Positions 1-47,837 are shown, counted from the stretch's first letter. The stretch: DNA of 47,837 nt from Eubacteriales bacterium (GCA_045577475.1 JAZNIM010000045.1:1-47837); one strand, 5' to 3'. The notes: generated by a model from the sequence alone, not told the origin. Numbers and translations are program-made.

Positions 1-345
1 ATCGGTAAGCTTATTCCTGCAGGTACAGGTCTTACAATGTACAGAGATGTTGAAGTTACCGACGTAGAAGGCAACGAGCTGAAGGTTGAACAGCCTGAAA
101 CAGAAAACAAGTACGCAGACTTCAGAAGCGGACTTGAAGCTCTGAGAAAAGAAGGCGGATTGTTTGACGAAGACGAAGACGGCGCAGATGCATCCGACGA
201 AGGTCTTGACGAAGATTTTGACGGTGCAGACGATATCGACGATATCGCGGACGGTTCTTCAAACGTTGACGAGCTTTTAGCAGCTCTCGGCAAGGCTCTT
301 GAGTCTGAAGACGACGAAGACACCACGGAAGAAACAGAGGAATAA
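1..345 (+). CDS. rpoC: RNA polymerase beta' subunit, C-terminal fragment (5' truncated by window)
   Basis: Frame 1 reads IGKLIPAGTG, the conserved RpoC C-terminal motif, followed by an acidic tail; stop at 345. Confidence 0.93.
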   Translation: MGKLIPAGTGLTMYRDVEVTDVEGNELKVEQPETENKYADFRSGLEALRKEGGLFDEDEDGADASDEGLDEDFDGADDIDDIADGSSNVDELLAALGKALESEDDEDTTEETEE

Positions 346-373
346 TCTCGGCTTCATTCCAAAATAACAAATT

Positions 374-402
374 ACGGAGCTGCTTTAATGCGGCTCCGTT
401 TT
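374..402 (+). terminator. Intrinsic terminator after rpoC
   Basis: ACGGAGCTGC...GCGGCTCCGT stem followed by TTT. Confidence 0.75.
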
Positions 403-430
403 GAATATGCAGTCAGAAAGGAAATATATT

Positions 431-907
431 ATGAAAGCAATAATAACAATGGAAAACGGCAAAACCATGACCATCGAGCTTTATCCCGAAAAGGCTCCCA
501 TAACCGTTGACAACTTTGTAAAGCTTGCAAAGGACGGCTTTTATGACGGTCTTATATTCCACAGAGTAATTCCCGGCTTTATGATTCAGGGCGGCGACCC
601 CGAAGGAACAGGTATGGGCGGCCCCGGTCACACAATTAAGGGAGAATTCCGTGCAAACGGCGTTAACAATGACCTCAAGCATACTCGTGGTGTTATCTCC
701 ATGGCACGCACCATGGCACCCAACTCCGCAGGAAGCCAGTTCTTTATCATGCATGCAGATGCTCCCCACCTTGACGGACAGTACGCTGCTTTCGGTAAAA
801 TGACAGACGGCTTTGAAGCTCTTGACGAAATTGCATCCGTAAGAACCAACGCCATGGACAAGCCTCTTGACGAACAAAAAATGGCAAAGGTTGTAATTGA
901 AGACTAA
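431..907 (+). CDS. ppiB: Cyclophilin-type peptidyl-prolyl cis-trans isomerase
   Basis: FHRVIPGFMIQGGDP, SMAR, SAGSQFFI and HLDGQYAAFG motifs; ATG 431 follows AGAAAGG RBS. Confidence 0.95.
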   Translation: MKAIITMENGKTMTIELYPEKAPITVDNFVKLAKDGFYDGLIFHRVIPGFMIQGGDPEGTGMGGPGHTIKGEFRANGVNNDLKHTRGVISMARTMAPNSAGSQFFIMHADAPHLDGQYAAFGKMTDGFEALDEIASVRTNAMDKPLDEQKMAKVVIED

Positions 908-961
908 TTTTCCGTGATGAACAGGCAATGCATATTTATGCCATCATTCACATTTGAACTC

Positions 962-998
962 AACGTCCGCCAAACCCAATCGGCGGGCGTTTTTCTTT
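962..998 (+). terminator. Intrinsic terminator after the cyclophilin gene
   Basis: AACGTCCGCC...GGCGGGCGTT stem plus T tract. Confidence 0.75.
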
Positions 999-1037
999 CG
1001 CTCAGTACAAAAACAAAATTTAAACATCTTTTTCCTA

Positions 1038-1066
1038 TTGACTAAATCGAAATTTCGTGTTATAAT
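1038..1066 (+). promoter_or_regulatory. Sigma-A promoter for abi leader and gene
   Basis: TTGACT-17 bp-TATAAT with extended -10 TG. Confidence 0.8.
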
Positions 1067-1071
1067 ATATT

Positions 1072-1151
1072 CAACCGTTGGGAGGCTTGGGTAATGCCTG
1101 TTACCAAATATCCCATTTGCGGGATTGAGAATGGGAAACCATTCTTTTTTT
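1072..1151 (+). ncRNA. Putative structured leader or antitoxin small RNA upstream of Abi HEPN gene
   Basis: 37-nt hairpin at 1079-1115 and terminator GAATGG-GAAA-CCATTC-T7 (1129-1151) lie between promoter and RBS. Confidence 0.6.
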
Positions 1152-1169
1152 GTTAAAAGAGGTGAAAAA

Positions 1170-2117
1170 GTGAGAAGAAACGCAAAAGCTTCACTGTCGG
1201 AGCAGGAAAAACTCTCTCTTTTAAAAAAATATGTGACGGTCAAAACTGATGTGCGCCTCAGAAACCGTCTGAGATACGCAGGCTTTTACAGACTTCGCCT
1301 TTACGGAAGATTTCTGCTGTCAAAAAGCAATGTTATAAAAACAAAGCCCTCAGAGGATATGCTGTATAATCTTTATGATTTTGATGAAAAGCTCAGGCTT
1401 CTGCTTTTTGTATTCTGCAAAAAAGCAGAAATTAGGCTTAAAACCTGCATTTCTGCCTGCTGTACGGAATATGAAGGCAATCCTGCCTTTTATCTTGCAG
1501 AGTGCAGCTATACACCTTCAAAAAGCAACAACGACAAGCTGAGTAAAGAAAAAAATATAAAGCTTTTCCCGAGCTTTTTGGAAGACCTATGCCATGAAGA
1601 GCACAAAATCCGTACCGATGCCGCCAAGTACCCCGAGCTTCACGAAATGCGTCCCAAAGAAAAAACATCCGCAAGATTACCTGCAGATGTCCTGTTTTCA
1701 TATCTTGATTTCGGCAGTGTGAGCCGTCTGTATTCCTACCTGAGGGGAGATTTACGCAAGGCTGTTTTAAAATACGGCTACAGCCGTCAAAACTACGGCA
1801 AGCAAACCACAAAGCAATTTGACACATGGCTTGATGCCATACGTTACCTTCGTAATTCCTGTGCACATCACAACATGCTTGTTGGCAAAACCTCAAACAT
1901 CATTCTTCCCGAATTCGGAGAGCAAGCTCTTTTGCCGTCGAACACCGATTTATTCTCAAGACTTTATGCTCTAAAAAAGGTGCTGACACCCAAGGACGGT
2001 GAAGCTCTTGTACACGGCATAGACAGACTTGTGAAGCACAGCAAAATTGATGTCTGTCTTTTGGGAATACTTCCCAAAAACTGGCATGAGCTTTACAAGA
2101 GGATTGCTGTGCTGTGA
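1170..2117 (+). CDS. Abi family protein (Abi_2 / AbiD-AbiF type), HEPN RNase
   Basis: GFYRL, LYDFDEKLRLLL, AEIRLKT, LDFGSVSRLY and HEPN RxxxxH motif RNSCAH; GTG 1170 follows GAGGTG RBS. Confidence 0.85.
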   Translation: MRRNAKASLSEQEKLSLLKKYVTVKTDVRLRNRLRYAGFYRLRLYGRFLLSKSNVIKTKPSEDMLYNLYDFDEKLRLLLFVFCKKAEIRLKTCISACCTEYEGNPAFYLAECSYTPSKSNNDKLSKEKNIKLFPSFLEDLCHEEHKIRTDAAKYPELHEMRPKEKTSARLPADVLFSYLDFGSVSRLYSYLRGDLRKAVLKYGYSRQNYGKQTTKQFDTWLDAIRYLRNSCAHHNMLVGKTSNIILPEFGEQALLPSNTDLFSRLYALKKVLTPKDGEALVHGIDRLVKHSKIDVCLLGILPKNWHELYKRIAVL

Positions 2118-2127
2118 TTGTGCTTTG

Positions 2128-2309
2128 AAAGTATGTTTTATGTCGTATTTGAGGAAAACTCCCGGCGAGAGTTTTCCTCTTTTTCGTCTTAAAAGGACGA
2201 AAAATTCACCTTTCCTGTGCTTTATAAAGCACAAGAAATTTCACTGTCTGCTGACAGTGACCAAAGGGTTTTGCGAAAAGCTTATCGGACGGCAAAAGCC
2301 GTCCGATAT
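2128..2309. repeat. Hairpin-rich intergenic repeat, copy A (internally deleted relative to copy B)
   Basis: Homologous to the reverse complement of 7248-7520; four or five stem-loops. Confidence 0.85.
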
Positions 2310-2324
2310 TCAACAAATAAAACT

Positions 2325-3470
2325 CTAATCCTTACAGGAAAAAATCTTTTCAATCCTGATATCCTCATCAAACACCAGAATGTCCGCATCAAAGCCTTTT
2401 TCAAGCCTTCCCTTGATTTTGTCAATTCCCATAATCTCAGCAGGAACCTTCGTCATCATGTACACGGCATCACAAACGCCGAAACCCACTTCTTTTGTCA
2501 TGACTCTTATAAGTCTGTCGGAAGTGGCAATGCTTCCTGCAAAAGCACTTCTGTCCCGAAGCTTGCAAACGTCGTCCTCTATGACATATTCAACGCCGCC
2601 TAAGGTTGTTCCTTCCTTAACATCAAGTCCCGCTACAACAAGGCTGTCCGTAATAAGGCAAACCCTGTCCTTACCTTTGATTTTGAGAATGAGCTTTATA
2701 AGGTCAGGGGGTAAATGCCTTCCGTCGGCAATGATTTCCACATACATATCGTCAAGCAGGTACGCTGTTTCAATTATCCCAAGACGTCTGAAGCCGCCCA
2801 CTCTTGTAATGGTCGATGTACAGGAATAAAGATGCGTCACAAGTCTGCAGCCTTCGTCATAGGCAGACTTTAATTCGTCATAGACAGCATCGGAATGACC
2901 CACCGAAGGGACAATATTGTGCTTCTTCAGCGTTTTTAACAGTCCGTTTCCCTCATCGTTTTCCACAGCATAGCTCATGCGTGCAACAACATCACCGTAC
3001 TTTTCAAAGAAAGGCTCATATTCCTCCTTTTTCGGAGGTGTGATGAAGTCCGCCGCCTGTCCGCCCACCTGCTTCGTTGAAAGGTACGGGCCTTCAAGGT
3101 GTGCACCGTAAATGCTTGGCTTCAGTTCCTTTGATGCCATTGCTTTTTTCAGGCTTTCTACGGCAGGAGTCATTACCGTGTCAATGGGTGAGGCTGAATA
3201 TGTGGGGTAAATTGTGGTTGTTCCGTGTTCAAAGTGGTAGTTTGCCGCCTTGATTATCTCCTCGGGTGTACCCACAAACTCACATCCCACAGCACCGTGG
3301 GTGTGTATGTCGATAAATCCGGGACTTACATACTTTCCCGTATAATCATAACACACCCGGGCAGGCTTTTCCTCTTTTGAAACCTCGGTAATTTTGCCGT
3401 TTTCAAAGTATACGTAACCCGAAAACAAACCGTCATGGGTTATGATTCTGTCGCTTTTGATACGAGTCAT
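2325..3470 (-). CDS. nagA: N-acetylglucosamine-6-phosphate deacetylase
   Basis: PGFIDIHTHG, HLEGPY, GHSDA, THLY, IADGRH, ITDS and AGS amidohydrolase motifs. Confidence 0.9.
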   Translation of the reverse strand: MTRIKSDRIITHDGLFSGYVYFENGKITEVSKEEKPARVCYDYTGKYVSPGFIDIHTHGAVGCEFVGTPEEIIKAANYHFEHGTTTIYPTYSASPIDTVMTPAVESLKKAMASKELKPSIYGAHLEGPYLSTKQVGGQAADFITPPKKEEYEPFFEKYGDVVARMSYAVENDEGNGLLKTLKKHNIVPSVGHSDAVYDELKSAYDEGCRLVTHLYSCTSTITRVGGFRRLGIIETAYLLDDMYVEIIADGRHLPPDLIKLILKIKGKDRVCLITDSLVVAGLDVKEGTTLGGVEYVIEDDVCKLRDRSAFAGSIATSDRLIRVMTKEVGFGVCDAVYMMTKVPAEIMGIDKIKGRLEKGFDADILVFDEDIRIEKIFSCKD

Positions 3471-3481
3471 TGTGTCACCTC

Positions 3482-4240
3482 TTACAGAAGCTTTGAGCTG
3501 TCGCCGTCAAGATACAGAACCGCATTTTTATGGGTTCTGAGAATTGTGGCAGGAACCTTTTCGCTTATTTTTTCTGTCAGTGTCCACTTAACGGCATTCG
3601 CCTTTGTGGGAGCAGGAACAATGCAGAAAGCATAGTCCGCCTTCATAAGCGTGGGACAGGTAAGGGTAATTGCGGTTTTGGGAACAAGGTCGATGCTTGC
3701 AAAACAGCCGTCATTTACCTGCTGATTGCGGCAAACCTCGTCAAGCTCTACAGGCTTTGCAATTTTTTCGTCCTTAAAATCCGCAACAGGCGGGTCGTTA
3801 AAGGCAATATGTCCGTTTTCACCGATACCCATAACAACGATGTCTGTGGGATTTTCAAGAAGGAGCTTGCCGTAACGCTCGCACTCTTTTTCGGGATTCT
3901 TTGCTTCGCAGTCAATGAGATTTATGCTCTTGAAGGGCACAAGTCCGAAGATGTGCTCCATGAGAAAATTGCCAAAGCCCTGCGGTGCATCCTTGGAAAG
4001 ACCGATGTATTCGTCCATGTGATATGCATTAATTCTATTCCATTCAATGTCCTTGTATTGAGTCAGGGACAAAAGCACATCATTCTGGCTGGGAGCTGCG
4101 GCGAAAATCATGTTGATTTCGTCCTTCTTTGAAAGAAGCTCGACTATTTTGTCGTGGATGTCACGGGCAGCATCCTGTCCCATTTCTTCACGGGTGGGGA
4201 AAATTTTTACGTCAAGTGTATCTACTTTCATACTTTTCAT
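3482..4240 (-). CDS. nagB: Glucosamine-6-phosphate deaminase/isomerase family
   Basis: HMDEYIGL, GIGENGHIAFNDP and VPATILRTH motifs; adjacent to nagA. Confidence 0.85.
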   Translation of the reverse strand: MKSMKVDTLDVKIFPTREEMGQDAARDIHDKIVELLSKKDEINMIFAAAPSQNDVLLSLTQYKDIEWNRINAYHMDEYIGLSKDAPQGFGNFLMEHIFGLVPFKSINLIDCEAKNPEKECERYGKLLLENPTDIVVMGIGENGHIAFNDPPVADFKDEKIAKPVELDEVCRNQQVNDGCFASIDLVPKTAITLTCPTLMKADYAFCIVPAPTKANAVKWTLTEKISEKVPATILRTHKNAVLYLDGDSSKLL

Positions 4241-4257
4241 ATCTGTATTTCCTTTAG

Positions 4258-5130
4258 TTAAATTTTGGGCGCTCTGTTTACTTCTTCAAGTCTGCGGGAC
4301 TTTAAGGAACGAACGATGGCATTCATGATAAACACGGGAGCAATAAAGTCGTTATAGCTTCTGGGCTGGTCCTTGCCGTGAAGCATGTTGTAGAATTCGT
4401 CAAATTCGCACTTGAAAAATTCCGGCTTGTATTCTGCTCTCTTGATAACAAAATCGTCTTTTGTGCTTACGCCTGCAAAGTAGTTGTAATTTCTGTAGGC
4501 ATAGTTGAGAGTGACGTCAAAATCACCGTAGCTGACAATGGCATCAATGCCTTTTCCGTTTTCGTTTGCAATAACACTCTTGGGATACATGCCAAAAATC
4601 TCCGTCATCATGGAAACAAGGTGCTGTGCATAAAAGAAGAAGCCGCCGTACTGACTGTTTGCATCAAGAGGTGCTCTGATAACACCGCCGAGAACTTCTT
4701 CGGAAGGCGTCCTGCTCACTAACTTCTTCATTTCCTGAACCGTTTCATAGAATACGCAAACGCTGCCGCCGCAAACCTTGACATTGCTTTCCTTCAGTTC
4801 CTTCATAAACTTTACCGCTTCATCCTCGGAAATGGTAATGGGCTTGTCAATGAACATGGGTATACCGCTTGCAATGTAGGGCTTGGCATATTTGTAATGG
4901 TTGTCGCCATGACGTGCAGTTACTACAAGTCCGTCAATCTTGCCTGCAAGCTCGTCAAATTCCTTCATTATCGGAACGCCGTACTGGTTTGCAAGCTTTG
5001 TAACAGGCTCGGTTTCGTCGCTGTATATTCCCACAACCTCTATGTCGGAATACTCGCTGTCTTCCTTTATACTCTTTAAAAATGAATCAGCGTGAGAATT
5101 TTCTACACCTAATATTGCGATTTTAAACAC
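4258..5130 (-). CDS. Gfo/Idh/MocA family oxidoreductase
   Basis: N-terminal Rossmann-like IAILG; FIDKP motif; GTG start. Confidence 0.8.
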   Translation of the reverse strand: MFKIAILGVENSHADSFLKSIKEDSEYSDIEVVGIYSDETEPVTKLANQYGVPIMKEFDELAGKIDGLVVTARHGDNHYKYAKPYIASGIPMFIDKPITISEDEAVKFMKELKESNVKVCGGSVCVFYETVQEMKKLVSRTPSEEVLGGVIRAPLDANSQYGGFFFYAQHLVSMMTEIFGMYPKSVIANENGKGIDAIVSYGDFDVTLNYAYRNYNYFAGVSTKDDFVIKRAEYKPEFFKCEFDEFYNMLHGKDQPRSYNDFIAPVFIMNAIVRSLKSRRLEEVNRAPKI

Positions 5131-5142
5131 GACACTTTCCTC

Positions 5143-6264
5143 CTAAAACCTGACGTCCATTCTGTTCTGTGCGTGAGCCGTTTCGATTACGCTGATAACC
5201 TGTGCGGCGTATTCAACGGGAACGGGAAGTGGTGCGTTTTCGGTGATAGCTTTATACATACCGTCATAAAAACGCTTAGACATAATGTCGTACTGATCGA
5301 GAGAAGCTCCGGTAGAGGTGTGGCTTGTGGTATCTGCACCAACAGCGAACTTGCCTTCTTCTTCGTGGGTAACAAGATTTTCACCGCAGTAGATGGGAAG
5401 ACCTTCTTCGTTTTTGAGAGGAGTTTCTATAACAGGTCTTGCTACATTTTCACTGTCTTCATAATATTTCATCTTATAGCTGTATCTATCTGCGTAGAGC
5501 GTTCCTCTTGTACCCATAATCTTAACTAAGCTTCCGTCGGGATATGCATCATTTGAGCAAACCTCAACGTCAACAACAGGCTTTCCAGGTGCTGTAAGAA
5601 TGAGCTTTGCATAGTCATCCGCATCACCGCTTGTCATGGCAATGTCAAGCTTTGAGAAAGCAACCGTAATTTCAGGCGAAAAGTCAAGCCAGTCAAGTGC
5701 AAGTCCTACAGGGTGAGGACCTGTGTTGTAAAGTCCGCCTGCCATTTTATGCTGAAGCGTCTGCCAGTCCCAACGGCGTGAGAAGCCATTGTATTTGATT
5801 GCAACCTGAACGGGACGTCCGATTTTACCTGAAGCAACCAATTCCTTAATACCGATATGGAAGGGTGCAAGGAAGGTCTGCTGGAATGCGGCAATGATTA
5901 CACCGTTGTCCTTAGCAGTCTTAATAAGGTCGCAGCACTCAAAATATGTTCTTGCCATAGGCTTTTCAACAACAACATTAAAGCCATGCTCAAGAAGTAT
6001 CTTTGAAACGCTGTAATGAAGCTCTGAGAAAGTGGAGTTTACAACAAGGTCAAGCTTATCCTTTAAGGGGAACAAATCCTCAACCTTTTCAAACACTTCA
6101 CATCCGGGATATTCCTCAAGTGCTCTCTGTCTTCTTTCGGGGTCCATGTCAACAACCGCCGCAACGGTGAATTCCTCGTTTGCGTTGGTTCTGAAATATG
6201 AACCGTGGATGTTTCTTCCGCTTCTACCCTGTCCGATGATGGCAACGTTAAGTCTTTTTTTCAT
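5143..6264 (-). CDS. Gfo/Idh/MocA family oxidoreductase
   Basis: IIGQGRSG, VVEKPMA and GGLYNTGPH motifs; start placed at ATG 6264 after an AAGGA RBS. Confidence 0.88.
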   Translation of the reverse strand: MKKRLNVAIIGQGRSGRNIHGSYFRTNANEEFTVAAVVDMDPERRQRALEEYPGCEVFEKVEDLFPLKDKLDLVVNSTFSELHYSVSKILLEHGFNVVVEKPMARTYFECCDLIKTAKDNGVIIAAFQQTFLAPFHIGIKELVASGKIGRPVQVAIKYNGFSRRWDWQTLQHKMAGGLYNTGPHPVGLALDWLDFSPEITVAFSKLDIAMTSGDADDYAKLILTAPGKPVVDVEVCSNDAYPDGSLVKIMGTRGTLYADRYSYKMKYYEDSENVARPVIETPLKNEEGLPIYCGENLVTHEEEGKFAVGADTTSHTSTGASLDQYDIMSKRFYDGMYKAITENAPLPVPVEYAAQVISVIETAHAQNRMDVRF

Positions 6265-6411
6265 GATGTTCAATCCTTTCTTCATAAAGATTATAATTGT
6301 CCTTATCTCTATTATACAAGGATTTTTTGCCATGTAAATTGAAAAAAGTTGTTTTTTGTATTGCAAAATGTGTAATGTTATGATAATATTACATTGTCAG
6401 GAAGTGAAACT

Positions 6412-7236
6412 ATGGAAAACAAAGCCAAAGACAACAACATAATCGTACATCACACTTTACGGGAACATGTAACACCGGAAAGCTTTAACTCCGAGCCTCA
6501 CACTCACGACAGGTGTGAGCTATTGTTTCTGAAAAAAGGAAATCCCAAGTATTTTGTTGAAGGCAGAGATTATAAACTCTCCAAAAATACTCTTATAATT
6601 TCACGCCCCGGTGACAGACACAGAATATATTTTGAAGAACCGTCCGTTTATGAAAGATACAACATACTGTACGATGAAAGTAAGTTGCCTGAGGGTATAT
6701 TTGAAAGCATTCCATCGGATATAGACGTTATAAATTTTGACGGTAACAGTGTAGTCAACGAGCTTTTCAGAAAAACAGACTTTTACAAAGAGCATTTTTC
6801 CTCCTACCAGCTTTCAAGTATTCTATGCAGCATCACCGAGGAAATTTTTTATAACATTGCCATTGTTTCAAAGAATCTTCCCTCACGTACATGCAGTGCT
6901 TCGTCAAACCCTCTTGTAAGTACGGCAGTAGAGTATATCAGCGAAAATTTGAGAACCGTATCGGGAATTGATGAGCTTTGCGAAAAGCTGTACATTACAA
7001 AAAGCCATCTTCACCACCTGTTTATAAAGCATCTGCACATAAGTCCCAAAAGGTACATTCTGTCAAAACGTCTTGACCTTGCAAGAAATGCGATACGTTC
7101 GGGAAACCGTCCCGTTGATGTGTTTTCCGAGTGCGGTTTTTCGGACTATTCCACATTTTACCGTGATTACAAAAAAGCCTTCGGACACGCTCCGTCGGAG
7201 GAATCAGATTTTCCGTTGTCACTTCAGCTGTCTTAA
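6412..7236 (+). CDS. AraC family transcriptional regulator (cupin plus double HTH)
   Basis: PHTHDRCE cupin motif and C-terminal CGFSDYSTFYRDYKKAFG; divergent from the nag operon. Confidence 0.92.
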   Translation: MENKAKDNNIIVHHTLREHVTPESFNSEPHTHDRCELLFLKKGNPKYFVEGRDYKLSKNTLIISRPGDRHRIYFEEPSVYERYNILYDESKLPEGIFESIPSDIDVINFDGNSVVNELFRKTDFYKEHFSSYQLSSILCSITEEIFYNIAIVSKNLPSRTCSASSNPLVSTAVEYISENLRTVSGIDELCEKLYITKSHLHHLFIKHLHISPKRYILSKRLDLARNAIRSGNRPVDVFSECGFSDYSTFYRDYKKAFGHAPSEESDFPLSLQLS

Positions 7237-7244
7237 TTGACAGC
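7227..7244. repeat. 18-bp palindromic target site GCTGTCTTAATTGACAGC (intact copy)
   Basis: Identical to the sequence obtained by joining 7534-7542 to 12513-12521. Confidence 0.85.
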
Positions 7245-7533
7245 CTGAGCTAATCGCAAAACCCTTTATGAAAGTTTAGGTCAAGCCGAACAAGGTACCC
7301 AACTGCGTTGGGTTCGAGCTTTCAACCAAATCAAAGATTTGGGAAAGCACGAAAAGGCTTGCAATTTCCAAAGACAGAGTCTTTGGTCGCTGTCCGCAGA
7401 CAGCGAAACTCCTTGTGCTTCATAAAGCGCAGGAAAGGTGAATTTTTCGTCCCCAAAAGGACGAAAAAGAGGAAAACCCTCGCCGGGGGTTTTCCTTAAA
7501 CGTGACATAAAACATACTTTTTCAACAAACCAC
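7245..7533. mobile_element. MITE/REP-like hairpin-rich element, copy B, flanked by an 18-bp duplication
   Basis: Homologous to 2128-2282 in inverted orientation; multiple stem-loops; lies between two copies of the 18-bp palindrome. Confidence 0.7.
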
Positions 7534-7715
7534 GCTGTCTTATGAGGCGTACTCGTAAGGACAGTAATTCTAAAGGCTGAACGATTAATTTTGTTCAGCC
7601 TTTTATCGTAGGGTTCGGCGGTTTCCCATCAACTGAAAAGGTCTTAGGATATCCTGATTATTGGAAAATGATATACATTTTCCCTGATTGTTACAGTACC
7701 GGACAAAAATAACTA

Positions 7716-7744
7716 TTGACAGCTTTCTTGAATTATGCTATACT
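7716..7744 (+). promoter_or_regulatory. Sigma-A promoter of lacI-family gene
   Basis: TTGACA-17 bp-TATACT with extended -10 TG. Confidence 0.8.
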
Positions 7745-7746
7745 TA

Positions 7747-7762
7747 GTGCAACCGATTGCAC
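7747..7762. promoter_or_regulatory. LacI-type operator 1
   Basis: Palindrome GTGCAACCGATTGCAC just downstream of the -10 box. Confidence 0.75.
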
Positions 7763-7776
7763 CGGAGGTGAGTTTT

Positions 7777-8805
7777 GTGTCAAATGTTACTATATATACA
7801 CTTGCAAAGGAATTGAATATGACTCCGTCAATGATAAGCCGTGCATTTAGTCCAAACGGAAAAATTAGTGAGAAGAAAAGAAAACTAATATTGGAAGCTG
7901 CGAATAAATATGGTTTTACACCAAATAAATTTGCTTCAAGGCTATCAATGAAAAATGTACGTATTGGCATACTTATCAATAGTCGATTTCCTGTCAATAC
8001 CGATAAAATGATTGCAGGTATTGAAAGTGCTTATGAAAAATTAAAAGATTATAAGATCCAGTACGATATAAAAATAATGAATTCTCTTGAAAACAAAACT
8101 GAAGATTGTGCTGAGGTTCTGAATAAATATAAAAATTATAATGGGATCATTGTTGCCGGGATGAGTTCAGAAAAATATACCTATATGTTAAATGAAGTTT
8201 GCAAAGAAAATCCCAATGTTGTACAGGTGCAGGCAATAAATAAATCCGTTGACTGCCTTTTCGTGTCAAAGCATAATGAGGAAACAGCCTCTAGCCTTGC
8301 AGCAGAATTTTTATATAATTGTCTTAAAGATAAAAAGAGAAAAAATATTTTGCTTTTTACCGGGGACAAGGACAGTGCGCTTCACTCCGATGCAGAGTCT
8401 GCCTTTAAAAATGCATGTAAAGAATTTGGATTAAGTATTTTAAAAAGTATTGATATGAAAGATAACAAAGAATATTTTTCTGAAATCATTTCTGATGTTT
8501 TCGAAAAATATATCAAAGAAACGGACGGAATCTACATAACCAGTGGAATAAGCTCACCCCTTTGCGAATATATAGATGAAAATAATATATCCGTTCCCTT
8601 TGTCAGCTTTGATACATATCAAGATATAAAAAAATATATAAAAAAGGGAATTATATCTGCTACCATTGCGCAGAATGTGGAAAAACAAATGGAAAACGCT
8701 TTTGAATATCTTGTGAAACATATTATAATGGGGGAAGGCTCTCCCAAAACTGTATACACAGATGTTCAACTTGTTTTAAAAAGCAATATACATCAATTTA
8801 ACTAA
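7777..8805 (+). CDS. LacI family transcriptional regulator
   Basis: VTIYTLAKELNMTPSMISRAF HTH, GFTPNKFASRL hinge and periplasmic-binding-like domain; GTG 7777 follows GGAGGTG. Confidence 0.9.
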   Translation: MSNVTIYTLAKELNMTPSMISRAFSPNGKISEKKRKLILEAANKYGFTPNKFASRLSMKNVRIGILINSRFPVNTDKMIAGIESAYEKLKDYKIQYDIKIMNSLENKTEDCAEVLNKYKNYNGIIVAGMSSEKYTYMLNEVCKENPNVVQVQAINKSVDCLFVSKHNEETASSLAAEFLYNCLKDKKRKNILLFTGDKDSALHSDAESAFKNACKEFGLSILKSIDMKDNKEYFSEIISDVFEKYIKETDGIYITSGISSPLCEYIDENNISVPFVSFDTYQDIKKYIKKGIISATIAQNVEKQMENAFEYLVKHIIMGEGSPKTVYTDVQLVLKSNIHQFN

Positions 8806-8820
8806 AAATTTTTGGAGTTG

Positions 8821-8835
8821 GTGCAACCGATTGCA
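8821..8835. promoter_or_regulatory. LacI-type operator 2
   Basis: GTGCAACCGATTGCA, identical to operator 1, upstream of the transporter gene. Confidence 0.72.
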
Positions 8836-8848
8836 ATAGGAAGAAATT

Positions 8849-9700
8849 ATGTTGTTTGTTCAAACTATTATATCAATATCGTCTATGGTTCTTCAGAACT
8901 GCCTCTTTAATAATATATGCAAAAAGGAACTAACAACAAATAATCACATATACAGATTTAACATGATTATGTATGCTGTGTGTATAGCGTTGTTTGGAAT
9001 AGCTGTTTTGGGCGGACAAGTGTCTTTTTTTACAGTCGCTTTGGGACTTTTGTTTGGAGTAGTTACCGCACTCAGTAATTTATATAAAATGCGTGCTCTG
9101 ACTTCAGGTCCGATGCATATCACACTTTTGGTAACAACATCTTCTATGATTATTCCTACGATGTCCGGAATATTTTTCGGAGAAAGATTCAGTGTTTTAA
9201 AACTGATTTTAGTAGGAATTTTAATAGGATTTATATTTTTATCATTTGATAAAACTGACAATAAGAAAGCAAACGGAAAATGGCTGTTTTTCTGTGTGCT
9301 GGCATTCCTATTCCAGGGAAGTGTTGGCGTATTACAGAAAATACATCAATCCTCTGCATGCAAAGGTGAGCTGAACGGATTTTTGCTTGTTGCATTCGTT
9401 TGCTCGCTCATTTACAGCAGAATAAGAGCACAAAAAAACTACAGAGAATTAAAATTCGGAAAAAAGCATATTATTTTTGCTATTGTGTGTGGTGTTTGTA
9501 CATATCTTATGAATTTTTTAAACCTGAAATTATCCGGATTGCTTCCGAGCCAGTTGTTTTTTCCGCTTGTAAACGGAAGTGCGATTGTTTTAAGCTCGTT
9601 GATGTCTGTGCTGATTTTTAAAGAACATCTTTCAAAGAAGCAAATTGTAGGTCTTGTTGGAGGAATAACATCATTAATTTTAATATGTTTTGTTGGATAA
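8849..9700 (+). CDS. EamA/DMT family transporter
   Basis: About 10 hydrophobic segments in two repeats ending in FFGERFS and IFKEHLS. Confidence 0.82.
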   Translation: MLFVQTIISISSMVLQNCLFNNICKKELTTNNHIYRFNMIMYAVCIALFGIAVLGGQVSFFTVALGLLFGVVTALSNLYKMRALTSGPMHITLLVTTSSMIIPTMSGIFFGERFSVLKLILVGILIGFIFLSFDKTDNKKANGKWLFFCVLAFLFQGSVGVLQKIHQSSACKGELNGFLLVAFVCSLIYSRIRAQKNYRELKFGKKHIIFAIVCGVCTYLMNFLNLKLSGLLPSQLFFPLVNGSAIVLSSLMSVLIFKEHLSKKQIVGLVGGITSLILICFVG

Positions 9701-9757
9701 AAAAAGGTATTATGATAAAGAAGTTTATATTACATTATGAAAAACGGAAAGGAAGAA

Positions 9758-10582
9758 ATGATAATGAACCGGACACCACCATGGGAAGGGAGATTCCCGG
9801 CAGTAAAGATATTTGGGAATTTGTATTTTGTGGGAACAAAACCTGCATCAACCCATATTATTGATACCGGAGAAGGTCTTATAATGCTGGACAGCGGATA
9901 TCAGCATTCATTATACAGTGTGATTGACGGAATTTACAATGTAGGTCTTGATGCTCATGACTTAAAATATATTATACATACTCACGGACATATCGACCAC
10001 TTTGGTGCAACGAGAGCACTTGTGGAGCTTACAGGTGCAAAAACATTTTTGGGTGAGGCGGACAGACAGTATGCAAACGGGGAGCTGGATTTATCGTATG
10101 CAAAAGAGCTTGATATGGAATTTAACGAAATATTTGAGCCCGATATTTTAGTGAATGACGGTGATATAATTGAGCTTGGAAATACAAAAATTAAAGCTGT
10201 AGCAACACCGGGGCATACACCGGGGGCAATGTCATATTTTTTCGATGTTACAAACGGAAAAGATACTTTTCGGGCGGGGCTTCATGGTGGCATGGGGATA
10301 AATACCCTTTGCAGGGAATTCCTTGATAAATATAATCTTCCGTATACTTTGAGGGATGATTTTAAACTGTCAATGCTCAGGCTTAATGAGGAAAAGGTTG
10401 ACATATTCTTAGGCAACCATATGCAACATAATCGTACTGAAGAAAAAGCAGAAAAAGTAAGAAACGGAGAAGAATATGCGTTTGTTAATCCGGATGAATG
10501 GGCAAAATATAATCTATGGTGCATCAAAAATCTTGAAAAAATGATAGAAATGGAGAATAAAAATAATGAAACCAAGCTTTAG
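9758..10582 (+). CDS. Metallo-beta-lactamase fold hydrolase, subclass B3-like
   Basis: KIFGNLYFVG, HTHGHIDH, TPGHTPG and LGNH motifs; ORF is open from 9737, RBS favours 9758 or 9764. Confidence 0.85.
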   Translation: MIMNRTPPWEGRFPAVKIFGNLYFVGTKPASTHIIDTGEGLIMLDSGYQHSLYSVIDGIYNVGLDAHDLKYIIHTHGHIDHFGATRALVELTGAKTFLGEADRQYANGELDLSYAKELDMEFNEIFEPDILVNDGDIIELGNTKIKAVATPGHTPGAMSYFFDVTNGKDTFRAGLHGGMGINTLCREFLDKYNLPYTLRDDFKLSMLRLNEEKVDIFLGNHMQHNRTEEKAEKVRNGEEYAFVNPDEWAKYNLWCIKNLEKMIEMENKNNETKL

Positions 10583-12452
10583 TTTTAAGTATGATGAAAA
10601 AGAATTTTTGTTAGAAAGTAACCAAGCGTATGAAATTGAAAAAGGTATTATTGTAACACCTGTAATTAAAGAATATAATGACTTGAATGCTATAGAGTGG
10701 GTTTTGTATTTTGAAAATAAGTCAGATAAAAACAGCGGAATCTTTTCAGATATTTTTGATTGTGACTCACTGTTACCACTTAAAATACCGGATATAAAAA
10801 GACCGGGTTATATGCCAAAAAGCGGTGATGCTTGTATCATAACAATGAATGGTATGGTTGATGGCAGATATTACTGGGAAAATGACAAAAAAAGTGCAAT
10901 GGAATACTGCTTTAATTATGAGTATCTTGATAAGGCGGCAAATCTTACCAAAAGCTTTGCTAATGTTGGCGGACGTTCAAGTGATGGAACAATGCCGTTT
11001 TTCGATGTAACAGCTCTTGAAGCCGGATATATTGCGGCGATTGGATGGACAGGCGACTGGAAAGCGGAATTTACGAAGAAAGATAATGGAATTCGGATTA
11101 AAACAGGATTAAAAGAAACAGAATTCTATTTAAAATCGGGTGAAAAAATTCGTACTTCTTCAATTCTTATTATGAAATATAATAATGGTGAGGATAAGCA
11201 TAACAAATTCCGAAAACTTATAAAAAATCATTTTTCACATAAAAGCTGTACATATGCTGAACGTGATGCTCTTATGGCATGTGAACTTTGGGGCGGTCTT
11301 ACAAGTGAAGAAATGAAAAAGAGAATAAATGAATTTAAAAAATATGATATAAAGTTTGAGGATGTATGGTTGGATGCAGGCTGGTACGGAAATTGCATAA
11401 AATGCGACGAAGCTTTCAGTGGTGATTGGGGAGAGCATACCGGAGAATGGGAAGTAAACAAGCGTGTGCATCCTCAGGAGTTAAAAGATGTTTCGGATTG
11501 TGCAAAAGAAGCAGGAATGCAGCTTATGCTTTGGTTTGAGCCAGAAAGAGTAATAGAAGGAACACCGATAACAAAAGCGCATCCAGAATGGTTTATGGAA
11601 TTACCGGGCAGAAATGATAAAATTCTTAATTATGGAAATGATGAGGCAACGAAATATGTGTGTCAGCTACTTGAGAGGTATGTAAAAAATCTCGGTTTGT
11701 CGTGCTACAGACAGGATTTTAATACATCACTCACAAGCTATTTTAAAGCAAATGATGAAGAAAACCGCCGTGGTATTACTGAAATCAAACACATTACGGG
11801 AATGTATAATGTGTGGGATTATCTGCTTGAAAAATTCCCTGGTCTTATTATAGATAACTGTTCGTCCGGCGGAAGAAGAATTGATATAGAAACCTTAAAA
11901 CGTTCTATTCCGTTCTTCAGAAGTGATTATCAGTGTAATTTCAACGAAAATCCTGAGGTTTTGCAGACGCACAACTCTAACATATCATGTTATTTGCCAT
12001 ATAATGGCTGTACAAGCAAAACAAAAAATGACACCTATGCTATAAGAAGCTCGTATTCCTCAAGCTGGGGCGGTGCATTTTACAATGCTATATTCCAGAG
12101 CATGGATGAAGAAGATTTTGCATGGGCGAAAAAAATAACCGACGAATACAGAAGTATCCGAAAATATTTCTCTATGAATTTTTATAATCACGGTTCATAT
12201 TGCTTTGATGATACATCCTGGGCAATATGGCAGTATCATGATGCTGATTCGGGAAGCGGCATTGTAATGGCTTTTAGACGGTGCCAATCACCGTTTGATA
12301 CTGTAAAAATAAGATTAAAAGGACTTTTAGACGGTAAAAACTATACCTACAAAAATCTGGATGACAATACCGCGTTTATTGCAACTGACATTTTAGAAAT
12401 CACCTTACCTCATAAGAGGAGTTCTACAATTTTTGAATATGTAACAAAATAA
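10566..12452 (+). CDS. Alpha-galactosidase-like glycoside hydrolase (GH36)
   Basis: WLDAGWY, LWFEPER, RQDFN (nucleophile), NCSSGGRRID and RSD (acid/base) motifs. Confidence 0.85.
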   Translation: MKPSFSFKYDEKEFLLESNQAYEIEKGIIVTPVIKEYNDLNAIEWVLYFENKSDKNSGIFSDIFDCDSLLPLKIPDIKRPGYMPKSGDACIITMNGMVDGRYYWENDKKSAMEYCFNYEYLDKAANLTKSFANVGGRSSDGTMPFFDVTALEAGYIAAIGWTGDWKAEFTKKDNGIRIKTGLKETEFYLKSGEKIRTSSILIMKYNNGEDKHNKFRKLIKNHFSHKSCTYAERDALMACELWGGLTSEEMKKRINEFKKYDIKFEDVWLDAGWYGNCIKCDEAFSGDWGEHTGEWEVNKRVHPQELKDVSDCAKEAGMQLMLWFEPERVIEGTPITKAHPEWFMELPGRNDKILNYGNDEATKYVCQLLERYVKNLGLSCYRQDFNTSLTSYFKANDEENRRGITEIKHITGMYNVWDYLLEKFPGLIIDNCSSGGRRIDIETLKRSIPFFRSDYQCNFNENPEVLQTHNSNISCYLPYNGCTSKTKNDTYAIRSSYSSSWGGAFYNAIFQSMDEEDFAWAKKITDEYRSIRKYFSMNFYNHGSYCFDDTSWAIWQYHDADSGSGIVMAFRRCQSPFDTVKIRLKGLLDGKNYTYKNLDDNTAFIATDILEITLPHKRSSTIFEYVTK

Positions 12453-12489
12453 AAAATGGTTGTATCGTCGTACGGTACAACCATTTTTA
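12453..12489 (+). terminator. Intrinsic terminator at the right end of the cassette
   Basis: AAAAATGGTTGTA...TACAACCATTTTT stem. Confidence 0.75.
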
Positions 12490-12595
12490 TGTCCTTAAGA
12501 GTACATGGCATAATTGACAGCTTTTTTATTGACTCAGAATAAATCTCTGCAAAACCTCACAAGATAAGCATATTAAATTAAGTGAGGAAAACAAA

Positions 12596-13357
12596 ATGAA
12601 CAAAAACTTTTTCAACTCAGAGCAAGCGGAAGACCAAAACAACGAAAAAAACAAACAGGACAGCGGTGAAAAACTCCCCTCGGATATTGATTCAATACGC
12701 TCGCTGGGTTCTGTAACAACGGATAACGGCTCGGCAAAAATCCATACTCTTGTTATTGCAGGGCAGATTGAAGGACACTATGAGCTTCCCAGTGCCACAA
12801 AAAGCACAAAGTACGAGCATGTAATCCCCCTTCTTGTGGAGGTTGAGGAAAACGACGGCATTGACGGACTGCTTATAATTCTAAACACCGTCGGCGGAGA
12901 TGTGGAGGCGGGACTTGCACTTGCAGAGCTTATTTCGGGCATGACAAAGCCAACCGTTTCATTGGTTCTCGGCGGAGGGCATTCCATCGGAGTTCCATTA
13001 GCGGTATCGGCAAAAAAATCCTTTATCGTCCCTTCCGCCACAATGACAATTCATCCCGTGAGAACCAGCGGAACGGTTATCGGTGTGCCTCAGGCGTTTA
13101 CGTATCTAAGGAAGATGCAGGAGAGAATATCGGATTTTATAGTGAAAAACTCGGATATTTCCCTTGAAAGACTTAACACTCTTATGCTTGAAACAGACGA
13201 GCTTGCTGCGGATATAGGAACGGTTATTGACGGCTTGACGGCGGTAAACGAAGGGCTTATAGACGAAGTGGGCGGCTTGGGACAGGCTTTGTCGGCACTT
13301 AAAGAAATGGTAAGCAATGGCAAAAAAAGTGCTTCCTCGTCGGTTGAGGAAGCATAG
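12596..13357 (+). CDS. tepA: ClpP-like translocation-enhancing protein TepA
   Basis: GQIEGH, TKYEHVIP, LNTVGGDVEAGLA, SLVLGGGHSIG and IHP motifs. Confidence 0.85.
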   Translation: MNKNFFNSEQAEDQNNEKNKQDSGEKLPSDIDSIRSLGSVTTDNGSAKIHTLVIAGQIEGHYELPSATKSTKYEHVIPLLVEVEENDGIDGLLIILNTVGGDVEAGLALAELISGMTKPTVSLVLGGGHSIGVPLAVSAKKSFIVPSATMTIHPVRTSGTVIGVPQAFTYLRKMQERISDFIVKNSDISLERLNTLMLETDELAADIGTVIDGLTAVNEGLIDEVGGLGQALSALKEMVSNGKKSASSSVEEA

Positions 13358-13431
13358 CATAAAATAATGTTCCGAGTCCGGAAAAAACAGGTCAAAGCAA
13401 CTTTGTTTTCAGAACTCTGCAACAGCCGTTA

Positions 13432-13956
13432 TCAGAACCATTCGTGAACACACAGGGGACAAACCTCGGGGTGGGTGTTGCCTGTAACGGTGTATCCGCA
13501 TACGGGACAGCGGAAAGAAGTGTTGGCATCCCATATCTTACTGCCGTCAAGATCCGACATTCTCTCACCCATTCTGTCCGCATGGTCATTCTTAACGGAT
13601 GCCGCCATGCGGAATTTGTCTGCAATTTCGTGAAAGCCCTCTTCCTCGGCTATGCGTGCCATATCGGAATACATGGGATTGTCTAATGCCTTTGAAATAT
13701 CCGAAAGCCTTGCAAGATTTTCAACCGTATCCTCAATTTCATCAAGATATCCCAGCCACAGCTCGCCATGACTTACGTCGTTGTCGTGCATCTCATCAAG
13801 CATTCGTCTTGTGGAAGCGTCCCCGCTGCGCTCTGCTTCCTTTGAATATATACTGCCACGCACCGCCGCCGCTGCTTCATGCTCAAAGGCACGCATGAGG
13901 TTGTCGGCGGTTTTTGTGCCGTCAAGTGCTTTATGGGATGATGTATTGTTATTCAT
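13432..13956 (-). CDS. Rubrerythrin family protein with degenerate diiron site
   Basis: TADNLMRAF, EEEGFHEIA and C-terminal CPVCG...CPLC rubredoxin domain; ATG 13956 follows GGAGG. Confidence 0.78.
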   Translation of the reverse strand: MNNNTSSHKALDGTKTADNLMRAFEHEAAAAVRGSIYSKEAERSGDASTRRMLDEMHDNDVSHGELWLGYLDEIEDTVENLARLSDISKALDNPMYSDMARIAEEEGFHEIADKFRMAASVKNDHADRMGERMSDLDGSKIWDANTSFRCPVCGYTVTGNTHPEVCPLCVHEWF

Positions 13957-14034
13957 GAAAAAGTCCTCCGCAACAAAAAATTGAGGGAGCATCAACGTCC
14001 CTCAATTCAGTATATGCCACTTTTTGCCTGTGTG

Positions 14035-14991
14035 TTAAAGTCTGTTTTTCTTTATGTAGTCGGCAAGTCCCTCGCCAAAGAGCTTGCTTCCTATGCCGTT
14101 TGGATGTACATGGTCGCAGAAATAAGGCTTGACGGGAGGTACAAACACCGTTCCGTCAATTACATGAAACAGCGGATATTTTTCACAAGCTTTTCTGATA
14201 TAATCCCTTGCCTCGTAAATTCCCTCCATGTCAAGTCGGCTAAGAGGCGTGATTACGTTTACGGGTGTTTCGGGATACAGCTTTGCCAGCTTTTCAAAGA
14301 ATGTATCCACACTGTCATGAAACTCAGGCTTCAGCTTGTCGTTTGTGCCGAGAGCCACAAAGATTTTGTCAAATTTTCCTTCAAGAGGACACAGAATGTC
14401 GCTTATAAAGCCGTAGCCGCCGATACCCTGATTAAGTACATCCAAACCCAGTATTCTTTTTACAACGCTCACATAACCGTAGCTCCCAAGAGCCGAGCCG
14501 TAGCCCTGTGTGATGGAGTCGCCTATCCACAGAACACGGGGACACTTGTCCTTTTTGATTGAAGAATATGAGCCGTTTATTGTAAGGTTCTTTATAAACA
14601 GCGTACAGTCGGTGGGAAAATACATGCACACCTTTTTGCCTTTTCCTTCGGGAAGAAGGTATTCAAGATGTCCCTTGCCGTATTTTGTTTCCTTGTCGGC
14701 AATATCCTCGATTTTTGTTGAATGGTGCATTTCGCCGTCAACAAACACGTCAATGCTGTCCCAAAAGGCAATGTTAGTGACTATAAAGTCAAAGCTGAAT
14801 TTATCTGCATCCGTTTTGAATTCAAGGGTGATGCCTGCACTTCCTAAAAGTCTGTAGTGATACGGGTTGCCCACGGGATGCGCTTCAAGCTGCTCATCGC
14901 TGAAGCGGTATGCTTCAAGAAAACCGTTGTTTTCCTTGAACTGATATGCTCCGAAAATCAGTTTTTTAACTGTATTGTTTGACAGTTTCAT
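14035..14991 (-). CDS. SGNH/GDSL hydrolase
   Basis: GDSITQG, NQGIGG, GTND and DHVHPN blocks. Confidence 0.88.
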   Translation of the reverse strand: MKLSNNTVKKLIFGAYQFKENNGFLEAYRFSDEQLEAHPVGNPYHYRLLGSAGITLEFKTDADKFSFDFIVTNIAFWDSIDVFVDGEMHHSTKIEDIADKETKYGKGHLEYLLPEGKGKKVCMYFPTDCTLFIKNLTINGSYSSIKKDKCPRVLWIGDSITQGYGSALGSYGYVSVVKRILGLDVLNQGIGGYGFISDILCPLEGKFDKIFVALGTNDKLKPEFHDSVDTFFEKLAKLYPETPVNVITPLSRLDMEGIYEARDYIRKACEKYPLFHVIDGTVFVPPVKPYFCDHVHPNGIGSKLFGEGLADYIKKNRL

Positions 14992-15001
14992 GCAATCGTC
15001 C

Positions 15002-15958
15002 TCACTTACTTTTTGTTTTTAAAACAGCGGCAAGTCTTGTTCCGTAGTATTCACAGCCCAGAGCATTGGGATGCACAACATCCGCAACATATGGCTTTGC
15101 AGGAGGCAGAAGCGCACCGCCGTCAATAACGGTAACGTTTTCGTACTTGCTTCCAACGGATGTAATATGCTCTCTTGCCTCAACAATTCCCGTCATATCG
15201 GGACGCCAAACGGGAGTTATGAGGTATACGGGAACGCCTTTGTACATATCTGTAAGCTTTTTAACAAATTTTTCTACGTTTTCCTTAAATTCGGGACTCA
15301 GCTTGTCATTTGTGCCGTAGGCAACAACTATTTTGTCGGGTTTATAATCCAACTTTGTAAGAATGGCACTGTAAAAGCCGTAACCGCCTATGCCTTGGTT
15401 GAGCACATTCCAGTCAAGTATTCTGTTTGCAACGTGAACATAAGTATAGCTGCCAAGTGCCGAGCCGTAGCCCTGTGTAATTGAGTCACCAAGCCATAAG
15501 ACAGCAGGCTTTTTGTCCTTCTTCACAGCGCTGTAGCTTCCGAAAATTTCAAGATTCTTTATAAACATTGTGCTCTCGCAGGGAAAGTACATGCAAACCT
15601 TTTTGTTTTTGCCTGCAGGCAGAGTAAATTCAAGATGTCCCTTGTGTCTTACCTTATATTCCACAAGGTCGTGAACCTCAGCAGAAGCAGTCATTTCGCC
15701 GTTGACGTATACATCAACGGTGTCCCATGAGCATATAAGAGGAAAATAATAGTCAAAGCCGAATTTTTCTGCATCCGTCTTGAATTCAAGGGTAAGTCCG
15801 CCGGAGTTTATTATTCTGTTATACCAGACCTCATTTTTCACTTTATACAGGTCAAGCTGTTCGTCGCTGAAGCGGTAAGGCTCAAGATAGCCTGCGTTTT
15901 CCTTAAACTGATATGCACCGAAAATCAGCTTTTTAATGGAATTTCTTGAAAGCTTCAA
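15002..15958 (-). CDS. SGNH/GDSL hydrolase (tandem paralogue)
   Basis: GDSITQG, NQGIGG, GTND and DVVHPN blocks; TTG start after GAGGTG. Confidence 0.88.
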   Translation of the reverse strand: MKLSRNSIKKLIFGAYQFKENAGYLEPYRFSDEQLDLYKVKNEVWYNRIINSGGLTLEFKTDAEKFGFDYYFPLICSWDTVDVYVNGEMTASAEVHDLVEYKVRHKGHLEFTLPAGKNKKVCMYFPCESTMFIKNLEIFGSYSAVKKDKKPAVLWLGDSITQGYGSALGSYTYVHVANRILDWNVLNQGIGGYGFYSAILTKLDYKPDKIVVAYGTNDKLSPEFKENVEKFVKKLTDMYKGVPVYLITPVWRPDMTGIVEAREHITSVGSKYENVTVIDGGALLPPAKPYVADVVHPNALGCEYYGTRLAAVLKTKSK

Positions 15959-16065
15959 ATCTTACACCTCTTTCAAATTTTTCTGTATTATAACACGGTT
16001 TTTCTCAATTGTAAATGTGTTTTTTTATAAAAGTGATGTTATTTTGTAATTTGTGAAAAATAATA

Positions 16066-16094
16066 TTGCAAACCGATTATTTGTGTGCTATAAT
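16066..16094 (+). promoter_or_regulatory. Sigma-A promoter of GNAT-gltX-glnS operon
   Basis: TTGCAA-17 bp-TATAAT with extended -10 TG. Confidence 0.7.
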
Positions 16095-16125
16095 ATGATG
16101 TAAAAATTTAAAAGGATAGGTGTAA

Positions 16126-16662
16126 GTGTTGGAAATTGTAGAGCTTGACAGAAAAAAATACGACTACTTTGAACTGCATTATCACTACGAAACAGACGAA
16201 TACTACGAAGTGGTTTCCAAAAGCACAAGGGAAGAAATGAGTGTAAAGTTTCTGCGTAAAAAATTCCCCGAAAAAGTGGTTTACGACAACATCGATACGC
16301 TTTTTCAGGAATACTGGAACAATCCGAGAGCCTTTGGAGTCAAGGACGATGACGGCAGCATTGTTGCTTATCTTGAATTTGACACCGAGGAGTGGAACAA
16401 CCGCCTTGTTATGACACAGCTTCTTGTCAAGGAAGAATGCCGAGGCAAGGGTGTGGGACGGATGTTAGTGGATTTCGTCAAGGATTTTGCCATCCGTGAG
16501 GATTACAGAATAATCACCCTTGAAACCCAGAATACCAACATTCCCGCAATTGATTTTTACTTCAAAATGGGCTTTGAGTTCTGCGGAAGCAACATATTCT
16601 TCTACTCCAACGACGACATAGGCGAAAACGAGGTAATGCTTGAAATGGCAATTACCCTTTAA
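16126..16662 (+). CDS. GNAT family N-acetyltransferase
   Basis: RGKGVGRML and LETQNTNIPAIDFYFKMGF motifs. Confidence 0.88.
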   Translation: MLEIVELDRKKYDYFELHYHYETDEYYEVVSKSTREEMSVKFLRKKFPEKVVYDNIDTLFQEYWNNPRAFGVKDDDGSIVAYLEFDTEEWNNRLVMTQLLVKEECRGKGVGRMLVDFVKDFAIREDYRIITLETQNTNIPAIDFYFKMGFEFCGSNIFFYSNDDIGENEVMLEMAITL

Positions 16663-16692
16663 TAAGTAACACAACGAAAGGACATAGATAAA

Positions 16693-18360
16693 ATGGACAA
16701 CAATCTTTTAAAGCTTTCACAGCTTATTTTCCCCGACCTCACAGACGAGGACACAGTTGAGTCCCTTGAAGCTCTTTTCCCCGAAAGAGGCTTGAAGGAG
16801 GGTGCAAAGGTAACAAGAATCGCACCCAGCCCCACAGGCTCAATGCACATCGGTAATCTTTACGGTGCTCTTGCCGACGAAAGAATTGCACACACGGCAA
16901 CCGATGACGGCGTGTTTTATCTCAGAATTGAGGACACCGATGACAAAAGAGAGGTTCCCGGTGCTGTTGAAAAAATCATAAAGTATCTCGGTGCGTTCGG
17001 CATTGAATTTGACGAAGGTGCTTCCGCCGAGGGTGACAAGGGCACATACGGTCCTTACAGACAAAGACAGAGAGCTAAATATTATCATATCGTTGCAAGA
17101 AAGCTTCTTCTTGAAGGCAGAGCATACCCCTGCTTCTGTACGGAGGATGACTTAAAGGCAGCACACGAGGCTCAGGAGGCTGCAAAAGAAAACTTCGGCT
17201 ATTACGGCAAGTGGGCAAAGCACAGAGATATGTCCGTTGACGAGGCTATTGAAAAAATACAAAACGGCGAAAGCTTTGTTTTAAGATTCAGAAGTCTTGG
17301 CGACCCGTCAAAGAAGGTTGATTTCAAGGATCAGATAAAGGGCAAGCTCTCCTTCCCCGAAAACGATCAGGACTTTGTTCTTCTCAAGTCCGACGGTATT
17401 CCCACCTACCACTTTGCACATGTTGTTGACGACCACTTTATGAGAACAACAGACGTGGTACGCGGCGAAGAATGGCTGTCAACACTTCCCTGGCATGTTG
17501 AATTGTGGAGGGCCTGCGGCTTTAAGATGCCCAGATTCTGCCACACAGCACAGGTTATGAAGCTTGACGAGGAAACAGGCACAAAGAGAAAGATGTCTAA
17601 GCGCAAAGACCCCGAATGTACTCTCGGCTTCTATTTTGAAAAAGGTTATCCCGCAAAGAGCGTTATTGAATATCTCATGACACTTCTCAACTCTAACTTT
17701 GAGCAGTGGAGAAGTGCAAACAAGGAGGCCTCCTACAAGGAATTCCCCTTCAAGGCTTCCAACATGGGAAATTCCGGTGCGATGTTCGACCTTGCAAAGT
17801 TCAACGACGTATCAAAGAACATCATTGCAAGCATGAGTGCAGACGAGGTTTATGAAGGCGTAACAGCCTGGGCAAAAGAAAACGACGAAGAATTTTATGG
17901 AATGCTTACAGAGGACGAAAGCTATGCAAAAGCATACTTTGCCATCGGCAGAGGCGGCAAAAAGCCGAGAAAGGACTTTGCATGCTGGAGTGAAGTAAAG
18001 AGCTTTGTTGCATACTACTATGACAGCCTCTTTACTCTTGAGGAAGCCTTCCCCGAATCTGTTTGCAATGAGGACAGAAAGGCAATTCTCGCAGATTATG
18101 CCTCTCTTTACGATGAAAACGATGACAACAACGCATGGTTTGAAAAAATCAAGACTCTTTGCGACAAATATGGCTACACAAGCGATATGAAGGCTTACAA
18201 GGAAAATCCCGATGCCTTCAAGGGAAGCATCACAGACGTAAGTAATGTTATAAGAGTTGCAGTTACAGGCAGAACAAACTCACCTGACCTTTGCTCACTC
18301 ATGAAGGTTCTCGGCAAGGACAAGGTTATTGCAAGAATAAATTCCGCTGCTGCACTTTAA
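16693..18360 (+). CDS. gltX: Glutamate--tRNA ligase
   Basis: RIAPSPTG, HIGN, LRIEDTD, RGEEW and KMSKR motifs. Confidence 0.95.
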   Translation: MDNNLLKLSQLIFPDLTDEDTVESLEALFPERGLKEGAKVTRIAPSPTGSMHIGNLYGALADERIAHTATDDGVFYLRIEDTDDKREVPGAVEKIIKYLGAFGIEFDEGASAEGDKGTYGPYRQRQRAKYYHIVARKLLLEGRAYPCFCTEDDLKAAHEAQEAAKENFGYYGKWAKHRDMSVDEAIEKIQNGESFVLRFRSLGDPSKKVDFKDQIKGKLSFPENDQDFVLLKSDGIPTYHFAHVVDDHFMRTTDVVRGEEWLSTLPWHVELWRACGFKMPRFCHTAQVMKLDEETGTKRKMSKRKDPECTLGFYFEKGYPAKSVIEYLMTLLNSNFEQWRSANKEASYKEFPFKASNMGNSGAMFDLAKFNDVSKNIIASMSADEVYEGVTAWAKENDEEFYGMLTEDESYAKAYFAIGRGGKKPRKDFACWSEVKSFVAYYYDSLFTLEEAFPESVCNEDRKAILADYASLYDENDDNNAWFEKIKTLCDKYGYTSDMKAYKENPDAFKGSITDVSNVIRVAVTGRTNSPDLCSLMKVLGKDKVIARINSAAAL

Positions 18361-18375
18361 TAAGGAGAAAAAACA

Positions 18376-20043
18376 ATGACAAACGAAGTAGTAAGCACAA
18401 ACTTTATACACAAAATTATTGACGAGGATATTGAAAACGGTCTGTCGGCACGTATCCACACACGTTTTCCTCCCGAACCCAACGGCTATCCTCACATCGG
18501 ACATTTAAAGGCTATCTGGATTAACTATTCCACAGCTCAGAAGTATAATGGTCTTTTCAATCTCAGATTTGACGACACCAACCCTTCCAAAGAGGGTGAC
18601 GAGTTCGTTGAAGCATTCATAAACGACCTTAAATGGCTGGGTATCACACCCGACAACATCTGCTTCGGCTCTGATTACTTTGACAAGTGCTATGAGTTTG
18701 CAGTAAAGCTTATAAAGGACGGCAAGGCATTCGTCTGCGACCTTACAAAGGAAGAAATTGACGAATACAGAGGTACTCTCAAAACCGCAGGTAAAAACAG
18801 TCCTTACAGGGACAGAAGCGTTGAAGAAAACCTCGACCTTTTTGAACGCATGAAGAACGGCGAATTTGCCGACGGTTCAAAAACCTTACGTGCAAAGATT
18901 GACATGTCAAGCCCCAACATGAACATGCGTGACCCTGTTATCTACAGAATTTTGCGTGCTCATCACCACAGAACAGGCGACACATGGTGCATTTATCCTC
19001 TCTACGACTATGCACACCCCATTCAGGATGCACTTGAGGGAATTACACACTCCCTTTGCGACGTTGAATTTGAGAATCACAGACCTCTTTACGAGTGGGT
19101 TATCAATAACATAGGCTTTGAATGTCCTCCCAAGCAGAGAGAATTTGCAAAGCTCAACATCACTCACACAAAAATAGGCAAGCGTTATTCCAAGGCTCTT
19201 ATTGAAAACGGCATCGCCGACGGCTGGGACGACCCAAGGCTTCCCACCCTTCGTGCTCTCAGAAGACGCGGCTATTCTCCCGAAGCACTCTTTAACTTTG
19301 TTCAGCTCTCAGGTATTTCCAAGGCTATGAGCCTTTGCGATTATGGTCTGCTTGAGCACTGCATGAGAGAAGAGCTTAACCTCACAGCACCCAGACGTAT
19401 GGCTGTTCTTGACCCCATTGAGGTTGAAATCACAAACTTTGAGGACGACAAGGTAGTATACTTTGACGTGGCAAACAATCCCGCCTCCGAAGAAGATGCA
19501 GGCACACGCAAGGTTGCATTTACAAAGCACCTTTATATCGAACGTGAGGACTTTTCCGACAATCCTCCTCCAAAGTATCAGAGAATGACTCTTGACAAGG
19601 AAGTGCGCTTTATGAGTGCATACGTTGTCAAATGTAACGAGGTGCTTTACAACGAGGACGGCTCCGTTAAAAAGCTGCTTTGCACCGTTGACCACGAAAC
19701 AGCAGGCTGCAATCCTCCCGACGGCAGAAAAATCAAGGGTACAATCCACTGGGTAAGCAAGGAATATGCAATTGATGCCGAGGTAAGGCTTTATGAAAAT
19801 CTCTTTACCTGCGAGGACACCGTTGTTATAAACATGGACAACTACAAGGATTACGTAAATCCCGATTCCATTAAGGTTATGAAGAACGCAAAGCTTGAAA
19901 AGTCCCTTTCCGAAGCAGACTGCCTTGACAAGTTCCAGTTTGTAAGAAACGGCTATTTCTGCTGCGATATTCACGACAAGCACGTATACAACAGAATTGT
20001 TACCTTAAAGGACAGCTTCGCAAAACTGCAGAAAAAGGACTGA
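18376..20043 (+). CDS. glnS: Glutamine--tRNA ligase
   Basis: TRFPPEPNGYPHIGH, RFDDTNP, MRDPVIYRI, GWDDPRLPT, KGTIHWVS and FQFVRNGYF motifs. Confidence 0.95.
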   Translation: MTNEVVSTNFIHKIIDEDIENGLSARIHTRFPPEPNGYPHIGHLKAIWINYSTAQKYNGLFNLRFDDTNPSKEGDEFVEAFINDLKWLGITPDNICFGSDYFDKCYEFAVKLIKDGKAFVCDLTKEEIDEYRGTLKTAGKNSPYRDRSVEENLDLFERMKNGEFADGSKTLRAKIDMSSPNMNMRDPVIYRILRAHHHRTGDTWCIYPLYDYAHPIQDALEGITHSLCDVEFENHRPLYEWVINNIGFECPPKQREFAKLNITHTKIGKRYSKALIENGIADGWDDPRLPTLRALRRRGYSPEALFNFVQLSGISKAMSLCDYGLLEHCMREELNLTAPRRMAVLDPIEVEITNFEDDKVVYFDVANNPASEEDAGTRKVAFTKHLYIEREDFSDNPPPKYQRMTLDKEVRFMSAYVVKCNEVLYNEDGSVKKLLCTVDHETAGCNPPDGRKIKGTIHWVSKEYAIDAEVRLYENLFTCEDTVVINMDNYKDYVNPDSIKVMKNAKLEKSLSEADCLDKFQFVRNGYFCCDIHDKHVYNRIVTLKDSFAKLQKKD

Positions 20044-20048
20044 TTTTA

Positions 20049-20735
20049 ATGCTACAGAAATTCTACGACAGGCTGAAAGACGACTTTTTACACAAAGGCT
20101 CGATAAATATCGTTTGTCTTGGTGACAGCATTACCGAAGGCTGCTTTGAGTTAGGCGTAAAAAAGCCGCTTGAAGCATATCCTGCAAAGCTTTTTAGGCT
20201 TCTCAAGGTGCTTTTTCCCGATGTGACCTTCAATGTTATAAATTCGGGCATCGGAGGAACTACCGCACGTTTTGCAATGACAAGAATTGAAAGGGACGTG
20301 CTAAGTTATCATCCCGACCTTGTCACCGTCGCCTTCGGTGTAAACGATTATATGGAGTATGATACCTACATTGAAAAGCTGGGACAGATTTTTGATACCC
20401 TGAATGAAAAGGGAATTCCCTGCATTTTCATGACGGAGCAGCCTATGAACACATATGTGGACGAGGAATATACCCCAAAAAAGTATTATGACTATGCACA
20501 CAAGACCGTTGATGTCATGAAGGACGGAATTCTTGACAAGGCTTTTGACGGTGCTATTGCACTTGCAAAGCAAAAGGGTATCAAGGTGTGCGACTCCTAT
20601 CACAAGTGGAAGAACATGACCTCTCACGGCGTTGACACAACCCGTCTTTTAGCTAACAGAATAAATCATCCCAACTGTGATATGCATGACTTTTTCGCTT
20701 ATTGGCTTGTTGAAACGCTGTTTTGCGAAGAATAA
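20049..20735 (+). CDS. SGNH/GDSL hydrolase
   Basis: GDSITEG, NSGIGG, FGVND and NHPN blocks. Confidence 0.85.
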   Translation: MLQKFYDRLKDDFLHKGSINIVCLGDSITEGCFELGVKKPLEAYPAKLFRLLKVLFPDVTFNVINSGIGGTTARFAMTRIERDVLSYHPDLVTVAFGVNDYMEYDTYIEKLGQIFDTLNEKGIPCIFMTEQPMNTYVDEEYTPKKYYDYAHKTVDVMKDGILDKAFDGAIALAKQKGIKVCDSYHKWKNMTSHGVDTTRLLANRINHPNCDMHDFFAYWLVETLFCEE

Positions 20736-20752
20736 ATGTAAGGAGAATAGAT

Positions 20753-21667
20753 ATGGCTATCAGAAATCTCGGTAAGAAAGTTAAAATCGGCGTTATCCAA
20801 GTGGATCATGTCCTTAATGAAAGCATGGAATCAAAGCAGGAACAGCTTATTGAGCTTGCAGAAAAGTGCCTTGAAGAAGGAGCAGAGCTTGTGTTCTTTC
20901 CCGAAGCGTTTCAGTACACCGGCTGTCGTGAGATAAAAAATGATCCCGAAAAGCTTGTGGCGGTTTCCTCTGCATGGAAAGAACGTTGCAGTGCACTTGC
21001 CAAAAAGTATAATGCTTATGTTGTTCCGTGGGACTATGAATATCGTGACGGCAAGGTATACAATTCTTCCTACATTCTTGACAGAAACGGTGTGGAAGTA
21101 GGACGTTACAGAAAATGTCAGCTTACCTACAGCGAAGAAATTATAGGCGGACTTACTCCCGGTGATGAAATTCCCGTGTTTGACCTTGACATAGGAAAAG
21201 TGGGAATTATGATTTGCTTTGACAACTATTTTCCCGAAACTGCAAGAGTTCTCGGCTTAAAGGGTGCAGAGCTTGTGCTTTATCCCCTTTACGGCGACAC
21301 ACTCAATCCCCAGTGGGAAATCAAAATGAAATCCCGTGCCATTGACAACAGTATGTACGTTGCTTCAAGCCAGATTGACATGACAAACGGCATACGTGAA
21401 GGAATTTCTTATTCGGGTATCGTTGATCCTGCAGGTCACACAATTTGCCGTCTTACCGAAAAGAAGAGCTATCAGGTTGTAGAAATCGTTATGGGAAAGC
21501 AGGTTCTTACCCACACAAACGGTGCTGTTGAGGACATTAAGCAGTATCTTCTCCGCCAGAGAAATCCCAAGGCATACGGCGAAATCGTCGCCGACAAGAA
21601 AAACCTTTGGGACTGGGATGATATCTACGACAAAGAAGATTTAGTCAAGAGGTACGGAACAAAATAA
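20753..21667 (+). CDS. Carbon-nitrogen hydrolase (nitrilase superfamily)
   Basis: E-K-C triad motifs FFPE, YRK and ICFD; ATG 20753 follows AAGGAG. Confidence 0.88.
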   Translation: MAIRNLGKKVKIGVIQVDHVLNESMESKQEQLIELAEKCLEEGAELVFFPEAFQYTGCREIKNDPEKLVAVSSAWKERCSALAKKYNAYVVPWDYEYRDGKVYNSSYILDRNGVEVGRYRKCQLTYSEEIIGGLTPGDEIPVFDLDIGKVGIMICFDNYFPETARVLGLKGAELVLYPLYGDTLNPQWEIKMKSRAIDNSMYVASSQIDMTNGIREGISYSGIVDPAGHTICRLTEKKSYQVVEIVMGKQVLTHTNGAVEDIKQYLLRQRNPKAYGEIVADKKNLWDWDDIYDKEDLVKRYGTK

Positions 21668-21697
21668 AAAAATTCGAGCCACAAGTGCTCGGTTAGC

Positions 21698-21731
21698 CAA
21701 AACGTCCACCAAACCACGGCGGACGTTTTTA
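21698..21731 (+). terminator. Intrinsic terminator
   Basis: AAAACGTCCACC...GGCGGACGTTTTT stem. Confidence 0.7.
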
Positions 21732-21832
21732 CTTTATTTAACGCAGAAAATTCCATTTTCATTTGTGTCCCAAGCAGAGAATAAACGGTAACGTAGTTCA
21801 TAACACTCGCACTATAGCCCATCGAGCGACAG

Positions 21833-21998
21833 CGGGCGATTCGCGGAGGTTTACGGGCGGCATCCTCAGTCTCCTTCTGTCAGTAAGCCGCCACGGCGTA
21901 GCCTCGACCTCTAAAGTCGAGGCGGTGAGTGGAAGCGTTTTTGCCTTCTTTTGACGCTTCGGTCAAAAGAAGGTCGACACCGCAGTGTCGAAATCCCT
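21833..21998. repeat. REP-like hairpin cluster related to repeat A/B
   Basis: Stems GGCGGC/GCCGCC, GCCTCGAC/GTCGAGGC, CCTTCTTTTGAC/GTCAAAAGAAGG and TCGACAC/GTGTCGA. Confidence 0.65.
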
Positions 21999-22134
21999 GC
22001 AACACATAAAACTAACTAAAAAACCAATAAGAAAGAATAAAAAAACACATTATTAAACATCAGGTATTTACTTTGACATAATTATATAGTATAATAACAT
22101 GATAAAATATGATTATAAGGAGAAGTATCTTGAT

Positions 22135-22665
22135 ATGAAAAAAACAGTTTTGACAGCACTTGCTGTTCTTGCAGTAAGTCTTTGCCTTGCTTCTTGTAAT
22201 AATAAAGAGCCTGAGGAAGGAAATATGCGTGTTACACCCGATAACGGAGGATATACTATTGAAGTTCCCGCTGATTGGGAGGTTTCACGAACAGACGGAA
22301 TGGTGGCTGTTTATAAACCCGATGATGCGTATAAGACAAATGTAACAGCTTATAAATTTGAAACAGGACTCAATGAAGCCGTTAGCTCTGTTGACTACTG
22401 GGAAATATATAAGGGTCAGTTTGAGGATACCTTTGCTCAAATGAACGTAAATAAAATTGAAGAAACCAAAATATCGGGTATTACCGCACAGCATGTTTTT
22501 TATACGGTGGATTTGGGACTTGACTCATTTAACTGTCAGACCGTTCTCGGCGTTTACGGCACAGATGTGTATGTTGTCACATTGACTCAGGGCGCACAGG
22601 CTGAGCAAAGTGAAGACTATACAGAGCTGTTCAAAGAAATAGTAAGCTCCTTTAAGGTACAATAA
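22135..22665 (+). CDS. Lipoprotein, DcrB/PsbP-like fold likely
   Basis: MKK plus hydrophobic stretch plus LASC lipobox; IEVPADW motif; C-terminal FKEIVSSFK. Confidence 0.65.
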   Translation: MKKTVLTALAVLAVSLCLASCNNKEPEEGNMRVTPDNGGYTIEVPADWEVSRTDGMVAVYKPDDAYKTNVTAYKFETGLNEAVSSVDYWEIYKGQFEDTFAQMNVNKIEETKISGITAQHVFYTVDLGLDSFNCQTVLGVYGTDVYVVTLTQGAQAEQSEDYTELFKEIVSSFKVQ

Positions 22666-22686
22666 AACAGTTAATGAGGTAGAAAA

Positions 22687-25524
22687 ATGTCAATAATTAC
22701 AAAAATATTCGGTACAAGAAGCGAGAGAGAAGTAAAGAAAATACTTCCCATCATTGATAAAATTGAATCCCTTGATGAAAAGTACAGTGCTATGAGCGAT
22801 AAAGAGCTTAGAGGAATGACGACTGTTCTAAAGGGCAGACTTGAAAAAGGAGAAACCCTTGACGATATTCTTCCCGATGCCTTTGCCACAGTCAGAGAAG
22901 CATCCTGGCGAGTGCTTGAAATGAAGCACTTCCGTGTTCAGCTCATAGGCGGTCTTATTATTCATCAGGGACGAATTGCGGAAATGAAAACAGGTGAAGG
23001 TAAAACCCTGATGGCTACCCTTCCCGCATATCTTAATGCACTTACAGGTAAGGGCGTTCACATCGTTACCGTAAACGACTACCTTGCACGCCGTGACAGC
23101 GAATGGATGGGTAAGGTTTATAATTATCTTGGCCTTTCCGTGGGACTTATCGTTCACGGTCTTACACAGGCTCAGAGAAAAGAAGCGTATGCAGCTGATA
23201 TTACCTACGGTACAAATAACGAATACGGCTTTGACTACCTGAGAGATAACATGGCTATCAACAAGGAAAGCCTTGTTCAGAGAGGTCATGCTTTTGCAAT
23301 CGTGGACGAGGTCGACTCCATCCTTATTGACGAAGCAAGAACTCCTCTTATCATTTCAGGCGAAGGCGATGCAAGTACTGATATGTACGCAAAGGCAGAC
23401 AAATTCGCCGCAGGTCTGAAGGTTCATGTAATCAAAGAGCTTGATAACAAGGAAGAACAGGATAACATCGACGGCGACTATATCGTTGACGAAAAGAAAA
23501 AAACGGTTGTTCTTACGGCAGAAGGCGTTAAGAAGGCTGAAAAGTACTTCGGTGTCGACAACCTTTCCGATACAGACAACATCACCCTGTCCAATCACAT
23601 CAACCTTGCAATCCGTGCAAGAGGTGCAATGAAAAACGACGTTGACTACGTTGTTAAGGACGGAGAAGTGCTTATTGTCGACACATTTACGGGAAGAATC
23701 ATGCTTGGCAGACGTTTTTCAAACGGTCTTCATCAGGCAATTGAAGCCAAGGAAGGCGTTAAAATCAAGAACGAGTCAAAAACGCTTGCAACCATCACCT
23801 TCCAGAATTTCTTCCGCCTTTACGGCAAGCTTTCGGGTATGACGGGTACGGCTCTTACCGAAGAAGAAGAATTTCAGGAAATATATAAGCTTGACGTTGT
23901 GGAAATTCCCACAAACCGTCCCATGCAGAGAAAAGACGAAAACGACGTGGTTTACCGCACGGTCAGAGGTAAGTACAACGCCATCGTTCAGCAGATTAAG
24001 GAATGTCACGAAAAGGGACAGCCTGTGCTTGTAGGTACTGTTTCCATCGAAAAGAGTGAACTGCTTTCTGCAATTCTTAATAAAAACGGCATACCTCACA
24101 CAGTGCTCAACGCAAAGTTCCATGAAAAGGAAGCCGAGATTGTTGCACAGGCAGGTAAATACGGTGCGGTTACCATTTCCACCAACATGGCAGGACGTGG
24201 TACTGACATTATGCTTGGCGGTAATGCGGAATACCTTGCAAAGAATGAGATGAAAAAGCAGGGCTATGAGCCTGAGCAGATAAATGTTGCAACAAGCTAC
24301 TTTGAAACGGATGACGAGGAAATAATTGCACTTCGTAAGACTTATTCCGAGCTTTATGCACGCTTTAAGGAAGAAATTGCACCTGAAGCAAAAAAGGTTC
24401 AGGAGGCAGGCGGTCTTTATATTCTCGGTACGGAAAGACACGAAAGCCGCCGTATAGACAACCAGCTTCGCGGTAGAGCAGGACGTCAGGGCGACCCCGG
24501 TGCTTCCCGCTTCTTCCTGTCACTTGAGGATGACCTTCTTCGCCTTTTCGGAAGTGAAAAAATCGCAGGCATGGTTGAACGCCTTGGACTTGACGAGGAT
24601 ACTCCCATTGATGCGGCAATTCTGTCGGGTACAATTGAAAACGCCCAAAAGCGTCTTGAATCCATGAACTTTGAAAGACGTAAGAACGTCCTTCTTTACG
24701 ATAACGTAATGAATCAGCAAAGAGAAGGCGTATACAAAAAGAGAGCCTCCATTTTGTCGGGTGACGACGTTAAGGAGCTTATTGACAAGTGGATTACGGA
24801 ATACGTTGAGCTGGGCTGTGAAAGCTTCCTTGTGGGAGAAACGGTTGAGGAATGGAATCTTGAAGGTTTACGAGGCTACTTCTACGGAATTCTTACGGAT
24901 GACAACGACTTCAAGTATGACGACAAGGAAATCCACAAGGTAACGGAAGATAAGATTATTGACGAGCTGTTAGAGCGTGCAAGAACAAAGTACGCCGAAA
25001 AGGAAGAATTGTTCCCCGACGGACGTCTGAGAGAAATCGAAAGAATTGTGCTTCTACGCAATATTGACCGCCGCTGGGTTGACCATATTGATGCAATGGA
25101 CGACCTTGAGGAAGGCATCGGACTTCGTGCATGGGGTCAGAAGGACCCTGTCAAGGAATACCAGTTTGAAGCAGACAACATGTTTGCTGAGATGAACGAT
25201 GCAATCAAGGAAGAAACCGTCAAGATGTTGCTTCAGGTAATGCCCGCTTCAACTGTAAGAGCTTCAAGTGCGCCGAGAGCAATGTCTGAAGCAAGAAAGG
25301 AAATGCCGACAGGTCCCGTTCCCGGCGGAATGACAGGCGGTGCACCCGTTTCAGCTCCCACACAGAGAGAAAACGTGTACGGCAAGGCGGCAACTCCCGA
25401 AAGAGAAAACAAGACTCCTTATATCAAGCCTATGTCCGAAAAGGTGGGAAGAAATGACCCCTGTCCCTGCGGAAGCGGCAAAAAGTACAAAAAGTGCTGC
25501 GGTGCAGGTAATTCGGAGGAATAA
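22687..25524 (+). CDS. secA: Preprotein translocase subunit SecA
   Basis: MKTGEGKT, DEVDSILIDEARTPLIISG, TNMAGRGTDI and the SEC-C motif GRNDPCPCGSGKKYKKCCG. Confidence 0.98.
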   Translation: MSIITKIFGTRSEREVKKILPIIDKIESLDEKYSAMSDKELRGMTTVLKGRLEKGETLDDILPDAFATVREASWRVLEMKHFRVQLIGGLIIHQGRIAEMKTGEGKTLMATLPAYLNALTGKGVHIVTVNDYLARRDSEWMGKVYNYLGLSVGLIVHGLTQAQRKEAYAADITYGTNNEYGFDYLRDNMAINKESLVQRGHAFAIVDEVDSILIDEARTPLIISGEGDASTDMYAKADKFAAGLKVHVIKELDNKEEQDNIDGDYIVDEKKKTVVLTAEGVKKAEKYFGVDNLSDTDNITLSNHINLAIRARGAMKNDVDYVVKDGEVLIVDTFTGRIMLGRRFSNGLHQAIEAKEGVKIKNESKTLATITFQNFFRLYGKLSGMTGTALTEEEEFQEIYKLDVVEIPTNRPMQRKDENDVVYRTVRGKYNAIVQQIKECHEKGQPVLVGTVSIEKSELLSAILNKNGIPHTVLNAKFHEKEAEIVAQAGKYGAVTISTNMAGRGTDIMLGGNAEYLAKNEMKKQGYEPEQINVATSYFETDDEEIIALRKTYSELYARFKEEIAPEAKKVQEAGGLYILGTERHESRRIDNQLRGRAGRQGDPGASRFFLSLEDDLLRLFGSEKIAGMVERLGLDEDTPIDAAILSGTIENAQKRLESMNFERRKNVLLYDNVMNQQREGVYKKRASILSGDDVKELIDKWITEYVELGCESFLVGETVEEWNLEGLRGYFYGILTDDNDFKYDDKEIHKVTEDKIIDELLERARTKYAEKEELFPDGRLREIERIVLLRNIDRRWVDHIDAMDDLEEGIGLRAWGQKDPVKEYQFEADNMFAEMNDAIKEETVKMLLQVMPASTVRASSAPRAMSEARKEMPTGPVPGGMTGGAPVSAPTQRENVYGKAATPERENKTPYIKPMSEKVGRNDPCPCGSGKKYKKCCGAGNSEE

Positions 25525-25526
25525 AA

Positions 25527-26135
25527 ATGGGCTTCGGACTTATATTCTTAGGCTGGATAACGCTGCTGTTCTTTAAGATACTGCCTGTGGGAATCCTCGG
25601 AGCATATCTTATGTACAGAGGTCTTAACAGGCTGTCGGAATACGGCGAAGGCTTTGTTAAGGCTAAAAAGTCATGCGTTGTGCTTTTTGGGTATTTCCTG
25701 CTTTTCGGTATTATGTGGGTGCTTGACATTTTGGGAGTATTCAGATTTACCGAAATTAAAGCATTGGTTTATGCGGATGAGGTGCTGTATTATGTAACAC
25801 TTCTTGCATTTTCCTATTTTCTGTACAAGGCACTGGGTGAGATTTCCCGTGAAACAGGCTTTGAAAAAGGTATTAAACGGGAACAGAAATGCATATCCCT
25901 GCTCATAGTTTTTGTAATATTTACAGCAGCTCGTGTGGTCAGCTATTTTTTGGGAATTGAGATGTATCTCAGACTGCCGATGCTTGTGTATGAGCTGTTC
26001 TGGCTGGGCTACAGCGCCATGTATATCTATTCCTGCTATATGATGATAGCAACTCAGGAAATTATTGACGACGAAAACAAAAAAATGCGTGAATACGACG
26101 AAAAGTATTCAATGCTTAAAAGAAAAAGGAAATAA
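25527..26135 (+). CDS. Hypothetical membrane protein
   Basis: About 6 hydrophobic segments; GGAGG RBS; coupled to secA. Confidence 0.75.
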   Translation: MGFGLIFLGWITLLFFKILPVGILGAYLMYRGLNRLSEYGEGFVKAKKSCVVLFGYFLLFGIMWVLDILGVFRFTEIKALVYADEVLYYVTLLAFSYFLYKALGEISRETGFEKGIKREQKCISLLIVFVIFTAARVVSYFLGIEMYLRLPMLVYELFWLGYSAMYIYSCYMMIATQEIIDDENKKMREYDEKYSMLKRKRK

Positions 26136-26164
26136 TCCGTTACGGCGGATTAGGAGGAATTTTT

Positions 26165-26563
26165 ATGTTAAGACAGGGACTTCTCGGTAAGGAACAGGCA
26201 ATTGTCAGCCACAGCAACAGTGCGGCGGCGGTGGGCAGCGGCTCACTTGAGGTGTTTTCAACCCCTTCAATGATAGCACTTATGGAAAGTGCGGCTGCTT
26301 CCAGCGTTAAAGGCCATCTTGAGCCCGGCAAAACCACGGTTGGCGTATCAATTGAGGCAAAGCACATATCCGCAACACCTCTCGGGATGATGGTTTTTTG
26401 CGAAAGCGAGCTTCTTGAGGTTGACGGCAAAAGACTTGTGTTCAAGATTACTGCCTTTGACAAACACGGAGAGATAGGCTCTGCAAGGCATGAAAGAATG
26501 ATAGTTGACGCAAAACGCTTTATGGAAAGAGCATCTGCAAAAAAGGAGCTAAAACATGAATAA
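26165..26563 (+). CDS. Hot-dog fold thioesterase (FlK-like)
   Basis: GSGSLEVFSTPSMIALME, TTVG and HISATPLG motifs. Confidence 0.88.
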   Translation: MLRQGLLGKEQAIVSHSNSAAAVGSGSLEVFSTPSMIALMESAAASSVKGHLEPGKTTVGVSIEAKHISATPLGMMVFCESELLEVDGKRLVFKITAFDKHGEIGSARHERMIVDAKRFMERASAKKELKHE

Positions 26564-27314
26564 GCCTTCGGAAAATCGCAGCAGAACAGTATCCGATGAA
26601 AAAAGAAAAGAAATAAAATCGGTTAAGGCAAAGGAAAAAAAGCTGGTAAAAAGGTTGATTCTTATCATATTTGCAGTGTTTATTCTTGTATCGGTGCTTT
26701 TGCTTGTTCTTGACAGGTGCGAAAAAAAGGCACAGGAAGCTGACGAACATGTTTCGGTTGAGCAGATACAAGAGGTTTATCCTTCCATAAACCCTTATCC
26801 TGCGGATTTTGACAAGGATTTGTCGGACTACAACCCCGACATCATGTACGAATTTGCTGACGGAAGCTCTTTTTCAATCAAGGATATTCCTGAAGACAAT
26901 CAGAATGAAGCTCACAGATTTTTCTTAAAATACTTTGATGCGCTGAAAAAGGGCAACACCGAGGCTTATGCTTCACTTTTCACAAAGTCCTACAAAAAGA
27001 ACCCCCGCGGCTTTGAAAAGGATTTTACAAGAAAATTCCCTCCGCAGGAGCTGTTCGATATAGAAGTAAGAGAGCTTATGAGAACAACCGACACCCGTGA
27101 AGAATACACCTATGAAGGCAAGAAATGCTTTTTTGGCTATTATATCGTAAGCTATAAAATTAATGAAAACGACGGCATGTTCAGACGTGATCTTTACGAC
27201 CGTGAAATAGTAAGACCTCTTATATTTGAGCTTGTAACCTTCAACAAGGATACAGCAAAGGAAGAAACCTATATTAAAAACATGTACACCGAAAGCAGTA
27301 TTCCCAAAGAATAA
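26556..27314 (+). CDS. Hypothetical membrane-anchored protein
   Basis: Basic N-terminus, single TM helix and soluble domain; overlaps upstream stop. Confidence 0.7.
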   Translation: MNKPSENRSRTVSDEKRKEIKSVKAKEKKLVKRLILIIFAVFILVSVLLLVLDRCEKKAQEADEHVSVEQIQEVYPSINPYPADFDKDLSDYNPDIMYEFADGSSFSIKDIPEDNQNEAHRFFLKYFDALKKGNTEAYASLFTKSYKKNPRGFEKDFTRKFPPQELFDIEVRELMRTTDTREEYTYEGKKCFFGYYIVSYKINENDGMFRRDLYDREIVRPLIFELVTFNKDTAKEETYIKNMYTESSIPKE

Positions 27315-27331
27315 TTTTAAAGGCGGTACAA

Positions 27332-28750
27332 ATGAAAAGCAGACTTATACTGATATTCGCAGGACTTGTATTTTTTTCAAATCCATGCTTTAACATGTTT
27401 GATATTCTCCCGGATTTTGTGGGTGCGGTGCTTGTTATGTGGGGGCTTTCAGGCTTTATATACTTTGACGCAAGCCTTGAGTCAGCACACAAAAGTGCAA
27501 AATATCTTTTTTGGATTTCAATTTTCAAGCTTGTTCTTTGCATGTGGTGCAATACGGGACACCGTGACTATATAATGCCCTTCACCTTCATAGCAGCCGT
27601 TCTTGAAGCGATATTCATGATATCAATGTTCAGAGGCTTGTATCTCGGTGCGGAATACACCCTGATGCGCAGCACCTCGAAGCAATCGCCAAAGGCTGTC
27701 AACGATGCTTTTACAATGTCCTTTATATTCACAATAGCAAGCAGAATACTTGAATTCGTTCCCCATATTGCGGATATTGCCGCACAGGATGCAGAGCTTG
27801 ACCTGAGCCACAAGGCTTCCTTTAAGATGCCAATGGCACAGATGAAGATATACCTGTTGGGTGCATGCCTCATATTCGGTCTTATTGTGGGACTGTTTTA
27901 TATTGCAGTAACCGCAAAGGCGTGGATAAAGCTTATACGGGACAAAGAATATAACGGCTTTCTCAAAGGCAAATACGAGGATTTTCTTAAAAATGACAGA
28001 GAAATATACGTCACACGAAGAATTTCCTTTGCATACACACTTATCACAGCATCCATGATATTTATTCCTGACTTTTACGTTGATGCGGTAAATCTCATTC
28101 CCACACTTATAACGGTGCTTTGCCTGTTGGGTGCAGCACATGTTCTTTGCTCACTTGACGGAAAAAGGACAAACGTATTGTACTTTTTTGCATGCATTGC
28201 AGCGGTGGTTGTGAACGGCTTATATATGTCAAGGGTTCATCTTGGCATAAACTACATCTGTTCCGTGGAAACCTTCAACAAGCAGGAGTTTTCCCTTTTG
28301 ACAAGCACCATGAGCATAACATATGCTCTTATTCTGTGTGCAGCCGAGGCAATTCTTGTATGGGGCGTTCTCAATTATGTACTAAGCGTAATGAAGGGCG
28401 TTTTTGAGAAGGAAAAGAGAAAAAATGTGCTCTCCCGACTGTTTGGAATGCGAATACTGTCAGCATTGACTCTTGTGCTTTTGGCACTTTCAAGAATTCT
28501 GACGGCAGTATGCGGTCACTTTGCAACACATCCCGATGTTACAAATTATATTAAAAACAAAGCATTTATAACAAGCGGCAAGGTTTACGAGGAAATGATT
28601 GCAAATCCCCTTGTTGCAAGATATGAGGATTTTGTGGGTTATCAGTCAATGGCGGCAATTGCATGTCTTATATGCCTGCTTTTGATGCTTGTTATATGCG
28701 TAAACATGAAAAGAGCTACCGAAGGCAGTGCAAACACAAGCGGATTATAG
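27332..28750 (+). CDS. Hypothetical polytopic membrane protein
   Basis: About 11 hydrophobic segments; DILPDFVG motif with an internal repeat. Confidence 0.75.
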   Translation: MKSRLILIFAGLVFFSNPCFNMFDILPDFVGAVLVMWGLSGFIYFDASLESAHKSAKYLFWISIFKLVLCMWCNTGHRDYIMPFTFIAAVLEAIFMISMFRGLYLGAEYTLMRSTSKQSPKAVNDAFTMSFIFTIASRILEFVPHIADIAAQDAELDLSHKASFKMPMAQMKIYLLGACLIFGLIVGLFYIAVTAKAWIKLIRDKEYNGFLKGKYEDFLKNDREIYVTRRISFAYTLITASMIFIPDFYVDAVNLIPTLITVLCLLGAAHVLCSLDGKRTNVLYFFACIAAVVVNGLYMSRVHLGINYICSVETFNKQEFSLLTSTMSITYALILCAAEAILVWGVLNYVLSVMKGVFEKEKRKNVLSRLFGMRILSALTLVLLALSRILTAVCGHFATHPDVTNYIKNKAFITSGKVYEEMIANPLVARYEDFVGYQSMAAIACLICLLLMLVICVNMKRATEGSANTSGL

Positions 28751-28768
28751 CGAAAAGAGAGAGTAGTT

Positions 28769-28966
28769 ATGGAAATAAAAGCATTCGGCGTAGGAGATAC
28801 GCTGACCATGAAGAAAAATCACGCCTGCTCTAAGACAGCAAAGCAAATGCTTGTGCTTATGGCAGGAAGCGATATCAAGGTAAGATGCATCTCTTGCGGC
28901 AGAGAAATGATAATACCCAGAGTCAAGCTTGAAAAAAGTATAAAAAACGTTACCCGAAAGGAATAA
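28769..28966 (+). CDS. DUF951 family protein
   Basis: VGDTLTMKKNHAC...GSDIKVRCISCGREMIIPR pattern. Confidence 0.82.
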   Translation: MEIKAFGVGDTLTMKKNHACSKTAKQMLVLMAGSDIKVRCISCGREMIIPRVKLEKSIKNVTRKE

Positions 28967-28974
28967 TATAAAAC

Positions 28975-30054
28975 ATGTTTGAAAATCTTAAAGAAGCAGA
29001 AAAACACTTTGAAGAAATAAACGAAATGCTCATGGACCCCGAGGTTATTTCCGACAACGAGAAATACAAAAACCTCATGAAGGAGCACAAAAACCTTTCC
29101 CCCATTATCGACAAATACCGTGAGTACAAATCCACCGAGGAAAACCTTGAGCAGGCAAAAGAGCTTCTGGATGATGCCTCCACCGATGCGGAAATGAAGG
29201 AGCTTGCCGAGGAGGAAATGAAGGAGTGCAAGGAAGCTCTTGAAACCATTACCGAGGAGCTTAAAATCTTGCTTCTTCCTAAAGATGAGGACGATGACAA
29301 GAACGTTATCATCGAAATCCGTGCAGGAACAGGCGGTGAGGAAGCGGCTCTCTTTGCCCACAGCATTTTCAGAATGTACTCCATGTATTCAGACAGAAAA
29401 GGCTACAAAATCGAAATAATGAACCAGAACGAAACCGAGCTTGGCGGTATCAAGGAAATATCCTTCATGGTTGAAGGAAACGGTGCGTTCTCTCGCTTCA
29501 AGTTTGAAAGCGGTGTTCACAGGGTTCAGAGAGTTCCCGAAACCGAAACTCAGGGACGTGTACACACCTCGGCAATAACCGTGGCAGTGCTTCCCGAAGC
29601 TGAGGAGGTTGAAATTGACATAAACCCCGCCGACCTTGAAATTGACACCTTCCGAAGCGGCGGTGCAGGAGGTCAGCACGTCAATAAAACCGACTCCGCA
29701 ATCCGTATCACCCATAAGCCGACGGGTGTTGTTGTTGAATGTCAGGATGAGCGAAGCCAGTTCAAGAACAGGGACAAGGCGATGAAGATGCTGAGAACCA
29801 AGCTTCTTGATGCCGAGAGAACAAAGCAGCAGAACGCCATTTCCTCCGAGCGTAAGAGTCAGGTGGGAAGCGGTGACAGAAGTGAAAGAATAAGAACCTA
29901 TAACTATCCTCAGAGCCGTCTTACAGACCACAGAATAGGTCTTACCCTTTACAGTCTTGAGCAAATTCTTGACGGCGACCTTGACGGTGTAATTGATGCA
30001 CTTATCACGGCAGATACCGCAGAAAAACTTCAGAACAGCGAGTTTAATTCATAA
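28975..30054 (+). CDS. prfA: Peptide chain release factor 1
   Basis: [19 protein letters not shown] (PxT motif), GGQ and RIRTYNYPQ. Confidence 0.97.
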
Positions 30055-31136
30055 TGATACTTGAAAAAACAGTAGTATTGAGAGTCGAGCCTGATTTATC
30101 GGGTGAGGACGATATAAAAAACCTTACCTTTGCGGCAGAGGTGTTGAAAAAAGGCGGTCTTGTGGCATTTCCCACGGAAACCGTCTACGGATTGGGTGCA
30201 AACGCTATTGACGAAAATGCGGTAAAGTCCATTTTCGAGGCAAAAGGACGTGCACAGGACAATCCTCTTATTGTGCATCTTGCTTCTACGGCGGACATGA
30301 ATAAGTACGCAAAGGCTGAGGAATGCAGTAAGGCGGGTGTGCTTTTTAACCAAATGCCAGCTCCCCTTACGGTAATTATGCCAAGACGTGAGATTATTCC
30401 TCTCACGGTCACGGCAGGACTTGAAAGTGTTGCACTTCGTGTTCCCGACAATGCGGTTGCAAGAAAGCTTATTGAGCTTTCGGGTCTTCCCGTTGCCGCA
30501 CCCAGTGCAAATATATCGGGAAAGCCGAGTCCCACAACGGCTATTCATGTAATACATGACATGTCAGGCAGGGCGGATGTTATTATTGATGCAGGTGCAT
30601 GCAGCGTGGGGCTTGAATCAACGGTGGTTTCTCTTTGCTATGAAGTGCCAAGGCTTCTTCGTCCCGGCGGATTTACCTATGAAAGACTGTGCGGGCTTTT
30701 GGGTGATGTGGAAATATCCGATGCCGTTCTTTCACAGCTTAAAGAGGGACAAAAGCCTGAATCTCCTGGAATGAAATACAAGCACTACGCACCCGATGCA
30801 AGAGTAATACTTGTAAAGGGCAAAAAGGAAAATGTATCCGCACTTCTGTGTAAAAAATACATGGAAGGCAATGTGGGAATAATATGCTATGAAGGCGACA
30901 CAGGCTTTGAAGGCGAAAAGATTATTTCTGTAGGAAGCAGAGCCGACAACTGCGAATATGCCGAGAAAATGTTTGATGCACTTCGCAGCATGGACGTTAT
31001 AAAAGGCATTGACACGGTTTATGCCGTGCTTCCCGAGAATACTACGGGAATTTCCCTTGCAATATACAACAGAATGTTAAGAGCTGCCGCATTCTATGTG
31101 GTGGATGCCGATGAGATGGCAAAAAAGGGAGAGTGA
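30054..31136 (+). CDS. sua5: L-threonylcarbamoyladenylate synthase (Sua5/TsaC2)
   Basis: FPTETVYGLG, KGRAQDNPLIVH, APSANISG and PGMKYKHYAP motifs. Confidence 0.93.
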   Translation: MILEKTVVLRVEPDLSGEDDIKNLTFAAEVLKKGGLVAFPTETVYGLGANAIDENAVKSIFEAKGRAQDNPLIVHLASTADMNKYAKAEECSKAGVLFNQMPAPLTVIMPRREIIPLTVTAGLESVALRVPDNAVARKLIELSGLPVAAPSANISGKPSPTTAIHVIHDMSGRADVIIDAGACSVGLESTVVSLCYEVPRLLRPGGFTYERLCGLLGDVEISDAVLSQLKEGQKPESPGMKYKHYAPDARVILVKGKKENVSALLCKKYMEGNVGIICYEGDTGFEGEKIISVGSRADNCEYAEKMFDALRSMDVIKGIDTVYAVLPENTTGISLAIYNRMLRAAAFYVVDADEMAKKGE

Positions 31137-31140
31137 AAAT

Positions 31141-31764
31141 ATGCTTATTCTGGGACTTACGGGACAGAGCGGAGCAGGAAAAGGCATATTTTCAAAGGCA
31201 GTATCGGCGTTTGACGGCGTTTATGTGCTTGACACCGACATAACGGCACGTCAGGTTGTTGAAAAAGGACAGCCCTGTCTTGATGAGCTATGCAGTTATT
31301 TCGGCACCGATATTCTTAATGAGGACGGAACGCTCAACCGCAGAAAGCTTGCATCCATTGCCTTTGGCGACAAAGAAAAGCATGAGGCACTTAACAGAAT
31401 TACCCACCTTCACATTATGAAAAAGATAAAGGCGTGGCTGGATGACTGCAAGAAAAACGAGGCTGTATGTGCAATTATTGATGCACCGCTGCTTTTTGAA
31501 AGCGGCAGCGATAAGCTGTGTCATGTTACCGTCGGCATTATCGCCCCGAAAGAGTTTCGTCTTGAAAGAATAATGAACCGTGACGGTATTGATGAGAAAA
31601 ACGGCAGAATCCGTCTTGATTCCCAGCCTGATGACGGCTTTTTCAGAGAAAAATGCGATTACATTCTTGAAAACAGCAGTGATTGTCAGGCGTTTGAAAA
31701 GTCGGCAAAAGAGTTATTTTCTGAAATTCTATCAAAATACACAACGAAAGGCAGTTGTAAATGA
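31141..31764 (+). CDS. coaE: Dephospho-CoA kinase
   Basis: GLTGQSGAGK P-loop, LNRRKLA and DAPLLFES motifs. Confidence 0.9.
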   Translation: MLILGLTGQSGAGKGIFSKAVSAFDGVYVLDTDITARQVVEKGQPCLDELCSYFGTDILNEDGTLNRRKLASIAFGDKEKHEALNRITHLHIMKKIKAWLDDCKKNEAVCAIIDAPLLFESGSDKLCHVTVGIIAPKEFRLERIMNRDGIDEKNGRIRLDSQPDDGFFREKCDYILENSSDCQAFEKSAKELFSEILSKYTTKGSCK

Positions 31765-32324
31765 AGAAAACTCTACCAATAATATGCATACTCATTACAG
31801 CGGCTATCGTAGCTTTTTGCTGGGTGAAGATAGATACGGCACTTACCAAAAAGTATCATCCGCTGGAATACAGCGAATACGTTGAAAAGTATGCCGAAGA
31901 ATATGCAGTTTCAAAGGAGCTTGTCTACGCCGTTATTAAAACGGAAAGCAAGTTCACAAGCGATGCAGTATCCGAAAGCGGAGCGGTGGGACTTATGCAG
32001 ATAATGCCCGACACCTTCACATGGCTATGCGAAAAAAATTCGGACAGCAACAACAATCCCGACCTATTATACACGCCCGAGGTCAACATTAAATACGGTG
32101 TTATGTACCTGAGCATGCTGTACACAGATTTCGGAAGCTGGGAAACGGCTCTTGCGGCATACAATGCAGGTCCCAACAAGGTTAAAAGCTGGTTAAATAA
32201 TTCCGATTATTCCGACGGTGAAAGACTCATAAACATTCCCTATGAGGAAACGGAAAACTATGTAAAAAAAGTGCTGAATGCACGGGATGCTTACAGAGAA
32301 TTGTATTTCAGTTCAAATAAGTAA
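31761..32324 (+). CDS. Lytic transglycosylase (SLT domain)
   Basis: IKTES, GAVGLMQIMP, AAYNAG and IPYEETENYV motifs. Confidence 0.92.
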   Translation: MKKTLPIICILITAAIVAFCWVKIDTALTKKYHPLEYSEYVEKYAEEYAVSKELVYAVIKTESKFTSDAVSESGAVGLMQIMPDTFTWLCEKNSDSNNNPDLLYTPEVNIKYGVMYLSMLYTDFGSWETALAAYNAGPNKVKSWLNNSDYSDGERLINIPYEETENYVKKVLNARDAYRELYFSSNK

Positions 32325-32338
32325 TATTACACGAAAGG

Positions 32339-33751
32339 ATGAGTGATATGTCAGAAAAGTCCAAAGCAGAGCTTCTTAAAGAAGAGCTTTACATGACAAA
32401 GAAAAACGCATACGAGCTGCTGTCAAAGGAAGAAATAGAGCAGTGCTATGACTACTGCGAAGGCTACAAAAAATTCCTTGACGAATGTAAAACCGAAAGA
32501 GAATCCGTAACCTATGCCGTAAAATTCCTTGAGGAAAAAGGCTTCAGGCCCTTTGAATACGGCAAAGAATACAAAACAGGCGACAAATTCTACCTCAACA
32601 ACAGAGGTAAGGCAATTTACATTGTTGTAATGGGACAGAAACCTCTTGATGAAGGTGTCCGCATCGCGGCGGCTCACGTTGACAGTCCCAGAATTGATTT
32701 GAAGCAGAATCCTCTTTACGAGGACGGCGGCTTTGCGTTCTTTAAAACCCACTATTACGGCGGCATCAAAAAGTTCCAGTGGGTTACAATACCTCTTGCA
32801 ATTCACGGCGTTATCGTCAAGAAGGACGGAACAACCGTTGATGTGTGCATAGGCGAGGACGACAGCGACCCTGTATTCTACATCACAGACGTGCTTCCTC
32901 ATCTGGGCAAGGACCAGGCAGGAAAGAGTCTTGGCAGTGCCTTCAACGGCGAACAGCTTAACATTCTTTGCGGCAGCCGTCCTTATGACGATGAGAAGGT
33001 TAAGGATATCAAGCTGAACATCTTAGGCATTCTTAATGAAAAGTACGGAATTGTTGAAGCAGATTTTCTCTCAAGCGAGCTGAGTGTTGTTCCTTCAATC
33101 AAAGCACGTGACCTTGGCTTTGACAGAAGCCTTATTGCAGCTTACGGTCATGATGACAGAGTTTGCGCATATCCCATTCTGACAGCTTGCGTGGATTCCT
33201 GCAAGGACAGTGCGCCCACATATACCACAGTTACAATTTTCGCCGACAAGGAAGAAACCGGCAGCGACGGAAACACAGGCATGCAGTCCTTTGCATTTGA
33301 AGATATGCTTAAGGAAATGTGCGAGAATGCAGGTCAGAATGTCAGAAAAATGTTTGCTAACTCCACTTGCCTGTCGGCTGACGTAAACGCCTGCTTTGAC
33401 CCCAACTTCGGCGAGGTTTATGAATCAAGAAACACTGCCTACATCAACAAGGGCGTGTGCGTGACAAAATTCACCGGCGGCGGCGGAAAAGGCGGCACTA
33501 ACGATGCTCATGCAGAATACGTTGGCTTTGTAAGAAACCTCTTTGACGAAAACGGCGTTGTGTGGCAGACAGGCGAGCTTGGTAAGGTTGACCAGGGCGG
33601 TGGCGGAACAGTTGCAAAGTACATCTCAAAGCTCAATGCAGATGTAATTGACGTAGGTGTTCCCGTAATCTCCATGCACGCACCCTGCGAAGTGGTTTCC
33701 AAAACAGACGTATGGGCGGCATATAAGGCATTTCTTGCCTTCTTCAAATAG
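32339..33751 (+). CDS. M18 family aminopeptidase
   Basis: AHVDSPR, YGGIKKFQW, GHDDRVC, DKEETGS and SMHAP motifs. Confidence 0.9.
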   Translation: MSDMSEKSKAELLKEELYMTKKNAYELLSKEEIEQCYDYCEGYKKFLDECKTERESVTYAVKFLEEKGFRPFEYGKEYKTGDKFYLNNRGKAIYIVVMGQKPLDEGVRIAAAHVDSPRIDLKQNPLYEDGGFAFFKTHYYGGIKKFQWVTIPLAIHGVIVKKDGTTVDVCIGEDDSDPVFYITDVLPHLGKDQAGKSLGSAFNGEQLNILCGSRPYDDEKVKDIKLNILGILNEKYGIVEADFLSSELSVVPSIKARDLGFDRSLIAAYGHDDRVCAYPILTACVDSCKDSAPTYTTVTIFADKEETGSDGNTGMQSFAFEDMLKEMCENAGQNVRKMFANSTCLSADVNACFDPNFGEVYESRNTAYINKGVCVTKFTGGGGKGGTNDAHAEYVGFVRNLFDENGVVWQTGELGKVDQGGGGTVAKYISKLNADVIDVGVPVISMHAPCEVVSKTDVWAAYKAFLAFFK

Positions 33752-33876
33752 TCGGCAACACCTTGCAGCTATGACTGTTTCAGTCTTTTGTGCAATTGTG
33801 TCGGACAAATCGTGAATTGTCCGTACAAATACGGCAGGAAACAACAAATATTTATCAAAAAAAATCTATAACGGCA

Positions 33877-33932
33877 ACAGCCAAAATCTTTTCTCTTTGC
33901 TTACTTTTTCTTTTCAGCAAAGAGAAAGTAAG
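33877..33932. repeat. Pyrimidine/purine palindromic repeat (triplex-type family)
   Basis: ACAGCCAAAAT followed by CTTTTCTCTTTGCTTACTTTTTCTTTTCAGCAAAGAGAAAGTAAG; related to 37081-37127 and 43149-43205. Confidence 0.6.
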
Positions 33933-33942
33933 GAGAAATAAA

Positions 33943-35250
33943 ATGAACATTAAAGAGTTAAAGGAAGCCATTAAAAACGGCGGATACGACAAAGCATTTA
34001 AAGAATTATACGGCTCTGACTGCGACCTTGAAGCAGTAAAGGCAAGATACCTTGTTTGTGCCGACGGCTTTGAAGAAAACTACGGCACCAAGAAGTACGG
34101 CGAAGTTCAGATGTTTTCCGTAGCAGGCAGAAGCGAAATTTCAGGCAACCACACCGACCACAACCACGGAAAGGTACTTGCAGCATCCATCACCCTTGAC
34201 ATTATTTCAGTTGCGGCAAAGAACGACGACGGTGTAATCGCCGTTAAATCCGAAGGTTTTCCCGAGGACGTAGTATGTCTTTGTGACGTTGAAAACGTAA
34301 GAGATGACGAAAAATACAAGGCAAGTGCAATTATCAGAGGCATGTGTGACGGCTTCAAGAAGAACGGCTTCAACATCGGTTCTTACTATGCATACACCAC
34401 CTCCAGCGTTCTCAAGGGTTCGGGACTCAGCTCCTCTGCCGCTTTTGAGGACATGATAGGAAACATGCTCAACTACTTCTACAACGACGGTAAGATTGAC
34501 AATGTTGAAATTGCAAAGATTGCACAGTATGCTGAAAATGTTCATTTCGGCAAGCCCTGCGGACTTATGGATCAGGTTGCATGTGCTGTGGGCGGTTTTG
34601 TTGCCATTGACTTTAAGGATCCCTCAAAGCCCATCGTTGAAAAGCTTCCCTTTGAGCTTGACAAGTTTGACATGGCACTTTGTATCGTAAACACAGGCGG
34701 AAACCATGCAGACCTCAACGAGGACTATGCTTCCGTTCCCGCCGACATGAAAAAGGTTGCGAAGGTACTGGGAGTTGAATTTTTACGTGATTCCACCAAG
34801 GAAGCACTTCTTGACAAGGCTCTTGAAATCAGACAGACTCTCGGCGACAAGTGTCTTATGAGAGCCATGCACTTCTACAACGAAAACGTAAGAGTTACAA
34901 AGCAGAAGGAAGCACTTGCAAACGGCAATCTCGCCGCCTTCCTTGACGGTGTAAAAGCATCAGGCAATTCCTCCTTCACAATGCTTCAGAACGTATATAC
35001 AACAAAGAATGTTGACGAACAGGGTCTTAGCCTTGCGCTTGCACTCACAGCAGAGGTTCTTGGCGGCGAAGCAAATGCGGCATGGCGTGTACACGGCGGC
35101 GGCTTTGCAGGAACAATTCAGGCATTTGTACCCAAGGCTAAGGTTTCCGAGTATAAGGAAAGCCTTGAAAAAGTATTCGGAGAAGGCAATGTATACGTGC
35201 TTGGCGTTAGAAAATACGGTGCGGCTTCTCTTGAATATCTCAACAAGTAA
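33943..35250 (+). CDS. galK: Galactokinase
   Basis: GRSEISGNHTDHN, GSGLSSSAA, GKPCGLMDQ and RVHGGGFAG motifs; ATG 33943 follows AAGGAG. Confidence 0.88.
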   Translation: MNIKELKEAIKNGGYDKAFKELYGSDCDLEAVKARYLVCADGFEENYGTKKYGEVQMFSVAGRSEISGNHTDHNHGKVLAASITLDIISVAAKNDDGVIAVKSEGFPEDVVCLCDVENVRDDEKYKASAIIRGMCDGFKKNGFNIGSYYAYTTSSVLKGSGLSSSAAFEDMIGNMLNYFYNDGKIDNVEIAKIAQYAENVHFGKPCGLMDQVACAVGGFVAIDFKDPSKPIVEKLPFELDKFDMALCIVNTGGNHADLNEDYASVPADMKKVAKVLGVEFLRDSTKEALLDKALEIRQTLGDKCLMRAMHFYNENVRVTKQKEALANGNLAAFLDGVKASGNSSFTMLQNVYTTKNVDEQGLSLALALTAEVLGGEANAAWRVHGGGFAGTIQAFVPKAKVSEYKESLEKVFGEGNVYVLGVRKYGAASLEYLNK

Positions 35251-35256
35251 AACAGC

Positions 35257-35622
35257 ATGAAAAATCTCAAATATCTTGCTTTGCTGATTGTAAACCTGAT
35301 TCTTGTGGGCGGCATTTATATAATGTGCGTAACAAGCGGCAACCCCAAGCTTCTTGTTATAATGCCCGTATACCAGATTATAGCAATACTTGCAATATGC
35401 GGATATGCATTTCTGTGCATGAGGCATAACAACAACATCGGCAAAGCAAAGGTCATGGGACAGGAAATTGACAAGGAATATGTTCGCAAGAGTAAGACCA
35501 CGCTCAAGTGGTACATTGTTGCATTTTTACCCTTTGTAATGACGGTTTTATGCGACTACATTTACCTGTTACTCCTTGCGGACAACCCCGCATTCCAGTC
35601 CCTTATAAAATTTATCAGTTAG
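35257..35622 (+). CDS. Hypothetical membrane protein
   Basis: Three hydrophobic segments; in-operon spacing. Confidence 0.65.
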   Translation: MKNLKYLALLIVNLILVGGIYIMCVTSGNPKLLVIMPVYQIIAILAICGYAFLCMRHNNNIGKAKVMGQEIDKEYVRKSKTTLKWYIVAFLPFVMTVLCDYIYLLLLADNPAFQSLIKFIS

Positions 35623-35635
35623 GAAATTTTGTGTA

Positions 35636-36409
35636 ATGTTCAAAGCAATCCCCCTGTTTTCAGGCTCATCGGGAAACTGTGTTTATTTGCAGTACAATGA
35701 CGAGGAAATCCTCATTGATGCAGGCGTTTCCTTCAAGCGTATATGTACGGCGCTTAACAGCATCGGAAGTGACATTTCAAGAATCAAGGCTCTGCTTGTG
35801 ACTCACGAGCATTCCGACCATGTTAAGGCACTGGATGTATTATCCAAGCACACGGATATACCGATATACATAAATTCAAGCTCCGCAAGGGCATTTTACT
35901 GTCATGCGGACGAGCTTTTTTGCGGTCATGCCGTAATAGCAGAACCCAATGAAACGCTTACCTTTAACGGCTTTGAGGCAAACATTTTTGCAACACCTCA
36001 TGACTCGGAAGGCTCGGTTGGGTATCATTTCAGCTTTTCGGACAACGAGCGTTTCGCTCTTGCTACCGACATCGGTCATTTAACGGATGAAATCACATCG
36101 TATCTTCTTGGCTGCAAGGAGGTAGTGCTGGAGTCCAACCACGACATAAAAATGCTCAACAACGGTCCGTACCCGTATCTGCTGAAAAAAAGAATACTTT
36201 CGGACAGGGGACACTTATCAAACGAAGCATGTGCACAGTTTGTTCCAAAGCTTGTTGAAAGCGGAACAAAGAAAATAATGCTTGCACACCTGTCGGCAGA
36301 AAACAACACACCGTCACTTGCGTATCAGACCTCGGCAGAGGCACTTGCATCGGCAGGCTTTACACCCGACGACATCAAGCTTACCGTCGCTATGCGCAGC
36401 ATAATCTAA
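35636..36409 (+). CDS. MBL-fold metallo-hydrolase (YycJ/WalJ-like)
   Basis: SGSSGN, THEHSDH, ESNHD, GHLSN and HLSAENN motifs. Confidence 0.88.
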   Translation: MFKAIPLFSGSSGNCVYLQYNDEEILIDAGVSFKRICTALNSIGSDISRIKALLVTHEHSDHVKALDVLSKHTDIPIYINSSSARAFYCHADELFCGHAVIAEPNETLTFNGFEANIFATPHDSEGSVGYHFSFSDNERFALATDIGHLTDEITSYLLGCKEVVLESNHDIKMLNNGPYPYLLKKRILSDRGHLSNEACAQFVPKLVESGTKKIMLAHLSAENNTPSLAYQTSAEALASAGFTPDDIKLTVAMRSII

Positions 36410-36426
36410 AGGAGAGAATTAAGACA

Positions 36427-37080
36427 ATGAATACAAAAATAATAGTGGTACGCCATGCGCAAAGTACAGGAAATCTGCTTGGTGAATTCCACGGACAGTA
36501 CCCCTCTGACATAACGGAGCTTGGTGTAAAACAGGCAGAATGTACTTCAAAATTTTTAAAGGATTATAAAATCGACATTGCTTTTGCCAGCGATATTCCA
36601 AGAGCGTACCACACAACGCAGATTGTTGCACAGCCCCACGGACTTGAAGTAACGGGTGCCAAAGGACTTCGTGAGATTTTCGCAGGCGAGTGGGAGCAGA
36701 TGCCTTTTGACGACATCGGCGGAAAGTATCCCGAAGAATACAGACTTTGGCGTGAAGACCTGGGCAATGCGGCATGTCCCGGCGGCGAAAGCGTTAAGGA
36801 CTTACAGACAAGAGTCAATGCAGCTATTGAAAAAATAGTTAAAGAAAACCCGGGCAAAAACATTCTTATAGGTACTCATGCAACACCCATACGTGTTATG
36901 GCGTGCATCTGGCACAATGTGCCCCTTGAAAAGATTACCACCCTTCCATGGGTTCCCAATGCTTCGGTTTCTATTATCAATTACGACAGCGAAACATTGG
37001 AGCACTCTATTGAGGAATATGCGCTTTGCGAGCATCTATTGAAGGAGAATCTTGTGACGGAATTGCCGAAGAACATATGA
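36427..37080 (+). CDS. Histidine phosphatase family protein
   Basis: RHAQS, ASDIPRA, LREIFAGEWE, PGGES and GTH motifs. Confidence 0.88.
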   Translation: MNTKIIVVRHAQSTGNLLGEFHGQYPSDITELGVKQAECTSKFLKDYKIDIAFASDIPRAYHTTQIVAQPHGLEVTGAKGLREIFAGEWEQMPFDDIGGKYPEEYRLWREDLGNAACPGGESVKDLQTRVNAAIEKIVKENPGKNILIGTHATPIRVMACIWHNVPLEKITTLPWVPNASVSIINYDSETLEHSIEEYALCEHLLKENLVTELPKNI

Positions 37081-37264
37081 CTTACTTCTTCTTTTACAAA
37101 AAAGAAGAAGTAAGCAAGAAGAAAAGTAATTAGCACCAACAAATGATTGGATAAAGCCATTGCCGTTGGTGCTCAATTCGCTGTTTTGACCGCCATAAAC
37201 GCAAGCGGTCAAAACTATATAGAAATGCGAAAAAGAAGAAGTAAGCAAGTCGGGAACGCCCGAC
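37081..37264. repeat. Composite palindromic repeat with 20-bp direct repeats
   Basis: AAAAAGAAGAAGTAAGCAAG at 37099-37118 and 37230-37249; GTCGGGAACGCCCGAC hairpin shared with 43190-43205. Confidence 0.7.
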
Positions 37265-37320
37265 GGCGGTGATGTAACCATATCTTGGATTTACATCCGA
37301 TTATTAGTGCACGAGTAGTC

Positions 37321-37352
37321 AAAAAGACAGCCAAACAACGGCTGTCTTTTTT
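37321..37352. terminator. Bidirectional terminator
   Basis: AAAAAGACAGCC...GGCTGTCTTTTTT. Confidence 0.75.
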
Positions 37353-37642
37353 GGTTCTTTCTGAAAAACAAGATACAAGGGACGATGCCCACATCGTCCT
37401 GCAGTTTGCACATAATGCACGATTATCCTCCCGTGAGTCATACAACGAAACACAGGAGGCTTTATTCTTTAGAACAGAAAAACCGCCCTCATCCGAGAGC
37501 GGTTACAGTGTCAAAATCAATAGCCGTAAATCAAACTCACTTGTCGTACATTATAAGCCGTGAGTCTAATTTCCTCTATGGAAAGAACACTACCGGACAG
37601 GTAATAAACCCAAGTAAATAAAATGTAAAGCTAAATATTTAA

Positions 37643-37921
37643 TTACTGTTCTTCCTTCATTGCTGCGAAGCAGTCGCTGCAATAAACGGGTCTGTCGCTG
37701 GTGGGCTGGAAGGGAACTTTAGCTTCCTTGCCGCAGTTTGCACAGGTAGTTGTGAAGTATTCTCTCTGGGGCTTAGCTGCGTTCTTTCTCTTGTCACGGC
37801 AAGCCTTGCATCTCTGGGGTTCGTTCTGGAAGCCCTTTTCTGCATAGAATTCCTGTTCGCCTGCTGTGAAGATAAATTCTTCGCCGCAATCCTTACAAAC
37901 TAATGTCTTGTTTTCGTACAT
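37643..37921 (-). CDS. Double zinc-ribbon protein (zf-trcl plus CxxC-x17-CxxC)
   Basis: CKDCG...FTAGEQEFY...PQRCKAC and CANCG...VPFQP...PVYCSDC. Confidence 0.88.
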   Translation of the reverse strand: MYENKTLVCKDCGEEFIFTAGEQEFYAEKGFQNEPQRCKACRDKRKNAAKPQREYFTTTCANCGKEAKVPFQPTSDRPVYCSDCFAAMKEEQ

Positions 37922-38017
37922 GTTCTTTCCCTCGCTTTGAGTAAAAATATATTTTTTGTCCTTCGACGGTTACGAGCCGCCGCACTTTTGTGCCGTTCTA
38001 CGAAAGGACGTACTGCC

Positions 38018-38587
38018 TTATTTTGTGCCGTCAATATAGCTCCTCAGCTTTTTTCTCGCCCTGAAAAGTGTATTATCAACGGATTTTGCACTTTTGCCTG
38101 TTTTCTCAGAGATTTCCGATGTCTTGTATCCGCACACCTTCAAAAAAACAGCTTTTCTCTCGGTTTCCGAAAGTCCCGCAAAGCCCCGTGTTGACAAAAG
38201 CTGTCTGAACTGCTCCGAAAAAGCAATATCATCGGGTGCACCTGCCGTTGAAACCGCATCAACCTCATCACTGCCAACAGGTGCCATTCCCCCCACCGAA
38301 GCGTTATACTTGTTGACAAAATTCACCATGGCATTATTCATGCACACGGCAGCATAGGTGGAAAAGCTTGCCTGTTTGTTTTCGTCATAGCTCATAGCCG
38401 CACGGTAAAGTGCCATTCTGCCTTCCTGACAAAGGTCATCAAATTCGCCGTGAGGAAGATGAAACGCTCCCGCCAAAGAGGACACCGTCTTGGAAAATAT
38501 GCCCAAAAGCTCAACAAATGAAGCCGTATCGTTGTTTTTAACAGCCTGTACAAGCCGTAAAATCTCTGAATTATTGTTACTTTCCAA
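38018..38587 (-). CDS. Sigma-70 family factor, SigH-like
   Basis: Region 2 DDLCQEGRMALYRA...ASFSTYA; region 4 KSVDNTLFRARKKL; TTG start. Confidence 0.82.
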   Translation of the reverse strand: MESNNNSEILRLVQAVKNNDTASFVELLGIFSKTVSSLAGAFHLPHGEFDDLCQEGRMALYRAAMSYDENKQASFSTYAAVCMNNAMVNFVNKYNASVGGMAPVGSDEVDAVSTAGAPDDIAFSEQFRQLLSTRGFAGLSETERKAVFLKVCGYKTSEISEKTGKSAKSVDNTLFRARKKLRSYIDGTK

Positions 38588-38665
38588 TTTCCGCTCTCAC
38601 TTCTGCTGTGTAATCGTTAATGTAAGTATGACAAAAAAACCTGCATATGTGTAGGTGCAACTATA

Positions 38666-38693
38666 ATTATACCAAAATAGAATATTTTGTCAA
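38666..38693 (-). promoter_or_regulatory. Sigma-A promoter of the sigma factor gene
   Basis: Minus strand TTGACA-16 bp-TATAAT with extended TG. Confidence 0.7.
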
Positions 38694-38876
38694 TAGTTTT
38701 TTCAAAAACAAATAATAATTGTGCAAAAGAACAAATTACGCGTCAAACATTTTGTGCAAACAAGACAAAGAAACATGCTGTTTTCGACAAATTAATGCAA
38801 ATTATCACAATAATTCAATTGAGTTAACACATGACTGACCTTTTGTTAACCCAAAAATGTTAACGTTGTATGAACG

Positions 38877-38911
38877 CAAAAAAACCGACGGGCGTATGTT
38901 TCCGTCGGTTT
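38877..38911 (-). terminator. thiT terminator
   Basis: AAACCGACGG...CCGTCGGTTT stem with a minus-strand T tract. Confidence 0.75.
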
Positions 38912-38934
38912 GGGGATATGTTATAGTTGAAAAA

Positions 38935-39591
38935 TCAGTAAGAAATCTTTATGTAGTTTTTTAACACCTTTGTTACTACAAAAGCACCGATTGAAGTAAT
39001 GATTATTTCGGGTATCATGTAAAGACCGTTATAAACCACCGAATAAAACCAAGCAAGGCTTACACCGCTGATGTTATTAGTTACCCAAGCACCGAATGCT
39101 GTGCCGGCAAACGGTCCCCAGTCTGCAAAAAAGCCTTCTGCCCATGTGCCGAAGAAAATCGCTCCCGAAACAATGTGACAAACGTATCTGAGAGCTGTAG
39201 CAAGTGCTGCACCTGCACAGGCAGCGGCTGCCGAGTTTTTGATTTTTTTTGCGAAAACTCCCGCAAATCCCAGAACCGTGTATGCAATGATGTAATCCAA
39301 AAGGCAAACTATAACAGCCTTAATCCAGAACATCTGGCTGTCGCCCGGCATAAAGAAGGAAGCTACGGTTTTTCCGCCAAGCAGCATTTGAATAACTGCG
39401 AAAACGAAGGCAGAGCCGAGACCCCATTTTGTGCCGTACATATATGCGGCGATAACTACGGGAAGCATACTTGCCAATGTTACGCTTCCTCCGAAGGGAA
39501 GCTGAAGGGGAATAATGAGAGATACGATTGCAAGTGCTGTTGACAATGCCACGAGCATTGCACATGTTGCCAATCTTTTGGTGTTTTTCAT
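38935..39591 (-). CDS. thiT: ECF thiamine transporter S component
   Basis: LPFGGSVT, LLDYIIAY, HIVSGAIFF and YSVVYNG motifs; downstream of a TPP riboswitch; ATG 39591 follows GGAGG. Confidence 0.9.
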   Translation of the reverse strand: MKNTKRLATCAMLVALSTALAIVSLIIPLQLPFGGSVTLASMLPVVIAAYMYGTKWGLGSAFVFAVIQMLLGGKTVASFFMPGDSQMFWIKAVIVCLLDYIIAYTVLGFAGVFAKKIKNSAAAACAGAALATALRYVCHIVSGAIFFGTWAEGFFADWGPFAGTAFGAWVTNNISGVSLAWFYSVVYNGLYMIPEIIITSIGAFVVTKVLKNYIKISY

Positions 39592-39606
39592 GGAATGAAC
39601 CTCCGT

Positions 39607-39642
39607 AAAATAAAAGATACCGCACACAATATCGGTGCGGTA
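39607..39642 (-). terminator. Riboswitch expression-platform terminator
   Basis: TACCGCAC...GTGCGGTA followed by TCTTTTATTTT on the minus strand. Confidence 0.75.
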
Positions 39643-39660
39643 CATACGCTTATTTTAAGC

Positions 39661-39750
39661 TAATCTCCCTACGCCGGTATTATCCGAACAGGTTTAAAGG
39701 GTTCAAGGACATCCTTATCTCAGCCGTTTTTCAACAGCACCCCTGATATT
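39661..39750 (-). ncRNA. TPP riboswitch
   Basis: Minus strand AGGGGTGCTG...GGCTGAGA...ACCCTTTAAACCTG...GGATAATACCGGCGTAGGGA matches the TPP consensus. Confidence 0.93.
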
Positions 39751-39770
39751 GTATTTTGCGGTTCGGGTGT

Positions 39771-39799
39771 ATTATACTACCGAATAAAAATTTTGTCAA
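39771..39799 (-). promoter_or_regulatory. Sigma-A promoter of riboswitch-thiT
   Basis: Perfect TTGACA-17 bp-TATAAT on the minus strand. Confidence 0.82.
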
Positions 39800-39818
39800 T
39801 ATATTTTTTCAAAAACTA

Positions 39819-39847
39819 TTGCAAAAGTACACAAAATGGTGTATACT
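39819..39847 (+). promoter_or_regulatory. Sigma-A promoter of tRNA-Leu
   Basis: TTGCAA-17 bp-TATACT. Confidence 0.72.
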
Positions 39848-39866
39848 ATACGGGTAAAATCAATCT

Positions 39867-39950
39867 GCGCCTGTGGCGGAATTGGCAGACGCGCCAGACT
39901 TAGGATCTGGTGTCTACGACGTGGGGGTTCGAAGCCTCTCGGGCGCACCA
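39867..39950 (+). tRNA. tRNA-Leu (anticodon TAG)
   Basis: Acceptor GCGCCTG/CGGGCGC-ACCA, anticodon arm CCAGA-CTTAGGA-TCTGG, long variable arm and GTTCGA T loop. Confidence 0.95.
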
Positions 39951-40005
39951 AACAGCTCCAACTGTAGGGTTGGGGTTGTTTTTTTACAGAGTGGAGGTTA
40001 TGATT

Positions 40006-40296
40006 ATGGCACAATATGCCTTTCCCGCTTTTATCACAAAGGAAGACGATGGTTATATTGTAAAATTCCCCGATATCGACGGATGCTATACAGACGGGAA
40101 CTCCTTAGACGAGGCTATTAAAAACGCCAAAGATGTTTTGTGCCTGATGCTTTATGATGCAGAAGAAACAAGCGGAAAAATCCCGATGCCATCTGATTTG
40201 GATAAGCTCATTGTCCCCCACAGCACAACAACTGTAATGGTGGAGTGTGATACCGAGGATTACCGCAGGTACTATAAAAACAAAAACAGCCTGTAA
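40006..40296 (+). CDS. HicB-like antitoxin, C-terminally short, no hicA adjacent
   Basis: YAFPAF...GYIVKFPDIDGCYTDGNSLDEAIKNAKDVL HicB N-domain; ATG 40006 follows GGAGG. Confidence 0.8.
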   Translation: MAQYAFPAFITKEDDGYIVKFPDIDGCYTDGNSLDEAIKNAKDVLCLMLYDAEETSGKIPMPSDLDKLIVPHSTTTVMVECDTEDYRRYYKNKNSL

Positions 40297-40324
40297 ATTC
40301 CGGCTATAATAATGTAATAAAAAT

Positions 40325-40358
40325 AACAGTTGATGATTTAACCGTCATCAACTGTTTT
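40325..40358. terminator. Bidirectional terminator (copy 1)
   Basis: AACAGTTGATGA...TCATCAACTGTT between convergent genes. Confidence 0.75.
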
Positions 40359-40384
40359 ATTTTCTACTTGATGTAAAAAACACC

Positions 40385-40702
40385 CTATTTGTTACCGTTC
40401 AGATCCTTTACAACCTCCAGAATGTGTTCGGCTTGATGCAAACTGAGCTTTTGTATTTCTGACGTCAACTCCTGTGTCAGGGATGGCGAAGGATTGTCGA
40501 TACAAAAAAATTCCTCAGGGGTTATGCCGAAATAATCGCATATATAGAAAAATCCCGTCATGGATGGCAGCGTTCTTTTGTTCTCAATTTTGTTTATATA
40601 GCTTTCGCTCTGACCTAAAGACAGGCTCATATCTCTTGCCGATACACCCTTTTGCATCCTCAATTGTGTAAGTCTTTTATAAAACCATTCAAGATAATCC
40701 AT
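40385..40702 (-). CDS. XRE-family HTH regulator
   Basis: RLTQLRMQKGVSARDMSLSLGQSESYINKIEN...PSM HTH_3 pattern. Confidence 0.88.
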   Translation of the reverse strand: MDYLEWFYKRLTQLRMQKGVSARDMSLSLGQSESYINKIENKRTLPSMTGFFYICDYFGITPEEFFCIDNPSPSLTQELTSEIQKLSLHQAEHILEVVKDLNGNK

Positions 40703-40783
40703 TCTTCCACCACCATTTGCTTTTCTGTATATATTATAAATCCTTCACAAGTGAAAAATGTGGAAAAATAGTATATATGTATA

Positions 40784-40812
40784 TTGACAAATGGAATTAA
40801 AAGATGTATAAT
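40784..40812 (+). promoter_or_regulatory. Sigma-A promoter of TM2 gene
   Basis: Perfect TTGACA-17 bp-TATAAT. Confidence 0.8.
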
Positions 40813-40860
40813 GTAGAAAAACAAGGAATATTAATACATATTTAAGAATGGAGAAAAGAA

Positions 40861-41292
40861 ATGGACTCACAGACAAATTCAGTACAGCAAAACAATCAAG
40901 GTAACGCCGACGTTCAAAACGCCGCACCCACAAAGTTCTGCAAGCACTGCGGTGCAAAAATACCCGAGAAAGCGGTAGTGTGCACCTCCTGCGGCTGTCA
41001 GGTTGAGCAAATGCATACTGATGCTCAGGCTTCGCCCAGCATCGTTATTAACAATTCAAACAGCAACGTAAATACCAATCAGAACATGAACGCATTTATG
41101 GCTTCAAAAATGAGAAACAAGTGGGTTGCACTGCTTCTGTGCTTTTTTCTTGGATTTTTCGGTGCTCACAAGTTTTATGAAGGAAAAACAGGCATGGGTA
41201 TTTTGTACATCTTTACAGGCGGTTTATGCGGAATAGGTGTAATCATTGATTTTATCTCACTGATTTTCAAGCCCAATCCTTACTATGTATAA
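40861..41292 (+). CDS. Zinc-ribbon plus TM2 domain membrane protein
   Basis: FCKHCG...CTSCG, then NKWVALLLCFFLGFFGAHKFYEGK...GILY TM2 motif. Confidence 0.85.
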   Translation: MDSQTNSVQQNNQGNADVQNAAPTKFCKHCGAKIPEKAVVCTSCGCQVEQMHTDAQASPSIVINNSNSNVNTNQNMNAFMASKMRNKWVALLLCFFLGFFGAHKFYEGKTGMGILYIFTGGLCGIGVIIDFISLIFKPNPYYV

Positions 41293-41317
41293 AGAGCAAA
41301 AATCATAATATAAAAAA

Positions 41318-41352
41318 AGCAGTTGATGATTTTAATTCACCAACTGTTTTTT
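41318..41352. terminator. Bidirectional terminator (copy 2)
   Basis: CAGTTGATGA...TCACCAACTG plus T tract; homologous to 40325-40358. Confidence 0.7.
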
Positions 41353-41358
41353 GTTTAG

Positions 41359-42726
41359 TTATTTTGCAAAAAGCGTATTTATATCTCCCGCACCCATGGT
41401 AATAATCATATCATCAGGTTTTGCGATTTTTAAAAGATGCTCTTTTATTTCGTCAAATGAACCGAGAGAAATTCCGCCGTCAATAAGCTTTGCAACATCA
41501 TCGGAAGAAATGCCGTAGGTGTTGACTTCACGTGCAGCATATATGGGTGCTAAAATCACTTTGTCCGCAAGACTGAGGGAGGACGCAAAATCCTTTAATA
41601 ATGCCTTTGTTCTTGAAAATGTATGCGGCTGGAATACGCAGATTACTCTTCCTTTTGAAACTGCCTTTGCACTTTTAAGAGTAGCTGTGATTTCATCGGG
41701 GTGGTGTGCATAGTCGTCAATAATAATTGCACCTGTGGGATGAGTTCCTACCTTCTCAAAGCGTCTGTTTACACCGCCGAAGGCTTCAAGTCCCGACTTT
41801 ATTGCTTCGTTCGGAATGTTGCAGCTCTTTGCGGCACAAATGGCGGCAAGTGCGTTTGCTACGTTGTGGATGCCGGGGACTGCAAGCTGAACATTGAATA
41901 AAAACTTACCGCCCTTTTCGTATACGTCAAATCTTCCGTAGCCTGTGGAAAGGTCGATGTTTTGTGCATATATATCCGCAGTCTGATTTTCAACGGAAAA
42001 GTATTTAATAACAGCATCCGTTCCCTGTGCCGCTTTTACGGCGTTTTCGCAGTCAAGATTTACAACAGCTATGTTTTCGCCGTTAATACCGGGAGTTTGT
42101 ATGTACTGCCTGAAGGAGGAAATAACGTTGTCAAGATTTCCGAAAAAGTCCACATGGTCAAGCTCTACGTTGAGAATAACCTTGATTGTAGGACGCATGG
42201 AGTGGTAGGAATTCTTGTATTCACATGCCTCGAATACCGCACATTCGCCTTGTCCCACACGGTAGGTTGAACCAAGTGACGGAATAATTGCACCGCCGAG
42301 GATTGTGCTGTCGTTGTCAGCCTTGAGCATGATTTCGGTAAGAAGTCCTGTTGTGGTGGACTTTCCGTGTGTGCCTGCTACGCCCACGGAATGATCGTAA
42401 CCGCCTGTAACAGCACCCAAAAGCTCGGCACGTGAGAGAATGGTAAGACCAAGACCTCTTGCCTGTGTGAGAATCGGGTCGTCGTCCTTCATGGCGGCGG
42501 TGTAAACAACCGTGTCCGCATCGCCTAAAGCTGCATCTTCATAGGTATAGTGTACGATAATACCGTTTTTTTCAAGCAGGTCTGTATTGGGGCTGTGCTT
42601 AAAGTCATAGCCGCAAACCTTGATGCTTTTAGATTTGAGAATAAGGGCAAGAGATGACATGCTTACTCCGCCTATTCCAACAAAATATACACTTTTTGCA
42701 CTTGTTATGTCAAATGTAAGTGGCAT
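41359..42726 (-). CDS. murC: UDP-N-acetylmuramate--L-alanine ligase
   Basis: GIGGVSMS, AGTHGKSTTT, FEACEY, DDYAHHP, FQPHTFSRT and TMGAGD motifs. Confidence 0.96.
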   Translation of the reverse strand: MPLTFDITSAKSVYFVGIGGVSMSSLALILKSKSIKVCGYDFKHSPNTDLLEKNGIIVHYTYEDAALGDADTVVYTAAMKDDDPILTQARGLGLTILSRAELLGAVTGGYDHSVGVAGTHGKSTTTGLLTEIMLKADNDSTILGGAIIPSLGSTYRVGQGECAVFEACEYKNSYHSMRPTIKVILNVELDHVDFFGNLDNVISSFRQYIQTPGINGENIAVVNLDCENAVKAAQGTDAVIKYFSVENQTADIYAQNIDLSTGYGRFDVYEKGGKFLFNVQLAVPGIHNVANALAAICAAKSCNIPNEAIKSGLEAFGGVNRRFEKVGTHPTGAIIIDDYAHHPDEITATLKSAKAVSKGRVICVFQPHTFSRTKALLKDFASSLSLADKVILAPIYAAREVNTYGISSDDVAKLIDGGISLGSFDEIKEHLLKIAKPDDMIITMGAGDINTLFAK

Positions 42727-42824
42727 AAAAAAGTCGCCTTTCACTTAAATTTTTATCTTTGGGTATAAAATTCCGACCTCAGGGAAAACTTTGTATGTAA
42801 ACCTGACAACAAGGAGGAATTTGT

Positions 42825-43103
42825 ATGGAAATTACTGATATTAAAATCCGAAAAACCTTTGACGATAAGCCGCTTAAAGCTATTCTTTCTGTCACCTTTG
42901 ACGATTGTCTGGCTCTCCATGATGTAAAAATCATTAACGCCGATAACCGCTTCTTCGTGGTGATGCCCAGCCGTAAAAATAAGGACGGCAGCTATAAGGA
43001 TATCGTCCATCCCATTAACTCAAGCTTCCGCTCGGAAATCGAGGATAAGGTGCTCTCCGCTTACCGAAATTCCTTGCAGGAGCTTGCCTTTGCAGAACGG
43101 TGA
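42825..43103 (+). CDS. spoVG: Septation regulator SpoVG
   Basis: MEITDIKIR, LKA..SVTFDD, HDVK, FVVMPSRK and DIVHPIN motifs. Confidence 0.92.
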   Translation: MEITDIKIRKTFDDKPLKAILSVTFDDCLALHDVKIINADNRFFVVMPSRKNKDGSYKDIVHPINSSFRSEIEDKVLSAYRNSLQELAFAER

Positions 43104-43148
43104 TAAGCCGTTCTTTTTTTGTTAGTTTATGTAACGCAGGTACGGTCG

Positions 43149-43205
43149 CTTTCTTGAAAGAAAGCTTCGCAAAGAACTTCATTTTGGCTGTCGGGCGTTC
43201 CCGAC
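43149..43205. repeat. Palindromic repeat of the triplex-type family
   Basis: CTTTCTTGAAAGAAAGCTTCGCAAAGAA, ATTTTGGCTGT and the GTCGGGCGTTCCCGAC hairpin. Confidence 0.6.
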
Positions 43206-43231
43206 AAAGAAAAAGTTGCGGTGCAAAGCAA

Positions 43232-43503
43232 GATCACACACCGGAAAATCGAATCGGAGCTAACAAACGTCCTTTGTAGGGATTGCTCAGCTCAGGTTTG
43301 CTTACGGCACATCATCCGTATCACTTAATGCTGCTCGGTTCCCCGCCTGACATGGTTCATGAGGGATAATTGCGCAAGGCCCAAGCCTCAACACAACACC
43401 TACATGACAGCTGAGTTAAAGCCGACCCTCAAATCCGGAATCCATCTCTGCTACAGCGGATTTCAGAAAGAGGACGCCGCTACTGTCCCGACTGGTGTGA
43501 CCT
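43232..43503 (-). ncRNA. ffs: Large bacterial SRP RNA (scRNA) with Alu domain; mature ends approximate
   Basis: Minus strand GGGACAGTAGCGGCG...AATCCGCTGTAGC (Alu) and CATGAACCATGTCAGGCGGGGAACCGAGCAGCATTAAGTG (helix 8). Confidence 0.92.
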
Positions 43504-43584
43504 TGCTTTATACCGCAACGTCAACGCTATTGAATTTTTGAGAAAAAGTAAAAGAATAATATTACTTTTCCCTGCACGAATAGA

Positions 43585-43613
43585 AGTATACCACATCTTT
43601 TGCAAAAAATCAA
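43585..43613 (-). promoter_or_regulatory. Sigma-A promoter of SRP RNA
   Basis: Minus strand TTGATT-17 bp-TATACT with extended TG. Confidence 0.65.
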
Positions 43614-43647
43614 TAGTAATATTATTCTTTTAACAATTTAGACTTGA

Positions 43648-44613
43648 TTAAATAATAACGCACTTGCCTGTATCGGCAGCTTCCCTCGCTTTAAGAGCAA
43701 CCTCGGTAATATACAGGCTTTCCTCCATGGATACGCCTGTGTCCTTGCCTGAAATTCTTTCAAGGAAAAGTGCAAACACATCCTGTTTGGGTAACATTTC
43801 AAGCTCTCTTGCACCGTTTTCGTCAATGATTGTAACCTTTCCGCACTGGTATTCCACAATACCCTTTGTGCCCACAACTCTTATTCTGTCATCGTCGTGG
43901 GTTGCCGCCGAGGAAGGTCTGAAATAATCCGCGGTAACAGTGGCAATTGCACCGTTTTCCATGGTAAATATGCACGCCGAGGTGGTTTCAAGGTCGCCGT
44001 AGCCGCCGTTTACGCTGTTGTCGGCTGTGGCAACAACTGACTTGAATTTAAGTCCGCTTGCTGCATAAATCCAATGAATTGCGTGAATTCCAACCCAGGG
44101 GATAATGCCGCCGAAGGTTTCCTTGCTTTTGAAGAAGTCAGGGCGTGTACCTAATTTGTAGCTCTTTCTGCCGTTAAGCATACGGATTTCGCCGATGGAC
44201 TTAACCGCTTCCTTAAGAGTAACGCACCAAGCCTCATAGGTTATACCGAACATGGCACTGACAAATGCTTTTGATGCGGCAGTGCGGATTTTTTCAAGCT
44301 CGTCATAGCTTGTTGCAAGAGGCTTTTCGCTGAAAACGTAAATGTTACGCTTTAAGCACTCTATAGTATAGTATGAGTTGAGGTCAAATCTTGTGTTGAT
44401 GATTGCGACTTCGGGATTTAAGGAGAAAAGCTCGTCAAGGGTTGTGCATAAGGGAGCATCAATGCCTTTGGATTTAAGACTGTTCTGTACTCCCTGCATG
44501 CTTTCGCCGTCAAAGCCTGAAAGAATGCCTACAACCTCGTGGTTAACAATTTCCGCACCTGCATAACCCCAGTGACCGTTGCAGCCGATGATACATATTT
44601 TCATATCTGCCAC
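43648..44613 (-). CDS. Gfo/Idh/MocA family oxidoreductase
   Basis: IIGCNGH, FSEKPLA and GGIIPWVGIH motifs. Confidence 0.85.
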   Translation of the reverse strand: MADMKICIIGCNGHWGYAGAEIVNHEVVGILSGFDGESMQGVQNSLKSKGIDAPLCTTLDELFSLNPEVAIINTRFDLNSYYTIECLKRNIYVFSEKPLATSYDELEKIRTAASKAFVSAMFGITYEAWCVTLKEAVKSIGEIRMLNGRKSYKLGTRPDFFKSKETFGGIIPWVGIHAIHWIYAASGLKFKSVVATADNSVNGGYGDLETTSACIFTMENGAIATVTADYFRPSSAATHDDDRIRVVGTKGIVEYQCGKVTIIDENGARELEMLPKQDVFALFLERISGKDTGVSMEESLYITEVALKAREAADTGKCVII

Positions 44614-44614
44614 C

Positions 44615-45790
44615 TTATTCCTTTATACCGCCGAAGGAGTCGTACTTTGTCATGTCAACGATAACCTCAGGCTTGTAGAGAGAAGGCATTTCGCCCGTCT
44701 GATATGTTTTTTCAAGCATTTCCTCAAGTCCTGCAACAGCCTTGCAGTCGTCTACGATTTCGTACTTTTCAAAAACAGAAGGCTTGTAAAATTCGCTTAC
44801 TGCATTGATGCACTTTAAATGGGACATTGCCGTGTCAACGGTGCATACAGGTTTTCTTGTTCCTCTTACAATATCAAGTGCCATCCACAGCTTGTTGCTT
44901 CTGTGCTGACTTGTTGCACCGTAGTTTATTTCTCTGCCGTCCTTCATTACAGCCTTGATTGCGTTGTCGTCGCCGCATTCCTCAATGTATATCGTGCCGT
45001 TTTCAAATTCACAGCGTATTCTCGGCTGAACATTGGTACCGCATGCGTGGGTTGCACAGAATTTTAACACTGCACCCTCTGTAGTTTCAACCTGAATGAA
45101 GGCTGTATCATAGGTTTCAATATCGTTTGCTCTGTATACGGATGCACCGAGAGTTTTGGGTTTTGCACAGGTATCAATTTTGTCGCCGAGCATGAAAAAC
45201 ATGTTGTGAAGGTAGTGTGCACAGGCATTCATTGCAATGCTGTCAAGAAGAATTTTGCCGTCAATCGTAGCCTTTGCCGCCCAGGGACGTGCAAAATACA
45301 CGCTGTTGCGAGGCCAGCAGATTGTTGCAACCATCTCTATACATTTTCCGAAAACGCCGTCAATGATATCCTGCTTCATTTTAAGAATACTGGGAGCATG
45401 TGAAAGCTGGAAACCGATGCTCAGATTCTTGCCTGTCTTCTCGGCACACGCCTTCATTCTGTCCGCTTCCTGAATTGTGGGAGCGGTCGGCTTTTCGCAC
45501 ATAACGTCGCTGCCATGCTCCATGCAGTAGCAGCACTGGTCGGCGTGAAGGTGTATGGGTGTTGAGATTATTGCAAGGTCAGCCGAGTGCTTTGCGTAGA
45601 ATTCCTCAAGAGTGTTGTAAACGGGAATTTTGCGTTCTTCGATTGTGTCCTTGAGTCTGCTGTTCTGCATAAAAGGCTCAACTATGCCTTCTACATAACA
45701 GCCCCGTTTTTCACCCTCGTCCAGGATAGGAGCTGCAGAAACGGCACCGTAGCCGCCGACACCTACAAGAAGAATTGAAATGTTTTTCAT
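44615..45790 (-). CDS. Gfo/Idh/MocA family oxidoreductase
   Basis: VGVGGYG, STPIHLH, MCEKP and NACAH motifs. Confidence 0.88.
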   Translation of the reverse strand: MKNISILLVGVGGYGAVSAAPILDEGEKRGCYVEGIVEPFMQNSRLKDTIEERKIPVYNTLEEFYAKHSADLAIISTPIHLHADQCCYCMEHGSDVMCEKPTAPTIQEADRMKACAEKTGKNLSIGFQLSHAPSILKMKQDIIDGVFGKCIEMVATICWPRNSVYFARPWAAKATIDGKILLDSIAMNACAHYLHNMFFMLGDKIDTCAKPKTLGASVYRANDIETYDTAFIQVETTEGAVLKFCATHACGTNVQPRIRCEFENGTIYIEECGDDNAIKAVMKDGREINYGATSQHRSNKLWMALDIVRGTRKPVCTVDTAMSHLKCINAVSEFYKPSVFEKYEIVDDCKAVAGLEEMLEKTYQTGEMPSLYKPEVIVDMTKYDSFGGIKE

Positions 45791-45825
45791 GTGAATACGA
45801 CCTTTCGTTAGTTGGTTAAAAGGAT

Positions 45826-47553
45826 TTATTTTGTATAGATTTCAATCTTATTGAAGTCCATAACATGTGTTTTTCCGCCGGAGGTTACTTCAACCACACC
45901 GTCACCCCATGTGGATTTAATCCAAGGAGCATTGTAAACGTGAGGATAAGGATATACGTTTTCCTTTCCGTCAAGAGTATTGTTAAATGGTCTTGAAACG
46001 CTGAGATTGTCAAACTCAAATACCATATTGTCTTCGTCAAAGCTGATGTGAAGCTTTTTCATTTCTTCAATAAATGCATCAAAGCTGCCGTAGTCCTTTT
46101 CAAGTCCCACTCTTACTGCCCATGCATTCTTTCTGCCCACAGACTTGATTTCGTCACGTCCGAAATCGTTTTCAACACCTACGGAATAAGGCTTTGCAAC
46201 GTAAACAAATACATAGCGGCAGTCCTTCTTTAAGAATACACCGTTTGTTTCATACTTTATTGCATCGTACTTGTGAGGCTCAAAGAACATGTGGGTGTAG
46301 TCGTCTTCTTTTTCCTTTTCAATGTTGTAAACGGTGATACAGGTGTCCTTGGTTGCATAGGAGTTGTTGCAGCAGCAGTGAATGTCACCTGTCCATCTGT
46401 TGTGCTCACCGCAGTGTCCGGGATGATGTGAGAACAGCTTTGTTGCTTCAAGTTCATCCTCGCAAGGGAGCCACAGTGCCCATTCAACCTGCTGATGGTG
46501 TGCATAACCGCCGTCATAGGGGTACTTTTCGGGATAGAAATCCTGATGGTTGATTGCACCTATTGTGTATTCGTCGCAAAGATAGGTGTATTTGTTGATA
46601 CAGCCTGCCTCGTTGATGTCGTCTAATTTTTCCCAGTCTGGAGTATTTCCTTCCCAGGCATACATTGAGTGGAGATTCTTTCTCTCGTAAACCTCACATG
46701 GGTACTTTCTTTCACGGTATGTGTCAAGCACCCATTCATCGGGGAATGCGGGAGCAAGAACAAAGTTCATATTATTGCTTGGTTCTAAGTCTATGTAATG
46801 CTTTCTGAAGCGTTCCTTTTCGGTGCTTGTGTAAGGACCGGGATAGCTTCTGCCTCTTGCGCCTGCACTGTATCCGAACTTGTCAATGTTGTTGAACAGT
46901 TCAAGAGCGATGAGGTTTACAAGCATATGAGCCGTTGTTTTAAGCTCTTTGTCCTCTACATAACAGTCAAGCATTGAAACCATCATCATATCCTCGCCCA
47001 GATATCCCGATGAGTCAAATTCGCCAAAGCCGTACTTTGCACGCCATGCAAGGAAGTCGATAAGCCACTTCTTGTCAATCGCAAGAGCTTCTTTGGCGGT
47101 AAGTCCGTACTGCTTGAAGGTTTCGCCTTTGTAGAACTGTGCGGCAAGATAACGTGCTGCGTGCATCATAAGATGGTGGTTTTCGCTTCCGTACATACTT
47201 GTGAAATCTCTTTCAAGTAAAAACTGCTTTACAAGACGCTTTGTTTCGTCCTCAAATTTGTCATAGCACAGATAAAGGCTTGCTGCAATGCGGATTGCCG
47301 CAAAGTCATTTTCTCCTCTTACATCTCTGCCGTGAATATGGGGAAGGTCCATATACAAAGCAGCTCTGCGGATACATGCATTCGCAGCAGCACTTTCCTT
47401 GTCACCCATAAGGCTGACGATAGCCTTATGACCGTAAAGGTCGCAGTTGTCGGGGTCTTCCACCACAACGCCGTCTTTAACTACGGGAAGTTCGATTTTT
47501 TCAAGGCACATTTCATGACACTGTCTGAGTAATTCTTCGATTTTCTTATTCAT
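45826..47553 (-). CDS. Hypothetical protein, possibly a lyase-like carbohydrate-active enzyme
   Basis: 575-aa ORF with AGGAG RBS; helical N-half with SENH and GFGEFDSSGY motifs, beta-rich C-half; function is inferred only. Confidence 0.6.
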   Translation of the reverse strand: MNKKIEELLRQCHEMCLEKIELPVVKDGVVVEDPDNCDLYGHKAIVSLMGDKESAAANACIRRAALYMDLPHIHGRDVRGENDFAAIRIAASLYLCYDKFEDETKRLVKQFLLERDFTSMYGSENHHLMMHAARYLAAQFYKGETFKQYGLTAKEALAIDKKWLIDFLAWRAKYGFGEFDSSGYLGEDMMMVSMLDCYVEDKELKTTAHMLVNLIALELFNNIDKFGYSAGARGRSYPGPYTSTEKERFRKHYIDLEPSNNMNFVLAPAFPDEWVLDTYRERKYPCEVYERKNLHSMYAWEGNTPDWEKLDDINEAGCINKYTYLCDEYTIGAINHQDFYPEKYPYDGGYAHHQQVEWALWLPCEDELEATKLFSHHPGHCGEHNRWTGDIHCCCNNSYATKDTCITVYNIEKEKEDDYTHMFFEPHKYDAIKYETNGVFLKKDCRYVFVYVAKPYSVGVENDFGRDEIKSVGRKNAWAVRVGLEKDYGSFDAFIEEMKKLHISFDEDNMVFEFDNLSVSRPFNNTLDGKENVYPYPHVYNAPWIKSTWGDGVVEVTSGGKTHVMDFNKIEIYTK

Positions 47554-47665
47554 GGCTTAATTCTCCTTTTTCACCAAAAATATTCACCTTCATTATAGTA
47601 TATAGTTTTGATATTTGCAATACAAAATTGCACAAAAAATATAATTTTTGAACCAACCGAAATAA

Positions 47666-47699
47666 AAAAACAGCCGCATTCACCTACGGCTGTAAAAAA
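47666..47699. terminator. Terminator downstream of the DtxR-like gene
   Basis: ACAGCCG...CGGCTGT stem with a minus-strand T tract. Confidence 0.6.
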
Positions 47700-47705
47700 T
47701 CAATT

Positions 47706-47837
47706 TTAAAACTGCTTTTTATCAAAGTATTCTTTTATTTTCCTAACGCTTGTGTCGCTGATGTGATGCTCAATCTTGCAGCTGTCGCTGTAAGCGGTTT
47801 CCTCGTCAACACCGAGAGCCATAAGTGCCTTTGCAAT
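47706..47837 (-). CDS. DtxR/MntR metal-dependent regulator, C-terminal fragment (5' truncated by window)
   Basis: Minus frame reads IAKALMALGVDEETAYSDSCKIEHHISD...KKQF-stop; the CxIEH motif is typical of the DtxR family. Confidence 0.8.
   Translation of the reverse strand: MAKALMALGVDEETAYSDSCKIEHHISDTSVRKIKEYFDKKQF

Follow-up and report, generated by a model that had tools for sequence, protein, structure and literature searches.

Positions 7543-12510 of the window, as we call the whole 47,837-nucleotide stretch of Eubacteriales DNA analysed here, very probably constitute a non-autonomous, MIC-like cargo element belonging to a family that inserts at WA in the loops of terminator hairpins. 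As the enzyme that moves it, the likeliest candidate is a RAYT/TIRYT-like Y1 HUH transposase acting in trans; this link is circumstantial, and we lean towards it rather than hold it firmly. The explanation as a whole, a non-autonomous family element together with the Y1 link, likewise seems to us somewhat better than an even proposition.

The element and its host hairpin

The borders of the element can be read directly from its junctions. On the left, GCTGTCT (7534-7540) is followed by TA (7541-7542), TGAGGC (7543-7548) and GTACTCGTAAGGACA (7549-7563); on the right, TGTCCTTAAGAGTAC (12490-12504) is followed by ATGGCA (12505-12510), TA (12511-12512) and ATTGACAGC (12513-12521). This reading bears out the symmetric ends, the TA on each side and the split palindrome described in the original prediction. 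The 15-mer of the ends is present in the window as two inverted copies, one per end, and nowhere else in it (expected number 0.11, from 100 shuffles), and the conserved end is in fact a 17-mer rather than a 15-mer, with the consensus GTACTCTTAAGGACAGT. The element has inverted repeats on both sides (tip plus 17-mer), as MICs do. The TA on each side, compared with the single TA in the sister hairpin copy at 7227-7244, indicates a target-site duplication; equally, the same 2-bp core is set between inverted half-sites at both junctions.

The interior is AT-rich, as the original prediction had it. GC content is 0.350 in 7543-12510 compared with 0.438 and 0.441 in the 5-kb flanks, and GC3 is 0.28-0.34 in the four cargo genes compared with 0.41-0.52 in the adjacent genes. 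Annotation of the window recovered the lacI-eamA-MBL-GH36 cargo, with no recombinase among these four genes or the genes adjoining the element, and a terminator-like hairpin was read just inside each end (Table 1). The MBL-fold protein scores 169.5 bits against the B3 model, under the curated cut-off of 240. In the conserved left-subterminal module the 8-bp stem is retained in 27 of the 31 homologues, and its position 5 shows compensatory changes; these changes, like the G-T pairs of the module hairpin, fit one strand only. Sister modules have intact GTAG-plus-hairpin REPs at the place equivalent to 7608-7627.

The palindrome at 7227-7244 had been taken for the intact site. A matching hairpin with one TA is indeed there, and it is the only intact copy of GCTGTCTTAATTGACAGC in the whole genome (at up to 2 mismatches), but it is not an independent empty site. 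Two hairpin copies stand beside the cassette because insertion of the adjacent repeat (7246-7533) duplicated the hairpin; in the window's genome, duplicated hairpin flanks are found in 4 of the 5 copies of this repeat for which both blocks were assembled. It is the repeat, which duplicated the 18-bp hairpin, and not the cassette that resembles IS1630, the IS30-family element of Mycoplasma fermentans (PMC2853133, PMC3317919). No IS30-type gene tied to the repeat was found.

Table 1. Features of the element and its surroundings, in window coordinates.
Feature	Position	Strand	Remarks
Intact host terminator palindrome	7227-7244		GCTGTC-TTAATT-GACAGC; overlaps the araC-like stop codon; paralogous "empty site"
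Multicopy repeat, ~225-290 bp	7246-7533	+	Unrelated to the cassette; its insertion duplicated the entire hairpin
Left hairpin half and left TA	7534-7542		GCTGTCT of the second hairpin copy
Left end	7543-7565	+	6-nt tip TGAGGC, then 17-mer GTACTCGTAAGGACAGT
Subterminal hairpin	7572-7603		AAAGGCTGAAC / GTTCAGCCTTT; place kept across the family, sequence not
Putative decayed GTAG-tagged REP-like stretch	7608-7627	+	Suggested by alignment
Conserved left-subterminal module	7640-7705	+	31 distinct homologues
Module hairpin	7644-7657	+	TTAGG..CCTGA
Module hairpin	7663-7683	+	GGAAAATG-ATATA-CATTTTCC
Module motif	7690-7705	+	GTTACAGTACCGGACA
Cargo: LacI-family regulator	7735-8805	+	
Cargo: EamA-family transporter	8849-9700	+	Weak RhaT/GlcU sugar symporter match
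Cargo: predicted MBL-fold protein	9737-10582	+	Like subclass B3 metallo-beta-lactamases
Cargo: Melibiase/GH36-like glycosidase	10566-12452	+	
Subterminal hairpin	12454-12487		AAATGGTTGTA / TACAACCATTT
Right end	12488-12510	-	17-mer GTACTCTTAAGGACATA and tip TGCCAT, both in minus-strand reading
Right TA, right hairpin half and T-run	12511-12527		Hairpin half ATTGACAGC

A family of elements sharing the ends

The original prediction supposed an unrecognised family of cassettes, and a search with the end motif supports it: Oscillospiraceae/Acutalibacteraceae-type gut MAGs yielded 56 distinct elements with paired ends, 0.2-5 kb long, and the literature searched yielded no published description of a cassette family defined by these ends. 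At up to 2 mismatches, a hand count of matches to the 17-mer in the 164 family genomes gave 123, and 38 when the motif was reversed as a control. With no more than 1 mismatch, 46 of the 401 genomes of the order have it, and control matches turn up in 4. Exact copies are present in at least 120 stretches of genome contigs, and 79 of 80 among the matches listed are Clostridia-type MAGs with A-run context. The copy number of the motif per genome is low. The elements range from MITEs of 0.2-0.4 kb through elements with a single gene to cassettes of 3-5 kb, each with a regulator and metabolic genes. Cargo varies, from the LacI+EamA+MBL+GH36-like set of the window to AraC+GH5+EamA, DeoR+aldolase+ADH+GDPD and AraC+glycyl-radical enzyme; a Cys-rich small ORF and a DUF559 endonuclease-like protein are among the small cargo that recurs.

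What the insertion sites share is structure rather than sequence. The flanks rebuild an A-run/stem/loop/stem/T-run terminator (stem run of at least 6) in 42 of the 56 pairs, compared with 8.8% when partners are shuffled, and are not complementary in the other 14. The target stems are unrelated across the family, having in common only the A/T runs and WA. The same dinucleotide (TA, AA/TT or AT) is found on both sides in 49/56 pairs. Among 79 single ends the core is AA in 45, TA in 23, AT in 5 and something else in 6, with TT in 2. Polarity is informative in 22 of the 27 AA/TT pairs, and it is the same in all 22. Because so many members have AA or AT with fixed polarity, the duplication is not TA-specific, and the IS630/Tc1-like duplication that had been suggested is not supported; MITEs of the IS630/Tc1-mariner type have a strict TA duplication, whereas the window has TA but the family cores are mixed.

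Mobility was also claimed for the window element, as a non-autonomous cassette at TA in a terminator palindrome, and this is supported by the finding of the same cassettes elsewhere in other species. One genome (G005) holds the window cassette at 97% identity, although its tepA is only 73% identical to that of the window; the right junction of this copy is identical to the window's and the flank is different. A cassette from another contig of the window's genome (G000:C87) recurs in G009 and G003 at 88-89% identity, inside other hairpins, and the AraC+GH5+EamA cassette is present in two genera with differing flanks. A burst of MITEs has taken place in G149, with 40 matching pieces; a 340-bp MITE lies at many sites in this genome, and contigs are broken there. 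The circle junction and the empty-site joint were both looked for, and neither was seen.

Candidates for the mobilising enzyme

Of all recombinases, the RAYT/TIRYT-like Y1 HUH transposase alone was found within members of the family. The ORF of one locus (L165) is matched by Pfam Y1_Tnp. The family Y1 scores 69.4 bits against the NCBIfam model of the REP-associated tyrosine transposase (REP_Tyr_transpos), under its cut-off of 80, and a family Y1 protein (P0001) scores 16.9 bits against the NCBIfam IS200 model. The best PDB sequence match is 4ER8, TnpArep, in an alignment that spans the HxH motif and YIxxNP. At 5 of 35 distinct Y1 loci a family right end lies no more than 250 nt from the Y1 stop codon, compared with 0 in the control. 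Contig C42 of G157 contains a ~650-bp element in which a Y1 gene alone, its reading frame interrupted in the MAG, is enclosed by family ends and flanked on either side by TA, and a second left end of this type is present on contig C73. The left end of the window aligns to that of the Y1-only element, and the tip is TGAGGC in both. The place of the Y1 gene beside the right end is fixed, and this holds for two kinds of structural context, of which the Y1-only element is one. At four loci (L076, L165, L192 and L235) terminal inverted repeats enclose the Y1 gene. The fixed AA polarity and the one-strand changes of the module hairpin also speak for this enzyme.

Other observations count against this enzyme, among them the interrupted frame of the Y1-only element, the unseen circle junction and empty-site joint, and the 14 pairs whose flanks are not complementary. 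Family ends are absent from 30/35 Y1 loci, several of which are flanked by GTAG REPs instead. In the window's genome no RAYT-like gene was detected (best tblastn E 0.49; a further search likewise had no match), and the sole Y1-type gene is a classical IS200 TnpA on contig C22. The Y1 genes that adjoin family ends do not cluster significantly on the tree (4 changes, a value as low being reached in 101 of 500 shuffles), and the 56 genomes with the motif and the 53 with Y1 overlap in 22, compared with ~18 expected (hand count). Insertion of IS608-type and classical IS200/IS605 elements is biased by the replication strand. The orientation of AA ends relative to flank GC skew, a noisy proxy on MAG contigs, was 26 plus and 28 minus, with no evident bias. 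The Y1 gene could be one more cargo gene rather than the mobilising enzyme.

That possibility is developed in an alternative in which an unrecognised enzyme or host function mobilises the elements and the Y1 genes are mere cargo. The weak co-occurrence of ends and Y1 is in keeping with this, as are the lack of any recombinase in most elements and the recurrence of several small uncharacterised cargo types. We nevertheless regard it as unlikely, given that Y1 is the only known recombinase class inside the elements and has a fixed place by the right end.

In the serine recombinase reading, which goes back to the original prediction, an enzyme of the large or IS607-like type, encoded elsewhere, would recombine a circle of the element with the target. 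The circle junction would then form a palindrome of 48 bp with WA at its centre, and the target would be a palindrome with the same central dinucleotide. Inverted half-sites of ~25 nt around a 2-nt core fit the textbook layout of a crossover site as given in the cited text (PMC4058570), the same dinucleotide flanks most pairs with AA polarity fixed, and there are 5 PF07508 matches in the window's genome. However, the gene is absent from every element examined, and no family end (at up to 4 mismatches) was found in the serine recombinase loci or their contigs in that genome. G070, which is 98% complete and has 4 motif matches, has no PF00239 match at all. The burst genome has one large serine recombinase in an unrelated context and no small serine transposase; the target stems share no sequence, unlike attB; and IS607 elements, in the cited description (PMC6188088), are without terminal inverted repeats. 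These results make the proposal improbable.

A comparably low probability attaches to a DDE transposase (IS630/Tc1-like or IS30-like) that acts in trans and cuts palindromic targets in the middle with a 2-bp stagger, in the way of classical MITEs and MICs. Terminal inverted repeats, frequent TG tips and a 2-bp duplication, with a single TA in the sister hairpin copy, are in keeping with such an enzyme; movement of MICs in trans by a cognate transposase is on record (PMC3913671), and IS30 is described as using circles and abutted inverted repeats (PMC9333248). For the IS630-type transposase originally proposed, no PF13358 match was found in the window's genome or in five carrier genomes (G149, G150, G146, G116 and G083), although MAGs often miss multicopy IS elements. 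The sole rve match in the burst genome belongs to an IS3 that does not carry the motif, PF01609 matches also lack it, and a symmetric transpososome would not give the one-sided AA polarity.

Finally, it is very improbable that the elements are not mobile, the 17-mers being conserved regulatory sites associated with terminators (which they adjoin, at few copies per genome) and the AT-rich genes the product of ordinary recombination, a reading largely refuted by the relocation of the same cassettes, with base-exact breakpoints, into different hairpins across species, by the contig-breaking MITE of G149 and by paired flanks that rebuild one hairpin.

Possible mechanism, relatives and significance

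With a Y1 enzyme as the mover, the split terminator arms and the inverted ends of the element might pair on single-stranded DNA, so that the two junctions would come to lie side by side. By cleaving 3' of WA, once in the left flank and once at the right terminus of the element, the enzyme would release the element as a circle, and the circle would reinsert 3' of a WA exposed in the loop of another folded terminator. Such a single-strand mechanism, if right, would account for the loop target, the conservation of structure on one strand and the fixed AA polarity. That a RAYT/TIRYT-like enzyme moves whole regulated cassettes, as long as 5 kb, in single-stranded form into folded terminator loops is a tentative suggestion, somewhat less likely than not.

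The nearest parallel is with TIRtrons, the elements of TIR-associated tyrosine transposases (TIRYT; Di Nocera et al. 2013, PMC3733652; Quentin et al. 2018, PMC6006769). In these a RAYT-like Y1 HUH gene lies between terminal inverted repeats rather than REPs, as at the four loci named above, and the TIRs are also dispersed as repeat families, like the family ends. The cited accounts describe TIRtrons as small repeats, without the kilobase cargo, terminator-loop target or 2-nt flanking repeat of our family, and the motif GGGGWSAS of many TIRs is only partially matched by the family tips, which read NGGGNC. The hosts of the family also differ, being gut Clostridia, and the window element has no Y1. 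With Y1 as the likeliest mobiliser in trans, the family would descend, as non-autonomous offspring, from a TIRtron-type element; because the Y1 gene occurs only in relatives, the window element is at most a non-autonomous derivative of one.

MICs such as MIC231 likewise have inverted-repeat brackets, no transposase, a target duplication, passenger genes and presumed movement in trans, but MIC231 is described as relying on the IS4-family DDE transposase of IS231A (PMC3913671), whereas here a Y1 HUH enzyme is the candidate and a hairpin loop the target. REPINs too are non-autonomous and built on inverted repeats, with a single-copy Y1 enzyme as their presumed mover, and are intergenic and near terminators, as is the family (PMC3337134, PMC5581495); the Y1 of the family is nearest to RAYT by NCBIfam and PDB. 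REPINs consist of an inverted pair of GTAG-tagged REP hairpins separated by a short spacer; the family ends are not such hairpins, the decayed GTAG stretch being internal. Also unlike REPINs, the family elements have room for as much as 5 kb of genes and transfer between species. IS200/IS605 elements (IS608, ISDra2; PMC6006769) share the Y1 HUH enzyme, subterminal hairpins, a one-gene element of ~650 bp and insertion beside a short specific sequence, but the classical ones have no inverted ends, which in the family are ~23-25 nt long. IS607 differs further, in the account given of it, by its MerR-type serine transposase and by having neither terminal inverted repeats, present in the family, nor target duplication (PMC6188088).

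Whatever the enzyme, self-regulated metabolic modules travel between species of rumen and gut Clostridia, leaving genes intact, and the module of the window, which includes a B3 metallo-beta-lactamase-like protein, is one of them. Annotation based on transposases is blind to these elements, and the family ends provide a simple search key for cassettes in metagenomes. RAYT-type Y1 enzymes are widespread and their cellular role is still debated; to our knowledge TIRtrons have so far only been catalogued. Should the Y1 link hold, the mechanism would be open to direct tests, since the family combines clear ends with a defined structural target, recent bursts and natural cargo. If the terminator-loop reading with Y1 is true, gut Clostridia would possess a cassette system without a recombinase in cis, in which no gene is damaged and a terminator is restored on either side of the inserted cassette, and RAYT-type enzymes would gain a mobile substrate that can be demonstrated, along with a part in the horizontal transfer of metabolic modules.

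A family of cassettes defined by their ends

The cassette, about 5 kb long, lies at a TA in the loop of a terminator hairpin next to an araC-like gene. Its left junction reads GCTGTCT-TA-TGAGGC-GTACTCGTAAGGACA and its right junction TGTCCTTAAGAGTAC-ATGGCA-TA-ATTGACAGC, and on re-reading these are the same bases as in the original prediction. The 15-mer of the ends occurs twice in the window, once at each cassette end and in inverted orientation, with 0.11 occurrences expected by chance. The compositional shift anticipated at the borders is present, with a GC content of 0.350 inside the cassette as compared with 0.438 and 0.441 in the 5-kb flanks, and GC3 is 0.28-0.34 in the cargo genes and 0.41-0.52 in neighbouring genes. 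The cargo consists of a LacI-family regulator, an EamA transporter, an MBL-fold protein and a Melibiase/GH36-like glycosidase, the four products expected from the first reading, and as had been claimed there is no recombinase in the cassette. The MBL-fold protein scores 169.5 bits with the NCBIfam model for subclass B3 metallo-beta-lactamases, below the cut-off of 240; to judge from such scores, it is probably a B3-like enzyme, of unassigned substrate, carried on a mobile cassette. A match to the "HARLDQ not B3" exception model likewise falls short of that model's own cut-off. An Rfam scan of 7000-12800 (E up to 1) returned three weak matches at chance level, none at the ends or in the left-subterminal module.

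Coordinates of the features discussed (plain coordinates, window; G, genome, with G000 that of the window; C, contig; L, single fetched locus)
Feature	Location
Left junction of cassette, first base	7534
Right junction of cassette, last base	12521
Cassette	7543-12510
MBL-fold protein	9737-10582
Left-subterminal module	7640-7705
Intact 18-mer	7227-7244
Hairpin-duplicating repeat	7246-7533
Further G000 copies of this repeat	C233:7427-7643; C212:696-912; C42:108-328; C194:5470-5676; C45:2128-2266
Second cassette	G000:C87:52117-55986
Third left-end module	G000:C240:2304-2475 (L116)
IS200/IS605-type TnpA	G000:C22:13618-13974
Rearranged cassette copy, G005:C1	L015:1240-1500; L049
340-bp MITE of G149, examples	L095:1001-1339; L100; L099; L102
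AA-type elements of ~850 bp	L204:5919-6524; L171; L249; L245; L121; L229
Elements with DUF559/Vsr-like and 171-aa proteins	L172:2664-3077; L159; L176; L210
XRE-HTH proteins of ~295 aa	L103:1335-2237; L105:1549-2427

The leftmost 170 bp of the cassette are also found beside unrelated genes in other genomes, and two further copies lie in G000, on contigs C87 and C240. The copy on C87 terminates a second cassette, which has TA on both sides, carries DeoR, class II aldolase, Fe-ADH and GDPD genes and splits the hairpin GAACCGCC-GTAA-GGCGGTTC. What the ends have in common is the 17-mer GTACTCTTAAGGACAGT; moving outward, it is followed by a 6-nt tip that varies and, beyond that, by the dinucleotide. 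A hand count over 164 genomes of the taxonomic family gave 123 matches with up to 2 mismatches, where the reversed control gave 38. When no more than 1 mismatch was allowed, 46 of 401 genomes of the order had the 17-mer (reversed-control matches in 4); it is concentrated in some families, and two families of 47 genomes each gave no match. The exact 17-mer is present in at least 120 stretches of genome contigs and had no match in viral contigs. Among 80 stretches listed, 79 are from MAGs labelled Oscillospiraceae, Acutalibacteraceae, Ruminococcus, Clostridia or Eubacteriales, many of them from ruminant guts; a Bacteroides contig (L164) without the A-run context was left out of the counts of 79 ends. 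All 79 listed ends have an A-run and a stem outside them, with A at positions -15 to -12 in 68-76. Their tip consensus is NGGGNC, and their dinucleotide is AA in 45, TA in 23, AT in 5, GA in 2, TT in 2, CA in 1 and AG in 1.

Paired inverted ends occur elsewhere, as had been supposed. Pairing over all fetched loci, restricted to ends whose central 7-mer fitted one of five variants, gave 56 distinct elements of about 0.2-5 kb with differing cargo. The dinucleotide is identical on both sides in 49 (TA 20, AA 14, TT 13, AT 2), and the flanks are complementary over at least 6 consecutive positions in 42 of the 56, compared with 8.8% when partners were shuffled. The flanks of the remaining 14 are not complementary, so the hairpin is the rule, though perhaps not a requirement, unless rearrangement has altered these sites.

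The cargo types include AraC with GH5 and EamA, AraC with a glycyl-radical enzyme and its activase, XRE-type proteins, DUF4429-SHOCT, a BspA-type LRR protein, NPCBM-domain proteins and small proteins without assigned function. When 321 ORFs from the 80 listed loci were clustered, even the most widely shared cluster covered at most 3 loci. Many MAGs have AA-type elements about 850 bp in length, whose cargo is a short Cys-rich ORF (..CCCDECDYF..) that belongs to no Pfam family; an apparently recurrent 201-aa "ORF" in AA-type elements was rejected as mostly conserved non-coding end sequence plus a small Cys-rich ORF. A DUF559/Vsr-like endonuclease-type small protein and a 171-aa protein of unassigned family are joint cargo of four elements. 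Two elements from different genera and with different cores (AA and TA) encode homologous XRE-HTH proteins, 30% identical over their full length, with a C-terminal part belonging to no known family. This protein was dismissed as a recombinase, as outside these two elements it recurs only as an HTH domain.

That these elements form a family and are mobile we regard as highly probable. Cassettes of one kind occupy different sites in different species. The window's cassette is found in a related genome (G005) at 97% identity, where the neighbouring housekeeping-type tepA is only 73% identical, and the right junction ...CATGGCA-TA is the same in both and is followed in G005 by unrelated flank. No left end was found for this copy, on contig C1, so that it looks one-ended; there an unrelated ORF of 72 aa directly adjoins the lacI promoter, and the copy is rearranged. 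The second cassette of G000 lies inside other hairpins in G009 and G003 at 88-89% identity, and an AraC, GH5 and EamA cassette occurs with different flanks in G005 and G114, of genera g1 and g4. In a 2.1-Mb MAG, G149, a 340-bp family MITE (core AA) occurs as numerous near-identical copies at which contigs break (40 matching pieces), and its position at so many contig ends indicates a recent burst. Inside, this MITE consists of small hairpins in an array, with GTGATGT after each one, and other MITEs (L132, L120, L126) have comparable arrays with other 8-mers.

For one G149 MITE, both the upstream genes and the terminators differ in relatives, which left no comparable empty site. Relatives of G000 offered no syntenic empty araC-tepA junction, the araC-like and tepA-like matches lying on separate contigs, and the genus offered no empty site for the second cassette. 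Among short Logan contigs of 4 public runs, which cannot show absence, there was neither a 7542>12511 joint nor a circle joint over 6300-13700; one of these contigs bridged the right junction. Metagenome contigs gave no match to the head-to-head junction pattern.

The neighbouring repeat and the duplicated hairpin

The 18-mer GCTGTCTTAATTGACAGC is intact upstream of the cassette and has no other copy in G000 at up to 2 mismatches. Between it and the cassette lies a separate multicopy repeat, which is also found in several relatives of G000. This repeat is about 225-290 bp long, is built of serial small hairpins, has no Rfam match and is present in many copies in G008, G011, G012, G013 and G022. 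In alignments of nine copies the same terminator hairpin stands on both sides in most, and the flanking hairpin (10-23 bp) is duplicated in 4 of the 5 G000 copies for which both blocks are assembled. Insertion of the repeat at the araC-like terminator thus produced the two copies of GCTGTC-TTAATT-GACAGC, and the cassette entered the distal one later. The intact site can still be read as a paralogous empty site, with a single TA; it is one of the two hairpin copies left by the neighbouring repeat and is not independent. In duplicating a hairpin the repeat resembles IS1630, which is a precedent for duplication of a whole inverted repeat of 19-26 bp (PMC2853133).

Candidates for the mobilising enzyme

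Among candidate enzymes a RAYT/TIRYT-like Y1 transposase comes first, and we hold a Y1 mechanism to be slightly more likely than not. A Y1 HUH transposase is the sole recombinase inside the family members examined. Pfam Y1_Tnp matches a 163-aa ORF in L165; homologues occur in L192 and L235, in elements of equal gene content inserted in different hairpins with TA, and in L323 (contig C148 of genome G157) beside a right end. On C42 of the same genome (L076), a Y1 gene, its reading frame interrupted near the 3' end in the present assembly, is the entire content of an element of about 650 bp that is bounded by family ends and flanked by TA at either side; the left end of this element aligns with that of the window's cassette, including the TA and the tip TGAGGC. 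A further left end lies directly upstream of a Y1 start at the end of contig C73 of G157 (L320). Excluding HSPs of less than 100 aa, a family right end is found within 250 nt of the stop codon at 5 of 35 distinct Y1 loci and at none in the reversed control. The family Y1 scores 69.4 bits with the NCBIfam REP-associated tyrosine transposase model (cut-off 80) and 16.9 with that for IS200. Its closest solved structure is 4ER8, TnpArep, with the HxH motif and YIxxNP within the alignment. The Y1 genes of L320, L323 and L076 contain two inverted GTAG-plus-hairpin REP-like sequences inside the coding region; these differ between two Y1 lineages and also flank other RAYT genes in related genomes.

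Against this candidate, family ends are absent from 30 of the 35 Y1 loci, several of which are ordinary REP-flanked RAYTs, and the end-associated Y1s do not cluster significantly on the tree. Motif and Y1 co-occur no better than chance (22 observed, about 18 expected; 164 genomes, hand count), element orientation shows no bias relative to flank GC skew (26+ and 28-, flanks under 1500 nt excluded), and neither a circle nor an empty-site joint was recovered from the short Logan contigs or metagenome contigs. G000 itself lacks a RAYT-like gene; its only Y1-type gene is a classical IS200/IS605-type TnpA close to the end of a contig (134.5 bits with Y1_Tnp). The coding sequence upstream of this TnpA contains a near-match to the cassette's right-end 21-mer, probably by chance. 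On these grounds the Y1 gene could be simply a further piece of cargo.

The cores bear on the remaining enzymes. AA is as common as TA and is polar: in 22 of the 27 AA/TT pairs the ends can be distinguished (..CTTAAGG.. and ..CTAAAGG..), AA is 5' of the CTTAAGG-type end in all 22, and single CTTAAGG-type ends have AA in 45 and TT in 2. Because these rows are related we attach no formal probability. Such polarity would not be expected of a symmetric DDE transpososome and would be expected of a core-matching recombinase or a strand-specific enzyme. For a serine recombinase, one of the two enzymes originally proposed, no family end was found in PF00239/PF07508 loci or on their contigs; G070 has no such gene and G149 has one, in an unrelated context. 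The genomes searched are all MAGs, so absence of recombinases is weak evidence. The other proposal, an IS630-type transposase, finds no DDE_3 (PF13358) match in G000 or in five carrier genomes. In G149 the sole rve (PF00665) match belongs to an IS3 that lacks the motif, as do the PF01609 candidates, which are IS1182-like fragments.

The left-subterminal module and related systems

A stretch of about 70 nt inside the left end is conserved, with 31 distinct homologues. Its second hairpin, GGAAAATG/CATTTTCC, keeps 8 pairs in 27 of the 31; at stem position 5, A-T has changed to G-C 7 times and to T-A once, and several G-T pairs are tolerated on this strand only. RNAalifold recovered the first hairpin only, because MAFFT misaligned the second, which was counted by script. 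The compensatory changes and one-strand G-T pairs suggest that the module functions as a single strand, of DNA or RNA. This agrees with a single-strand transposition route without proving it. In the third left-end module in G000, on C240, an intact GTAG REP (GTAGGGGCGATTCACGAATCGCCC) separates the hairpin from the conserved module; no partner right end was found for this left-end module, so that it looks one-ended.

The closest described kind in the literature searched is the TIRtron or TIRYT, in which RAYT-like genes lie between terminal inverted repeats, not REPs, and some of these repeats form dispersed families (PMC3733652, PMC6006769); the TIRtron lists in Additional files 4 and 5 of PMC3733652 may include relatives. 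Mobile insertion cassettes have passenger genes, inverted repeats at both ends and no transposase (PMC3913671). The open-access literature searched held no description of kilobase cargo derivatives of TIRtrons, of a terminator-loop target or of a polar 2-nt repeat. The original prediction is upheld in its central inference, that the cassette belongs to a previously unrecognised family, probably mobilised in trans and defined by its ends; the two enzymes proposed with it are not supported.
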